Shown one piece after another: positions 1 to 64,000 of a stretch of DNA of 64,000 bases. The stretch comes from Ascoidea asiatica JCM 7603 (taxonomy: Eukaryota > Fungi > Ascomycota). A program made the translations under genes and the position numbers. Where the stretch lies: positions 405,031 to 469,030 of the forward strand of contig BCKQ01000008.1 in assembly GCA_001600695.1 (NCBI GenBank). The letters run 5' to 3'. Below the pieces are notes generated by a model. It had not been told where the DNA came from, did not search any database, and saw only the letters and a program-made list of their open reading frames with translations. Within the stretch, counting starts at the first letter, position 1; each line of letters starts with the position of its first letter.

Positions 1-329
1 GAATGATTTAGTTATATATTCAAATCCAATAAAACTTTCATCAATTTGGGATTAAATTCATTCTTTATATCTTCAATTGAAACATTTCTTTATCTCTTTT
101 CTTATATATTTCAATAAACATTCAATAAATAATTACACAATTAATAAATAATTTAAAGCTTCTTTTTTTTTGTATGGAATTTAAAAGAAATTTCTAAGGC
201 CGTCATTGAAAAGCATAAGAAATTTAAAGGAAATTTAACAAAAAATTATCAATTTGAATGTAATTAAATAATCAAAGAAGATAAAATTAAGAAAAAAAGT
301 GAATGAAATAGATAATAATATTATTAAAG

Positions 330-1493
330 ATGATATTAAATCAAATAATTTCAATTGGAATTATTCCAAAACGAATTTCAATTACTTCAATTACTTCAAT
401 AACTTCAATAACTTCAATTAAATCAATAATTGGATTAAAATTAATAAATTTTAATAAAAATAAAAGAAATTTTAGTCAAAATTCATTAAAATTATTAAAT
501 TTTAATAAAAATAAAAGAGATTTTATTCAAAATTCATTAAAAGATAATTCAATTATTAAAAATTATGAAAAATTATTTAATAAAACATTCAAAGAGTTTA
601 ATAATAATAAAATTTTATTAATTAAAAAATTTAAAGAAATTAAAAGAACTTTTGCCACTCATGGACAATTCAATAATAATAATGGATATAATGGATATAA
701 TGGATATAATGAATATAATGGATATAATGGAGGAGATAATGAAAGAAAAGAACTTTTAAATAATTTAATTAAAAGTGGGATTTTTACATTATTATTTTGT
801 ATTGGTACAACATATTTTATACCAATTTTAATTAATAATTCATCATTTAAATATAATAAAAATAAATCAGAAATTATAATTTATGGTATAATTGGATTAA
901 ATATTTTAATTTTTTTAATTTGGCAAAAAAAAGTTAATTTTAAATTAAATAAAATTTTAAATAAATTTTTTTTATTAAATAAAAAAAATACAAATTTAAT
1001 TTCAATGATTGCATCAACATTCTCACATCAAGATTTTTTTCATTTAAGTTTTAATATGATTGCATTTTATTCATTTAGTTTAAATTTTATAAATTTTATT
1101 GGAATTTCAAATTTTTTAATAATTTATTTAAATTGTGGATTATTATCATCATTTTTTTCAATTTTAATTTCATTTTTATTTAAATTTAATATTTATAATT
1201 TATCATTAGGTGCATCTGGAGCAATATTTGGTTTAATTGGATGTTTTAGTTATTTAATACCAAATTCACCTGTTAATATATTTTTTTTACCAATTCCTGG
1301 TGGAGCTTGGAATGCATTTCTTTTAATGGGAGGTTGGAATTTAACTGGAATTTTATTAAAATGGGGTACATTTGATTATGCTGGACATCTTGGTGGTTCA
1401 ATTCTTGGAATTTATTATGGTTGGTTATTAAAAAAAAGATTTAAAGAAAGAAGAGAAAAAAAACCTCAATCAATTTTTGATATTTTCAAATGA
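330..1493 (+). CDS. PCP1: Mitochondrial rhomboid protease (Pcp1/PARL family)
   Basis: Basic/hydroxylated N-terminal presequence, several TM helices, and rhomboid motifs FSHQDFFHLSFNM, SLGASGA (catalytic Ser) and AGHLGG (catalytic His). Confidence 0.9.
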   Translation: MILNQIISIGIIPKRISITSITSITSITSIKSIIGLKLINFNKNKRNFSQNSLKLLNFNKNKRDFIQNSLKDNSIIKNYEKLFNKTFKEFNNNKILLIKKFKEIKRTFATHGQFNNNNGYNGYNGYNEYNGYNGGDNERKELLNNLIKSGIFTLLFCIGTTYFIPILINNSSFKYNKNKSEIIIYGIIGLNILIFLIWQKKVNFKLNKILNKFFLLNKKNTNLISMIASTFSHQDFFHLSFNMIAFYSFSLNFINFIGISNFLIIYLNCGLLSSFFSILISFLFKFNIYNLSLGASGAIFGLIGCFSYLIPNSPVNIFFLPIPGGAWNAFLLMGGWNLTGILLKWGTFDYAGHLGGSILGIYYGWLLKKRFKERREKKPQSIFDIFK

Positions 1494-2140
1494 ATAAACA
1501 CTTTCTTATTCTTCTATATACAATCTTCAATCAACTACCACCACTCTCACACTCTCTTCAAATACAGACTCACCTCTCTATAATTCTTCTTCTTCTTCTT
1601 CTTCTTCTTCTTTCTCAGTTGTTTCTGCTGTTTCTGCTGTTTCTGCTGTTTTTTGTTGTTTTTTGTTGTTTTTGTGAAATTTCAACAATTTCTGCTTACG
1701 TACGACGGAAAACGGAAAATGCGGATTTGAAATACATTTCCGCGTCCGCGTAGCAAGGATGCTAACAGTCACGTGCACTCTCGATCCTGGCATCGGACTT
1801 TTCAGATCCTTGCCACGGACCCGCGTTCCGTGCTCCAGAATTGTGGCGACTGAAAACACCAAACAAAAAACAAACAAACAAACAAACAAAGAATAAACAA
1901 TTAAACAAATAAACAATTAAATAAATAATCAAATAATCAAATAATTAAATAATTAAATAGAAACAGTCAATTCAATCAATTAACTTAACAATAATCAGAT
2001 AATCAAAGTAAGATAACTTCAGTTACTCTTTAATTTTAATAAATATTCAACTGTTCCAACGAGATTCTCGATTAATTTTTAAAAAAATACTTTTTTGGTG
2101 TTCTATTTTTTTCCCTTCATTGCCATTCTTCTTCATACTG

Positions 2141-2142
<2 letters not shown>

Positions 2143-2182
<40 letters not shown>
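2143..2182. repeat. (TA)n microsatellite upstream of the velvet gene
   Basis: About 20 uninterrupted TA units; it produces the spurious YIYIYI ORF extension. Confidence 0.95.
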
Positions 2183-2185
<3 letters not shown>

Positions 2186-2236
2186 CATATAATATATTAC
2201 TTAAATTATTTAATTATTATAAATTTTTTTATAAAA

Positions 2237-3184
2237 ATGCCACCAAAATATCAACCAAAAAAATATCTTATGAGAAGTATACCAAAAAAATTTATTAAAA
2301 AAACAAATCCAAATTATAATTTAAAAATTATTCAACAACCTGAACAAGCAAGAGCTTCAATAAATACAATTAGATCTGTTGATCCATGTCCAATAATTCA
2401 AGTTACTTTATTTGATAATAATAATAATTCAAATAATGATATTATTGATCATTCTTATAATTCTTTAATTTGTACTGTATCTTATGAATATATTGGAATT
2501 CCTGATTATCTTTCAATTATGAAACCATTAAAATCTCTTTCAAATTCAAAATTAAAATCAGAATTAAAATCAGAATTAGAATTAAATACAATAAATGATA
2601 ATATTAATAATATTAATAATATTAATAATATTGAAAAAAATGATAAAAATGATAAAATTATTAATGAAGAAAATTATGATAATATAAAATATCAAAATGA
2701 TTTAAAAAAAATTAATAATCAAGAAATTAACTTAGAAAATAATATCAATAATATCAATAATGACAACAACAACAACAACAACAATAATAATAATAATAAT
2801 AATAATATTGATAATACTATTCAAAATACTATCCAAAATAGTATTCAAAAAAGTATTCAAAATAATATCGATAATTTTATTCAAGGTACAACTAATAATA
2901 ATAATATTAAGACAAATATAATTAATGAAGAATCTAATAATAAAAATAAAATAATGAATAAAGATTTATATAATGAAATTAAATTACAAAGATATAAAAA
3001 ACGTAGAATGAATATGATTGAAAATGAAAAAGATAGTATTTTATTTGGTACAACTTCTGTTTCTGCAAATATTATTATGCCAAAACCTTCAAATGATTAT
3101 ATTTTTTCTCATTCTTTATCTTCAAATAATATTAAAACTGATAATATTAATAATAATGATATTAAAACTGATATTAAAGAAGAA

Positions 3185-3216
<32 letters not shown>

Positions 3217-3569
3217 TAATGATATTAAAGCATTTTTTGTTTTTAATAATTTAGCAATAAGATATGAAGGTAAATATAGATTAATTTTTAAATTATTTGA
3301 AATTCCATTATCAAATTTTTCTCAATCAAATAATATTAATTCAAATTTAAATTTAAATGTAATTTTTAGAAATGAAATTAAAAGTAATGAAATTATTGTT
3401 TATAGTTCTAAAAATTTTCCAGGTTTAAGACCAAGTCCAAAATTACCTTTAAATTTAAAAAAATTATCTGGTTCAAAAATAAAATTAAGATATAAATCTC
3501 ATGAAAGAAAAAATCCATTAATTTCAAAATCTTTAAAAATTGAAAATCAAATTAAATCTTCTACCAATG

Positions 3570-3600
<31 letters not shown>

Positions 3601-4462
3601 TAATACTGATAATAAAAATATTGTCAACAACAATAATAATAATAATAACAATAATAACTTGGTTACTAATGATAATAGAGCTTTAGAAGATTCTTCAAAT
3701 AATAATTTAAAAGTTTTATCTGAAGCTTCTGCAATACTGGAACCAATTAGTAAACATCAATCTCAATCTTCTTCAAATCAATCTCAATTAAAACAAAAAT
3801 CTCCTTTTGATAATAATTCTCAATCTGATCAACAACAACAAAATCAACAAAATCAACAAAATCAACAAATTAATTCTCAAACATTATCTTATTTAAATCA
3901 AATTAATCAAAGTTTAAATTATTCTTTCAATGGTCAAATACATCCTCAACTTCAATCTAAATCAAATTCATATTCTAATTCATTTCAATCTGATTCAAAA
4001 AATTCAACTATAGATCAATCAAATAATATTTTTGATTCAAAATTTCGAAATGATCTTCAATCTGAAATTCATAATCAAATTCCAATTAATGAAAATGATT
4101 TTATGAATAGTATTAATAGTAGTATTGAAAATAGTATTAATAAATCTGTAAATGAAAATATAAATGCTAATGAAAAAGAAAGAGAGAAAGAAAACCAAGT
4201 TGAAAATGAAAATGAAAATGAAAATGAAAATGAAAATGAAAATGAAAATGAAAATGAAAAAAGTAAACAAATTGATAAAAGTAAAAATAAAGAAGAATTT
4301 GAAAAATTAAATGATGATAAAAATAAAATTAAAAATATACATAAACATAATAATGATATTGAAAATGATATTGAAAATGATAATGAGAATAATACTGATA
4401 ATGATAATGAGAATAATAATGATTTACCAATATCAAGCAGACTGAAAAGACAAAAAATTTAA
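2237..4462 (+). CDS. Velvet-domain protein (VosA/VelB/VeA family) with Asn-rich insertions and low-complexity C-terminus
   Basis: First ATG at 2237 (MPPKY). Velvet blocks present: YNLKIIQQPEQARA, RSVDPCPIIQV, LFGTTSVS, FFVFNNLAIRYEGKYRLIFKLFEI, SNEIIVYSSKNFPGLRPSPKL...SGSKIKLR. C-terminal basic NLS-like RLKRQK. Confidence 0.85.
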
Positions 4463-6294
4463 ATATTTTTCTGCTAATTGATTTATAGATCTGTTTACCA
4501 TGTTTAGGTTTTCTTTATTTTTTCACTTACGCTTTGTTTGTTATTTTATGAAAAAGAATAATTGAGAAGGTTAAATATGCTAAATTAATATTTTATATTC
4601 AAATTTTATTATAAATATTATTGTATGAGTTTGTAATCAAATTCTTTCAAATTTTTTCACATTTTGGTAATTTTTTTTTTTTTATTCAATATTTTTAGCT
4701 AAAATTTTCAAGTTTTTTTTTGATCTTTTATTTTTATTTTTATTTTTGTTATAACCTGTTTTTTTTTTAAATATTCTTTGATTTTCTTTAATTGTTTCTT
4801 GTTGATTTTTTCACTTTCAATGTTTTCGACTGTATAAATAAAATTTTCAATTTCCAATTTTCTTTTATTCAATTATCTGAATTATTACTGTACACTAATA
4901 AGTTTTTGTTCGCTTTAATTTTAATTTAATTTAATTCTTTGAAAAACCATAAAATATAAAATATGCTAATAGGTTAAAATAAGAGGCTAATTTATTTTCA
5001 TATTATTCATTGTATGTAACTGTAATTTTTTAAAAAAGACAAAAAAACAAAAAACAAAAAACAAAAAAAAAGGAAAAATCTAAATCTTGTGTTTATGAAT
5101 ATTCTAAAAACAAGTTAAGTTATTCAAATAAGAAAATATAAGATTTAAATTGAAGAAAATATTAATTTTTATTCATGCATTTAACCTGAAACAATATTAT
5201 TTCAAAAAGGTAAAATTAAAATTATTATGCGTAAAATTTTTGGAGTTTTACTGAACATCAATGTTTAATGAATTAATTTTCATTAAGAAAATAAAAGTTT
5301 ACGGTCTTAATCGGCGATTATGGAAGTAAAAAAAATATTCTTATATTGAAATTATTTTTGTTAATTTTGTTATTCAAAAAATGGAAAAAATAGTGTAATT
5401 GAAATACTTATTAGAATATTATTGCAAAATGAATTTAAACTTGTAATGAAAATGGAGAAACAGGAAAACATTATAAAATATTCTCTTTTATTAAGTCCTG
5501 ATTCTGAAATTACTTTAAAATAATCCTGAAGAACAATTTCAGAAATACAGATTACAAAATGTTTTTGGTTGAAATAAAAAATTGAAAAATTTTGTAAGTA
5601 CAAGAAACGTAACAGATAAATTGGTTAATTTGATTACCAATTCTCAAAAAAAAGAGAATAAACAAAAAAAATAATAGAATTCGACGATAATTCAAATACA
5701 TTAATTATAACTTACAACTCCTGACTTTTCACAATATTTATACTTGAGAAATCAAATGAAGCAAATAAAAGTATTTTCATATAAACAAGTTTTCAATTCC
5801 AACAAATTTTTCCATTTCATGTTCAACAGTTATTCAATTCAATTCGCCTGTCAAATTGAAAAAGTGAAAATATTTTGATTGGCAGAATTATGATTCAAAC
5901 TCATTCACTGTCGCTAAAAAAAAGTCAGTTTGCATCCATAAAAATAAATTTTTCAAAGGGCTACAACTCAAGTCTCTGGCAGTTACTTGTTGCAATAATT
6001 ATTTCATCTTTCGGAAATAGACAGCCAGTTTCCCTGCTTCTTCTTCGAGTCTTCATTTGATTCTTTATTTGAGTCTTCTTTGGGTATGCCAACAATTTTT
6101 GGTTTGTGTTCATCGTTAGTTTTCCAATTCAAACACTTGGTTAATTTTTTTTAAGCTTTATCTTTTTTATTGCAAATTTAGCAAAGCTTAATTCAGTGCC
6201 CAACGTTCGTTAATTGAATTCTTCCAGTTAGCTTTTTGAAATCAAACTCAATCTAAATTGAATCTTATTCATTGAAACGGTCATTCGAATTAAT

Positions 6295-6593
6295 TGAGTC
6301 AAAAACAATTTCAATTTCAAATTAATTAAATTAAAACTAAACCAAATCTAAATTAAATCTAAATTAAATCTAAATTCAGTTGAAATTAAATTCAAATTAA
6401 ACCTAAAATGTCATTTGTCACAGGGATTGGTCTAAACTAAGTTTAATTTGCAGCGCAATTACCCTGACCAGTGACTAAGGCTTGATTTGTGGCTTGACTT
6501 TCTTGACTCGCTTGACTCGCTTGACTCGCAAACCTACCCCAAGCTGGCAGTCAGAGTGACTCAAAAACCGTCCAAATTGGGTATCGCGACTCA
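6295..6593. promoter_or_regulatory. Cluster of TGACTC(A) sites (Gcn4/Bas1-type) upstream of the MFS permease
   Basis: TGAGTCA 6295-6301; TGACTC at 6504, 6513 and 6522 (9-nt tandem CTTGACTCG); TGACTCA 6557-6563; near-matches at 6472 and 6587. Confidence 0.6.
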
Positions 6594-6971
6594 TCCTCTG
6601 CATTCACTCACTTTTTCTCATTTTCCCTTTTAATCTGCCTCATTTTTTTTAATTTTTTAGATTTTTTTCTGTTTTTTTTCTCTTTTTTTTGAGTATTCAA
6701 CTTACAAGCTAATGAATAAACCAAATTTCAATAATATTTCAATATTCACATAACATTCAACTCAAAATAATATAAATAAAGAGAAGTTTCCTGTATTTAT
6801 TTTAGCTTGAATATATTTTTACTTTTCTTTTTCTAGATTATTGCTATTAACAACCAAATATTTAAAGAATCAGTTAAGGTAAAAGAAAGAAACCTAAACT
6901 GTATTTTTTATTTATATTAAAAAAAAAAAAGGAAAGAATTGCATAATATATAAATAAAATTTAAGGTAATA

Positions 6972-8489
6972 ATGGATCAAACTGAGATTAAAAAAACAGT
7001 ATCAGATTCTAATTCTGATATTAAATTGAATGATAATCCTCAAACTAATATTTTGGATAATGAACAATTTGATGAAGAATCAAATGTTGGTTTAAAGACA
7101 AAAGAAGAATTGTCTATTTTAAATAGAATTTATTTAAAATTAGATTTAAGAATTATTCCTGCTTTATGGTGTCTTTATTTTTTAACATCTTTTGGTTCTT
7201 CTGCTTATGGTAATTCTTTAACAATGAATGCCGAAGCTGGTCATTCTATAAAATTATCTTTAAATTTAACAGCTCATGATACTTCTACTGCTTCTGCTTT
7301 ATATTATGTTGGTTATATTTTATTTGATGTTCCAATGAATTTAGTAATGACTAAATCTCCACCTCAAGCTTGGTTAGCACGTATTGTAATTTCTTTAGGT
7401 CTTATTTATACATGTTTTGCAGCTTTAAAATCAAGTGGTGGTTTAATTGCAGTTAGATTTGTTACTGGACTTTGTGGTGCTGGTACTTGGCCTGGTTTAA
7501 CTTATTATATTTCTTTATGGTATCCAGTTGAAAGAACTGCAAAAAGAATTGGTTTTTATTTCACTGCAGCTCAATTATCTGCTGCTGCTGCAGGTTTAGT
7601 TGCTGCTGGATTTCAAAAAATGGATATGGTTAGAGGTTTATATGGTTGGAAATGGATGTTTTTAATTTATGGTGTAATTACAATAACTGTTGGATTTTCA
7701 TTAATTTGGTGGTTACCTGATAGACCTGTTGCTCTTAAATCTGATGAATTAGTTAAAAATAAATTCAGTATTAGAAAATATTTACCTGCAAATCGTAAAC
7801 CTTTAACTCCAAAAGAAAGAGAAATTCATTTAAAAGATATGGAAGAAAGATATAGTAAACCATTAAATTGGGGATTTAAAGAAATTGTGATGATTATTTC
7901 AGATATTAGAATTTGGCCATTAATTTTAATGTATTTTGGTGTTGTTGGTACTGGTTTCGGTTTAGCTGTTTTTGGTACAACTATTATTAAAACAAATAAT
8001 CCAACTTTAACTTCAATTAATGTTTCTTTATTATATGCTCCAATTTGGTTATTTGATTTAAGTGCAATTTTATTAATTACTCCATTATCTGATAAATTTA
8101 AAAGATTTAGACCATTAATTTTTTCATGTTCAACTTGTATTATTATTTGTGGTTTATTTGTAATGACTTATGCTCATGGTAAATGGTCAAGATATGGTGG
8201 TTTATTAATTTGTGGTTTTGGTTTAGGTCCAACTGTTCCAACTTGTATGGCAATGACTGCTGATATCTTTGGAAAAAAATATGGGGATGTTGGAACTGCA
8301 GTTGGTTCTGCTCTTGTATCAGGTTTAGGTAATTTAGGTTCTGTTGTTGGTACTTATGCTTTATATTCAGGATGGCCTGCTGATGCTGCTAGATTATATG
8401 AATATAGTAATATGATGTTAGTTTTAATCTGTGGTGTTAGTATTGTCAGTGCTGGTGTTTCTGCTGCCATGTCCAAGTGGTTAAAATAA
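6972..8489 (+). CDS. MFS transporter, anion:cation symporter (Dal5/Tna1/Vht1/Thi73) family
   Basis: 12-TM pattern; KLDLRIIP, RFVTGLCGAG, ISLWYP..RTAKRIGFY, GLYGWKWMFLIYG and WLPDRP are typical of the allantoate/nicotinate permease family. Confidence 0.85.
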   Translation: MDQTEIKKTVSDSNSDIKLNDNPQTNILDNEQFDEESNVGLKTKEELSILNRIYLKLDLRIIPALWCLYFLTSFGSSAYGNSLTMNAEAGHSIKLSLNLTAHDTSTASALYYVGYILFDVPMNLVMTKSPPQAWLARIVISLGLIYTCFAALKSSGGLIAVRFVTGLCGAGTWPGLTYYISLWYPVERTAKRIGFYFTAAQLSAAAAGLVAAGFQKMDMVRGLYGWKWMFLIYGVITITVGFSLIWWLPDRPVALKSDELVKNKFSIRKYLPANRKPLTPKEREIHLKDMEERYSKPLNWGFKEIVMIISDIRIWPLILMYFGVVGTGFGLAVFGTTIIKTNNPTLTSINVSLLYAPIWLFDLSAILLITPLSDKFKRFRPLIFSCSTCIIICGLFVMTYAHGKWSRYGGLLICGFGLGPTVPTCMAMTADIFGKKYGDVGTAVGSALVSGLGNLGSVVGTYALYSGWPADAARLYEYSNMMLVLICGVSIVSAGVSAAMSKWLK

Positions 8490-8926
8490 ATGTAAATTTT
8501 AGCTGTTTTTCTAACTTTTTCAACTCATTTTTAAGTCATTTTCCAATTTTTTTTACCTTTTATTTTTGATTTCATAATAAGTTTTTTTTCTTCTATAATC
8601 AAATATCAATATTTAATTTACATTTTTCTTTTCAAACCTTTCACAATCTCAGAATGTTTCAGTAAAAAATAATTTGAAGGTGCAAACAATTAAACTCAGA
8701 TAGATTGCCAGAGACCATTACGAAAACCTTCAATAGAAAACTATCAATTTGAATTCAAAATAATGCAAATAATTAATGAGTTGTAAGTATATTGAAGATC
8801 AGGGTTTATTGATTAGAAAGTAAGTATAATGAGTAATTTAAATAAGAAAAATAAAATAAAATAAAAATATAAATATGTAATATGTATCAGAGAAATATTA
8901 AGAAAAGAAAATTGTATTGCATTCAG

Positions 8927-11388
8927 CTATGGTTTGGTTGGTTCATCATTTTCAATGTCAACAATACCTTCAAAGTCTCCATCAGATTCAGAAGAATCTA
9001 CTGATTTTCCCCTGGATTTGATATCAGCAATGATTCTTTCCCTTTCTAAAGCAATAAAAGGAGTTTTGGTTACTTTAGCATAAACCCATAAAATTGAAAT
9101 TCTAACAACAGCAGTTAAAAGACCAAAAATTGCACTAACAACAGGTGCAACAACAAAAGCACCGAAAGCACTCCAATCATCAACATACATACCATTCCAA
9201 ACAATTAATAATTTACCAGCTTCTTTGACATTTCCATGATAACAAACCAAACCATAAATAAATACAGAAATAAAACCAGAAAGTCCACCAATACAAATTT
9301 CCCAACCAGTTAAAAACCAAAAATAAGTATCAGATAAACCTAAACAAATAATTGGAACAATACATGCAGAAACTAAATCTGCAATTAAATAAATTTGTAA
9401 AACATCATCAGCAACTTTTAAAGCAATAACAGCACATGGAACCATTAAAAGAAAAACTAAAACTCTGGCAAACCAAATATTGATTTTATTTCTGAATAAA
9501 TCTAAAGAAATTTCAGAAACCATAGCACTTTGTAATGAATCAAAAGTACAAGTTGAAATAACAACTACAAATAAAATCATTACACCAGATACCCATTTTG
9601 GCATTTTAGATAATAAAATAAAGAAAGAATTACCTCCATCTGGATCATTAACAACAAAATCACCAGTCCAAACACCAATAATACCAGCCCAACCAAATAA
9701 AAATAAAATTATAAATATTAAAAGAGCTGCTAATGAACAACCAATCCATAAATCTTTATCAGTTTTTGAAGCAAAAGTTCTTAACCAAAAATTTGAAAGG
9801 AAACAATTATTTGTAAAAATTGCAATCATTAAAATATAAAGTAATTTCCAAGATAATTTATTTGCAGATAATAATGGTTTCTTAGAAATTGAAGGATCAA
9901 GATCAACATAAGAACCAAAAGCACAAGTTGCAATAATAATTAAAATACAAACAAATCCAGCTTGAATATTATCAGTTAAAAATGAAACTTTAAAACCACC
10001 AATTGAAGTATAAATTGCAGTTACAACACATTCAACAATTACAACAGGTAACCCATCTAAACCTGATAAAGAATTAAAAGCCCAATAAATTGCAGATAAT
10101 TCTGCAATCATATAAAGAAATAAAGTTAAAATTGTAAAAGAAGCAAGATATAATTGAGTTAATAATCCAAATCTTTGATAAGTCCAAGCAGTTAAAACAA
10201 AACCATCTGGACATTTTTTACGAATAATTGGACCTAAGAATGCAAAAAGAAACATTGGTAAAGAACATGATAAAGCATAAACTAAAACACCATGAATACC
10301 AGCAATATTACCGATTTGTGAAAAAGATGTAATTATACCACATCCAAGAGCTATATAAATAATAAAAATAAATTGGTAAGAAAAAAAAGAAAAACAGTTA
10401 GTAAATTATGGAAATTTTTATAACTTAAGAATACTCAAGAATAATAAAAACCTCCGAGGAATTATTTAAAGAAAGTAATTAAGAATCAAAATGGGTTGGA
10501 AGATAAACTAGAAAGGAATAGATAAAGGAAAAGGATAATTTAACCAATAAAAAGGAAAAAGATGGCTGAAAGAAAAAAAGCTTCAGACTTTTAAAAAAAA
10601 GTATAAAAAAGGTAGAGAAAATTTAAGCCAAGTGACTTCAATTAAGTAAAAGTGAAGGAGATTATCAGTTTAGACTTCATTCTTGTACTGATAATTCTTT
10701 TTTTAATAGATTTCATTCCATTCATTTTCTAATTTAATAAATCCAAAATCCAAACAAATCAACTTAAAATACTTCATATATTTAAATAACAACCCAAAGA
10801 ATTTAAATAAATTCTTAAATATAATTAATTAAAATTAATTAAATGAATCAATTAATATAGCAATATTACTTCCTCACGCAAGTATTAACTTGATCGAGTA
10901 TGAAATACGGTATAATCTCAGCCATTTATGTGGCACCCGTAGAATATTGCAATAAATTTCAAAAGGAAACTAAAAAAAAAACAAAGAAAAAAAAAAATTA
11001 AAAAAATAAAAAAAAAGTAGTAGATTCAAAAAGAGAATCAAGTTAGTAGATATATGAAAAGATCGCAATTGGAGGAATACAAACCATAAGCTTATTTTTT
11101 TTTTTTTCTCTTTTTGAAATTTCTTGACTATGAAAATTCTAGAACAATACTATGCGAAGTTTAGCAAACAGGCTATATCAACAATAGAAGACATTAAATG
11201 GAATAAAATGGATTTAAATACGAACCAGATGCTAAAAAATTAAAAGCTAATGCTAAACCCTTTTGGGACCTATTTGCAGATAAAAAAGTTTTATTATCGA
11301 GACAATAAAAACCAAGAGCAACACCAGTGATTAAACAAACTGAATAAGTGACATATGCAATGGCGTTAGAAGCTTGACTTGACAACAT
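8927..11388 (-). CDS. DUR31: Sodium:solute symporter family transporter (Dur31-type, probable thiamine transporter); two exons, 11388-11226 and 10350-8927, 528 aa
   Basis: Joining GCA TCT G|CT CTT GGA gives a continuous ...FNFLASALGCGIITSFSQIGNIAGIHG...YALSCSLPMFLF..., merging ORFs 11194-11418 and 8927-10255. SSS motifs YTSIGGFKVSFLTDNIQ and FWLRTFASK. Intronic TPP riboswitch as known for DUR31/NCU01977 orthologs. Confidence 0.85.
10351..11225 (-). other. Spliceosomal intron (875 nt) of DUR31
   Basis: 5' site GTTCGT at 11225; branchpoint TACTAAC at 10403-10397; 3' site TAG ending at 10351; removal restores the reading frame. A second TACTAAC (11048-11042) with a poly-T tract and AG at 10970 lies inside. 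Confidence 0.9.
10860..10950 (-). ncRNA. TPP (THI-box) riboswitch aptamer
   Basis: Minus strand reads GCAATATTC-TACGG-GT-GCCA-CATAAA-TGGC-TGAGA-TTATA-CCGTA-TTTCATA-CTC-GAT-CAAG-TTAATA-CTTG-CGT-GAG-GA-AGTAATATTGC. Stems: P1 GCAATATT/AATATTGC, P2 TACGG/CCGTA, P3 GCCA/TGGC, P4 CTC/GAG, P5 CAAG/CTTG. Conserved GGUG, CUGAGA, GAU, UAAU and GCG elements are present. Confidence 0.95.
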
Positions 11389-11840
11389 GATGGAATAAAT
11401 GATAAATAACAAAAGCAACGAATATTTTAAAGCAGAAAGAAGTTCTATTCAATCTCAGTTAACGATGACGATGACAATGAAGATAAAGAAGATGAAGAAG
11501 AAGAAGTAAAAGAAAAGGAAAAAGAGAGAAAAGCTTTTGAGAAAGAGGGAAACTGCTCAGCTTTTATACAATTTCGTCAGCAGCAACAGACAAAGAGGAA
11601 AAAATAAGAAAAAACAAGAAAAAGCTCGGCGCTTAAATTAGTCACAGCCACGTGCATCTCCACAAAAAACGCCGCATGCAGTGCCACGCGTACACGCCAC
11701 TCTACGGCGCTAGTTGTTTTTGGACGCCAGAATTGTGGGTGCGCTCTCAAAAGGGTATAACGACAAAAAATATTAATACTAAAAAATTAAATTTGGGAGT
11801 CATCAGACGTTTATTTGCTACAATTATTATTATACATTTT

Positions 11841-14399
11841 TTATATATTTGGATATTGAGGATATTGAATAGATTGATTTGCTTTTTCAACATTTTTAAA
11901 AGTTGGTAATAATGGAGGTTCATTTGTATTATTAAAATTTTCTTCAAAATCAATTTGATTTGATAAAATTGGTCTATTTTCAATTTCAATACCAATATTA
12001 CCATTTTCTTTTTTTAATTTTTTATTGATAATTTCTTCAATTGGATTTAATCTTAATTTTAAAGAATTATTTTGAAAAAAAGGTCCTTCAATTTCACTTT
12101 TATTTTTTAAAATTTCTTTAAATATTAAATTAACTGATAATTGTTCATTATTATTATTATTACCAATTTCATTATTTGTTGAATTAGTTAAATTTGAAAC
12201 ATTTGAAAATAAATAATCAACATAAACATAAACTAAATCATTTATAATTATTGTTGGTAAATATGAATTATATTTTATATAATTTATTAAATTTTTAATT
12301 TGATAAAAATTACCAAATTTTTTCTCAAAATTTAAAAACATTATCCAAAATTCTTTATAATCTTTTAAAATTTCTTCTTTATATAAATTTAAAAAAATTT
12401 TTCTAATATATTTACTAATAATATTAATTTGATTAATTTCTTTTGAATTTATTGAATTATATTTAATTAAAATTAATAATTTTAAATATTCAACAATTAT
12501 TAAACAAATTAATTTTTTCTTAATTAATTTTGAATTTGAATTATTATTAGTATTATTAATTAAAATATCATTTATTGAATCAAATTCTTTATCTAATTTT
12601 ATTTGATTTTGAGATTGATTTCTTTTAATTGGAGTCATGAAATATAAATTAATAATTTTTTCAAAATTTAATATAACTTTATTTATACCTTTCCATCTTT
12701 TTAAGAAATTTATATATAAATGAATTAAATTTTCAATTTCCAGTTCTATGTTATTATTATTATTATTATCATTATTATTATTTTGATAATCATTCGATGA
12801 ATAATTTGAGATTAAAAGATTATAAAAATCATTTGAAATTGAATTTTTTTTAAAATTTTCAAGAAATAAACAATAATTAATTCTTAAAAAATTAAAATTT
12901 ATTGGAATATAAAAATTTAAAGATCTTTTATATAAATTATTAATTTTTTCAAATTCTTTTGAATTTTTTTTTATAAAATATTTAATATAATTTATCCAAA
13001 TAATTTCAAAATTTGCTAAAGGTATTAAAAATCTTTCAAAATTATTTATAATTATTAAATCTTTAATTATTAAATCTTCTTCTTCTTCTTCTTCTTCTTC
13101 TTCATTATCTTTATCATTTATATGATAATTTAAATAGTTTATAATATTTTTTAAATTTGATTTATTTATATTATTTAAATTATTTAAATCATATAAATTA
13201 AATTTTAAATTTATTTTATTTTCAAATAATTCCCAAATTTTATTAACTTTTAATTGAATTTTTTTGAAATTAATTTGAAAAAATTTTTCAATTAATAATT
13301 TATTATCAATTTCATTTTCACTATTAAAAGAAGATATGAATTTATTTAATTTAAATTTATTTAAAATTAATTGATTAATATTAATATTATTTTTAATATT
13401 TTTAATAAATTTATAAAAAATTGTAAAAAATTTACTATATTGATGTAATGGAATTTTAATAATTTTTAATAAAATATTTAAATAATTTTGAATAAATTTT
13501 TTATTAATTGGATTTTTAATTAAATAATTAATTTCATAAAATTTTAAATAATTTTCCCAAATTAAATGTGAATAAAATTGATAACCAGAATTTTGAATTG
13601 CAATTTTATAAATATTTAAAATTTTATCATTATTATTATTATTATAAATTTTAATTAAATAATTTATATAGTTTATCCATAAATCAATTGAAGATGGTAA
13701 GAAATAAAGAGATTTTTTATATAAATTTATAATTTCATCATTTTCTTCATCATCATCATCATCTTCTTCTTCTTCTTCTTCTTCTTTGATATGTTCTTCC
13801 TGATTGTCATTATTTTCTTGTTTGATAATGATTTTTGATTTAGATATATATAAATTTTGATAAAATTGAATATAATCTAACCAAATATTATAATATAAAG
13901 GAAATTTAATTAAGAATTGATTATATAATTTATAAATTAAATCTTTTAAAATTTTAATTTCTTCAATATTATATTGATTATTATCATTATTTTGTAGTTG
14001 AATTGAGATATTTTTAATTGATTGTAAGATTAAATTCCAAGAATTGATATCATTTAAATTTAAATTTATTTTTTTTTTTAAATTTATTAAATTTATAAAA
14101 TTTTTAATTATAAATGAATTATTTAATGGATCATTTAAATCTTTAATTTCTTTTGAATTTAATGAATTTAATGAATTTAAATCATTATCAGATTGAAATT
14201 TTAATTGATTTATTTGTATTGTTCCATAAATTCCAGTTTCTAAATCTTTTTTTGATTCTGATTCTGATTTTGAATTTGATTTTGAATTTGATTCTGGTTT
14301 TGAATTTGATTTTGATTCTGAAGAGGATAATTTGACAGAAGATTTAGTTTGCAAGTTGGGATTGGAAGTGGAGATGAAAGTATTGTTCATTGAAGCCAT
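11841..14399 (-). CDS. U1 snRNP HAT-repeat protein, Prp39/Prp42 family
   Basis: HAT repeats (FLIKFPLYYNIWLDY, FLPSSIDLWINY, GYQFYSHLIWENYLKFYE, IPLHQYSKFF, FERFLIPLANFEIIWINY) and C-terminal ENG..RP..PPLLPTFKNVEKA. First in-frame ATG at 14399; the ORF track start is a non-ATG codon. Confidence 0.8.
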   Translation of the reverse strand: MASMNNTFISTSNPNLQTKSSVKLSSSESKSNSKPESNSKSNSKSESESKKDLETGIYGTIQINQLKFQSDNDLNSLNSLNSKEIKDLNDPLNNSFIIKNFINLINLKKKINLNLNDINSWNLILQSIKNISIQLQNNDNNQYNIEEIKILKDLIYKLYNQFLIKFPLYYNIWLDYIQFYQNLYISKSKIIIKQENNDNQEEHIKEEEEEEEDDDDDEENDEIINLYKKSLYFLPSSIDLWINYINYLIKIYNNNNNDKILNIYKIAIQNSGYQFYSHLIWENYLKFYEINYLIKNPINKKFIQNYLNILLKIIKIPLHQYSKFFTIFYKFIKNIKNNININQLILNKFKLNKFISSFNSENEIDNKLLIEKFFQINFKKIQLKVNKIWELFENKINLKFNLYDLNNLNNINKSNLKNIINYLNYHINDKDNEEEEEEEEEDLIIKDLIIINNFERFLIPLANFEIIWINYIKYFIKKNSKEFEKINNLYKRSLNFYIPINFNFLRINYCLFLENFKKNSISNDFYNLLISNYSSNDYQNNNNDNNNNNNIELEIENLIHLYINFLKRWKGINKVILNFEKIINLYFMTPIKRNQSQNQIKLDKEFDSINDILINNTNNNSNSKLIKKKLICLIIVEYLKLLILIKYNSINSKEINQINIISKYIRKIFLNLYKEEILKDYKEFWIMFLNFEKKFGNFYQIKNLINYIKYNSYLPTIIINDLVYVYVDYLFSNVSNLTNSTNNEIGNNNNNEQLSVNLIFKEILKNKSEIEGPFFQNNSLKLRLNPIEEIINKKLKKENGNIGIEIENRPILSNQIDFEENFNNTNEPPLLPTFKNVEKANQSIQYPQYPNI

Positions 14400-14797
14400 T
14401 CTATTGTAGTTCTCTTTACTCTTTCTTGTATCTGTTGATGGATTGACTTGATCTGTTCCTGATTCACAAGCAACAAAACCACCAAAAGCAACAAAACACA
14501 AAAAAAGAAGCTTTAAAACATTTCAAATTCATTTCAAATTCATTTCAAATTCAAAACAAAACAAAAAAATTCAAAAATCAAAAACAGGACGGCACGTGCG
14601 CGATGGGACAAAACTGTAAATATCCAGGATATAGTGTCCCGTCTCCGGCCGCTGTTTTTAACACCTCACAAAAGAAAAGAAACAAAGAAGAAGAAGAAGA
14701 AATAAAATAAAATAAAGGTTCTTTTGAATTGAGTGATCTGAATTGAATGGAAAGAAAAGAAGAGAAGAAAAGAAGATGTTAATAGAAGTCATTAGTA

Positions 14798-15865
14798 ATG
14801 GACTTCAAGATATATCTACCAATTCAATCAATTGAATTACTAAACAACAATATCAAGAACTTGAAACTATTGGAGTTTTTGGATTTTTTAGAGAATTCTT
14901 CAAATAGACAGATTTCCTTTTTTGATGAATCAATTATAGGATTTGTAGTTCTATTCAATAATGATTACGATAATAATAACAATAACAATATTAATAAGGA
15001 CAATAATAACGATGAAGTTACTGATGATATAATTGATGAAAATTATGATAATTTCATCAAAGATTTATCTGTCACTCTAGATTTATATGTTCATCCATCA
15101 AATTATAATAATAATTATCAAAGTTATAATAGTAATAATAATCAAAGTAATAATAATATACCTTTAAATAATGATAATAATTTTCATATAAAGACTTTTA
15201 CAATTAATAATAAAAATAAAAATTTATTATTTAATGATATTATAGAAATTGAAGTTGAAGATAATGATGATAATATAGATAATGATAGTATTGATATTGA
15301 AAATGAAAATGAAAATTATAATGATAATGATAATAAAAGTAATAGCGTCAATAGAGATAAAAAAAAGAATAAAAAGGGATTGAAGGATATAGATTATATA
15401 CAAAATGAAATTAATTATGATACTATTCCTGAAGAAGATGAAGATATAGATCATGATATTGATCAGATAAATACTATCAAAGAAGAAATACAAGAAACTA
15501 AAGAACCCAAAGAACAAGATGAGATTGAAGATAAAGATAAAGACGAAGAAGAAGAAGAGGAGGAACCAAAGTTTAAGAAAAAAAAAATATATGTATCAAT
15601 TTGGAAATTCACAATTCCAATATCTTATCCAAAAAGAAAAATCTCAAATCCTGAAATTCAATTATCAATTAATATGATTATTGATTATAATTATATTAAT
15701 AATATTAATAACAAAAATCAAAATCAAAATCAAAATCAAAATTTAAATCATAAAACAAATAATGATAGTATATCTTCAATAAAATCTTCTTTTACAAATC
15801 AATATTTACCTTTAATTGAAAGAAATATACTTGATGGTTTAGATTCTCAATTTAATACCCCTTTA

Positions 15866-15909
<44 letters not shown>

Positions 15910-17347
15910 AAAAAGTATAATCACAAATAATACCAAGAATAATAACAAAGAAACTTTTAATTTAATTGATAATAATAATTTCAAAGATTTATATATTAAA
16001 GAATCAAGATTAAATTCAATAAATCAATTAAATTTTTCTTCAATTAAAAAAAATCATAAAAAAAATTCATCTTCAATTTCAAAATTATATATTAATAATA
16101 ATAATAATAATAAAAATAATTCTCATAAAAGATCTCAATCTATAACAACTGAATTAAATTCAAATAAAATTTCTTTAAATGCAAATATTTTATTACCTGT
16201 TTATCCAGTTTTGAATATGAAATTACGTTGTACAAAACCTGCTGGTAAAAATGATAAATTATTAGCAACTTTAGATATTGAACCTTCAAAAGAATTAAAT
16301 AAAATTAATATATCTTTAGATATTTTTAATATTAATATTGAATTTCCAAATGGTTCAATAAAACCATTATTACCTCCTTCATTAATGAAATTTCCAATAA
16401 AATTAAAATTAAATGATTCAATGAATTTTTCATATGAATTAGTTGATCCAAATTCTTCTTTTTTTACATCTAATTTAAATAATTTAAATAATTCAAATTC
16501 AAGTTCAAAAAAACAAGTGATAATTAATATAATCTCAGTTCCAAAAAAATTTTCAGATAAAAATTATCTTGGTAATAAAATTATAACAAAATGGTCAACA
16601 TTAGTTGATTTTAGTATAATTGCTCCACCAACAAATAATGCATTAATAAAATCTTCAATAAATTTTTCAAATTCAAATTCAAATATTAATACAAATATAA
16701 ATATGAATACAAATTCAAATTCAAATACAAGAAATTTTTCATTATCAAATTTAACAAATAATAATGGTATTAATAATAGAAATTTATCAAGAATTAAATC
16801 TTTAAGATCAACATCATCTGCATTAAATATAAATATACCAAGAAATTCAAAATCAAATTTAAATGGATTAATTTTATCATTTGAAGGTACAACATATATA
16901 AAAATTGGAGAAATTTTTATATGGAAAATTCAAGCAATTAATAAATCTCATAATATTTTAAATTTATCATTATATATTCAACCAAAAGAAAATAACACAA
17001 TTTTAAATATAAATAATTTAAATAATTCAATTTTAAATAATTTAATTAATAAAAATGAAAAATTAAATAATTTTAATAATATTATTAAAAGAAATTTAAT
17101 TATTAATCCAAATAATTTAAATTTAAAATTATTTAATACATTAAAATTAATACCATCTGGAATAATATGTTTAACAAATGATGTTAAAATTGGACCTTTA
17201 GAACCTTTACAAGTTTATGAAACTGAAATAAATTTAATTGCAATTGAAAAAGGTATATTTAGTTTAAATGGAGTTAAAATTATTGATGTTTATACTGGAG
17301 AAAGTTTTGATTGTGGTAGATTATTAGAAGTTGTAGTTGTTGATTAA
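14798..17347 (+). CDS. TRS65: TRAPP II complex subunit Trs65 (Kre11)
   Basis: C-terminal TRS65 domain: GEIFIWKIQAINKS, GIICLTNDVKIGPLEPLQVYETEINLIA..GIFSLNGVKIID..TGESFDCGRLLEV. Confidence 0.8.
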
Positions 17348-17413
17348 GATATTAAATATAAATAATTTTATATATTATATATATATATTATTATTATTAT
17401 ATTATAATTTTTA

Positions 17414-18757
17414 TTATGATGCTAAATCAATAAATGAAATTGAACTATTATCAAAATTATAATGTAAAAATTTATAAGTTAAAGCATAATTACCAATCCA
17501 AATTTCAGAATCATCATAAGAAACACCAAGACCATAATCAGTAATTAAAGAACAAGAAGATGTTTGACTACTACTACTTGTACTTTTTTGATGAAATCTT
17601 TCAAAAGGTAATTCTAAAATTTTAGTATTTGTATAATCATTATCATTAATAAATGTAAATTTTAAATAATCAGTTAATGGATTAACTAAAAAACAATCAA
17701 AAGAAGAATCAGAAGAATCTATATTTAAAATTTTTAAAATTTTATCATAAATTGATTGTGGTAAAGTTAAAAGATCAGTTTGTTGAAAATCTATATCAAC
17801 ATTAACATTTAAATAATTATTACTAGTTGAATTTGAATTTGAAGTTGAAGTTGTAGTTTCAGTATTATCAGCAGGATCATTTGAATCATATAAATTTAAA
17901 GTATAATTATAAGTATTATTTGAAGTATCCATAATACCATGAATGAATTGTAATTTTGATAATTTTATATATAAACCTGTATTTATTGAAGATCTTGTTA
18001 AAATATCAGAAACAGTTTTATTATAAAATTTTATATTAATTAAATTATCTTGATAATTTTTTGATAATTTATCAGTTTGAAGTTCACCAAATTGAATTTC
18101 ACCATTATAATTTAATTTATCAGTTGAATTATATATACTAAATCTATTAAAAGTTGAATTTGATTGTAATAAAAAAATATTTTTAATTAAATTATTATAA
18201 GATTGAATATGATCATTAATTGAAGCTGCAACATCCATTTTTGGATTTAAACCAATAATATTATAATCCCATTTTGAATATTTATTAATATAAACAAACA
18301 TTTGATTTGATAAATCAAATTTATCAAAATACATATCATCATAACCATAATAACTTTCAGAAAATGAATAATTTGTTGCAGAATTTAAACCAGCATATTT
18401 TGCAGAATTATCACCAGTATATGAATCAGTAAAATATTGACTTGAAGGAATTAAATAAAGAGAATCAGAACCTGAAGAATCTGAATTGGAAGAAGATGAA
18501 GATGATGATGATGATGAATCTGAAGTTGAAGAATCTGAATCTGAAGTTATTATAGCTTCAGAAAATTGAGTTGAAATTACAGCTTCTAAAGTTACATAAT
18601 CTGAAGAACCAATATCAAAATCTACAAATAAAATATTATTTGAAGTTCTATAATATAAAGTATAATCAGTTGAAGATAAAGATTGAACAGATTGATCAGA
18701 ATTAATTTTTATAAAGAATTGTGAAAAGAAGAAAATTAAATAAAATAATGAAAACAT
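17414..18757 (-). CDS. Secreted aspartic-protease-fold (A1) protein lacking catalytic DTG motifs
   Basis: Signal peptide. Pepsin-fold landmarks: DFDIGS, NIIGL, GEIQFGE, LTLPQSIY, IWIG....Y...NFDNSSISF. Catalytic positions read VISTQFSE and DIDFQQT. Confidence 0.7.
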   Translation of the reverse strand: MFSLFYLIFFFSQFFIKINSDQSVQSLSSTDYTLYYRTSNNILFVDFDIGSSDYVTLEAVISTQFSEAIITSDSDSSTSDSSSSSSSSSSNSDSSGSDSLYLIPSSQYFTDSYTGDNSAKYAGLNSATNYSFSESYYGYDDMYFDKFDLSNQMFVYINKYSKWDYNIIGLNPKMDVAASINDHIQSYNNLIKNIFLLQSNSTFNRFSIYNSTDKLNYNGEIQFGELQTDKLSKNYQDNLINIKFYNKTVSDILTRSSINTGLYIKLSKLQFIHGIMDTSNNTYNYTLNLYDSNDPADNTETTTSTSNSNSTSNNYLNVNVDIDFQQTDLLTLPQSIYDKILKILNIDSSDSSFDCFLVNPLTDYLKFTFINDNDYTNTKILELPFERFHQKSTSSSSQTSSCSLITDYGLGVSYDDSEIWIGNYALTYKFLHYNFDNSSISFIDLAS

Positions 18758-19235
18758 TTTTAATAAAAATTACTTATAATTGTCTATTTATCTATTTTAA
18801 TGAATGAATTGAATATGTACAGTATTTATATTATTATATCTATCTATCTCATTGAAAAGAAAGAAAAGCCAAAAAAAAAGAAGAAGAAGAAGATTACCTC
18901 TAAATAAATGATATTAGATATTATTACAATTATTGCATATTCAATTTAGATATTTTTATAATTATCATCATATTACAGTACTGCTTTTATTTTTACATTT
19001 GTTATAATATCTATGGAATTTCTCATTTATTATATTTCTCTCCCAATTTAGATTCAACTCGTTACAGTGATATTTAGATCTGGAACTTTGGCGGTGTGAA
19101 AAAGAATTACCAAAGTTAAGGGCAAAGTTAAAAACATTCCCAGAAACAGCAGAAAGGGGTGGCGGAAGATGGCGGTGCGGTAAGATTGAACCCGTGCTGG
19201 TGGTAATTGATTTATGTCTAGTGGTGTGTATTGAC

Positions 19236-19330
19236 GTATATACCATCACCAAGGTACTACCAAATTTATGGTACTACCAGTTTAATGGTACTACCATTAT
19301 CAAGGTACTACCACTTCAAAGGTACTACCA
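19236..19330. repeat. 17-nt-period array of GGTACTACCA with variable 7-nt spacers
   Basis: Exact 10-mers start at 19253, 19270, 19287, 19304 and 19321, with a degenerate copy at 19236. Spacers: TCACCAA, AATTTAT, GTTTAAT, TTATCAA, CTTCAAA. Confidence 0.9.
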
Positions 19331-19343
19331 TGCTTGTGGGTGG

Positions 19344-19425
19344 ACGCGTTTTTGTGAATATTTTTTTTATTTTATTTATGATTATTTTAATTTATTTATT
19401 TATTTATATTTTTGAGTTTACGCGT
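19344..19425. promoter_or_regulatory. Two MCB elements (ACGCGT) upstream of the zinc-finger gene
   Basis: ACGCGT at 19344-19349 and 19420-19425, about 240-320 nt before the ATG at 19662. Confidence 0.55.
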
Positions 19426-19661
19426 TGCTAATAAAGTTGGTAATTGGTTCTATTTTAAATATTGGTAACTTTTCACACCTTCAATTACTTACTTACTTGA
19501 ATACTCAATTACTTAATCCTTTATAATTTAATGATTTTAAAATATAATCAAATATAACTTATTTAATTCATTCATTGCTATTCATTATTCATAAATCATA
19601 TATTTCCTATAAATATAAGTACTTCTTTCTTAATTGAACTTTTTTTTTGCCCTTTTTAAAA

Positions 19662-20504
19662 ATGATATTATCAACTAAAAATTCACCATTACCAAAAATG
19701 ATTTCAAATTCAAATCAAAATCAAAACATGAATGAAAATAATAATGGAAATAATAATCAAAGTTTAAATCAAAATCAAAATCAAATTATAAATCAAAATT
19801 TGAATCAAGATTCAAAATTGGATTTTGAGAATAATTTTTTCACTTATCAGTTTTCATATTCTTCAAATCAATTCTATTTAAAAAGTCATCCTTTTTCAAA
19901 TAATATAAATAATAATAATAATAATAATAATAGTCTGTCAATAGATTCTAAAAAAAGATCTCATGATAATGATAATGATATAAATATTAATAGTATTAAT
20001 AGTATTAATAATAAAAATAACTTAGATCATTTAGATAATTCAAGTCGAAAAAGAAAACAAATCTCAAGAATTCATTCAATTGATCATAATAAAACTATTG
20101 ATATGTTAATAAATAATCAAAAATTACAATCCTCAAAACAATCTAATTCTCATCAAAAACATCCCATTGATATTGATAATAATAATAATAATAATAATAA
20201 TAATATAACATCAACATCAACGAATATAAATAAACCATTTTGGCCACAAATAAATAAAATTAATTCAAATCTGTCAAGAAATGAATTTTTTTTAAAAAAT
20301 TTCCCAAATGAACAAATTAAATCATCAAATTCAATTTCTTGTTCAATTTGTGAAAAAGATTTAAGAAATTTAATTGATTCTTCATATTCTTTAATGGATG
20401 ATTTAAATGATCATAAATGTTTTCATTGTCAAAGATTATTATGTTCTTTATGTAGTGTAATTAATCAAAATGATAATTCTTTATATTGTTTTGATTGTCT
20501 TTAA
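19662..20504 (+). CDS. Uncharacterised protein with C-terminal 8-Cys zinc-binding domain
   Basis: First ATG at 19662. C-terminus CSIC...CFHC-x4-CSLC-x11-CFDC; basic KKRS/RKRK motifs; Asn-rich linkers. Confidence 0.75.
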   Translation: MILSTKNSPLPKMISNSNQNQNMNENNNGNNNQSLNQNQNQIINQNLNQDSKLDFENNFFTYQFSYSSNQFYLKSHPFSNNINNNNNNNNSLSIDSKKRSHDNDNDININSINSINNKNNLDHLDNSSRKRKQISRIHSIDHNKTIDMLINNQKLQSSKQSNSHQKHPIDIDNNNNNNNNNITSTSTNINKPFWPQINKINSNLSRNEFFLKNFPNEQIKSSNSISCSICEKDLRNLIDSSYSLMDDLNDHKCFHCQRLLCSLCSVINQNDNSLYCFDCL

Positions 20505-20730
20505 TAATATAATAATATAATTATATAACTCAACTCAATTCAATTCAATTCATTTTTTTTTATTTACGTACTAGTTTATAAGTTTATTTCTTTTCTTACT
20601 GCATTATTTTCTTTTAATAAATACTTTTTTTTTAAATGTTTTTACCGAAAAATATTGTATCAACAAAAATAACTGAAAAATAATATAGAATGGTTGTAAT
20701 ATTTATATATTTAGTTATATATTAATTAAT

Positions 20731-21903
20731 TTACTGTCTTCTTGATAAAGTAAAAGAATTTACATCTTCAGATTTACTATTATTTAAATTACAAAGTTCA
20801 AGATCATTATTATTACCTCTAATTTGATTAATTAAAGAATTTGAATTTGAAATTGAAATTGTTTCTGAATTTTTATTAATATTATTAACTTTATTATAAA
20901 ATTCTTCAAAATTTTCATATTTTATAATAATTTGATTTAATTTAAATTTTTTTTCAATTGGAATTTCAAAAGTTCTACCTTTAAAAATATAACCTGGAAA
21001 AAATGGTGGTAATAATAAAGTTAAACCTAAAGTAATCATTAAAGCATCTAAAGTAAAAACATAAACTTCATGAGTTATTAAATAACCATTCCAACCTTGA
21101 GATAATTCTGCAACTCTATAACAACAACGAATATAAATAAAAATAACAGAGAAAGTGATTGCAATTGGAAAAAATTTAAAAAATTTTTGATTTCTAATAA
21201 ATTTAAAATTTGGATCAAATAAATAATCTTTTTCATTTAAATTAAATTTATTATGTAAATTTTTTTGTCTTGTTTCAAATTGATTAAAACCAATAAATTT
21301 TTCAGTTTTAAAATAAATTGAATAAAAAAAATGAAACCAAAAAAATAAAAATATAGTCATACTAATAACTTGAACAATCATACCACCTAACATAATATTT
21401 GAACCTTGATCACTTGTTTTTTTATCATTTGCACCTGCAGCCATTCCACCTCCTAAAGCTTGTAAAACTAAACTAAAAATATCACAAAATATAAAAATAT
21501 AAGAATATGCAAATGGTTTTAATAAAGAATAATAATCACCATAAATTATAACTAATTTTGCTAAAAGAAAATAAATACCACCCATAATAAAAGCAGGAGC
21601 AATTGTTAAAGAAATAATTTGTAATAAAAAATAATCATCTCTTGTATTAAAATATGCTAAAGTTCTACCAATATAACCAGCCATTTCTAAACCAGAACCT
21701 GAAAAAAATGCAATACCAAAATATAATTGTTTATAATATATTGATAAAGCTGTATGAGAGAAAAAAAGAATTGCCATTAAAGCTGTAAATGTTACATTTC
21801 CTCCAATTGATGGAGTCATTCCAAATTGATTATCATCTGTACTTTCAGAATATTGAATAGAAGTTGTTGCTGAAGAAATTGAAGAGATTAAAGTTGAACT
21901 CAT
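20731..21903 (-). CDS. RTA1/RSB1-family lipid-translocating exporter, paralog 1
   Basis: 7 TM; LEMAGYIGR, LTIAPAFIMGGIY, FIFCDIFSLVLQALGGG, RCCYRVAELSQGWNGYLITHEVY. Confidence 0.92.
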   Translation of the reverse strand: MSSTLISSISSATTSIQYSESTDDNQFGMTPSIGGNVTFTALMAILFFSHTALSIYYKQLYFGIAFFSGSGLEMAGYIGRTLAYFNTRDDYFLLQIISLTIAPAFIMGGIYFLLAKLVIIYGDYYSLLKPFAYSYIFIFCDIFSLVLQALGGGMAAGANDKKTSDQGSNIMLGGMIVQVISMTIFLFFWFHFFYSIYFKTEKFIGFNQFETRQKNLHNKFNLNEKDYLFDPNFKFIRNQKFFKFFPIAITFSVIFIYIRCCYRVAELSQGWNGYLITHEVYVFTLDALMITLGLTLLLPPFFPGYIFKGRTFEIPIEKKFKLNQIIIKYENFEEFYNKVNNINKNSETISISNSNSLINQIRGNNNDLELCNLNNSKSEDVNSFTLSRRQ

Positions 21904-23786
21904 TGGTAATGGATTAGATTTAATTGAAGATTGATTTAAAAATTATTTGACTTGAATGGAATAAAATATGTGAAAAGAATTAAGATTAAGGAAAAGAAGA
22001 AGAAATGAATATAAATTGATATTATTAAATGTGGTTTATATATAATAAATTTGAAAAATATTTACTTGATTAATATATGAAAATCTAATCAATTATAAAA
22101 ACAAAAGAGTTAGGGAAAATATGAAAACAACAACAACAACAACAACAAAAAAAAGTAATGAAAAGCCTTTAAGTTATAATAAATAAAAAATGGAATATAA
22201 AACTAATAAAATCTGACTAAAAATTCAAATTTTCGGAATATAATATTTTGATATTATTTTGATAAAGATTATTTTTAACTTTTTTATTTAAATACACATT
22301 ACAACATCTATTTATCAATTTATTTCTCTTAGATTTTTCTGAAAATAAAAAAAGCAAACGACGATTAAAAAGCAGAAATATAATTTTTACAATATTGAAA
22401 GATAAGAATTATTCTAAAAAAGTCTTTTAATCTTTCAAAAATGAGCCAAAAAAGAAGAATTATTTCACTTAAATTTCAAAATTAGTTGAATTTCTTCTCT
22501 AGAATTTGTTTTGAAAAAGAGTTGTAAAATTGACTTCAGCCTCAGATTTCTGCGATAAAACAACTTTTAACTCTAAATTACGGAACAAACTGAGCTTCGG
22601 CTTGTCGGCTTGTCGGCTAAGCATGCCAAGAACACGGGACTGGGATCCGTGTGCCGTCTCAACGGAACTGGCTCCGAGAGAATTGCTCCTGCGTCCAGAA
22701 GCAGAATTTAGGTCTGTTTGCCTATATATTTGACGTATTAATGTGCATGTAAAAGCAGAAATCTGTCAAAAATAGTACAGGGAAATATACCCGTGTTCAG
22801 TAGAAAAGAGCGGAAGATGGCGGAACAGACAAGGAGCGTCACGTGCTTTAGGTCTGGATATTTCCACCCATGGAAATAAACTAGCTGTAGCCACAAAAAG
22901 TGAATAGAAATACTAGAAGAAAGCAGTTCTAGAATGCTATTTCAAATTATTGTTTATCAATAATAGGCTAAGCCATAGATTATGCCTGTAGAGCTTTGTC
23001 TGTTTGATTAGAAATAAAACTGCCCATTTTCTTGAATGAACTTTTTCTTCAAATTGTATTTTTATCATATCCTTGCATGACTATGCATAATTTAGAATCA
23101 TTCAATACTTTCCCGATTAGGAAATACACAGAAAATAATACACTTTTACCTTTTTTTTGATTTTTATGTATTTTTGGTATTTGAAATACAAATTGTCTTT
23201 TTCAGATTAGTATTATTAAGTTAAGGAATGGAAGTTATTTGATTATTAGTGAAAATGGATAAGAACTAACTCCAATTTTTAAGCCATTTTTTGATGTATT
23301 TATTGAACTTCTTATTTGTTAATTATACTATCATCACCCTAATAAGATTAATTCCATTAATAAATTTGTGATAGAAAATAAAAATTTATAATGAAATCAT
23401 TTTAAATTAGGACCTGGTGAAACTTTTTTGATCAACTACCAAAAGTGCAAAATTATATTTAAAATTTAAAAAACAAAGCTATTAAAGAATCGACTATATA
23501 CTCGGCTACGCTGAAGTGGAAATTTCCAAATATTTCCTATTAAGGACATAGATGGATATGCCTGATTTAGGTCTGTTTATAATCATTTACGAAAATGAAT
23601 AAAATAATAGATACTCATTGAGACACTTTTTGATATTTCAATCAAAATTAATGACTGGATCTAAGTAAATTTAAATAAAGAGTTTATAAAATAATCTATT
23701 GGTTGAGTATTTAGCTAAGCTAAATATATTAAAACATTTAGAAAATAAAAAATCTATTAAATTATTGAAATATCTAAAAGTATTTT

Positions 23787-25055
23787 TTATTTTTCAGTCA
23801 ATAATGTTGCATTTGAACCAGACTTATTAAGTGTCATTAAATTTATATTTTCTTTTTTATTTCTAGAATAATTTGAGAGTTCATAACTATTAATTGTATT
23901 TGTTGAGGCAAATGGATTCATATTATTATTTTCATTTAAATTTCTATTATCATTATTATTACTATTACTATTACTATTACTATTACTATTACTATTATTT
24001 TCTGTAGCTATGATATTTTCATTGATATTATTAACTTTATTATAAAATTCATTGAAATTTTTATAACCTAATTTAAAATTTGAAAATTTAAAACTTTTCT
24101 TAATTGGAATTTCAATTGATCTACCTTTGAAAATATAACCTGGATAAAATGGTGGTAATAATAAACCAACTGCAAAAGTTATCATTAAAGCATCAAATAC
24201 AAGTACATAAGCTTCATGAGTCATTAAATAACCATTCCAACCTTGAGATAATTCTGCAACTCTATAAATACAACGAATTAAAATAAATAAAACAGAAATT
24301 GTAAGAATTATTGGAAAAATTTTAAAATATTTTTGATTTCTAATAAATTTAAAACTAGGATCAAATAAATAATCTTTATCATCTATATTAAGTTTATTTT
24401 TAGTTAAATTATTTTGATTTATTTCATTTTGATTATAATAAATTAAGTTATTAGTTTTATAATAAATTGAATAAAAAAAATAAAACCAAAGAATTAAAAA
24501 TATACTCATACTAATAACTTGAATAATCATACCTATTAACATAAGATTTGAACCATTTTTACTTGTTTTATTATCATTTGCACTTGCAGCAATTCCACCA
24601 CCTAAAGCTTGAAGAATTAAACTAAAAATATCACAAAATATAAAAATATATGAATATGCAAATGGTTTTAATAAACCATAATAATCACCATAAATTACAA
24701 TTAATTTTGCTAAAAGAAAATAAATTCCAGCCATAAGAAAAGCAGGAGCAATTGTTAAACAAACAATTTGAATTAAAAAATAATTATGATTTGTATAATT
24801 TGAATAAGATAAAGTTCTAGCAATGTAACCAATTGATTCTAAACCACATCCAATAAAAAAAGTTACACCAAAATAAGTTTGTTTGAAAAAAATAGATAAA
24901 ATTGTATGAGAAATAAAAAAAACAGATAATAAAATTGCGAAAATTATATTACCAACAAGTGAAGGTTGCATTCCATATGAATTAACTTCAGTTGAAGTAG
25001 ATTCTGCAATTGAAGATGTTAAAGAAACTGAATATATAACTGAAGTTGAAGTCAT
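23787..25055 (-). CDS. RTA1/RSB1-family lipid-translocating exporter, paralog 2
   Basis: Same motifs as paralog 1, with long near-identical DNA stretches (e.g. the RVAELSQGWNGYL coding region). Confidence 0.92.
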   Translation of the reverse strand: MTSTSVIYSVSLTSSIAESTSTEVNSYGMQPSLVGNIIFAILLSVFFISHTILSIFFKQTYFGVTFFIGCGLESIGYIARTLSYSNYTNHNYFLIQIVCLTIAPAFLMAGIYFLLAKLIVIYGDYYGLLKPFAYSYIFIFCDIFSLILQALGGGIAASANDNKTSKNGSNLMLIGMIIQVISMSIFLILWFYFFYSIYYKTNNLIYYNQNEINQNNLTKNKLNIDDKDYLFDPSFKFIRNQKYFKIFPIILTISVLFILIRCIYRVAELSQGWNGYLMTHEAYVLVFDALMITFAVGLLLPPFYPGYIFKGRSIEIPIKKSFKFSNFKLGYKNFNEFYNKVNNINENIIATENNSNSNSNSNSNSNNNDNRNLNENNNMNPFASTNTINSYELSNYSRNKKENINLMTLNKSGSNATLLTEK

Positions 25056-26052
25056 TTTTGATTATTTTTATTTTTATTTTTATTTTTATATTTGAGTTAT
25101 TTGAATTATTTGAGATAATTTCATTTCTTTTTATATTATAACATAATATATTAAATAAATTATGAGATCTCGTAATATAAAGTATAAAAATTTTATATAA
25201 AAATTAATAATTTGAATGGTTTTCTCAAATAAGAAATAGAATATATAGATTAGTATGTTTATTATATTATAGAATAATATTAAAATATAGAATGAAACTT
25301 TATAGAAAAGATAAAATGGAATTGTAAACTACTAATGACTTAATCAGGATTGTCTTTTTTTCAAAGATTAAACAGGAAAAGATTATAAATTCAAAAATTT
25401 TGTGTCGTAAGTCTATATTGTTAAAGAAGAATAATATAGGATTAGGAATAGAAAATAGGAAAAAGATAACTAAAAAAAAGCAATAATTCAGCTTCTAATT
25501 TTAGAATTTGAAAAGTTTAATAAAAGGAAATAAAAGAGAATATGAAAAAAGTGGTAGTAATTGATTGTTTAATAGATAATTGAAAATAAAATATATTTGG
25601 AAAGAAGTAAATAAAAAAGTAGATTAAAAGAGAAATGAAGACTCGAAATGGGATTGAAAAAGCTTAATTGGAAGAAAAAAAAAGAAATGGATGAGATTGA
25701 TAATATTATTCAATTTTGTTTTATTTTGTTCACTATTTCTTATTCAACGATTTATCTTTGAACAATTCTATTTATATTTGGCTTATGTTTACAAAAGCCT
25801 CGATGAATAAACAATAACAAAAAAAGAGTAGAAAAAACTTCTTTGAAATAATATTTACAGCCATTGAAAGTGAAATAAATTTAGATAAATTGAAAGGAAA
25901 ACAAGTTTAAAACCAAACAGGGAGTATTATTTTGGTTTTAGGCGTTTCTCGACGCAGAGTGCAGTTGGAGTATTTTTTATGCAGCATTAAGCGTTATATT
26001 AACATTTAAAGTTTGGAACCAAGCAGGGTGACGGTAAAATCTATACGCCAAA

Positions 26053-26338
26053 CCACAGTTACCCGCGTATTAAGCCTTCCCGTGGCGGACAAAAAATCGG
26101 TACGGGTCCTGGTTTCGGCTTTAGAATATACATTCCGTTATCCGCAGACCGTGTCCTGAAACCAGTTTTATGGAATCCTTTTAAGACAGACTTCCAAATA
26201 TATAACCACGTGCAATGTCCTGATTTTATCATTTTCCTCAGCAGCTGCAAAAAACGTCATGTCAGGTGACATTTTGCCATTTATGCACTAGCCAGAAAGA
26301 GGCTCAACAGTTCCCAAAATGGCCAAATATAACTGTGG
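26053..26338. promoter_or_regulatory. Met31/32-type (AACTGTGG) plus Cbf1-type (CACGTG) sites, with a Reb1-type site
   Basis: CCACAGTT 26053-26060, TTACCCG 26059-26065, CACGTG 26207-26212 and AACTGTGG 26331-26338, in the divergent intergenic region before the STR3-like gene. Confidence 0.5.
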
Positions 26339-27527
26339 TGAATATGAATTTGAAAATGTCGTAACTGTTTAACGTTAGTAAGCAATAATGAAATATTAAT
26401 ACCTTTTTGTTATTTTATATAAAAGGAGAAAATTCCTTAAAATTTTAATCCTTTTACAATTTTTTTCAGTTATTTTTTACAATTTGTATAAAATACATCA
26501 TATTCATCAAATTTCTCAAATCAATTTCAATATTCAAGTGTTTTCCCATATTAAAAGATTATCAAAAGAATGTCAACTTTTTCGTAATGATCCCATAATA
26601 CTGGTTCTCAAGCTTTGTCCCACTGGAATGGTAATTAAGATGTGAGTCATATAAATTAATTAATTAATTAAATAATTTTATTCCGATTCTCCATAATTTT
26701 GATCGATTTTTCTTTAATAATTCAATTCTCTTATCAATTGATGAAAAAATTGACTAAATGTAATTAAAATGTTAGGATTATCAAGAAATATTCAAAGAAA
26801 TGGTAATGAAATTAAAATCTTTCTTTTAAAAAAAGTATTTCAACTTACATAAAATATCATTAAAAATTGACTCGGGATTTCAACTTTCTTATCTTCAAAA
26901 CAAATTTCAAATTTTATTCTCTTCAATGTCAAATTTAACACAATTTATGAGAACCGATTTTCAATTGTCGATTATTTCCATTAAATTTTAATTAATTTCA
27001 AATTATGTAAATATATCATTTCATCAAATATCATCATATAATAATAATTATAATATATTCATATAATATATCAAATTAATCATAAATTTTCATTGAATAT
27101 AAATTTATTTATCTCTATTTTGGAGTTTATCTCATTTTCAAATTAAATTCGTTCAAATTATTTGATTTTATTTTAAATAAAATTGTATTTGTTACGAATT
27201 TCTTTACGAAAAAAAAAAAAGATAAGAAATTTAAACTTTATTTTATTCTATATTTTATATTCAATTAAAATTTTAATAAGAATCTAATTAATTTCTGAAT
27301 AAAGTAATTTTTATTCCGATTATTTTAATTTAATTTAATTTCTTCTTAACATTTGTCCTTTTTACTCTTTCATTTATCTTCAATGTATTTTGGTATATTT
27401 TTTTGATATTTAAATAGCTTATTTTCCTTATTTTTATTATCCATTGTCTTTTATTGTCTTTTATTGTCTTTTATTATCTTTTATTATTTCATTATTATCT
27501 TATTCTCCTTATATATTCATCATTAAA

Positions 27528-28874
27528 ATGTCATTTGATTCAAATTCTAATTCTGAAATAGATTCAGAATCTTATAGTATTGAAACTGAATTAATTAAAG
27601 GACCAAATGATCCATTATTAAAAGATAAATTTAATTCTTCAATATCACCATTATATCTTTCAACAACATTTCAAGGTAATAATAATAAATTTCAATATTC
27701 AAGATGGAATAATCCAACAAGATTAAATCTTGAATTACATTTAAAAAAATTAATGAATTCATATAAAACTTTTGTTGTAACAAGTGGTATGGGAGCATTT
27801 GATATTATTACAAAATTATTAAAAAAAGGTGATCATGTAATTGCAGGTAATGATTTATATAGTGGTAGTGATAAATTATTACAATTTTTATCAAAAAATC
27901 AAAATTTTATAAAATATGATAATGTTGATACAACAAATAAATTTGAAATTTTTAAAAAATTAAATTCAAATACAAGATTTATTCATTTAGAATCTCCAAC
28001 AAATCCATTAATGAAAATTATTGAATTAAAAGAAATTATAAATTATATTAAATTAAATTATCCATATTGTTTAATTATTTTTGATAATACAATGTTAACA
28101 TCATTAAATTTTAAACCATTAAATTTTGGTATTGATATTCATTATGAATCTGGTACAAAATATATTAATGGACATCATGATATAATGTGTGGAATAATAA
28201 GTTTAAAAGATAAAAAATTAAGTGAAGATATTAAAAAAATTATTGATTTAATTGGATCTGCAATTACACCATTTGATTCATGGTTAGTTTTAAGAGGTTT
28301 AAAAACAATGAAATTAAGATTTAAAAAAAGTGAGAAAAATACAAAAAAAATTATAAATTTTTTAAAATTAATACCAGAATTTAAAAATAAAATTAATTAT
28401 CCAAAATTAAATAAAAAAGAAAATAAAATTTTAAAAAGTTATTCAAAAGGTTATGGTAGTGTATTTTCATTAACAACAGGTTCAATTGAAAAAAGTTTAA
28501 AAATAGTTAAAAATTTAAAAATTTTTCATGAAACTGTATCATTTGGATCAATTTATTCATTAATTTCATTACCATGTTTAATGACATTTAAAATTATTGA
28601 TAAAGAAGTTTTAAATAAAAGAGGATTATCACCAGATTTAATTAGAATTTCAATTGGTATTGAAAATGTTAATGATTTAATTAAAGATTTAAATCAAGCT
28701 TGTAAAAAAGCAGGTTTAACAGTTCCAAAAGATTTTAAATTTAATTATGATAGTGATAGTGATAGTGATAATGATAATGATAGTGATAATGATGATGAAA
28801 ATAAGAATAGTATTGAAGAAATTAATGATCTTGATAATGATTATTCAAAAGAAAAAGTTTTATCTAAATTATAA
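27528..28874 (+). CDS. STR3: Cystathionine beta-lyase-like PLP enzyme (Cys/Met metabolism family)
   Basis: First ATG at 27528. Motifs PLYLSTTF, YSR..NPTR, SGMGA, LESPTNP, FDNTM, ESGTKYINGHHD (PLP Lys), SWLVLRGLKT, TVSFG, LIRISIGIE. Confidence 0.8.
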   Translation: MSFDSNSNSEIDSESYSIETELIKGPNDPLLKDKFNSSISPLYLSTTFQGNNNKFQYSRWNNPTRLNLELHLKKLMNSYKTFVVTSGMGAFDIITKLLKKGDHVIAGNDLYSGSDKLLQFLSKNQNFIKYDNVDTTNKFEIFKKLNSNTRFIHLESPTNPLMKIIELKEIINYIKLNYPYCLIIFDNTMLTSLNFKPLNFGIDIHYESGTKYINGHHDIMCGIISLKDKKLSEDIKKIIDLIGSAITPFDSWLVLRGLKTMKLRFKKSEKNTKKIINFLKLIPEFKNKINYPKLNKKENKILKSYSKGYGSVFSLTTGSIEKSLKIVKNLKIFHETVSFGSIYSLISLPCLMTFKIIDKEVLNKRGLSPDLIRISIGIENVNDLIKDLNQACKKAGLTVPKDFKFNYDSDSDSDNDNDSDNDDENKNSIEEINDLDNDYSKEKVLSKL

Positions 28875-29308
28875 TTAATTTTTAAATAGTTAATTGAATA
28901 TAATTAATATACAACATTTATTTATATTTATCGAGATTGAAGTGTTAAATTTGAAATAATTTCATTTTCTGGAAAGAATTTTTGAATAAATATTTTTAAA
29001 TATTTATGAATATTTATAAAAATGGATTTAAAATTGAATTAAAAGGGAAAGAATTGAAAAAACTGCAATGGTTACAAATTTAAAATCAACAAAAATTGAA
29101 ATTGGTTATTTAGAAGAACTACATTTTGATAAAAAAGAAGCAATCTTAGTTTGTTCATGATCATTCAATCAGTCTTTATTTTATCTCATTTCTTTATTTC
29201 AAATTCTTATAAGAACGAACATATAAAAAGAATATAAAAAATATAAAAAGAATATAAAAAGAATATAAAAAGAATATAAAAAGAATATAAAAAGAAAAAA
29301 AAAACAAA

Positions 29309-29406
29309 TGCTCTGGGGGAGGCTCGAACTCCCGGCCTTCAGCACACCCACAACGCTGGTAGCATTGTTATGAGGCTGACGCTCTAGCCAACTGAGCCAC
29401 CAAAGC
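29309..29406 (-). tRNA. tRNA-Met(CAT), elongator type, with 24-nt intron (29368-29345)
   Basis: Cloverleaf: acceptor GCTTTGG/CCAGAGC, D-arm GCTC/GAGC, anticodon stem TCAGC/GCTGA with loop CT-CAT-A|intron|T, T-arm GGGAG-TTCGAGC-CTCCC. Intron GTTGTGGG pairs with the anticodon loop; a poly-T terminator follows. Confidence 0.95.
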
Positions 29407-29702
29407 AGGGCTGGTGGTTTCTGGTTTGCAGAAGAATACAGGAGAGCTGCAGGGGAGCACATGAAGACTACTGTGCCACGTTTTCGAGGTCTGCACCGCC
29501 ATACACGTTCCAAATAAAGTAATTTGGATAATGCCAGCGGTGGCGAACCAAAGCTGTGGCTTGACAGTAACAGCAGCAATGGCATTAAAGCACTAAAAGT
29601 AATAGGCTAAGAAATAGGCTGAATCTCGAGATATAAACAATAAAAACAACAACAACAACAACAACAATAGGAATAGAAACAACAATATATTCAATAAAAG
29701 AA

Positions 29703-29775
29703 GAATATAATCAATAGGAATATAATCAATAGGAATATAATCAATAGGAATATAATCAAAAGGAATATAATCAAA
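29703..29775. repeat. 15-nt tandem repeat (GAATATAATCAATAG) x5 in the 5' region of the Zn2Cys6 gene
   Basis: Units start at 29703, 29718, 29733, 29748 and 29763. Confidence 0.9.
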
Positions 29776-29854
29776 AGAAGAAGAAGAAGAAGAAGAAGAA
29801 GAAGATCATTGATTCATTACTGCCTAATCACTTCAAAAGACTCACATTCAAATA

Positions 29855-29920
29855 ATGTCAAATCTGAATAGTATTTTAAATTCAAGCTCTCCAGATACTT
29901 CTTTAATTACCAATAACAAC

Positions 29921-29965
<45 letters not shown>

Positions 29966-32677
29966 TCAGAAATAAATATACGTAAAAGACAAAGAATTTC
30001 AAGAGCTTGTGATTTTTGTAGAAAAAGAAAACAAAAATGTGATGGTAAAAATCCATGTAAAAGATGTTTATCTGAAGAATTAGTTTGTTCTTATTTTCAA
30101 CCAAATAATAGAGCAAATAGATTTAAAAATAAAATTACAAATATCAATAATAATAATATTAATAATAATAACTTATCTGAATTATCTCAAGATTTAAATC
30201 AAATTAATTCTTTATCTAATTCTATTAATAATTCAATCAATCATTCAATCAATAATCAAATAGAATCAAAAGATTTAATAAAATTTAAAAAAAATATTAA
30301 AGAATTAAATAATTCTCAAAATATTATACAACAAAATAATAACATTTTACAAAATAACATTTTACAAAATAATAATTTACAAAATAATGATCAATTATTT
30401 AATAGAATTTCAATTATTGAAAATAAAATGTCAATTATTGAATATTCAATTCAAAAAATTAATAATAAATTATCTATTTTAATAGATTTATCAAATTCTA
30501 ATATAATCTCAAATAATCTTGATAATAATAATCTTAAATCTAATAATTTTCAATCTAATATTAATATTGATATAAAAAGTAATATTGAAAATTTTAATTT
30601 ACAAATTAAAAATAATCATTTCTCAATTCCAATTATAGATCATGGTCATTGTCCATTTGGTTTTAAACATGTTTGTGGTAGTATATTATTACCATATTCT
30701 TTATTTAGTTCAAAAGGTTTAAATTTTATGTTAAATAAAATTAAAATTAATAATATTTCATTATTAAATAATAATATTAATAATAAAATTTCAAATTTAT
30801 TATTACCTTTATATAATTGTTATAAAAAAATGACAGATGAAATAAATTTTCAAAATAAAAATTATAGTAATATAAATAATTTATTAAATTTTGAAAATAT
30901 TATTCCATTTCCAAATAAATTATTAATTAATAAACTTTTTAATAATTCAATTTATTTACCATTTCCAAAAATTTTAATTAATGATATAAAATTATTATTT
31001 GAAAATTATTTTAATAATTCAATTTCAAATTCAAATTCAAATTCAAATTCAATTTCAGATTCTGATTATTTATTAATGAATATTATTATAGTTTTAATTT
31101 CATTATTATTAAAAGATTTTTATAAATATAATAATTTTAAAAATAATTCAAAAGATAATGAATTTTTATTAAATAATAAAATTAATTTTGAAAATTTAAT
31201 TAATTTTGAAAAAAATTATATTAAAAATTCTTTATATTATTATAAAAAAATTATTTCAAATAATGAAATTAATTTAAATAAAATTCAAGGTATTTTTTTC
31301 TTAGGTATTTATAATTTATTAAAATTTAATCCAAATATTTTTTATTTTTTAATTAAAGTTTCTTTAAATTTATCAATAAAATTAAATTTAAATAATGAAA
31401 ATTATTATTTAAATAATTCAAATTTAAATTTAAATTTAAATTTAAATTCAATTGAAATTAAAAAAAGTAAAATTATTTGGTTTTTAACTTATTATTTTGA
31501 AAGATTAAATTGTTTTGGAACTGGAATTTCACCAATAATTTTTAAAAATGAAAATAATTTAAATTTAAATAATTTTGAATTTTTAAATGAATCAAATTCA
31601 TTAATTTTTTTTAATTCAATTTTAAAAATTTCAAAAATTACAACTAAATTATTTTGTGAAAAATTAAGTTATGATAATTTTAATAATTTATCAAAAGAAT
31701 ATTCAAAAAATTCAATAAATGAAATTAAAAATGATTTAAATAATTGGGTTAATAATTTATTAATAAATTATAATATAAATTTAAATAAAGATTATGATAA
31801 TGATAATGATAATGATAATGAAGATATGAATGATTATAATGAAGATATGAATAAAATTAAATTAATTTATATTCATTTTATTTATAATTTACATTTATTA
31901 TATATTAATCAAATTGAAGTTTTATATGAATTAAAATTTAATAAATTTCCAAGAAATGAATTAATTAATTTAAATTCTTATAAAATAATTTTAAATTGTT
32001 CAAGAAAATTAATTAAATTAATTTTAAAAATTCCAAAGAATATGATAATTTTTTTATCAATATGTTTAAATTTTTATTTAATATCATTTACAACATTATT
32101 AATAAATATTATAGAATATCCATTTTATAAAGAAAGTTTAAAAGATTTAAAATTAATAATTAAATTTTTTAATAAAATTATTAATAATTCAAAATGTAAA
32201 TATCATTTAATGAATGTTAAATTTACTTTTAAAAGTTATATATTAATAATTTTTGAAATTTTAAAAAGTAATAATATTAATATTAATATTTATAATAATA
32301 ATGAAAATGAAAATGAAAATGATAAAGATTTTAAATTAAATGAAATTATTATGATTGATAAAAAATCAAATGATCATAGTAATGATAATAATAATAATAA
32401 TGGTAATGAGAATGGTAATGAGAATGAGAATGAGAATGAAAAGTTAGAAGTAATGGGAATTAAAGAATCTATTAAAACTTCTAATTATAATAATGTTGAT
32501 AAAGATAATATATTATCAGAAGAAGAAAATATAAATTCAATTTTAAATGAAATTTTTACAGATTATTCTAAACCAAAATTTGATTTAAATGAAGAATTAA
32601 TATTACTTAATTCAATTGATGGTAGTATATTTAATTCAGATATTTTTGAATTTGAATCATGTATAAGAAAAATATGA
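29855..32677 (+). CDS. Zn(II)2Cys6 transcription factor with fungal-specific middle homology region
   Basis: RISRACDFCRKRKQKCDGKNPCKRCLSEELVCSY; coiled coil RISIIENKM; MHR-like KIIWFLTYYFER..CFGTG. Confidence 0.9.
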
Positions 32678-32914
32678 ATATTGTATTTATATTTATCTTC
32701 ATATCATCTTCATATCATCTTCATATCATCTTCATATCATCTTCAATTTAACTGACTTCAGAGTGATTATAATGATTATTCCTATATTTGAATTCCCATC
32801 AAATGTCTCATCTCATCTCATCTCATCTCATCTTACAGAAAGAGAAAACAACTTCAAAACCAACTCCAAATTCAAAATCAGTTTCAAAATCATCAAAAGG
32901 CAAAAATGTGACCA

Positions 32915-33022
32915 CGGAAGGATGTGTGCCGAGTTCCGTTTTTGTGATCCGCTGAACGGGAACTTTTTGCCCGCTACCCGTGAAATCCGCGCCGGATATG
33001 TGAATCCGGCACTTCCGAGCCG
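32915..33022. promoter_or_regulatory. Cluster of inverted CGG...CCG zinc-cluster binding sites upstream of the EHT1-like gene
   Basis: CGG-N11-CCG at 32915-32931 and 32957-32973; CGG-N10-CCG at 32993-33008 and 33007-33022. Confidence 0.55.
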
Positions 33023-33200
33023 TGGAAGTTCAATTTTCTACTTTCGTTCCGATTCAAACCAAAAGAAACATTTCAAAGCTTTAATAAAAGTATTTAAGAG
33101 GAATTGATTGTTTCATAAAGATTATTTAATATTCAAGTTAATTGATAACTTAGTCTTTATTATATTATAAGAACTTGCATTATAATAATAAAAAAAAATA

Positions 33201-34580
33201 ATGTTTTCTTGGGGTTTTAGAGGAACTGTATCTAGATTTAATTCTGAAGATACAATAAAATTTCCATTAAAAGAAAAAGAAAATGAAAATGAAGAAGTTA
33301 ATGATCAAATTGATGATGAAACTAATTTAATTCCATTTAGTAAACTTGTTGATCAAATAAATTCATTTAAAAATAATTCTAAATTTTATTTAAATCCATT
33401 TTTATTTAATGGTACTTTACAAACTTTATATTTAGGTACTCATGATTTTTCAAAAGATAATCAAATTTATTATGGTAGAAAAATTTTAATTTCTTTAGAT
33501 AATAAAAGTATAACTTCTATTGATTATGTTTTATCAAATCCAAATTTATCAAATGATGAATTTATAATTTTAGAAAAAAAAACTCATCCAAAAAATTGGC
33601 CAAGATTACATCCAAGAACAAGATTTTTAAATGATTTTGAAATTAAAGAATTTGAAAAATCTAATAATGATTTTAAACCAATTTTAATTATATGTCATGG
33701 TTTAGGTGGTGGATCTCATGAACCAATAATTAAAAAACATGTTGAAAATTATTTTAATTTAAATATTTTTTCTCAAATTATTATTTTACATTCAAGAGGT
33801 TGTGGTAGAACAAAAATTTCAACACCTGAATTATTTTGTGGTTTATCAACAGATGATTTAAGAAAATTAATTTTAAATTTAAAAAAAAATTTTAAAAATA
33901 GACCAATTTTTATTATTGGTTTTAGTTTTGGTTCAGTAACTTTAATAAATTATTTAGGTAAATATATTGGTTTTAAAAAAAATGGAATTTCATTTGCAAT
34001 TACTATTGGTAATCCATGGGATATGGTTGATTCAAGTTATCATATACAAAATAATTTATCTGGTAAATATTTATTTTCACCTTTAATTACAAAATTTTTA
34101 TTTAAATTAATTAAAAATAATTTTAATGAATTAAAAAAAATTAATAATAAAAATATAATTAATGAAGAAAATTTAAAAATTATACCAAATTCAATAATTG
34201 AATTTGATGAATTATTTACTTGTAAATTTTTTAAATTTCAAACAGTTTTTGATTATTATAGATTATCATCACCTGTAAATAGAATTAAAAAAATTAAAAC
34301 TCCATTATTATCATTTAATTCAATTGATGATCCTGTTATTGGAATTAATTTACCAATAAAAGAATTTAAAAAAAATCCATATTGTATTTTAATTAGTACA
34401 AATTTAGGTGGACATCTTGCATGGTTAAAAAATAATAATGAATCTTGGTTAGTTAATGAAATTGGTAATTTATTTAAAAATATGATTAAAAATATTAATT
34501 TTTCAAAAAAATTAAATGATAATAATTATGAATATAAAAAATCTATTTTTGAACAAGAAGAAAATGAAAATGAAATTTAA
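33201..34580 (+). CDS. Acyl-CoA:ethanol O-acyltransferase / medium-chain fatty acid ethyl ester synthase (Eht1/Eeb1 family, alpha/beta hydrolase)
   Basis: LFNGTLQTLY, WPRLHPRTRFL, HGLGGGSHEP, RGCGRTKISTP, GFSFG nucleophile elbow, DDPV, GGHLAW. Confidence 0.9.
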   Translation: MFSWGFRGTVSRFNSEDTIKFPLKEKENENEEVNDQIDDETNLIPFSKLVDQINSFKNNSKFYLNPFLFNGTLQTLYLGTHDFSKDNQIYYGRKILISLDNKSITSIDYVLSNPNLSNDEFIILEKKTHPKNWPRLHPRTRFLNDFEIKEFEKSNNDFKPILIICHGLGGGSHEPIIKKHVENYFNLNIFSQIIILHSRGCGRTKISTPELFCGLSTDDLRKLILNLKKNFKNRPIFIIGFSFGSVTLINYLGKYIGFKKNGISFAITIGNPWDMVDSSYHIQNNLSGKYLFSPLITKFLFKLIKNNFNELKKINNKNIINEENLKIIPNSIIEFDELFTCKFFKFQTVFDYYRLSSPVNRIKKIKTPLLSFNSIDDPVIGINLPIKEFKKNPYCILISTNLGGHLAWLKNNNESWLVNEIGNLFKNMIKNINFSKKLNDNNYEYKKSIFEQEENENEI

Positions 34581-35163
34581 TTTTTTATATTATCTTACAA
34601 ATTTTTTTAAATAACTTTTTTTTTTCTTTAATTCACTTAAAATTTTATATCTTTAATTTCACCAATTATATATTTACTCTGATTTTGGAGTGATGATTGT
34701 AGTTCAAATGAAATATTTAATTAAAACTTCATTCCATTCATTAATTTTAAATAAAATAGATAATAAATAAATATGAGGAGAGTAGAAAGTTCTATGTTTG
34801 AAAAATGATCTTTTTCTCAAAAATTTAGTATCTAAAGTTTTTTTATTAATATAAAGATTTGACATTGGATTCTGATTCAGAATTTTCTTCAAAAGGTCAA
34901 GATGAATTTGAATTCCAATAGAACTCCCCAAAGGTTCAATCGATTTTCCTAGGATCACAAATATTTTATCTTAGATGTAGATATTCAAATTTGGAATAAA
35001 TTAATTTCAAAATCAAGAGATCAATGATGAAAAGTATCTAATTGAATTGGAAGTGAGTAAAATAAAAAAATGTAACAAAATAAGTTTTATTATTATCATT
35101 ACTTGAAAATGATATTTATATACATATATGATTAAATTAAATTGATGAAATTAAAATTTTTTT

Positions 35164-35589
35164 TTAATGATTAATTATTAATTTATTACCAGGTTCCCAA
35201 TTTTTTATAACATTTTTAATATTTGACCAATATTTTAAATAAATTGTTTCTTTAATAGCTTTAATAAATAAATTTTTTAAAATTAAATTATTTTTTTCAT
35301 TATAAATTTTTAAATAAATTTTATTTAAATTTAATTCTGAAATTTTAATTCTATTATTATTTTGAATATTTAAATTATTAATTTCAGATTCTAAATTTGA
35401 ATTTTCTAAATCTTCATAAATTTCATATATTTTTAATAAATCTTCAGTATTTAAATCATTATTATTATTATCATTAATTAAATCTATATTATTTAATAAT
35501 AAATAATGTTGTGATCTTGTTAATGGATTTTTTAAAGATTCATAAGCTTTATTTAATAAAGAAGATTTATATTCAATATCCATTTCTTG

Positions 35590-35624
<35 letters not shown>

Positions 35625-35895
35625 TTAAATTTCTAAGTATATCAGGATGATATAAAGATTGTAATTTCATATATTCATTTCTTAAAGATTTTAAATTAAT
35701 TATAAATTTATCATTTGGTAAACCACCATTTGGAAATGTTTTTGGAAATATTTTAAAAAAATTAATTTGTTTATTATTTTGAATATTATTAATTGAAAAA
35801 AATCTTTTAAGATGATTATATGGATTTGGATTTGGATTTGGATTTGAAATTGAAATTGAAATTGATATAATTGAATATAATCTGATTTTAAACAT
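35164..35895 (-). CDS. JAC1: Mitochondrial Fe-S cluster J-protein co-chaperone (HscB/Jac1)
   Basis: Presequence; J-domain LRNEYMKLQSLYHPD and SSLLNKAYESLKNPLTRSQH; C-terminal LKYWSNI...WEPG. Confidence 0.9.
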
Positions 35896-36601
35896 GTTTA
35901 ATGATTATTCATATGAATTGAACCTAAATGAATGTTATTGAATGAATTATTTCTCGCATTTTCCTGTATTAATTTCATCTCACCTTCTTTTAAATCATTT
36001 CTTTGACCTTTTTTTTTTTATTTTTTTGTTATTTTTTTTTATTTTCTTAAAATTTACCCTCACCGCCACACCACACGCCACAACAAGTGACTGCGCCTGT
36101 TTCACCAACCTCACGTCCCGGTTAGTCCATGGCTGTGCAATGTGGCTGTGCTTCTCCTATTTGAAGAAAACAAAAAAGAGAAAAGCAAAAGAAAGAGACA
36201 AAGAAGATAAAAAGAAGATAAAAAGAAGATATGAGATATAAAGATGTAAGATATAAAGAAGATAGATGAATTAAATGAATTAGATCATATAAGATAGACA
36301 GATAGACAGATAGACAGATAGACAGATAGACAGATAGATAGTTCATCTTTAGCAGCTACTGATTATAATATATCAGACAAGTGGCTTCTTTTTCCATTTA
36401 TCTGACAGCAGAGTATTATAATAGATAATAGATAACAGATAATAGATAATATAAAATATTAAAGGTTATAAACTATTGGTTTATAAAGATTACTGTGTCA
36501 AGACTCTTGATTTAATCTTGGTAAAAGTTGTATAAAATTAATTGATATTTTCTGGATTTAGCAAAAGAACCAAAATTTAGGTCTAAGATTTAATCATCAT
36601 C

Positions 36602-36653
36602 ATGAATATTTCTCAAGATAATAGTAGTAATGGTAATACTATTACTATTCCAA

Positions 36654-36688
<35 letters not shown>

Positions 36689-39556
36689 TTAAAAAATTCA
36701 ATAAGCTCAAATTCAAGCTCAAATTCAAGTTCAAATTCAAGTTCAAGTTCAAGTTCAAATTCAAATTCAATTAAAAAACAATCAGTTTCAATTTCAATAC
36801 CAAATTCCAATTCCAATTCAAAATCAAAATCAAAATCAAAATCAAAATTAAAATCAAAATTAAATACTCAATCAAAATCAAAAAATAAAAGAAAACCTTG
36901 TGATGCATGTTCTGTAAGAAGAATAAAATGTATTATAGAAATTAATAATAATAATATTTGTAATCAATGTTTAAAACATAATATACCTTGTACAAATAAA
37001 AGACAAAGAAAACAAACTAATAGAAGATTAAATGATAAAACTAGACAAAAAATTGTAAATAAACAATTTAATAATAAACCTTTAATTCAATCAAATTTTA
37101 ATATTAATAATAATAATAATAATAATTCTAATAATTCTAATAGTATTAATAATAGTGATAATGATTTAAATAATAGTGATAATAATAATAATAATAATAA
37201 TTTACCAATTTCAACTGTTAAAAAAAATTTAATTCCATTAGAAAAATTCTTACCACATTTAATAACTTATAAAAATGATTTATATACTTCATGGCCAATA
37301 TTATCAATTGATGATGAAATTTTACCAATTTTAAAAAATGATATAATTTTAAATAAACCTTCAAATTTATATATAATGATTTGTTCATTATCTGCAATAA
37401 TTTCAAAAAAATTAGATTCTGAATTTAATAAATATATTTCAAATAATAATAAAAAAAAAATTCCAAATTTAAATCAATCTTTAAATTTTTATCTTAATGA
37501 AGTTTTAATTCATCAATCAAATTTAAATTCTTCAATTGATAATAATTATGATTTATATTCTTTATTAACTTCTTATTTTCTTTATATTTATTATTATTAT
37601 AATGATATTGAAAATACTAAATTTAAAGGTATTTGTTATTTAAGAAAAGCAATCACCATTTCTCAATTTTTAAAATTAGATTCTCCTTCAAATTATATAA
37701 ATATTTCTTTAAAAAAAAAACATCAATTAAGTAAAATTTATTATTTATTATTTATTTCTGAAAGATATAGATCAATTGATGATTCAATTCCACCAGTTTT
37801 AGAAGCTTCAATACCTTTACCACAAATTACTTTAGAAAAATTTCCTTCAAAAGTTTATGGTTTTTTTAAATCAATTGAAATTTTATCAAAACCAGATAAA
37901 ATTTTTTTTGATTCTTGGAAAAATTTATCAAATAATTTACCAATTTCTTTAACTTTAAATAATTCAATTAATATTAAAAATTGGGTTTCAAATTTACAAT
38001 TTCAATTATCAAAAAATTTTTATAATATTTCAACTCCAAATTTTGAAAAATTAGATATAATTATAACTCAAAATTGGTTAAAAGCTTTAATTTGGCAAAT
38101 TTCTTCAAAAGTTCCAAATTTATTATTAAATCCATTTATTTTAAATATAGATTCTAATTTAAATACAAATTCTAATATTAACTCAGATTTTTTAAAATTA
38201 GATTATCCTTTTAAAATTATGAAATCTTTAATTATTGAAATTCAATATATTCAATATGAATGTTTTAGATTATTTGGTAAAAGATTTGTATTATGTTTAA
38301 TGCAAATTATTAATACTTTTGTTGATGCTTATTTTAATTTATCTTCATTTTTAAAAAAAATTATGGATAATAATTATTCAAAATTTATAAAAATTATTAA
38401 TATTTTAATAAATTATTATCAATATTTATTAACTGGTATAAATTTAGTTAGAAAATTAATTGATTATAAAACAATTGGTGCAAATGTTTTAAATACATGG
38501 TTATCAATTCAGAAAAGAGAAAAATTAATGGAAAAAGAATTATCATCTTTTAAATTAAATGAGGATTTAACAAAAATTAATAATAATTACGATATTAATA
38601 ATATTAATAATATTAGTAATATTGATAATGTTGATAATATTGATAATATTGATAATATTGATAATTCTAAAATTTTATGTGATGATTTTAAACTTTTTTC
38701 AAAAGAAAATGAAGATTTTATTGAACAAATTGATCTTAATGTTGATAATGATTTTAGAAATAGAACTGTTGATGATTCATTTACTTCTGATATTAAGAAT
38801 ATTGTTTTAAGTGTTTTTGGAGAAAATTATAGTCCAGGAAAATCATTTTCTAATATATCTACAGATACTACTCCTAATCTGACTGTTAATGATCAATGTA
38901 TCAATAATGATAATTTTAATAATAATAATATTATTAATAATACTTTAGATAGTATCAATAATGATTTGACTAATAATAATATTATTGATTCTTATAATAA
39001 TATTAACATTGAGGAGAATATAAATGGTTTAGATTTAAATTTCATTGGTGCTGATAACATTTTTCCTGACATTACTAATATCACTTCAAATGATAACAAT
39101 ATTAATAACAATAACATTAATTTCAATAATAATATAAATTTTAATAATAATATCAATTTCAATAATAATATTAGTTATAATAATAATATTACTAATTACA
39201 ATAATAATTTAAATACACTTAATTATTCAAATATAAACTTTCAAAATAATGATTCAAATAATAATGTAAATGATACATTTTCTAATAATATTCCTAATGT
39301 GATTATAAGTCGAAATAATTTAAATGATAATTCAACAAGTAATTTATTACCAATAGATAATTTTTCATTATTAAATAATGAAGAATCTTATAATTCAAAT
39401 AATGATAATTCATCACTTCCATTTACTAATGATTTTCTTTCAATAATATCAAGTAATGTTAATTCTAGTAGTGGAGTTTCAGATATGCAGTCTTGGAGTG
39501 GTGGTGAATATAGTGCGACTGATTATGAATCATTTTCAGAACAAGATATCAATTGA
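36602..39556 (+). CDS. Zn(II)2Cys6 transcription factor, MAL-activator/Suc1-like
   Basis: KPCDACSVRRIKC...CNQCLKHNIPCT; WPILS; YLRKAITISQ; IYYLLFISERY; DIIITQNWLKALIWQI. Confidence 0.85.
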
Positions 39557-39974
39557 CATTGACATTGACATTGATATTGATATTGATATTGATTAACCTT
39601 TTCTTTTTACTTATTTTTATTGATTTTTAATGATTATTTCTTATTTTCTTTTATTAAATTCCTTTTTTATAATTATTCTTTCTGTTCATTTAATTCATTT
39701 TTATTTCTTTTGTTTATCTTGTGATTATTTTTTGGTTTTGCGTTTTTAATTTTTTTCAATTTCTTCTTGATTGTTTTATGTTTTTGATAATTTTTATTAT
39801 TAGATAATTTCTTACTATTATTACTATTATTATTACTATTATTATTATTATTATTATTATTATATGCCCTATTTAGATATGAATATTTACCCAGTTACCT
39901 ATAAATATATATATATATATATATAAACTGATTGTTTCTTTCCCCCTTGTAAGCTTTCGAATATCAGTAACTTA

Positions 39975-40763
39975 TTATTTGAAATAATCATTAATTTTAA
40001 CATCATCACCATTAACTAAAGGAATAATTTTCTTCTTGAAATCTTTGATATTATTTTTATTAACGTTATTAATATAACTTACAATAAATTCTGCAACATC
40101 ATCTCTATAAATTGAGATTTTTTGATTTCCAAGTTTTTGATTTTCATTATTTTTAAAACTATTTAAAACATCATTAACTTTATTTGGATTTAAAATTAAT
40201 CCTAAACCCTTTTCACCATCAATTAACATTCCAGGTTGTACAATTAAATAATTTTTTAAATTTGAATTAATTAAAATTAAATCAGAAGTTCTTTTTGCAA
40301 TATAATAATTTCTTAAACTTGTATTCCACCAAAAGTTTCTATTCATTGATTCAATTGCACTAACAAGTATAAAATTATCAACTTTAAGATTTTCAGAAAC
40401 TTCAATTAATTTAATTACAGAATCTAAATCAACAGTGAAAATATTTTCAATACTTTTACCACCAGCACCTGCAGAAAATATTATATTTGTTTCAATAGTC
40501 TCATTATTATTTGAATTATCAATTGAAATGATTTCTTTAATTGTTGATTCATATTTCTCAATTGAATTTTCAATTAAATCAAATTTTTTATAATTTAAAT
40601 TATTATAAATATTAATTGAATTAAAATCTTTTGGAATTTGATTTAAATCTCTAATAAAACCCCAAACTTGATAATTTTTAAAATTTGAAAATTTATTCAT
40701 TAATTTTTTACCAATATTACCATTGGCACCAATTATAATGATTTTTTTTGTTATTTTATTCAT
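39975..40763 (-). CDS. NAD(P)-binding Rossmann-fold protein (YMR090W/UPF0659-like)
   Basis: IIGANGNIG, FSAGAGG, FTVDLD, FILVSA, YYIAKRTSD, QPGML, IYRDDVA. Confidence 0.85.
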   Translation of the reverse strand: MNKITKKIIIIGANGNIGKKLMNKFSNFKNYQVWGFIRDLNQIPKDFNSINIYNNLNYKKFDLIENSIEKYESTIKEIISIDNSNNNETIETNIIFSAGAGGKSIENIFTVDLDSVIKLIEVSENLKVDNFILVSAIESMNRNFWWNTSLRNYYIAKRTSDLILINSNLKNYLIVQPGMLIDGEKGLGLILNPNKVNDVLNSFKNNENQKLGNQKISIYRDDVAEFIVSYINNVNKNNIKDFKKKIIPLVNGDDVKINDYFK

Positions 40764-41972
40764 TTTTATTATATATTTATTTCTTATTTCAACCAGATAT
40801 TAACAAAAGAATCAAAAGAATCAAAAGAATAAAGCAAATGGACAAGAAAAGAGCAGAAAAAGTTGATTGTTAAGCACTCCATTAAATGAAAACAAGGAAA
40901 AAGTGGCTAAACTGTTCAAATGAAGTAATTTAAAAGTGGCGCCATGAGGCTGATCAAAATTAAATTGCGGGTAAAAAAGACCCGTATACGAAAACGGATA
41001 AACACTAGCCGTTTACCGTTTTAATCAGCCACTTATATTTGAGCCACATATTTCCTGATTGGTCTCACCCGCCACATTACTTTTTTTTTTTCTTAAAATT
41101 TGAGCAATTTCAAAAATATTTTTTTTTTTTTTTGACGTCACAAGCAATAAAATAGCCTGAAAAATTAAAATGATGGTAATTAAATAAGTTTATGAAATAG
41201 TTAAAAAATAATTTATTATGAGTTTGAAATATTTAAGATTGAAAAGAGATATAGGTAAATTCAGATATATATAAGTTATTATATGTTTGGAATTGAGATA
41301 TACCCTTTTTTGAAAAGTAAATAAAAAAGGAAACACAAAAGGGAAAACGAAAAATTTAAAGGACAATTATCGAATTCAATAAAGAATCTAAATAAATAAT
41401 TAATTAAATCATTAATGATTTATTAAAAAACTTTAAAGAAATATCGACAAGGATAGTAGGAAAGGAAAATAAAGGTTAATAATAGTTTTTTTTTTTGTTT
41501 TTTTTAAATTTTTTTTTGAAAGATTTTTGGTTTTGATTTCGAAATTGATAATTGATATATGTTTTTTTGTTGATGTTTTTTGAATTTTTTTTTTGGTAAA
41601 CAATAAATAGATAAATAAAGTAAGTAAATAAATAAAAAGTAGTTAAAACGTGTTAAAAAAAAAAAGGAATAAAAACAGAAATTGAAAAAAATATTGAAAA
41701 ATAAAAAGGACAAAAAAGTAAATTGATAAAGTAAAAATAAATAAGTTAAAAGAGTAAACAAGTAATAAATAGTAAACAAAAAAAAAGTAAAAAAGCTAAC
41801 AATAAATTAGTTAAGATATTTAAGATTAAACAAAAAAGGAAAAATAAAAATAAAAATAAAAATAAAAATAAAACAAGCTAATTTTTGGATTTTAATTAAG
41901 AGAGACAAAAAGAGAGAGAGAGAGAGAGAGAGAAAAAAAAAAAAATAACTAGATAGCTTAAAACTAACAATT

Positions 41973-43166
41973 CTATTCATTTGATTGATTTTCAGAGGAA
42001 ATAACAGATTGTTCATTATCTTGATTAGAAATATTACTATTACTAATACTACCTGTATTACTACTTGGATTTGAAGAAGGTTGTTGTTGTTGAATTTGTT
42101 GTTGTTGAATACGTCTTTGTTTTTCTCTTTCAGCTTGTTTAAATAAAAGATTTAAAGCTTTTTGAACATTAAATTTATTACCAGATAATTTAAATAATCT
42201 TTCATTATTTGAATCATCATTTTCCGCAATCGTTATTTGACATTTTGATTTATTTCTAATTTCTTTAATTCTTAAACCTTTTTTACCAATTAAACATCCA
42301 ACAATATCACTTGGAAATGAAACATTTTCAATAATTTGATTTGAATCATCATTATCTTGAGAATTATTATTATTATTATTATTATTGAAATCATCATCGG
42401 AATTATTTGAATAATTATTCTGTTGTCTATTACCATTTATATTACTCTGATTATTGTTGTTGTTATTATTCTGGTTATTATTATGCAGATTATTATTATT
42501 ATTATTATTTCGGTTATTATTATTATTGTTATTATTATTATTATTATTATGATTATTTTGTTGTCTTGATTGAGGTACATAATATAAAGTACCAGTTGCA
42601 TTATGCCAATCTTCTATTAAATATTTTGAAATAACTTTACAAGCTTCAGATATATTTTTTGGAGTACCTTGAATTTCAAGTACTCTTTCAGTTGAATTTG
42701 GTAAAAAATCTTTTGAAGCAACCATTATAACATTATAATCAGATTGTAAAGATTTAATTCTATTACCTTGTTTACCAATTAAAGTACCCATTTGAGAATG
42801 TGGAATCATTAATCTTAAAGTTAAATCAATTGAATTTTCTTTTAACATTGGACATAATGGTTTTATTGGAAAATTATATTGATGTTGTTGTTGATAAATA
42901 TGAAAAGAATTTGGATCTAAATTATAAGATTCTAATAATACAATTGAAAATAAATTTATTGAATCAGAAACTGAATTTACAGGACCTGAAATTGTTAAAA
43001 TTCTATCAGAACAACCTGGTACTAATTTTGATATACCAGCTTTAACATTAGTTTTATTTCTAACATTTTCAACACATTCACCATTTTTACCTATAATAAT
43101 TCCAGCTTCTTTAAAAGTAATTAAAAGTCTAAATGAGATCATTGACATTGAAGAATCGATTTCCAT
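41973..43166 (-). CDS. HEK2: Triple KH-domain RNA-binding protein (Hek2/Khd1)
   Basis: Three GxxG KH loops (IIGKNG, LIGKQG, LIGKKG); KH1 segment GISKLVPGCSDRIL matches Hek2 rather than Pbp2; N/Q-rich linker before KH3. Confidence 0.8.
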   Translation of the reverse strand: MEIDSSMSMISFRLLITFKEAGIIIGKNGECVENVRNKTNVKAGISKLVPGCSDRILTISGPVNSVSDSINLFSIVLLESYNLDPNSFHIYQQQHQYNFPIKPLCPMLKENSIDLTLRLMIPHSQMGTLIGKQGNRIKSLQSDYNVIMVASKDFLPNSTERVLEIQGTPKNISEACKVISKYLIEDWHNATGTLYYVPQSRQQNNHNNNNNNNNNNNNRNNNNNNNLHNNNQNNNNNNNQSNINGNRQQNNYSNNSDDDFNNNNNNNNSQDNDDSNQIIENVSFPSDIVGCLIGKKGLRIKEIRNKSKCQITIAENDDSNNERLFKLSGNKFNVQKALNLLFKQAEREKQRRIQQQQIQQQQPSSNPSSNTGSISNSNISNQDNEQSVISSENQSNE

Positions 43167-44018
43167 TTTTAATTTAAAATTGTGATATGATTGTGATATA
43201 ATGGAATTGAATTGAATTGAATTAATTGAAATGAAATGAAATGAGATATAAACAAGTAAATAAGATAATTTTATAATAATATATATATATATATATATGG
43301 ATATTTAAGTATATACTATAATATAATTAAGAATAAATTGAAAATTAAAAGAAGAAACAATAAGATTTTATATAATTGGAATCTTTTCAATATTTAATAG
43401 AATATAATAATAAATTGAATTGAATTGAATTGAATTATGATTATGATTATGATTATGATTATGATTATTATTATTATTATTAGAATTATTATTTTAATAT
43501 TAATAAATTGAGTAAAATGATAATTTAATATAATACGTATTGAGATGGAGTGGTACGCTAGTAGTATTTTAACAAACAATTCAATTCTTTCTGCCAATGC
43601 TATGAAAAGTGGAATATTTTTTTTATTATTGCACTCCACGCAAGCAGATTTGATTTCAAGGGCAATTGCTGCGAAAATGTTTCAGTGTTCTCAGCGCGGG
43701 AAAAGCAGGCACGGACGCGGACGGAAACAGCCGGATTAGTAAGCGGATAAAATGCACGGAAATTTAAACAAAGAGCCCTAAAAATAACAAAAACAGGGTA
43801 ACAATATCAATGCCACGTGACAAGGGCTTTAACAAAACCCACTACTGTGGTAGTATCGCTGTTCTGGATTTATAAGAACCCTGCGTGTATGTACACAGCC
43901 CTGCATTTGCAAATGATATACAATTTTATAAACTTATTTCAAGATATTCTAAAGTTATACTGTATTTATTATCTGATTGAATTGTAAATTTACCTTACTT
44001 CAAGAAAATCCACCACCA

Positions 44019-47000
44019 CTAGTTTCTTATGGAAAATGAAGAACGACATATTGGACAAGTATTTTTTCCAGATGATTTAAACCATTTATGCAAACAAGCT
44101 GTATGATATTTGTTATTACATGTTTTACAAGCATTATTAGGTTTAGATCCATCTTGATGTAATAATGAAAAACAAATATTACAAGTATCTGAATCTTCAA
44201 AAAAGGCTTTAATATAAAGATAAAATACTTTTATTGAATCAAGAATTGATTCATTTCCATTCATAAAAATCCATTTAGAAGCCTTTAATGCTTTATCCCA
44301 ATCATTCTTTTTAAGACCAATTCTATTTTTACCTTCTACAACAATATGTTCTAAAGGATATAATTTTGGAATTCTAATAATCATTTGCATTCTAAGTTCA
44401 TCAATAGTATAATTAGATTCAATTTCTTTAGAATTCTTATTAACTTTAATACTTAAAATTTTATCAGTAAGAAACTTTTCTGAACTGTTATTTTTTAATA
44501 ATACTTCCTCAACTTTTTCAAATTTATCTTCAATAATTAATGGACTGATATATTTACTAGTAAATTCACTGATATTTTTCTTTTCTTCTGAATTTTTTAA
44601 GTTTGAGTACCAAATTCTTATTTCTGAAGTAAAATTAAATAAACATAAATAATATAAATGAAGTAATAAAACTTTAATTTCAATCACTGAATCTGTACTA
44701 TTCTCATGAGGATTTCCAATAATTTCATATTCTTGAATATCTTTAATATAAACTTCTTTCATTAATGTTGAAATTGCGGACTCAGAAAAATCAACTTCTT
44801 CAATAATAAAATCCATTAATTCTTTTAATAAATTGGTTTGATGTTTTTTTGTTAATTCGGAAAGATAAATATCTTTCATCTGTTGAGTTATACACTTGAA
44901 ATGATCTAAAATCAAAAGCCAACTCCATAAATATTTGAATAGTTGGTTATCTTTTTCAAACTCAAAATTATTGATATTCAAAATCAAAGACTTAGGTAAT
45001 TTAACCAAATCATTTATTTCAGAACATTCTTCAATAGTAGAATTGGATGAATCCTCTTTCTTAGTATTTCCAATTTCAATATCAAAAACTAAATCTTCTT
45101 GAATTTTTGGAATTATTTTATGTAGCATATTAACTGCAATTCGTTGTATTGAAACATAATTAAATTCAAGTAAACTCTCTAGTTCTTTTGATTTACCTTT
45201 AAATAGATTTATTGGAAAACTTTTAAATATTCTAACATATTGTTCATTTTCAATAATAATAGCTTGAATATTTTTATTTTGATTTTTATTTTTTAATAGT
45301 ATTTCAAATACCTGTTGATATAATCCTTCACTTTTTGCTAACCATATGTTATTATAATCTTCTTTTTTACGAATTAATGCAATTAATAACTTTGAAGAAA
45401 AATAGTATAATTCATGTAATACATGATTCTTTTCATCTAATTCTGAAAAAATAATATCAAATGATTTTTTACATAATTCTACCCCTAGAACAAATAAGTT
45501 TTCTTTTTGATTACCACTTTTGGTCAATGCAAGTACCTGTATAACAAATATTGATATCTGTATTACCATTCTAATAAAGTCTGTATCATAACCATTATTT
45601 TCTAAAACAAATTTTTTGAATATGTGAATCAATTGATCCAATGTTCTTCTCATTATTAATCGATATTTATCCCCTTCCAACAGATATTCATCATAAAGCA
45701 TGTTATTTAATAAAATCAAATTCAAAGTATTTTTTTCAATATTATTTTCATCTTTTATATTAGACAAAATTTCATTTGAAAACTTTTCTCTAAAATCATT
45801 AAAAATATTCTTAGCAATATATTTTCGGAATGCAGTAGCAAAGCATGCAAATAAAATAGGATTATCTACACTTACTTGATAAAGTTTGTTTAAAGTAAGT
45901 TCTGAAAATTTCTTTAAAGGTAATTCTTCTGCAATATCTGAAAGCAAAATTTTTAAAATTCTTGCAAAATAATAACTAACTACAGATTTATCAATCACTC
46001 CAGGAATAACATAGAAAATCAAATTACAATTTTCTTCAGGAGTTCTCAATTCCTTAAAATTTACAATGCTATGAAAAATCTCATTGAATGAAGTATCACA
46101 TTTATGTTTGTTTAATAACATTAAACAATCATTTCTGAAATACATAAAAATTTTGACTTCATCTTTTGAGCATTCATTCAAAAACATATAGTCTTGAGAT
46201 AGTTCACTTAATAAACATAAATAAATAATTTGCATGGGTTTGAGTGTATAGAATTGCGAAGAATTGTTGATAAGATACAAATAAAATACAGAGAGTTTTA
46301 TAGTTGAAATTGATCTAGATAGTTCATTCGTTACAAGTTTTTTCTTGTATACTAAGAATATGTTACTCTCTAAACTGTTTCTTATCGATAGACTAGGATC
46401 AATTAGACCACTTGTACATTCCTCTATTAATAACTTCCAATCATTTTCCTTAGGAATTAAAGATGAAAGAAAATTAATACTAATATTCCTAACAATATTG
46501 GAAAGTGTTCCTTTAAAATTTTCATCTAACACTAAAGAGAATACATAAGTTTTTAAGGCTTTTTTATAGATATATGGCGCATCATCGAGCGTGTTTATAA
46601 CACTAAAAAATTTGAAAGATAAATCATACATGGTTTCTTCATTACTATTTAAACTTTTCCACAAGTAAACGTAGTAATTTAAAACATTTGAGTTATTCTT
46701 TACATTTGATAACTCCCTAATTAGTGCATTTCTATTAGAAAGCTTGTCAACCTCAATTGTGAAAGTGTCTAGCGAAAGTTGTTTGAATGCTGTATCTAAA
46801 AGTGATAAATATAAACGAATATCGACAAATTGAAAAGTTAGTGGCTCATAAATATTTTTTGAGCCAAAATAATAGTTTCCCAAGAACTCTGTGATATATT
46901 TAAAAAATGTTCCATTATCAAGCTTTAATTTATCAAAATAGTTAATGTTTTGTAAACCATCTAAAAATGTCCAAAATAGATCCGTTTCACCAAAAGCATT

Positions 47001-49646
47001 ACTTGATTGCAAAATTTTGGATTCTTGAGATTGGTTTTCAGAAAAATTTCTTTTTTCTTCCTCTATAATTCGACAATTATGTGCTATATTATTTGATAAT
47101 TGGAGAATAAATGAGTTATCAAAAAAAATAGAACTTTCTAGCAAAGATCTAATAATATTAAAAAAGTCCTTGGGAAGGTTTATCGCTAAAAAAAACTCCA
47201 CATTCTCTATTAATAAGTTATAAACTTTAGTTTTGAATTGAATTAAATCTGCCTTGATAAATTGGCTTAGTATAAACATTGAATATTTCTCTAAATTTTT
47301 GGAAGATTTGGTTTGAAATTTAGAGGTCAAGTTATTCGATGAATAACTAAATAATTCCTCCAATAAAGAATATTCTTTTAAAGAATTTAATAGCCTTAAC
47401 AAATTTAAAATAAAATTGGAATGGTAATTTGAATCAATATTTGTTTTGGTGGCAGGGTCACATTTTAGTGCATCAATTATATCTGAAAATTTATTCTGAT
47501 TAGCTTCTACATCCTGTGTATCATGTAGCAAGAAGTCTAACAGACTTGGTTCTTTTTGGGATCTTAATAAATTATTTACATTGGTTGAAACAACTTCTTT
47601 AGTAATCTCATCATTTTTTGATGAAAAATTCTTTTTTTTGATATAATTGCTTTCAAACCCCGTGTTTTGCTCCTCACTGATATTTTCCAGCTTGTTATTT
47701 ACATTATTGTTAGTTAAAGCCAGAATTTTGTTATCCTCGTTAATTATATCTTCATTTCTTCCTTGAATTATAATCTCAGCTTTCTTATTAGTAGATTTTT
47801 TCTCACTAACTTGGTCTATTTTTTTATTTTCACAAGGTTTATATTTAATGGAATTCGATAAAATAGGATACATTAGATCAATAGCTTCATGGACTTTTCC
47901 CAAATTGAAATTATCCACAAAATTCAGATTAGCGAAGAAATTTTCTTCCAATAATTCAATATTAAAATCAATTGAAATCAAAAAATCAAATAATTCTTTT
48001 GAAAATCTATTGAAAGTTAAATTCCACTCATTTTTATCATTGAAAAAAAGAGTACTATTATAACTATCATCATTTTTTATTTTAAAAAACCGTTTTTTAA
48101 AAGTTTGAAGAAATTTATTAAAAATTTTAACAGTAATGATGATGGAAGATAGAAGAAATTCTTGATTTATTTCAGATTTGATATTGGATAGCATGATTTC
48201 ATCTAAAAATAACTTGAAATCAATAATTAAATGGAAATCTATAATTTCTTTTGAACTGTTTTTAATTAATAAATCTTCAATTAAAAAATAATAAATATCA
48301 CTGGATTGATAGGAACCTAATTTTAAAAAATTGATAATAATTATTCTTGAATCTGGAACTAAGCTAAAAATTTCATCTGGTGAAATTTTATTCAATTCAT
48401 TCAATAAAATTAAAGAAGGTATAAAAAGAGAAGAATTATCATCTATGAAATAATCTTTTAAGTTATATTTGAAACTTATTCTTGATAATAATTGAAGAAA
48501 ATCTCCAAGAATATATATGAAAGTATAAATATTATTATCAAGTAAATGATTTAAAAGAAAGTTTTTTTGAGAAATTAATAAACTGATTAATTTAATTTTT
48601 AATAAATTATAATTTATTAGACCTGGAATATTACAATTGAATAAATTAAAAGACAAGTTTTTTATTAGTGATATAAACTTGACTTCATTATTGATGATAG
48701 CTTTCTTGAAATTTTGGATTAAAAATTCACACAAAGAAATTGAGGAATGGACTAATCTGAAATATTTTAAATCATAATCTCTTGGGCTTAGATTTGAAAG
48801 ATTTTTAAATCCCTCTGAATAATGATTATTTAAAATTTCGTTAATTAAGTTTATAATATCATTAATAATGGAATCAATATTATTAGCAAGCTTTTCAGTA
48901 ATCTTTAGAAAAGAAGTTTCATACATTCTTCTATTGCTAAATGATGTTTTTTCATCTAAATCAAATAAATTTAGCAATAAATATGGAAAAATAATTTGAG
49001 TATTATTATTAAATTGAGACTTTAATAGATTAATTAAATTATACATTATTTTATTTGAAGATAATCTAATTGAATCATTATTATCAAATGATAATATGAT
49101 ATAAATTTGACACCAAGAATTTTTAAATATATCATTATCAATAGCTGAAATATTCGATGGAAAGTTTTTTGAATTATATAATTTTTTTATAGAATAATCT
49201 AATTTTGATAAAGCAGATAATTTTCTTAAATCATATTTAGATAATATTTGAGAGAAAATTTCAGAAAGAAATGCATTTGAAAAGCGAGTATAATCTGGAA
49301 AACAATTTAAAGAATATAAAGAGTATTCATAAGTATAATTAATACTCTTAATGATAGAACTATTTGAACTAACTACTTTTATATCCTCTGGAGTTGCATC
49401 TTTAGTATCATCATTACCAGAATTATCATGACTAATAGGTGTAATAAGCTCGTTGGGTTTAATAATGATAAGTTTAGTAGGATTAATTGGTTTAAATTGT
49501 GTAAACGTATCATTATAGCTATATTCGTTTTTACTGAATTTATTCTTATTTTTTTTTACAAATCCAAAAGGATTTTTAAATATCTGAGAAATTCTTTTGG
49601 ATGATTTGGAATTCCTAGATAAATTTTTTTCATTACTTTCGTTCAT
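44019..49646 (-). CDS. RKR1: Listerin/Ltn1 RING E3 ubiquitin ligase (ribosome quality control), divergent
   Basis: C-terminal RWD (YTIDE....IRIPKLYPL) and RING [51 protein letters not shown]; N-terminal SWCQIY...D....R HEAT region. Start at 49646 or 49706. Confidence 0.85.
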   Translation of the reverse strand: [1875 protein letters not shown]

Positions 49647-50400
49647 GATTTTTAAAATGAAGTTAATAGTTAATTGAATGGAAAAAATCAAAATAAAAAC
49701 TACCATTTAAATAATCGAAAAGGCTAAGCATTTTATAACTATGAATTAAAAATGTAGTAACGTTTCACAATAGCAAAATCAAAGTATTACTGAAAAAATT
49801 AATTGGAAATAATATCAATTGATAGTAAAAACATTTTTTCTAAAGATTTATAATGAATGATATTGGAGGAATTCATTTTGAGAAAATTTTTGCACATGAA
49901 TTTAGAACAGGTCTTTAAGATATGGCAAAAGAAATATAAAGTAACTGTTCTGTGGATCAGTTCTCCTCTGAGCGATTATACATAGGTTGTGTAGTCTTAA
50001 AAAAGTAGAAGTTCCATACTAAAGTTCTTTAGTTAATCCTTATTGTTGGTTGTGTAACACTATTCATATTTTTTATATGAGATATTATTTGTAGTTTATA
50101 TTATATAATTTATATCATTTATTAGTTTTTATTTACACTATTTTATACTGCTTGATAATGTTCCCAGAATGTTTGTTTACTTTGAATATTTTCTCTGAGA
50201 AATAGGCATTCCGACTACAATAGAGAGTAAAAATCCAAAACGTGATCAATCCGGTTTATTAGATTCTTTGGGAAATTATTTTAAGTTCCGGTTAAACAAA
50301 AAAACCAGCTTTTAGGTTTTAGCTCTTTAACTTAATCACTTTTAAACTCACCCAATTTGAACTTTAAAACCTTATTACTTTAATGCATAATAAACCATAA

Positions 50401-51885
50401 TTATTCAACTTTCATAATACAAGATATTCTTATGTAAAAACTTTTCAAGAACATTTTTCTTTGCAAAGTAGTTAGTTGATCAAACATACCCGAAATTATT
50501 TGCATTGGAAAATCATCGGATATCAAAGTATATTTTAAAAATACTGCTAAAAAGTTCTCTATAGTTGAATTTTTATAATTTTTACTTTCATTGTTGTTTT
50601 CATTTCCAAAATTTTTCAAATTTTTATGAAATTTTATGAAAATTTCACCCATTATATTACATGCACCAATATTGATTTTGGACTTATTAACTTGGTTTAT
50701 AAATAGTTTTGGAATCATTATTTCTTTCAAAAAAATATTGAAATCTTCAATTGAGTTATAATTTATGATCGAATTTGAGTTTGACTTTTCTCTAATTAAT
50801 AAACGGCAAATTAATGAAAAGTATTCTTTGTTTTTTTCAAAAGAATCCAGTTTTAATAGATTTATTATTAGAGGTTTGCAATTTTTATGATTTTGAATTA
50901 TATTATAATCTCTAAAAAAATATACACCAACGAACAATTTCAAAACCATTAGGATCAATTTTGAATTATATGAATGAATTGATTTATTATTTGATAAATC
51001 AATTATTGATAATAATTGAAGAAACTTTTCTATAAAATACTTGAAAATATCCTTTTCAAAATAATATAAAAGTGATAAATTTGAATAATTTTCAAAAACA
51101 AAAAATTCCATAATATTGACTCTAATTGGATTAAGAATACATATTTTAACATTATCTAAAACTAAAAAATCATAAAGTTTTTTTTCTCTTAATATTATAT
51201 CTACTATAAATGAGTTTGATAATTTTAATGAATTTTTAGATAAAAAAGGTAATAATTGTATAGACGAATTAACAATTGTATAAAACTTTAGTTCTCTAGA
51301 ATCATAATCAATCAATTTTTCAATTGATAGTGTATTCAAATTTTCTTTGAATAAAATATCATAAATTAAGTTTATAATATCCGATCCAATAATTTCTAAT
51401 ATTTTAACATCATCTCCATTTTTTTGATCAAAGTGTAAGAAAAAGTTCTTCATATTATAATTTAAATTGAATTCATCTGGATCAAATAAATTAATCAATA
51501 ATATTGGTAAATATTGTGATAAATATTTTCTAATAAAAAAATTTTTATTTAATAATTGAATAAATTTGAAATGAATCTGATTAGTTAAAAGTCTTATTTT
51601 TTTATTTGAGTCTATAGATAATTTAACATAAACTTGACACCAAGAAATTTTGAAATTTTCATTATTAATTTTTTTGATAATTATAGTTTTATCTTGATTT
51701 AAGAAGGTTTCTAAGTCAGTTAAAGCTCTGAATTTTATATTCACATCAAAATTTAGTAATCTTGTAATTATGTGACTAAGATAAGCATCATTTATTAAAC
51801 AAGCATCTGGAAGGTTTTTAAAATAGCATAAAGAAATACACCTAATATTTTGATCATCATTTTCAAATAACTTATGAAAGGACAT
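50401..51885 (-). CDS. Truncated Ltn1 paralog (N-terminal HEAT region only; no RWD/RING)
   Basis: ISLCYFKNLPD, RALTDL, SWCQVYVKLSIDSNKKIRL and YLPILLINLFDPD align with the Ltn1 N-terminus and with the neighbouring gene; intact 494-aa ORF. Confidence 0.75.
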   Translation of the reverse strand: MSFHKLFENDDQNIRCISLCYFKNLPDACLINDAYLSHIITRLLNFDVNIKFRALTDLETFLNQDKTIIIKKINNENFKISWCQVYVKLSIDSNKKIRLLTNQIHFKFIQLLNKNFFIRKYLSQYLPILLINLFDPDEFNLNYNMKNFFLHFDQKNGDDVKILEIIGSDIINLIYDILFKENLNTLSIEKLIDYDSRELKFYTIVNSSIQLLPFLSKNSLKLSNSFIVDIILREKKLYDFLVLDNVKICILNPIRVNIMEFFVFENYSNLSLLYYFEKDIFKYFIEKFLQLLSIIDLSNNKSIHSYNSKLILMVLKLFVGVYFFRDYNIIQNHKNCKPLIINLLKLDSFEKNKEYFSLICRLLIREKSNSNSIINYNSIEDFNIFLKEIMIPKLFINQVNKSKINIGACNIMGEIFIKFHKNLKNFGNENNNESKNYKNSTIENFLAVFLKYTLISDDFPMQIISGMFDQLTTLQRKMFLKSFYIRISCIMKVE

Positions 51886-52792
51886 TTTTGAAATACAAAC
51901 TTAAAAGATTGAAATAATATTTTATATATTGATTTAGTTGAATTATAGTCTGAAATAAAATAAAGCAAACCAAATAGCTAAACAGTCCAAGATACAAGAA
52001 AATTGAAATAGAAATATGCTTTTTTTTATCCATTAATTTTTTTTCAAACCCAGAAAACCATAGTAGTATGGTTCAATTAAAAGATCATAAAATTTTGAAA
52101 ACGTTTTTACACTTATATTTTAATTTATCTTGGACCTCCTTTTATCTTGAACTTATTTGAATCCAGTTTTCCAGAATAAAGTTTTCAACCCTTTTGAGAA
52201 ATGCATTGTTCAAAAAGAAAATATTTATCGTTATTAAAAGAAGCTGCTTCATGGGAAATTCCATACTTCAGTTCTTTTTAAACTTTTTTTTCAAGCCTTT
52301 TCGAGAATTTTATAAAACCTGACTGAATAGTTGATTAGGATGAACTCTAAACCATAGTTTGAGTGTTGAAATTGTAGTTTGATAAAATAAATAGCCATAG
52401 AGAAATCAGAACTTAATACTGGGCCAAGTACGATGCTGAGTTGTCTATATTTATAATTCATCTGTAATGGCAATTACTGTATTAATTAAATTAGAATTGC
52501 TCTTGTCGCCATATTTGTGGATGGCGTATACGTGTTGAGCTGCCGCCCAAAGAGGAAAGCGAGTTTTACCGAGGAGTTCCCGGTTTCTGCACTCAGACTG
52601 ACATTGTCAGATTTAAGCTATCAAAAGAAAGGCTCTTTTTCAGTAACAAACAAATTTAAGATGTGGGTAACTAATAAGATGTTATCTGGGTATTTGGCTT
52701 TATTTTTAATATATTCAAAATAAATCATCCTAAAACCATTGAAAGAGATTAAAAAAAAAGAGCCAAACAACATTTTAATGGCCTCTTGCTTC

Positions 52793-52864
52793 TGAGAGAT
52801 ACGGGAATCGAACCCATGTCATCTGCTTGGAAGGCAAATATGATAACCACTACACTAATCTCCC
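52793..52864 (-). tRNA. tRNA-Gly(TCC), copy 1
   Basis: GGGAGATTAGTGTAGTGGTTATCATATTTGCCTTCCAAGCAGATGACATGGGTTCGATTCCCGTATCTCTCA: full cloverleaf, anticodon TCC, intact A and B boxes. Confidence 0.95.
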
Positions 52865-53091
52865 ATTAACTTGGAAGATCTTTACTGTAAAAGAATATGT
52901 TTTTCTTTTCTTAGAGTATTCGCATCTACCGCATCTACCGAGAAATTGATTATTGTATACACTTTAGTAAAAATCTAAGTTACTGCAAAGATAATGTTGT
53001 AATATGTCAAGTAAGAATAAAATATCTTTATTTTCGTATAATACAATATATCAAAAGGTAATAGAATTAGTTATAAATTTATTTCTGACAA

Positions 53092-55893
53092 CTAATTAAT
53101 ATAATCACCCAAAACAATGTTTTCAGAGGGCTCGCTATAGTTCAAGTCTTCTTTTAGTTTTGCTATTGATATTGTTTTATTATCAAAATCATAAACCATA
53201 TATAATTGTTTCATTGCCATATACCCTAAAATCACATTAGTATCACTATCACCTAAAGTAATTAGATTATCATCAAAACTACATTCCGCAGTGCTATCTC
53301 CTGTTTCATTTCCATATATGATTAATTCACTTATTGAAATATTTAAATAATTATCATTTAAATTAAATCTGAAATAATCTTCTTCATTAATTGATCCACA
53401 TCCAAATACTATATTTCCATTTTCACTTTTTTCATATATATTTGAATGTAAATAATTTTTAAAAAATCTATTATAAAGTATATTGGGTAAAGTGATTCCA
53501 TAATTATTGAAACTTAAATCAAAATTTATTATCAATTCATTGTCTTTAATTTGACTTTCATTCATTAATTCAACTGTAAAATTTTTATATTCTTTTTTAT
53601 TACTATCATAATAATGGTGAATAAATTCAATATTAGAAGTATTAACAGATATACCATTGAAAATTCCTTTTCGATTTCTTGCATCTTTTAATTCAGTATT
53701 ATTAAAAGGTATTGAAAATAAATTTCCTTGAAATTTATCATAATCAACTCCTCCAAATATTAAAGTACCATTGAAAACATTTGAGCCCTCATCAGAATAA
53801 TCAAATAAACTAAAAATTCTTTTGTTTATTAATCCATTATCAACTAATTTATCAAAAAAAGTTTTATAAGATACATCTGCATAATTTATTTTAGAACTTA
53901 CATCTAATAAAGGATTTAATCCAAGAATATTAACTTGAAATCTAGGATAGTTATCACAATACACAAAAGAAATATCCTGGATTTTAGTATCTGAATCTTT
54001 TATTAAATAAAAATTATCTGTTTTATATCTTGAGGTATAATATGAATAATTCGTTCCTGAATTTGTTAAATTTGAAAAACAAGTTTCAGATAATGAAGAA
54101 TTATAAAATGGAATAAAATTATTTGTTTGATTATAATATGAACTTAAAACTGTATCTGAAAATTCAGTTGAAAGTGATAATTCAACTTCTTGAATTGGAT
54201 AACCAACAAATAAATTAATATAATATCCAGGAAAATCTTGAGTATAATTTTTAATAAAATATGGTATTTTTAAGTATCCTGATGAATTTGTAATAGTATT
54301 GGTGTTATTTTGATTTTCATGTAAAATTTCAAAAATATTTTCCGGATTTTTATATAAATTTTCTAAAGGAATATTTGTTTCAATAGGAACAGATATACTA
54401 TTTGAATTTTTATTACTTATGGATGCTAAAAATGTTTCTTTTTCAGATTCTTTTGTGAAAGTAGTTGTAATTACATCTAAATAATATGATACAGTTTCTG
54501 TTAAAGTAAAATTAGTATTATTAGAACTTTCAACAGTTTTTGTTATTGGCAAATCTTTTAAATAAGTTGAAGTAAATTCTGTAGAATAATAATAATATGA
54601 ATCATTATAATATTCAACTTGAGATATCCAAGATTCAAAATTTTCATCATTTATTACTACCATATTTTGATCCTCTTCATCTATAAATGTTTGTGAATCT
54701 TGATCGAAATTTGAGTTACCTAATGCAATAATTTGTTTATCAAAATCTACCATAACATAAATATACTTTAAAATATTATAACCAAGATAAAAAGTATTAT
54801 CTGTTGAATATTGAAAAATTAGAGTTGAATATGGAGATATATCCAATTCTGAAAATGGTACATTTAATTCAAAACCAGAAAAATTGAAATATAAAGTAGC
54901 ATTATTTATAATCTCTTGTTCACATTCCGAAAATTCTATTGTACCATTTGCTTCCCTTGATTCACATGAACTATTCATAAGAAACCAAACAGATTCGAAA
55001 GAATTTTCAAAATATTGAGGTAAAATTAACTGTCCAGACATCATACTTATTCCAAATTGAACTGGATATAAAGTTGAATTAAGAACGTCAAATTCATATT
55101 GTAAATTTCCTTCTGTTAAATAAATATTGAAATCATTGAGAGTAACAGCAGCAGAAGAAATTTTAGGATTTACTGACCAACTATCATTATTAACAAATGG
55201 AATTGAAATTAATTTATCATTTTGAAATTTCGAAGTATCAATTGCACCAAATAGAAATGAAGATGTTTCATTATCAATATTTCTAAAATTATATGAAACA
55301 ACTTTTCTATTAACAATATTTTTATCAATAAATGTAGACCAAATAGATTTTTCAACATTGTTTTCACAAAAATCAGAAAAGCCAATTTGACCACTTGAAC
55401 ATAAACTAAAATATCCATTACAAAAAGTATAATTATCAAAGCTTAATTCATCTGAAAAACTTAATGATTCATTTGATAATATACCAACTAAACCACAAGA
55501 TGGATTAAAACATAAATTATCTTCAATTTCGGAAAATGGGGTAAAACTTGAAGAATTTTTATCAAAATAAACACCGTATGAAGCTTTATAACCTGTAGAA
55601 TACATACCGAATGAATTATCATAATATGATAATTGTAAATTTACAGATGTATCTGCATATAATGGATCTAATGGAGATTGAGAATATATTGAGCATAGAT
55701 TAAAATCAACAGCTAAAGATAGATTAACTTCAGGTTCACCGATTTCAAGTTTTATAAACTGAGTGTCATATGAGAAAAAAGATGGAATTTCTAAATAACC
55801 ATCATTTGATGTTAAATTTAAGCAGTGAATAAACTGAATTAAATTTATCTGTAATGTAAAAACAACATATAATAAGAAAGTAATTTCCTTCAT
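53092..55893 (-). CDS. Secreted protein with two tandem aspartic-protease-fold modules, both lacking catalytic DTG motifs
   Basis: Signal peptide. Module 1 (GYLEIP..IGEPE, FLFGAIDTSKF, YLG..ILKYIYVMVDFD) and module 2 (GYLKIP..VGYPIQ, GTLIFGGVDYDKFQG, ILGY.AMKQLYMVYDFD) are joined by a Thr-rich linker. Confidence 0.8.
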   Translation of the reverse strand: MKEITFLLYVVFTLQINLIQFIHCLNLTSNDGYLEIPSFFSYDTQFIKLEIGEPEVNLSLAVDFNLCSIYSQSPLDPLYADTSVNLQLSYYDNSFGMYSTGYKASYGVYFDKNSSSFTPFSEIEDNLCFNPSCGLVGILSNESLSFSDELSFDNYTFCNGYFSLCSSGQIGFSDFCENNVEKSIWSTFIDKNIVNRKVVSYNFRNIDNETSSFLFGAIDTSKFQNDKLISIPFVNNDSWSVNPKISSAAVTLNDFNIYLTEGNLQYEFDVLNSTLYPVQFGISMMSGQLILPQYFENSFESVWFLMNSSCESREANGTIEFSECEQEIINNATLYFNFSGFELNVPFSELDISPYSTLIFQYSTDNTFYLGYNILKYIYVMVDFDKQIIALGNSNFDQDSQTFIDEEDQNMVVINDENFESWISQVEYYNDSYYYYSTEFTSTYLKDLPITKTVESSNNTNFTLTETVSYYLDVITTTFTKESEKETFLASISNKNSNSISVPIETNIPLENLYKNPENIFEILHENQNNTNTITNSSGYLKIPYFIKNYTQDFPGYYINLFVGYPIQEVELSLSTEFSDTVLSSYYNQTNNFIPFYNSSLSETCFSNLTNSGTNYSYYTSRYKTDNFYLIKDSDTKIQDISFVYCDNYPRFQVNILGLNPLLDVSSKINYADVSYKTFFDKLVDNGLINKRIFSLFDYSDEGSNVFNGTLIFGGVDYDKFQGNLFSIPFNNTELKDARNRKGIFNGISVNTSNIEFIHHYYDSNKKEYKNFTVELMNESQIKDNELIINFDLSFNNYGITLPNILYNRFFKNYLHSNIYEKSENGNIVFGCGSINEEDYFRFNLNDNYLNISISELIIYGNETGDSTAECSFDDNLITLGDSDTNVILGYMAMKQLYMVYDFDNKTISIAKLKEDLNYSEPSENIVLGDYIN

Positions 55894-56600
55894 GATATAT
55901 TTCCCTATTGTGTATCTTGATTTATTTGATTTTATGATTGTTTGAAAATATTCTCAAAGATTCTCAAACATTTTTTCAATAATTTTGCCATTTATACCAA
56001 AAGGTGAAAGAAGATTTTTATACTTGAAGATAAAGATATTTAGTATTTTAAAATTAAGTAATTGAATGATTTAGTCAAATTTTCTATCGTCCAGTGATTT
56101 TATATTTAGATATTTTTCGCGCTAAAAGAGCGGCCCAGCAGAATTTCCTAATTACAAGCTCAGTGTGTGAATGTATGCTGTCCCGGTAAGACAAAAACAG
56201 GGCAGGACAAAACAAACCTCACTTTTTGTACTGCTCCAAAAGTTTGAACAGTTGCCGGGCTAACTACTAGTAGTACACCTGTCTTTTCCGAACTGCTTTT
56301 ATCAACCCCAGTCAAGGATTCGAAGAAATCGAAATTATTTCCCTTTACGTGCTAAGCCCGGTCGAATGTGTTACTATTATTCGGCGAACACCCCTATAAG
56401 CAGGACACTACACTGCTTAAACCCATGAATGCGCCATCGTTATTTTTATAGCCCTTAGTAAAAAGGAGACTTTATTCTAACAATTGTATATAATATGGAT
56501 TAACGAAGAATTTAACTTCAGGTAAACGAGACTTTTAATAAAATCACAATAAAAAACCTTAAGAATGGTGAAAATATAAAAAATTAAGCAGTTTTAACTA

Positions 56601-58487
56601 TCATAGAAGAAACAAAGTAATGAAAATAAATGAAATATTGAAAATAAGACCATTTCTAGCAACAGAAATATCTTTAAATGGCTGTGAGCTTCCACTTGAA
56701 CTTGAGCTAGAGAGTGATGTTGAATTTGAAGCTGAAGTTGACGTTGATGGATATAATTTATAAAAATAATTTAAATCATCTGTATTGAAAACTGTAGTTG
56801 AAATGATTTCTTTGAATCTTTTTGTTTCAAAACTTGAAGTAATATTATTTCCATTACTATTTTGAATAGTTGTTGTTAACATATAATTTCTATGAACAAT
56901 AGTTGTTGTGATTTCTGTTGAAAAAAAAGAATTTGAAAATTCTTTTACTTTAGTTGCATCTAGTAATAAAGTTGAATTATCAGTTACTATAACCAAATTT
57001 TCTTTTAAACTTATTGAAGAATTAGTTGAATTTGAAATATTTGAATAAATTGAATTACCCAAACTAACAGTTTGAGAATCAAAATCAAAAACCATATATA
57101 ATTGATTTGTTATTGCAGTTCCTAATACAAAACTTTCAGAAGAATATGGGAAATTATAATTTGGATTAAGTTCCAATAAACTTTGTCTCTCATCATATAT
57201 TTTGTTAGTAAGCGTTGCTAAAACACCTGCAACAAGATATACTGTTTCGGTTTTTTGTTGAATATAAAAAAGATTACTAAGAGATGTTTTAATTTCAAAT
57301 CCTTGTAAATTTAGTATAACATCACTATCATTCAATTCATTAAAACAAGTAGTACTATCACCTTTTGAACCATTTTTGATAGAATAAATATTATCACAAA
57401 ATTTAAAAATTTCTGTTTTATTTATATTCAAATATATTGAATATGGTATTAAAGTAGCAGTATTATCAGATTTATTATTATTATTAAATGAAGAAAAATC
57501 TGGAATCACCGGATATCTATTTGCTCCTTCATTTTTAGTTGAATTACTTGAATTATTTGAACTACTCGAACTATTTGAATTATTTGAACTTATAAGTAGA
57601 TTATATGAAGCTTTTGAATTATAATAAGAAGTAAAATTTTTACTTGGTATTAAAGTTAAATTGGTTAAGGTTATTGCAACTGAATTATTAACCATTGGCA
57701 ATGTAGATAAATGATCATCAATATATTTTGATTTATCATAAGCACCAAATAAAACTGAACCATAAGAAGATATTGAAGTAGATGTTGAATTAGATGTTGA
57801 GTTAGATGTTGAATTTGAAGATTCAAGAACATTTGCTTCAGGAATTTGAAATATTGATAATATTTTTCTTTGAATTAAATTTTGACTTTTAAATTTATTC
57901 CAAATATTTTCAGTTATTTCATTTGATAAGTCAATTGAAGAATCATTATCATTTGTGAAATTAGAAAATAAACCTAATTGACCTCCACCATTTGTTAAAT
58001 CAATTGATTTATCATAATAATTTAAACCAAAAGTAAAATTTTCAATAGTTATAAGATTATTATCTGGATTTGAAACTGAGGAAATTAAATTTAAATTATC
58101 AGAAGACCAAATTCCAATTGGTGTTGATAAAGAAAATTGATCAAAAAATGCTTCATTTGATAAATAATTAAAAGTTTGAGAATTGAAATTATCAAAACCA
58201 AAATTTTCACAATTTGTTATAAGATATGTAGCATTTAAACATGATGGATTATAAATTGAGGTTATATATGAATTTGATGAAAATAAATTTAAATTTAAGA
58301 AAATTTTTTGAGATGGATTACCAATATTTGATTCAATTATACGATTTGCATATAATTCAATTTTGAAATAATTATTTGTATTTGTATTATTATCATTATT
58401 GCTACTGATACATTTAACTAAATTTATAAATAAAAAAGTTATTAGAAAAATCAAATTTTTGAAACCTACCATAGTGAAGTGATTCAT
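56601..58487 (-). CDS. Probably GPI-anchored yapsin-like aspartic-protease-fold protein lacking catalytic DTG motifs
   Basis: Signal peptide (ATG at 58487 or 58472); IGNPSQ, GSVLFGAYDKSKY, FVLG....QLYMVFDFDSQTVSLG; Ser-rich stalk and hydrophobic C-terminal tail. Confidence 0.8.
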   Translation of the reverse strand: MNHFTMVGFKNLIFLITFLFINLVKCISSNNDNNTNTNNYFKIELYANRIIESNIGNPSQKIFLNLNLFSSNSYITSIYNPSCLNATYLITNCENFGFDNFNSQTFNYLSNEAFFDQFSLSTPIGIWSSDNLNLISSVSNPDNNLITIENFTFGLNYYDKSIDLTNGGGQLGLFSNFTNDNDSSIDLSNEITENIWNKFKSQNLIQRKILSIFQIPEANVLESSNSTSNSTSNSTSTSISSYGSVLFGAYDKSKYIDDHLSTLPMVNNSVAITLTNLTLIPSKNFTSYYNSKASYNLLISSNNSNSSSSSNNSSNSTKNEGANRYPVIPDFSSFNNNNKSDNTATLIPYSIYLNINKTEIFKFCDNIYSIKNGSKGDSTTCFNELNDSDVILNLQGFEIKTSLSNLFYIQQKTETVYLVAGVLATLTNKIYDERQSLLELNPNYNFPYSSESFVLGTAITNQLYMVFDFDSQTVSLGNSIYSNISNSTNSSISLKENLVIVTDNSTLLLDATKVKEFSNSFFSTEITTTIVHRNYMLTTTIQNSNGNNITSSFETKRFKEIISTTVFNTDDLNYFYKLYPSTSTSASNSTSLSSSSSSGSSQPFKDISVARNGLIFNISFIFITLFLL

Positions 58488-59391
58488 ATTCACTTATTAA
58501 ATATTGTATCATAGAATAACACTGGCTAATCTTACAGATTTGAATAATTTAATATAAGTAAGGTTTTATGAATTGAAATAAAATAAAATAAAATAAAACA
58601 TATACTTTTTGTATTGAATAAGACCCTATGGTTCTCTTAACTTGTAGAATAAAGATAATTTCATCAGTTTATATGGCAATTATTTTTTTAAATTAAAATC
58701 GAGGCTAATTTTTAAAATCAAGTACCGTAACAAAAAATCAGATCTGAAAAAGTGTTTTAAAGGGTTTTTTTTCGCTGCTCACCAAAATAAATCCTGTTAA
58801 AAAAGTCTACATTGTTATACATATTTTGGAACAAATCTAAAGTGGTGTAGAAAATATTTGGTATATCTCTCTGTTAAACAAAACAAAGGATATTGTAAGT
58901 ATCGAATATGAAGATTCTAGCATTCAATTGATTTCTTTTTAAAAAGCTTTTTGATAGATGACTTTATAATTAAATTGAAAAAAGAATGTCTTAACCTTGT
59001 TTGGTAAAGTCATTACTTTTTCTTATCATTTTACCTTTTTCAAAATCCTTCAAAAATCAGATATAAGAAAAGCAAAATAGTTAGAATTATCACCAAAAAT
59101 CTGCCTCATAATTGAGAGTATAGTAATTTTTCATTGGAAACTTTTTGAAGCTAATCAAAATTAAAGATTCATTGTTGGATATAGACAAAAAAACTAGTGG
59201 GTTGGAATCATAAAAGTAAGAGCCTTCACTTTGGTATTTTTTTTGATATGTTTCCATTGAGCTATAGTGTATAATTCTCTTTGTAGGTTAACGATAATTG
59301 AGGCTGTAATTACATTATAATTTTTGTTTAGCTTTTGCTTATTGATACAAAAATAAAAAGAGCATTGGTTGAAAAAAAAGGGAACCTTTTC

Positions 59392-59463
59392 TGAGAGATA
59401 CGGGAATCGAACCCATGTCATCTGCTTGGAAGGCAAATATGATAACCACTACACCAATCTCCC
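59392..59463 (-). tRNA. tRNA-Gly(TCC), copy 2
   Basis: Identical to the 52793-52864 copy except position 9 (G vs A); T8 terminator about 12 nt downstream. Confidence 0.95.
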
Positions 59464-60883
59464 AAGCAATAAGCATATTTATTATATCCTTAATTTCAAT
59501 AAGTTATAAACAATTATAGTTTATAATGTTTATAATGTGTACGGCCATTATTTTTACCAAATTTATTAAAATTGAGAATGCATTTCCATACATACTAATA
59601 AACATGCGCACATGGCTAAACATAAACAAAAATCAACGAACACAAAGACAATGAAGTGTGGCTTAGCGGGAAATGAATTTACCCGGATCACCACCCCGAA
59701 TGCTTTTTAAACTTTGGGAAACGACCCCGAAAACCCGTGACTTCTGGTGCTGTACTAGTATGCACAGGATGAATTTGGTGGAATCTGCACTGCCCAAAAT
59801 TTTCCACAGTGTGGCGAAAATTGGCTCTTTGGCTCTGCAGTTTGGCTTTCAATTTAATATTTCAGTACTTCAGTATTTCAGTATTTTAGTATTTCATTGT
59901 AAGTCAGAAAGACTTTGAGTTTAATATTTTAATGGAATTCAATTGACAGAGATTAGTTCGAATATGAATCAAAGCCAAATGATATTCTTATTTGATCTTT
60001 GATTTGTTACTGTTTCGTTTGATCAATTTGGCAATACAATTACTTCAAGTTTTGAATGTTTGGAAAATACTTGCTCAGGAAAAATAAAATTTGGATTCTC
60101 AATTTTTGATATGATTCTTCCAAAGATAAAAAAAATAAATAAATGATAAAAACTTATTTTCAACAAAAAATGGTCTAGATGTATTGAATCAGTCTGATTT
60201 GAAATATGAAAAAGTCATGTCATTTTCCTCGATATCAGAATTTTGGAAATAATCTAGCTTTTGCCTTTTTCACCTCACAATAAAGGAAAGTAATGTCTTA
60301 AACTTGGTAATATTAGCTCGTTTACTTTGGTAATTTCCTAAAATATATAATATTTAATTATTTACACTTATATATTTATTATGTCAAAGATTTTCAGTCC
60401 TTGATATTCTAATTCTGGTTCAATGCAATTCCTTATAATGATTTCAATAATTGGTTAAAATGTCTTCAACCTTTTCAATTTTTAGAGCAATTTAATCCCA
60501 AATAAGATCCAAAAAAACAAAATATTTCCTTTGGCTGCTAGTTTTTTTTTAATTTTTAATTATTTTCATATATTCTTTTATCAGTTTAATAATCAAGTCA
60601 CAATAATTACATCAAAAACTGTTGTTTGAAACGTCTATGAGATCTATATTAAAGAAGCAAAAAAAGAGAAATGAATGAAAATATATGAGGTTTATGAATG
60701 CTTAATTTCATTTTCCTTTTCAAAATGAATAAATTTTCATTTTCATTTTCATTTTCTTTCTCATTATCATGTTTCCAAATTATTATAAAAACCTTTTATA
60801 TTTCCCAATTTTTCAAATGATTTTTTTTTGATTTTTTGATTTAATCTAGTTCATTCAAAATTATTTTTCTCTATTTTATCAAA

Positions 60884-63100
60884 ATGATTCAATTAAATAT
60901 ATTCTTATTATTATTTTTATCTTTAACACTTTTTTTAAAAAAATCATTGGCATCTTATGTTACAAATTATCCTCAAGAAAAATATTGGTTTTTAGGTTGT
61001 CAAATGGCAATTACAGAAAATGTTGAATATTGTTCAGATATTAGTACTTCATCTTATTATATGTATTCTGTTAGTACTTGTACATGTAATAATACTGTTG
61101 CTTTAAGTTCTTTATTAAATTGTGTTTATGATATATATGATAATGATAATCATGAATTAATTAATGATTATATTATTGAAATGTGTGAAAGTGTTGAAGT
61201 TTCAATTACAAATGATTTTTTGGAAGAAACATATTCAAATTCAACAAAATTTTTGGTTAATTTCAATAATTCAAAATTCGATAATTATAACAAAACTTCA
61301 GATTTATCTTATTTTCCAGTTTTAGTTGATAAAGATTATGCATTTAGAGCTTATAGTAGTTTTAAAGTAATGTATGAAAATGCTTATTATTCTTATATTT
61401 ATGGAATGGGATCAGTAATTTATTGGGCTTGTATTATGTTTATATGTTCTATTTTTCATTGGACAAAAATTATATTTCCAAGTTTTATAAATAAAATTAA
61501 TGGAAAAATTTCATCAATTTTAAGAAAATATATATTTTTACCAGCAACATTTAAAAAATCTCATGTTAATTCAAAATTAATTTTTAATAAATTTGATATT
61601 GGATTAATTCCAACAAGATTTGAATCAATTATTATTTTAATTTTTTGTTTAATTCAAATCCCATTTAATTCAGCTCATATTTATACAATACCTGGTGGAA
61701 ATCCAGTTAGAACTACAGTTGGTCTTGAAATTACACCATTACTTGGAATTAGAACAGGAGATGTTTCTACATGGTTTATACCATTAGTTTTTTTATTTGC
61801 AGGTAGAAATAATTTTTTAATTTGGATTACTGGAATAAATCAAGCAACTTTTAATGCTTATCATAGATGGATTGGAAGAATATTTACAATTTTAGCATTT
61901 ATTCATAGTGTATGTTATTTTACTAGAGCACGTTATAATCATAATATGATTGAATATTGTGCAAGACCATATTTTTATTGGGGTATAATTGCAACAATAT
62001 TTTGTGTATTAATGTGTATTCAAGGAATTTGGTGGTTAAGAAAAAATTATTATGAAATTTTTCTTTTTTTACATATCATTTTTGGAATAATGTTTTTAAT
62101 TGGATTATGGCTTCATTGTTATTTATTACAATCATATCCAGAATGGTTATATTGTTCAGCTTCAATTTGGTGTTTTGATAGAATTATAAGAATTTATAAA
62201 ATTTTAATATTTGGATTTCCAAAAGGTGAATTTAAAATTATTTCTGAAGATACTTTTAAAATTAGTATTAAAAAACCTAAATATTTTAAAATTTATCCAG
62301 GATCATTTTGTTATATTTATTTTCTAAGACCTTTAAAATTCTGGGAATCACATCCATTTACATCAATTTATATAAAAGAAGATAATTTAATTTTATTTTA
62401 TATTAAAGTTAAAGAAGGTGAAACTAAATATATATATGATTATATTAAAAAACAAATAAATGAAGAAGTTAAAATGAGAATTTGTATAGAAGGATCATAT
62501 GGAGAAAAAATACCATTAAAAAATTATTCAAAAATATTATTAATTGCAGGTGGAAATGGTATACCAGGATTATATTATCATGTTTTAGATTTAGTAAAAA
62601 ATTATTCAAATAAAAAAATAAAATTATTTTGGATTGTTAAAGATTGGAAACAAGTTGAATGGTTTTATGAAGAATTAATTAAATTAGAACAATATAAAGA
62701 ATTGATTGATATTATAATTCATGTAACTAGTGGAAAAAATATAAATTTAGAAAATTTTATAAATTCAATTGATGAAAAATCTTCAATTGAAGAAAAGAAA
62801 ACGTCAAAAGAAATTAAAATTGATAATGATAATGATAATGATGATAATTATGAATATGAATATGATTGTGAAGATAAAATTAATGAAATTTCTTCACTTT
62901 CTTTTATTGAATTTAAAATAGGAAGACCGAATATTAAAGATTTATTAAAAAAAGAAATTGAAACGAGTATGGATTCTATTGGAATTGCAGTTTGTGGTCA
63001 TCCAAAGATGAGTGATGATGTGAGATATAATGTATCAAAAATTGTTCAAACCACAAGTAATAAAAGAATTGATTATTTTGAAGAGAATCAAATCTGGTAA
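60884..63100 (+). CDS. Ferric/cupric reductase (FRE family)
   Basis: Signal peptide and Cys-rich N-terminus; FAGRNNFL, heme-His YHRWIGR/FIHS, FLFLH/LWLH; FAD motif WESHPFT; EGSYG; NADPH motif AGGNG; VCGHP; C-terminal EENQIW. Confidence 0.93.
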   Translation: MIQLNIFLLLFLSLTLFLKKSLASYVTNYPQEKYWFLGCQMAITENVEYCSDISTSSYYMYSVSTCTCNNTVALSSLLNCVYDIYDNDNHELINDYIIEMCESVEVSITNDFLEETYSNSTKFLVNFNNSKFDNYNKTSDLSYFPVLVDKDYAFRAYSSFKVMYENAYYSYIYGMGSVIYWACIMFICSIFHWTKIIFPSFINKINGKISSILRKYIFLPATFKKSHVNSKLIFNKFDIGLIPTRFESIIILIFCLIQIPFNSAHIYTIPGGNPVRTTVGLEITPLLGIRTGDVSTWFIPLVFLFAGRNNFLIWITGINQATFNAYHRWIGRIFTILAFIHSVCYFTRARYNHNMIEYCARPYFYWGIIATIFCVLMCIQGIWWLRKNYYEIFLFLHIIFGIMFLIGLWLHCYLLQSYPEWLYCSASIWCFDRIIRIYKILIFGFPKGEFKIISEDTFKISIKKPKYFKIYPGSFCYIYFLRPLKFWESHPFTSIYIKEDNLILFYIKVKEGETKYIYDYIKKQINEEVKMRICIEGSYGEKIPLKNYSKILLIAGGNGIPGLYYHVLDLVKNYSNKKIKLFWIVKDWKQVEWFYEELIKLEQYKELIDIIIHVTSGKNINLENFINSIDEKSSIEEKKTSKEIKIDNDNDNDDNYEYEYDCEDKINEISSLSFIEFKIGRPNIKDLLKKEIETSMDSIGIAVCGHPKMSDDVRYNVSKIVQTTSNKRIDYFEENQIW

Positions 63101-63605
63101 TCATATTTTCAGTTATAATTCATAAAAAGATACTTTAATGATTCCTGTATTTGATAATAGTACTGACAAACTAAATCCAAGCAATTATTCTCCAGATTAG
63201 AACCAAATCATTATAGTAATTATATAATAAATAGATGATAAATAGATGATAATTGTATAATAATTGTATTTTGAATAAAACTATTTTATTTTAGAAGCAA
63301 ATTAAGATTGAAAAGAGTCCGTTTTTGCGGTACTCCTTTAATTTTTGTCTTTTGTTTGTTCTCCGAGAAGCTGTTTGTGGAGTGAGAAATAGAAAAAAGC
63401 TGATTTTGTTTATAAACAAAGAAGAACTGAATATTTTTGTTTATATTTGTTTATATTTGAATATGTTTGAAGATATTTGTTTTTATTTGAGAGTGTTTTT
63501 ATATAAAAAGAAAGAGAATGAATGAATGAAGAGATTAATTGATTGATTGATGGTATCCTTTAGTTGTGTATTCAGTGGATTAGAAGTATATCAAGTGGTT
63601 TCAGA

Positions 63606-64000
63606 ATGTCAATTATCGATTTCATGGAACAATTTAGTCGCAGTTTAGGTTGTCCAAAGGAGTTCACAAATTTAAAATTCTTTGATAGTATCAATGAATT
63701 GGATTTAATTGATTCAAAAAGTGATATGAATGATAGAGATGAAAATGAAAATAATAATGATAATAAAGATATAAAAGAGAAAAGAGAAGAATTAAATCAT
63801 TTATCAAAATTTATTAAAATTGAAGAATATTATTTTTTATTATCTAAACTTAAAGTTCAAAAAGAAAGTCTTTGTGAAGAAACTACAAAAAATCAAAATT
63901 TTATAAACTTAATAAAATTCTTTGAAAGAATTGTAAATGAAATTAATGATGAAAAATCTAATAAATTAAATAAAAATGAATTAAAATTTGATATTTTTTT
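63606..64000 (+). CDS. 5' part of an unidentified gene running off the window
   Basis: ATG at 63606 opens a stop-free frame to the window end (MSIIDFMEQFSRSLGCPKEFTNLKFFDS...NELKFDIF) with host-like codon usage; missing from the ORF track because it has no stop. Confidence 0.65.
   Translation, partial: MSIIDFMEQFSRSLGCPKEFTNLKFFDSINELDLIDSKSDMNDRDENENNNDNKDIKEKREELNHLSKFIKIEEYYFLLSKLKVQKESLCEETTKNQNFINLIKFFERIVNEINDEKSNKLNKNELKFDIF

What the first reader, a model, noticed from the sequence alone, without database searches (positions are those of the whole stretch)
10860..10950. TPP riboswitch hidden in the long intron of a DUR31-type transporter
Seen: every stem (P1-P5) and conserved motif of a TPP aptamer lies on the minus strand within an 875-nt intron, and the ORF track splits this gene in two. 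Established: fungal TPP riboswitches control splicing of THI4/NMT1 and of the NCU01977/DUR31 transporter, and S. cerevisiae has none. Inference: this transporter imports thiamine and is switched by TPP-dependent splicing. P3 is minimal (4 bp plus a 6-nt loop) and lacks the long P3a extension used for long-range 5' splice-site pairing in Neurospora NCU01977, so the switching mechanism is probably different.
Basis: partly seen in the sequence, partly recalled or inferred. Interest (0 to 1): 0.85.

Follow-up and report, generated by a model that had tools for sequence, protein, structure and literature searches.

The report
TPP riboswitch in yeast DUR31 intron
A genuine vitamin-B1 (TPP) sensing RNA lies in the long intron of a thiamine-transporter gene of an Ascoidea-like yeast; this arrangement has been published for budding yeasts since 2018, so it is an ordinary new member, though a conserved second branch site just before the sensor is a useful lead to the still unknown switching mechanism.

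Summary
Rfam RF00059 matches window 10854-10950 (minus strand) at 57.2 bits (gathering score 54.3, E 1.4e-8). It is the only TPP hit in the 20.3-Mb genome.

The aptamer sits in an 875-nt phase-1 intron (11225-10351). The host gene's closest named relative is Ascoidea rubescens DUR31 (71% identity over exon 2). Nine budding-yeast orthologues, the window's gene included, share the intron position, and all nine carry the aptamer there.

The class is already published. Donovan et al. 2018 showed that DUR31 is a thiamin transporter with thiamin-dependent splicing. Their data set already lists the A. rubescens orthologous riboswitch.

In Neurospora NCU01977 the long-range partner is the 3' shoulder of P1, not a P3 extension, and short P3 stems are common in yeast DUR31 aptamers.

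New here:
- Against A. rubescens, only the intron part upstream of the aptamer is conserved (5 co-positioned blocks against about 1 expected, P about 0.003).
- One block is a perfect second TACTAAC box followed by a poly-U tract and an AG 20 nt before P1.
- Babjeviella has a comparable internal TACTAAC and AG, but six other orthologues do not.
- Every base-pairing and accessibility test of how the aptamer might control these elements was non-significant or not conserved.
- No RNA run was listed.

An overlapping window of the same genome was noted before (s1-616489).

The parts
11226..11388 (-). DUR31 exon 1 (ATG 11388; 54 codons plus 1 base)
   Evidence: The peptide aligns end to end with exon 1 of the eight orthologues, all ending ...NF[ILV]AS|G.
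10351..11225 (-). 875-nt phase-1 intron
   Evidence: Donor GUUCGU at 11225-11220 and acceptor AG at 10352-10351. The joint restores the frame (G+CT = Ala) and matches the A. rubescens exon 2 start.
11194..11196 (-). first in-frame stop if the intron is retained (peptide of 64 aa)
   Evidence: ORF 11194..11418.
11207..11218 (-). conserved block UUUAAAUCC, about 270 nt before the aptamer
   Evidence: 11 of 12 identical with A. rubescens at the same distance from the aptamer.
11144..11155 (-). conserved block AUAGUAU(U/G)GU containing a donor-like GUAUUG (11150-11145)
   Evidence: 10 of 12 identical with A. rubescens (GUAUGG there), 102 and 96 nt before the internal TACTAAC. Pairing to the aptamer segment AAUACUUGCG is -9.6 kcal/mol here and -5.3 in A. 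rubescens, not significant.
11040..11049 (-). internal branch-site box: CUACUAACUU (TACTAAC 11048-11042)
   Evidence: 10-nt block identical in A. rubescens at -98/-89 nt from the aptamer. TACTAAC arises in 0.4% and 2.9% of dinucleotide shuffles of the two upstream parts, and in both together in 5e-5. An internal TACTAAC also occurs in Babjeviella.
10970..11041 (-). poly-U tract ending in the first AG after the internal box (AG 10971-10970), 20 nt before P1
   Evidence: Sequence; first AG lies 71 nt after the box. Splicing to this AG would read G+UU, UCC, UUU, UGA: a stop after 3 codons (read).
10956..10967 (-). conserved block UCCUUUU(G/U)AAA directly 5' of P1
   Evidence: 10 of 12 identical with A. 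rubescens.
10854..10950 (-). TPP riboswitch aptamer (RF00059)
   Evidence: 57.2 bits, E 1.4e-8. 89 of 97 positions identical to A. rubescens in alignment A1, while the downstream intron is at chance level. The core is invariant and the base of P3 covaries across nine yeasts.
10397..10403 (-). distal TACTAAC branch site used for the productive splice
   Evidence: Sequence; first AG 45 nt downstream is the acceptor at 10352-10351.
8927..10350 (-). DUR31 exon 2 (473 codons plus stop)
   Evidence: Pfam SSF PF00474. 71% identity to A. rubescens 'Dur3p', which is the DUR31 of Donovan's data set, and 50-58% to many yeast DUR31 proteins. Single copy in the genome.

Best explanation
This is a functional TPP riboswitch in the conserved 5'-proximal intron of the single DUR31 (NCU01977-type, SSF family) thiamine transporter gene of an Ascoidea-like budding yeast. 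Only removal of the whole 875-nt intron, from donor 11225 to acceptor 10351, gives the 528-codon transporter mRNA. When cellular TPP is high the aptamer folds around TPP and productive splicing drops. The transcript then stays unspliced or is spliced at internal sites, meets a stop codon within a few codons, and no transporter is made. This is negative feedback on thiamine uptake. Shown here: the aptamer, its conservation, the gene identity, the conserved intron position and the premature stops. Inferred from orthologues: thiamine transport and the TPP-off direction. Not resolved: which splice signal the aptamer controls. The conserved candidates all lie upstream of the aptamer: a donor-like GUAUUG, an internal TACTAAC, a poly-U tract and an AG.
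For: RF00059 hit over the gathering score, and the only one in the genome. Host gene is SSF, 71% identical to A. rubescens DUR31 and single-copy. Intron position and phase are identical in all nine orthologues, and all nine carry the aptamer there. 89 of 97 aptamer positions are identical to A. rubescens, whereas the 450-nt downstream intron shows no conservation beyond chance (P 0.68 and 0.91). The core motifs are invariant and the base of P3 covaries. An in-frame stop lies 10 codons into the intron. Published experiments: thiamin-dependent splicing of DUR31 in C. parapsilosis and O. polymorpha; pyrithiamine resistance of dur31 deletants; the intron alone confers control in S. cerevisiae (PMC5997356). 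Context: no THI4 or THI5/NMT1 detected, while THI80 and THI6 are present. That fits an organism dependent on uptake or salvage.
Against: There are no expression data for this organism: no RNA run was listed, so thiamine-dependent splicing is untested. The Rfam score is only 2.9 bits above the threshold, because the model's optional hairpin is absent. The donor GUUCGU is the most divergent of the nine orthologues. C. albicans shows that DUR31 can work without a riboswitch, so regulation could be partly or wholly at the promoter. None of the pairing models tested reached significance in both Ascoidea-type introns.
Confidence: 0.82

Rival explanations
1. Decoy branch-site/acceptor platform. The internal TACTAAC (11048-11042), its poly-U tract and the AG at 10971-10970 form a complete 3' splice unit just before the aptamer. 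Splicing from the exon-1 donor to this AG gives a poison mRNA with a stop after 3 codons. The aptamer state decides between this proximal unit and the distal productive one (10403/10351).
For: The box is perfectly conserved as a 10-mer at the same distance from the aptamer in A. rubescens, and an internal TACTAAC with AGs abutting P1 occurs independently in Babjeviella. Chance occurrence is 0.3-2.9% per intron and 5e-5 for both Ascoidea-type introns. Conservation is confined to the upstream part (P 0.003). In the window UAACUUGAUU, which overlaps the branch adenosine, is complementary to GAUCAAGUUA of P5/L5 (best duplex -15.9 kcal/mol, reached by 3% of shuffles). Another first-stage note proposed the same idea (s1-616490).
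Against: The box-to-aptamer pairing is not conserved in A. rubescens (68% of shuffles as good) or Babjeviella (56%). In whole-intron partition functions the box is equally accessible with and without the enforced aptamer fold: 0.96/0.96, 0.59/0.57 and 0.24/0.29. Six of nine riboswitch-bearing orthologues have no internal box, so it cannot be the general DUR31 mechanism. No transcript evidence exists.
Confidence: 0.3
2. NMT1-like / 'Type III' alternative-donor platform. In the TPP-free state the P4-P5 strand masks the conserved donor-like site GUAUUG (11150-11145), so the exon-1 donor is used. TPP binding frees the second donor, and the retained 75 nt carry the stop at 11196-11194.
For: A donor-like site is conserved in A. 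rubescens (GUAUGG) with an in-frame stop between the two donors. CGCA(U)AGUAUU can pair with AAUACUUGCG of the aptamer in the same register in both species, with C-to-U changes that keep G-U pairs. In the window the site goes from 0.09 to 0.45 unpaired when the aptamer fold is enforced. C. parapsilosis DUR31 has a second donor.
Against: Duplex energies are weak (-9.6 and -5.3 kcal/mol) and not better than shuffles (30% and 26%). There is no accessibility change in A. rubescens (0.36/0.35). GUAUUG is a poor donor. Donovan et al. saw little thiamine control of the second donor in C. parapsilosis. The intron is far longer than the 200-400 nt of Type III.
Confidence: 0.2
3. Neurospora-type ('Type II') long-range alpha-alpha' pairing. 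An element within about 60 nt of the donor pairs with the 3' shoulder of P1 when TPP is absent, bringing the splice sites together.
For: Intron length (875 nt) falls in the Type II range. The best partner of the P1' region lies 42-64 nt after the donor (GUUGAUAUAGC with GCUAUAUUAAU, total -15.4 kcal/mol).
Against: 15% of dinucleotide shuffles do as well, and A. rubescens has no counterpart (82%). The pairing overlaps P1 by only two bases. The aptamer ends 503 nt from the acceptor, so pairing would not bring the splice sites together as in Neurospora, where the gap is under 60 nt. The alpha consensus RGCGGYRRY is absent.
Confidence: 0.07
4. The aptamer is an evolutionary relic with no regulatory role in this species.
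For: Riboswitches were lost repeatedly from DUR31, for example in C. albicans. W. ciferrii, Cy. fabianii and K. pastoris have an intronless gene without an aptamer.
Against: 92% identity of the aptamer to A. rubescens within an intron whose downstream part has diverged to chance level. All conserved junction motifs are intact.
Confidence: 0.05

Closest known systems
DUR31 intronic TPP riboswitch of budding yeasts (C. parapsilosis CPAR2_502100, O. polymorpha; Donovan et al. 2018, PMC5997356); the A. rubescens orthologue is listed in their S1 Data Set
   Same: Same host gene (orthologue), same intron position and phase, same strand, same aptamer core. Intron retention gives a premature stop. The A. 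rubescens aptamer is 92% identical.
   Different: The intron is 875 nt against 351 nt in C. parapsilosis. The donor is GUUCGU rather than GUAUGU. An internal TACTAAC/poly-U/AG unit precedes the aptamer, shared with A. rubescens and Babjeviella only. This genome has no THI4, whereas A. rubescens has THI4 with its own riboswitch.
Neurospora crassa NCU01977 TPP riboswitch (Li and Breaker 2013, PMC3597705; 'Type II' of Mukherjee et al. 2018, PMC5882874)
   Same: Orthologous transporter gene, long intron, TPP-off logic expected.
   Different: In Neurospora the aptamer lies under 60 nt from the acceptor and its P1 3' shoulder pairs with a GC-rich alpha element near the donor. Here the aptamer is 503 nt from the acceptor and no significant alpha element is found. 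P3 length is irrelevant to that mechanism.
N. crassa NMT1/THI4 riboswitches (Type I) and the predicted Type III internal-intron switches
   Same: A conserved second donor-like site with a stop between the two donors, and possible pairing of that site with the P4-P5 strand.
   Different: The pairing is weak and not significant. The intron is much longer. An internal branch site and acceptor are not part of those models.

Membership tests
TPP riboswitch aptamer (Rfam RF00059) | Covariance-model score at or above the curated gathering score | tested here: met
   57.2 bits against 54.3, E 1.4e-8, full-length match. Same hit in the whole-genome search.
TPP riboswitch aptamer (Rfam RF00059) | Helices P1-P5 in the canonical arrangement | tested here: met
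   cmscan structure line. The MFE fold of the isolated 106 nt recovers P1, P3, P4 and P5. P2, P4 and P5 are invariant and P3 shows compensatory changes across nine yeasts.
TPP riboswitch aptamer (Rfam RF00059) | Conserved junction motifs that contact the ligand in solved structures (CUGAGA after P3; ACCG; GCG between P5 and P4) | tested here: met
   All present and aligned to the consensus. That these are the contact residues is established structural knowledge, not tested here.
TPP riboswitch aptamer (Rfam RF00059) | Binds TPP | not testable with these tools
   Needs in-line probing, ITC or similar.
Budding-yeast DUR31 intronic riboswitch (Donovan 2018) | Host gene is a DUR31/NCU01977 (clade V SSF) orthologue | tested here: met
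   Best hit is A. rubescens DUR31 at 71%. Hundreds of yeast DUR31 proteins match at 50-58%. The only other match in this genome is 27% identical.
Budding-yeast DUR31 intronic riboswitch (Donovan 2018) | Aptamer on the sense strand inside the 5'-proximal intron | tested here: met
   Intron after ...NFLAS|G, as in the eight orthologues compared. Aptamer hits lie in the same intron in every one.
Budding-yeast DUR31 intronic riboswitch (Donovan 2018) | Unspliced or partly spliced RNA carries a premature stop | tested here: met
   Stop at 11196-11194. Stop 3 codons after the internal AG (sequence).
Budding-yeast DUR31 intronic riboswitch (Donovan 2018) | Thiamine-dependent splicing; the protein transports thiamine | not testable with these tools
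   No RNA run listed. Function rests on published work with orthologues.
NCU01977 'Type II' long-range switch | alpha element within about 60 nt of the donor, complementary to the 3' shoulder of P1 | tested here: inconclusive
   Best duplex -15.4 kcal/mol at +42..64, matched by 15% of shuffles. None in A. rubescens.
NCU01977 'Type II' long-range switch | alpha' (aptamer 3' end) within about 60 nt of the acceptor | tested here: not met
   Aptamer ends at 10854 and the acceptor is at 10351: 503 nt.
'Type III' / NMT1-like alternative-donor switch | Second donor upstream of the aptamer with an in-frame stop between the donors | tested here: met
   GUAUUG at 11150 (GUAUGG in A. rubescens); stop at 11196-11194. 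Use of the site as a donor is untested.
'Type III' / NMT1-like alternative-donor switch | Aptamer strand complementary to the second donor | tested here: inconclusive
   -9.6 and -5.3 kcal/mol in the same register, not better than shuffles.

The most novel reading that the evidence does not exclude
In Ascoidea-type yeasts, and independently in Babjeviella, the DUR31 riboswitch may work on the 3' side of splicing. A complete internal branch site, poly-U tract and AG placed 0-70 nt before P1 would compete with the distal productive branch site and acceptor, and the TPP state of the aptamer would set the choice. Such a branch-site/acceptor expression platform is not among the fungal Types I-IV (PMC5882874). 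Donovan et al. state that the yeast DUR31 mechanism is unknown.
Probability: 0.3. Interest if true: 0.6.

Novelty: new member of a known kind. Interest (0 to 1): 0.3.

Why it matters
As it stands, this adds one more species to a published class, so it matters mainly for correct annotation. The gene is split by an 875-nt intron that ORF-based callers miss. It is the only riboswitch in this genome, which appears to lack THI4 and THI5 and so probably depends on thiamine or precursor uptake. The wider value is as a lead: how DUR31 riboswitches control splicing in budding yeasts is unresolved. The two-species footprint places the conserved, presumably regulatory, sequence entirely upstream of the aptamer and picks out a second TACTAAC box, giving a concrete hypothesis that can be tested by mutation.

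Tried and rejected
1. RNA evidence: the look-up of sequencing runs listed no run.
2. Alpha-alpha' long-range pairing to the P1 3' shoulder: not significant in the window (15% of shuffles), A. rubescens (82%), Saccharomycopsis, C. orthopsilosis, O. polymorpha or Babjeviella. Only Pachysolen stood out.
3. Pairing of the internal TACTAAC region, the donor and the distal branch site with the aptamer: only the window's internal box reached 3% of shuffles, and it was not reproduced in A. rubescens or Babjeviella.
4. Pairing of the conserved donor-like block with the aptamer: not better than shuffles.
5. Accessibility with and without an enforced aptamer fold: no consistent effect on the internal box. 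The productive donor and the distal branch site became slightly less accessible in all three species (0.46 to 0.36, 0.50 to 0.43, 0.58 to 0.33; and 0.69 to 0.58, 0.75 to 0.52, 0.56 to 0.25). These runs had no controls and I give them little weight.
6. The MFE fold of the segment from the internal box to the aptamer suggested an upstream AUUGCGAU pairing with the P1 5' strand in the window. Only a 5-base core is shared with A. rubescens, so this was rejected as unsupported.
7. Synteny of DUR31 with a neighbouring MFS gene, seen in both the window and C. orthopsilosis: the two MFS proteins are unrelated.
8. A micro-exon reading of the segment between the internal AG and the aptamer: no donor-like site there and an immediate stop, so rejected.
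9. THI7 orthology among eight Fur4-family genes was not resolved.
Exons were searched separately by reference.
Full report
**Observation.** The minus strand of window 10854-10950 matches the Rfam TPP riboswitch model RF00059 over its full length, at 57.2 bits (gathering score 54.3, E 1.4e-8). From the sequence and the cmscan alignment:
- P1 is GCAAUAUU (10950-10943) with AAUAUUGC (10867-10860).
- P2 is ACGG with CCGU.
- The CUGAGA junction, P4 (CUCG/UGAG) and P5 (CAAGU/ACUUG) follow.

The isolated 106-nt RNA folds into P1, P3, P4 and P5 as its minimum-energy structure. A search of the whole 20.3-Mb assembly finds this as the only RF00059 match.

**Gene model.** Exon 1 runs from the ATG at 11388 to 11226. 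The intron is 11225-10351, 875 nt, with donor GUUCGU, a TACTAAC at 10403-10397 and the acceptor AG at 10352-10351. Exon 2 is 10350-8927. The joint is phase 1 (G + CT). Exon 2 carries the SSF domain. Its best named relative is the A. rubescens 'Dur3p' at 71% identity, followed by hundreds of yeast proteins at 50-58%. In the own genome the only other match is 27% identical, so the gene is single-copy. The organism is therefore an Ascoidea-like yeast, not A. rubescens itself.

**Comparison with orthologues.** I fetched the orthologous loci of 11 species.
- Eight carry the aptamer: A. rubescens, Saccharomycopsis crataegensis, C. orthopsilosis, O. polymorpha, Pachysolen tannophilus, Babjeviella inositovora, Wickerhamomyces mucosus and C. 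boidinii. Their RF00059 matches score 50-60 bits and lie in the 5' intron.
- In all eight, exon 1 ends at the same residue (...NF[ILV]AS|G), so the intron position and phase are conserved.
- W. ciferrii, Cyberlindnera fabianii and Komagataella pastoris have an intronless gene without an aptamer.
- Across the nine aptamers the core is invariant and the base of P3 covaries.
- P3 is short in O. polymorpha and C. orthopsilosis as well, and long in A. rubescens, Babjeviella and C. boidinii. A minimal P3 is therefore ordinary in this class.

**What is already known.** Donovan et al. 2018 (PMC5997356) reported the following:
- TPP riboswitches are widespread in introns of DUR31 in budding yeasts.
- Deleting DUR31 gives pyrithiamine resistance in C. 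parapsilosis and C. albicans.
- Thiamin represses the productive spliced form in C. parapsilosis and O. polymorpha.
- The intron alone confers control on a reporter in S. cerevisiae, and deleting the aptamer abolishes splicing.
- The mechanism is 'currently unknown'.

Their S1 Data Set lists the A. rubescens DUR31 riboswitch at KV454486.1:94097..93978, which is exactly my hit L002:4558-4677. The class, and the orthologue in the sister species, are thus published.

Li and Breaker 2013 (PMC3597705) show that in N. crassa NCU01977 the element alpha' is the 3' shoulder of P1. It pairs with a GC-rich alpha element near the first donor. Their working construct WT* had a shortened P3. Mukherjee et al. 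2018 describe it the same way. The statement that a P3a extension makes the long-range contact is therefore wrong, and a short P3 is no argument for a different mechanism. Other facts do argue against the Neurospora mechanism here. The aptamer ends 503 nt from the acceptor, against under 60 nt in Neurospora. The best candidate alpha (42-64 nt after the donor, -15.4 kcal/mol) is matched by 15% of dinucleotide shuffles and has no counterpart in A. rubescens.

**Footprinting of the intron.** I aligned the window's intron with that of A. rubescens. The aptamer is 89/97 identical, differing only in the P3 loop region, the P2-P4 junction and one base in the 3' strand of P1. Counting informative 12-mers with at least 10 identities at matching distances from the aptamer gave these results:
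- The upstream part (donor to aptamer) holds 5 conserved blocks against 1.03 expected (P about 0.003).
- The 450-nt part from the aptamer to the distal branch site is at chance level (P 0.68 and 0.91).

Four of the five blocks have a reading:
- UUUAAAUCC (11218-11207).
- AUAGUAU(U/G)GU (11155-11144), with a donor-like GUAUUG.
- CUACUAACUU (11049-11040).
- UCCUUUU(G/U)AAA (10967-10956), just before P1.

The fifth (ATGGTTTGTATT, about 137 nt before the aptamer) has no evident meaning and may be chance.

The third block contains a perfect TACTAAC branch-site box. It is followed by a long poly-U tract and by the first AG at 10971-10970, 20 nt before P1. TACTAAC arises in only 0.4% (window), 2.9% (A. 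rubescens) and 0.3% (Babjeviella) of shuffled upstream segments, and in both Ascoidea-type introns together in 5e-5. Babjeviella also has an internal TACTAAC, with three AGs abutting P1. The other six orthologues have none. Splicing from the exon-1 donor to the internal AG would give a stop after three codons.

**Tests of how the aptamer might control these elements.** All were weak.
- In the window, UAACUUGAUU, which overlaps the branch adenosine, is complementary to GAUCAAGUUA of P5/L5. The best duplex is -15.9 kcal/mol, reached by 3% of shuffles. A. rubescens and Babjeviella show nothing comparable.
- The donor-like block can pair with AAUACUUGCG of the aptamer in the same register in both species, but at only -9.6 and -5.3 kcal/mol, no better than shuffles.
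- Enforcing the aptamer fold in whole-intron partition functions leaves the internal box equally accessible. It slightly lowers the accessibility of the productive donor and the distal branch site in all three species. That trend has the right sign for a TPP-off switch, but it had no control and I give it little weight.
- No RNA run was listed for this sequence, so no isoform could be observed.

**Genome context.**
- Neither the Pfam Thi4 model nor TIGR00292 finds a THI4. The best matches, at about 24-25 bits, are generic nucleotide-binding motifs in long ORFs.
- The NMT1/THI5 model finds nothing.
- Thiamine pyrophosphokinase and THI6 are present.
- A. rubescens has a THI4 with its own riboswitch.

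This species seems to have lost THI4 together with that riboswitch. It probably depends on uptake of thiamine or its precursors, with DUR31 as the riboswitch-controlled entry. Eight Fur4/Thi7-family genes exist, and their orthology was not resolved.

**Verdict.**
- This is a real TPP riboswitch and a new member of a published class.
- The most likely function is TPP-dependent shut-off of productive splicing, inferred from orthologues.
- The conserved internal branch site, poly-U tract and AG before the aptamer form the most interesting lead. I put it at about 0.3 that they act as a riboswitch-controlled decoy. The papers I read describe no such platform.

Noticed in passing
G000 whole genome (L009-L011, L016, L017): No THI4 (Pfam Thi4 and TIGR00292 best about 24-25 bits, in long unrelated ORFs) and no THI5/NMT1 were detected, while THI80 (C3:1891827-1892270) and THI6 (C19:186171-186770) are present. 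A. rubescens keeps THI4 with a riboswitch. This points to a probable thiamine or precursor auxotroph.
   Followed up: partly
L007:2595-2619 with L007:2757-2792 (Pachysolen tannophilus DUR31 intron): A segment 82-106 nt after the donor pairs with the 3' shoulder of P1 and its flank at -18.8 kcal/mol; 0 of 200 dinucleotide shuffles reach this. It is a candidate Neurospora-like alpha-alpha' interaction in a budding yeast.
   Followed up: no
window 11640-11760: A GC-rich island of about 120 nt in the otherwise very AT-rich spacer between the PRP39-like gene and the DUR31 start. It has no Rfam match. Another first-stage note (s1-616983) links it to a module upstream of a velvet gene.
   Followed up: no
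window 6972-8489 (+): A 505-aa MFS_1 transporter lies convergent with DUR31. It is unrelated to the MFS gene next to C. orthopsilosis DUR31 (BLASTP E 0.29). A first-stage note calls it VHT1-like; I did not test this.
   Followed up: partly
window 11841-14501 (-): An 886-aa ORF with PRP39 N- and C-terminal HAT repeats (a U1 snRNP splicing factor), with long Asn/Lys/Ile-rich and acidic low-complexity insertions.
   Followed up: no
window 52793-52864, 59392-59463, 29309-29406 (all -): Three tRNA genes. The first two are near-identical copies 6.6 kb apart. The third carries a 26-nt intron.
   Followed up: no
L002:8732-8824 (-) (A. rubescens): An snR40-like C/D box snoRNA match at 49.3 bits, just under the gathering score of 50.
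   Followed up: no
L006, L013, L015: The DUR31 orthologues of W. ciferrii, Cyberlindnera fabianii and Komagataella pastoris are called as single uninterrupted ORFs, and no TPP aptamer is found in the loci. These look like independent losses of intron and riboswitch.
   Followed up: partly

What the first reader, a model, noticed from the sequence alone, without database searches (positions are those of the whole stretch)
10959..11048. Internal branchpoint and 3' splice site 20 nt before the aptamer creates a poison isoform: likely expression platform
Seen: a second perfect TACTAAC (11048-11042) is followed by a long poly-T tract and AG at 10970, about 20 nt upstream of P1. Splicing exon 1 to 10969 reads G|TT TCC TTT TGA (Val-Ser-Phe-stop). 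Only the distal site (TACTAAC 10403, AG 10351) gives full-length protein, and intron retention also stops early (TAA at 11194). Inference: aptamer folding chooses between competing 3' splice sites (OFF = proximal and NMD-sensitive, ON = distal), rather than occluding a 5' splice site as in NMT1. The 5' site is the weaker GTTCGT, and the aptamer P2 5' strand (TACGGG) could pair weakly with it.
Basis: partly seen in the sequence, partly recalled or inferred. Interest (0 to 1): 0.8.

Follow-up and report, generated by a model that had tools for sequence, protein, structure and literature searches.

The report
Decoy branch site beside thiamine riboswitch
Inside the thiamine-riboswitch intron of a yeast vitamin B1 transporter gene there is a second, perfect splicing branch site with a U-rich tract and an AG just before the sensor; one sister species also has it, so it is probably a competing "poison" splice acceptor, but no RNA data could be found to show that it is used.

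Summary
The gene is on the minus strand. Exon 1 ends at 11226 and the 5' splice site is GTTCGT. A perfect TACTAAC sits at 11048-11042, followed by a 71% T tract. The first AG is at 10971-10970, 19 nt before P1 of a TPP aptamer (10950-10854, Rfam 57.2 bits). Splicing there reads Val-Ser-Phe-stop. A second TACTAAC (10403) and AG (10351) give the full DUR31-type transporter.

The riboswitch itself is a known kind (Donovan 2018). The upstream branch-site module is not described there. It is conserved as CTACTAACTT plus a pyrimidine tract at the same distance from the aptamer in Ascoidea rubescens, the nearest relative found. Thirteen other fungal riboswitch introns of this gene family lack it.

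Weak points:
- No RNA run was listed, so use of the site is untested.
- The AG lies 73 nt from the branch A, beyond the 10-69 nt seen in 30 candidate introns of this genome.
- The AG position is not conserved between the two species.

The likeliest coupling to the aptamer is an NCU01977-like long-range helix (11183-11137 with 10894-10850, p about 0.005). It would enclose the decoy module when TPP is absent.

Verdict: a plausible new variant of a known riboswitch platform, not yet shown. The scan also noted the aptamer and this long-range helix separately, on this same stretch of DNA.

The parts
11226..11388 (-). Exon 1 of the DUR31-type transporter: 54 codons plus the first base of the next codon
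   Evidence: A tblastn search with this peptide finds exon 1 in all 9 other yeast loci.
11220..11225 (-). 5' splice site GTTCGT. It is non-consensus: 67 candidate introns of this genome matched a pattern built on GTATGT.
   Evidence: Its position is fixed by the conserved exon 1 end in 10 species.
11137..11183 (-). Candidate alpha element, the anti-aptamer strand, at intron positions 43-89
   Evidence: duplex with 10894-10850 is -28.9 kcal/mol against -20.7 +/- 3.0 for 200 shuffles (p about 0.005); the helix is part of the unconstrained minimum-free-energy fold.
11091..11115 (-). A-rich tract (AAAAAGAGAAAAAAAAAAAAATAAG), complementary to the U-tract after the proximal branch site
   Evidence: It pairs with the U-tract in both predicted folds. 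It is not conserved at this place in A. rubescens.
11042..11048 (-). Proximal branch site TACTAAC (BP1), with the branch A at 11043
   Evidence: It is conserved as CTACTAACTT in A. rubescens (L002, TACTAAC at 3469-3475).
10972..11041 (-). U-rich tract without any AG
   Evidence: The stretch from BP1 to the aptamer is 80% pyrimidine, against 55-61% in the rest of the intron. The A. rubescens tract is 78%.
10970..10971 (-). Proximal AG (AG1), the candidate poison 3' splice site
   Evidence: It is the first AG after BP1, with its G 73 nt after the branch A.
10959..10969 (-). Sequence read after AG1: (G)TT TCC TTT TGA, giving Val-Ser-Phe-stop
10854..10950 (-). TPP riboswitch aptamer
   Evidence: RF00059, 57.2 bits, E 1.3e-9; the only match found in the genome.
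10850..10894 (-). Candidate alpha' element: P5, the P4 3' strand, the P1 3' strand and 11 nt of flank. It pairs either within the aptamer or with alpha.
10397..10403 (-). Distal branch site TACTAAC (BP2)
   Evidence: It is 47 nt before the productive AG.
10351..10352 (-). Productive 3' splice site AG (AG2)
   Evidence: The reading frame and the homology of exon 2 both start here.
8927..10350 (-). Exon 2 of the DUR31-type SSF transporter, including the stop codon
   Evidence: It is 71% identical to A. rubescens Dur3p (P0001).

Best explanation
The 875-nt intron of this DUR31-type thiamine transporter gene holds a TPP aptamer and two complete 3' splice modules. The proximal one (TACTAAC 11048-11042, U-tract, AG 10971-10970) lies just upstream of the aptamer and gives a transcript that stops after three codons. 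The distal one (TACTAAC 10403, AG 10351) gives the transporter.

I propose that the proximal module is a decoy acceptor whose availability the riboswitch sets, as follows.

- At low TPP, the 3' half of the aptamer and its flank (alpha', 10894-10850) pairs with an element 43-89 nt into the intron (alpha, 11183-11137). This is the arrangement shown for N. crassa NCU01977.
- That helix closes a loop of about 240 nt between its two strands. The loop holds the proximal branch site, its U-tract, its AG and the 5' half of the aptamer, and the 5' splice site is brought next to the downstream part of the intron. The distal branch site is then used and the gene is ON.
- At high TPP the aptamer folds, P1 and P4/P5 take alpha' back, and alpha is released. 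The proximal branch site is 177 nt from the 5' splice site and is transcribed about 640 nt earlier than the distal one. It captures the spliceosome and the gene is OFF, through a premature stop and probably NMD.

Shown here: the sequence elements, their conservation in one sister species, the reading-frame outcome, and the predicted helix. Inferred: that the proximal site is used at all, the direction of the switch, and NMD.
For: - Aptamer above the Rfam gathering score.
- All splice elements and the early stop can be read directly.
- CTACTAACTT plus a pyrimidine tract of 78-80% lies 92 nt and 83 nt before the aptamer in this genome and in A. rubescens. The chance expectation is 0.005 and 0.011 copies, and the flanks do not align stably.
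- The module is absent from 13 other riboswitch introns of the family, where the only good branch site follows the aptamer.
- The alpha-alpha' helix is -28.9 kcal/mol, with p about 0.005. It is part of the unconstrained minimum-free-energy fold, which is 4.9 kcal/mol better than the aptamer-enforced fold.
- Comparable long-range helices are significant in two other yeasts, L004 and Pachysolen L009.
- In A. rubescens the best-pairing 60-nt window is the block that MAFFT aligns to the window's alpha.
- In both species alpha lies upstream of BP1, so the helix encloses the module.
- Precedents: alpha-alpha' looping out alternative splice sites in NCU01977 (PMC3597705), and thiamine-repressed productive splicing of DUR31 in C. 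parapsilosis and O. polymorpha (PMC5997356).
Against: - No RNA evidence of any kind: none was listed.
- The distance from BP1 to AG1, 73 nt, exceeds all 30 sampled candidate introns of this genome (median 23, maximum 69).
- The AG position is not conserved (11, 30 and 84 nt in A. rubescens).
- In A. rubescens the last AG abuts P1, and in Saccharomycopsis crataegensis an AG lies in the 5' strand of P1. TPP binding would hide these AGs rather than expose them.
- The A. rubescens alpha-alpha' duplex is no better than shuffles (p 0.95, -18.5 kcal/mol).
- BP1 and AG1 are predicted unpaired in both states, so the control would be topological only.
- Conservation rests on two species.
- Other yeasts regulate the same gene without such a module.
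Confidence: 0.4

Rival explanations
1. The module is functional as a branch-site decoy but not as an alternative acceptor. BBP/Mud2 and U2 bind TACTAAC and the U-tract. Because the AG is too far away (73 nt), the complex stalls, or it completes only the first step and is discarded. The visible outcome at high thiamine would then be intron retention or decay, as seen in other yeasts, and not a 11226-to-10969 mRNA.
For: - The branch site and pyrimidine tract are conserved but the AG position is not.
- 73 nt is beyond the range of this genome's sampled candidate introns.
- In C. parapsilosis and O. polymorpha thiamine raises unspliced RNA rather than producing an isoform that uses an alternative acceptor (PMC5997356).
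Against: - A. rubescens has a well-placed UAG 30 nt after its branch A.
- Long U-tracts are known to favour distant AGs in S. cerevisiae (my recollection of Patterson and Guthrie 1991; the paper was not read here).
- No RNA data either way.
Confidence: 0.2
2. The proximal TACTAAC, U-tract and AG have no regulated role. Thiamine control is exerted by the aptamer and the long-range alpha-alpha' helix alone, switching between productive splicing and retention. The extra branch site is a tolerated cryptic site or a relic shared by descent in Ascoidea.
For: - Ten to thirteen other species regulate, or are predicted to regulate, without it (PMC5997356).
- An exact 10-mer shared somewhere between two AT-rich upstream regions is not rare in itself (78 of 300 shuffles).
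- Only two species carry the module.
- The site is not masked in either predicted fold.
Against: - The shared 10-mer is specifically the branch consensus, at matching distance from the aptamer (92 and 83 nt).
- It is followed in both species by a tract enriched to about 80% pyrimidine.
- Expected chance counts are 0.005 and 0.011.
- An unregulated perfect branch site 177 nt from the 5' splice site, ahead of the real one at 822 nt, would be expected to cost expression and to be purged.
Confidence: 0.25
3. The aptamer acts on the module by direct pairing. The P5/L5 segment AAGUUAAUA masks UACUAACUU in the apo state. This is the NMT1-like logic of occlusion by P4/P5, applied to a branch site instead of a 5' splice site.
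For: In the window, 10 contiguous base pairs form between UAACUUGAUU and GAUCAAGUUA, at -11.9 kcal/mol with p 0.06.
Against: - In A. rubescens only 6 bp remain and the duplex is worse than shuffles (p 0.89).
- BP1 is unpaired in the ensemble.
- In yeasts whose L5 is GUUAGUA the same pairing would mask their only branch site in the ON state, which is the wrong polarity.
Confidence: 0.07
4. The proximal branch site is the one used for productive splicing to the distal AG, with folded RNA bridging the distance.
For: A. rubescens has only a near-consensus AACTAAC at the distal site.
Against: - About 690 nt separate the proximal branch A from the distal AG.
- A perfect TACTAAC lies 47 nt before the productive AG in the window.
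- All other species place the working branch site after the aptamer.
Confidence: 0.03

Closest known systems
N. crassa NCU01977 TPP riboswitch (Li and Breaker 2013, PMC3597705)
   Same: - Orthologous gene family, with the aptamer in a long coding-region intron.
- An element near the 5' splice site is complementary to the 3' side of the aptamer.
- Alternative splice signals lie in the loop that this helix closes.
- OFF logic through premature stops.
   Different: - In NCU01977 the looped-out competitors are three alternative 5' splice sites. Here the looped-out competitor is a branch site, U-tract and AG, which is a mirror image.
- alpha' here extends into P4/P5 as well as the P1 shoulder.
- Nothing here has been tested experimentally.
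DUR31 TPP riboswitch of Candida parapsilosis and Ogataea polymorpha (Donovan et al. 2018, PMC5997356)
   Same: - Same gene, the same intron position (after ...ASG, phase 1) and the same aptamer class.
- The protein is shown there to be a thiamine transporter.
- Thiamine lowers the productive spliced form.
   Different: - Those introns are reported with one acceptor, and the branch site follows the aptamer. I confirmed this for the O. polymorpha and C. orthopsilosis loci.
- The C. parapsilosis alternative is a second donor, and the main effect of thiamine is retention.
- No upstream branch site is described there.
N. crassa NMT1/THI4 TPP riboswitches (Cheah et al. 2007, as summarised in PMC5997356 and PMC3597705)
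   Same: Aptamer strands pair with an intron element when TPP is absent, and ligand binding redirects splice-site choice toward a non-productive isoform.
   Different: - NMT1 masks a nearby alternative 5' splice site with P4/P5, and the poison is a set of uORFs in a 5' UTR.
- Here no masking of a splice signal is predicted, and the competing signal is at the 3' end of a sub-intron.
Algal TPP riboswitches predicted to act on the intron branch point (cited as ref. 15 in PMC5997356)
   Same: A branch site is the regulated signal.
   Different: There the aptamer is predicted to pair with the single branch point when TPP is bound and so block splicing. Here there are two branch sites in competition.

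Membership tests
TPP riboswitch (Rfam RF00059) | Aptamer sequence and structure score above the family gathering threshold | tested here: met
   57.2 bits against 54.3, E 1.3e-9, full model 1-105. One search gives the same match in the genome-wide search.
TPP riboswitch (Rfam RF00059) | Binds TPP and changes gene expression | not testable with these tools
   No RNA run was listed.
DUR31-type riboswitch intron of budding yeasts (Donovan 2018) | Aptamer inside the 5'-proximal coding intron of a DUR31/NCU01977 ortholog | tested here: met
   the SSF transporter is 71% identical to A. rubescens Dur3p; the intron is at the same codon position as in 9 other yeasts, all of which carry the aptamer.
DUR31-type riboswitch intron of budding yeasts (Donovan 2018) | Thiamine-dependent loss of the productive spliced mRNA | not testable with these tools
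   no runs listed.
NCU01977-type long-range alpha-alpha' platform (Li and Breaker 2013) | An element near the 5' splice site is complementary to the 3' shoulder of P1, so that the pairing excludes the aptamer fold | tested here: met
   positions 43-89 of the intron pair with 10894-10850. Against the P1 shoulder alone: -15.4 kcal/mol, p 0.015. Against the extended alpha': -28.9 kcal/mol, p 0.005; the helix is in the minimum-free-energy fold.
NCU01977-type long-range alpha-alpha' platform (Li and Breaker 2013) | The pairing is conserved in relatives | tested here: inconclusive
   In A. rubescens the best window is the homologous block, but it scores -18.5 kcal/mol and is no better than shuffles. 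The pairing is significant in L004 and Pachysolen, and not in 6 others.
NCU01977-type long-range alpha-alpha' platform (Li and Breaker 2013) | Alternative 5' splice sites inside the loop give the OFF isoforms | tested here: not met
   By eye, the only other GTNNGT hexamer in the loop is GTTTGT, about 35 nt before BP1. The strong competing signal in the loop is a branch site with a U-tract and an AG.
Functional yeast 3' splice module | Consensus branch site, downstream U-rich tract, and a first AG within the working distance for the species | tested here: inconclusive
   The branch site and tract are met. The AG at 73 nt lies just beyond the 10-69 nt seen in 30 candidate introns of this genome.

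The most novel reading that the evidence does not exclude
A eukaryotic riboswitch may regulate by choosing between two competing branch-site and 3' splice-site modules. Its ligand-free fold would loop out a perfect decoy branch site that otherwise captures the spliceosome. This would be the mirror image of the NCU01977 mechanism, evolved within the genus Ascoidea. It would be the first fungal riboswitch acting on branch-site competition among the papers I searched.
Probability: 0.35. Interest if true: 0.65.

Novelty: new variant of a known kind. Interest (0 to 1): 0.45.

Why it matters
Only a few expression platforms of eukaryotic riboswitches are understood. For the budding-yeast DUR31 switch the published work shows thiamine-dependent splicing but no mechanism. 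It also reports that splicing fails when the aptamer is deleted, which remains unexplained.

A conserved decoy branch site enclosed by a long-range anti-aptamer helix would give a concrete model that can be tested by mutation. It would show that the same ancestral riboswitch has been rewired to compete either donors (Neurospora, C. parapsilosis) or branch sites and acceptors (Ascoidea).

The arrangement could also serve as a compact design for ligand-controlled splicing in yeast. If the site proves unused, the result is ordinary: a known riboswitch with a cryptic branch site.

Tried and rejected
Junction counts remain untested.
- Joined protein. The spliced exon 1 plus exon 2 protein was not built or searched. 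Exon 2 was searched by reference alone. In scripts only the single last base of exon 1 was placed before the intron sequence, to read the frame.
- Closer relatives. The protein search gave only A. rubescens above 60% identity. The metagenome scan with a conserved aptamer word gave five loci, four from filamentous fungi (two of them the same sequence) and one yeast. None resembles Ascoidea.
- Direct masking of BP1 by P5/L5. Rejected as not conserved and of the wrong polarity in other yeasts.
- Pairing of the region between BP1 and the aptamer with the aptamer. No better than shuffles (p 0.50 and 0.96).
The A. rubescens 5' splice site differs.
- A cassette poison exon with its own donor after the aptamer. 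No consensus donor lies downstream in the window. GTTAGT occurs only in A. rubescens (by eye).
- Recursive splicing. AG|GT follows BP1 in A. rubescens only.
- Longest shared exact word as a conservation test. Not significant by itself in AT-rich sequence (78 of 300 shuffles).
- Accessibility of the A. rubescens sites with an enforced aptamer fold. Unreliable, because RNAfold does not recover the canonical fold of its long-P3 aptamer.
- A second riboswitch intron (THI4) for comparison. This genome has no convincing THI4.
Full report
**What is in the sequence**

The gene lies on the minus strand.
- Exon 1 runs from ATG 11388 to G 11226.
- The intron begins with GTTCGT (11225-11220) and is 875 nt long.
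- A perfect TACTAAC lies at 11048-11042. It is followed by 71 nt with no AG, and the whole stretch from there to the aptamer is 80% pyrimidine and 71% T.
- The first AG is at 10971-10970, 73 nt after the branch A.
- Nineteen nt further on, at 10950, begins a TPP aptamer (10950-10854). It scores 57.2 bits against the Rfam gathering score of 54.3 and is the only TPP match found in the 20.3-Mb genome.
- A second TACTAAC (10403-10397) and AG (10352-10351) precede exon 2, an open 474-codon frame.
- Joining exon 1 to 10969 reads Val-Ser-Phe-stop. Retaining the intron stops at TAA 11196-11194.

**What the gene is**

Exon 2 is 71% identical to Dur3p of Ascoidea rubescens and 50-59% identical to DUR31-type SSF transporters of many budding yeasts. 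The window therefore comes from a close relative of A. rubescens.

Donovan et al. 2018 (PMC5997356) reported four things that bear on this:
- Dur31 is a thiamine transporter.
- Thiamine lowers productive splicing in C. parapsilosis (two donors, one acceptor) and O. polymorpha (one donor, one acceptor).
- Deleting the aptamer abolishes splicing.

The riboswitch as such is known. The question is whether the upstream branch-site module is a real part of its expression platform.

**Comparative test**

I fetched the orthologous locus from nine other yeasts: A. rubescens, Saccharomycopsis crataegensis, Pachysolen, C. orthopsilosis, O. polymorpha, Wickerhamomyces mucosus and three unnamed assemblies. 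All carry the aptamer in the same intron, and the intron sits at the same codon.

A metagenome scan with a conserved aptamer word added five more fungal loci, two of which are the same sequence.

In all of these except A. rubescens, no perfect TACTAAC lies between the 5' splice site and the aptamer. In the yeasts among them, the only good branch site lies after the aptamer, close to the 3' splice site. One yeast, L004, has a GACTAAC 14 nt after its donor.

A. rubescens is the exception. It has TACTAAC at L002 3469-3475, 83 nt before its aptamer, compared with 92 nt in the window. The identical 10-mer CTACTAACTT is shared, and a 78% pyrimidine tract follows.

The surrounding intron does not align stably. 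Two MAFFT runs place the flanks differently.

A first-order Markov model expects 0.005 copies (window) and 0.011 copies (A. rubescens) of TACTAAC in the 150 nt before the aptamer.

The branch site and tract are therefore a conserved, lineage-specific feature tied in position to the aptamer. One caution applies: the longest-shared-word test alone is not significant in such AT-rich sequence, and there are only two species.

**How good is the proximal acceptor?**

The genome has 67 matches to GTATGT-N40-70-TACTAAC, against 15 for the reversed control pattern. It therefore uses the classical yeast signals widely.

In 30 of these loci the first usable AG lies 10-69 nt after the branch A, with a median of 23. 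The productive DUR31 acceptor, at 47 nt, falls within this range. The proximal AG, at 73 nt, lies just beyond it.

In A. rubescens the AGs after the proximal branch site lie at 11, 30 and 84 nt, and each leads to a stop after 36, 53 or 35 codons. The poison outcome is therefore conserved and the AG position is not. This leaves room for a decoy that stalls the spliceosome rather than producing a distinct mRNA.

**How the aptamer could control it**

Folding the region from the 5' splice site to just past the aptamer predicts BP1 and AG1 to be unpaired whether or not the aptamer fold is enforced. I found no direct occlusion.

Pairing of BP1 with the P5/L5 segment gives 10 bp in the window but only 6 bp in A. 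rubescens, and it would have the wrong polarity in other yeasts.

What does stand out is a long-range helix. Intron positions 43-89 (11183-11137) pair with P5, the 3' strands of P4 and P1, and 11 nt of flank (10894-10850).
- The duplex is -28.9 kcal/mol, against -20.7 +/- 3.0 for shuffles, p about 0.005.
- It appears in the unconstrained minimum-free-energy fold, which is 4.9 kcal/mol more stable than the aptamer-enforced fold.
- Similar helices are significant in L004 and in Pachysolen.
- In A. rubescens the best-pairing window is the block that aligns to the window's alpha, but it is weak.

This matches the alpha-alpha' mechanism shown for the N. crassa ortholog NCU01977. There, the ligand-free pairing loops out alternative splice sites and favours the productive pair (PMC3597705).

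In both Ascoidea species alpha lies upstream of BP1, so the helix would enclose BP1, the U-tract and the AG.

**Proposed mechanism, with its status**

- Low TPP: alpha-alpha' forms, the decoy module is looped out, the distal branch site is used, and the transporter is made.
- High TPP: the aptamer folds and alpha is freed. The proximal branch site is closer to the donor and is transcribed about 640 nt earlier, so it takes the spliceosome. The product stops after three codons and should be an NMD target.

The elements, their conservation in one relative and the predicted helix are shown here. Use of the site, the polarity of the switch and NMD are inferences. I put this at about 0.4.

The rivals are:
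- a stalled-decoy version at 0.2;
- no regulated role for the module at 0.25;
- direct masking by P5/L5 at 0.07;
- use of the proximal branch site for productive splicing at 0.03.

**What could not be done**

The exons were handled by reference.

**Comparison and novelty**

The closest known system is NCU01977. It shares the gene family, the long intron and the anti-aptamer pairing near the donor. The difference is that its competing signals in the loop are donors, whereas here they are a branch site and acceptor.

The papers on fungal TPP riboswitches that I searched describe no control by alternative branch sites or acceptors. A branch-point mechanism has only been predicted for algae, and in a different form.

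I therefore class this as a new variant of a known kind. Interest is moderate (0.45) until RNA data exist.

Noticed in passing
window 11137-11183 with 10850-10894 (minus strand): A long-range anti-aptamer helix of -28.9 kcal/mol (p about 0.005), equivalent to alpha-alpha' of N. crassa NCU01977. Similar significant helices occur in the DUR31 introns of Pachysolen (L009, -31.9 kcal/mol) and of the unnamed yeast L004 (-35.6 kcal/mol).
   Followed up: partly
G000 whole genome: No convincing THI4 thiazole synthase: the best PF01946 match is 24.5 bits inside a 2186-aa frame. Only one TPP aptamer was found in the genome. Donovan 2018 reports a THI4 riboswitch in A. rubescens. This yeast may depend on thiamine or thiazole uptake.
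   Followed up: no
L007 2382-2498: An unnamed yeast has a DUR31 intron of only 156 nt. The TACTAAC branch site starts inside the last bases of the aptamer match, directly after the 3' strand of P1, and lies a few nt before the 3' splice site. Folding of P1 could act on the branch site directly there.
   Followed up: no
window 11080-11085; L002 about 3451-3456: GTTTGT has the same outline as the real donor GTTCGT. It occurs about 35 nt (window) and about 15 nt (A. rubescens) upstream of the proximal branch site. It may be an alternative donor like those of C. parapsilosis and NCU01977.
   Followed up: no
window 11091-11115 and 11027-11036; L002 3709-3725 and 3903-3920: The word AAAAAGAGAAAAAA occurs in both Ascoidea introns, before BP1 in the window and after the aptamer in A. 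rubescens. Each copy has a matching UUCUCUUUUU-type partner. In A. rubescens the pair would zip the aptamer's 3' flank to within about 35 nt of the distal branch site.
   Followed up: no
P0018: A DUR31-type yeast transporter is deposited under Acetobacter pasteurianus. This is probably a yeast contig in a bacterial assembly.
   Followed up: no
L018 (G000:C1:412437-416540): The region just upstream of the actin match carries two TACTAAC motifs 87 nt apart, each with its own candidate donor (GTACGT, GTAAGT) and a nearby AG. [quoted passage not shown]
   Followed up: no
L002 7732-7824 (minus strand): A near-threshold snR40 C/D box snoRNA match (49.3 bits against a gathering score of 50) lies near the A. 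rubescens DUR31 locus.
   Followed up: no
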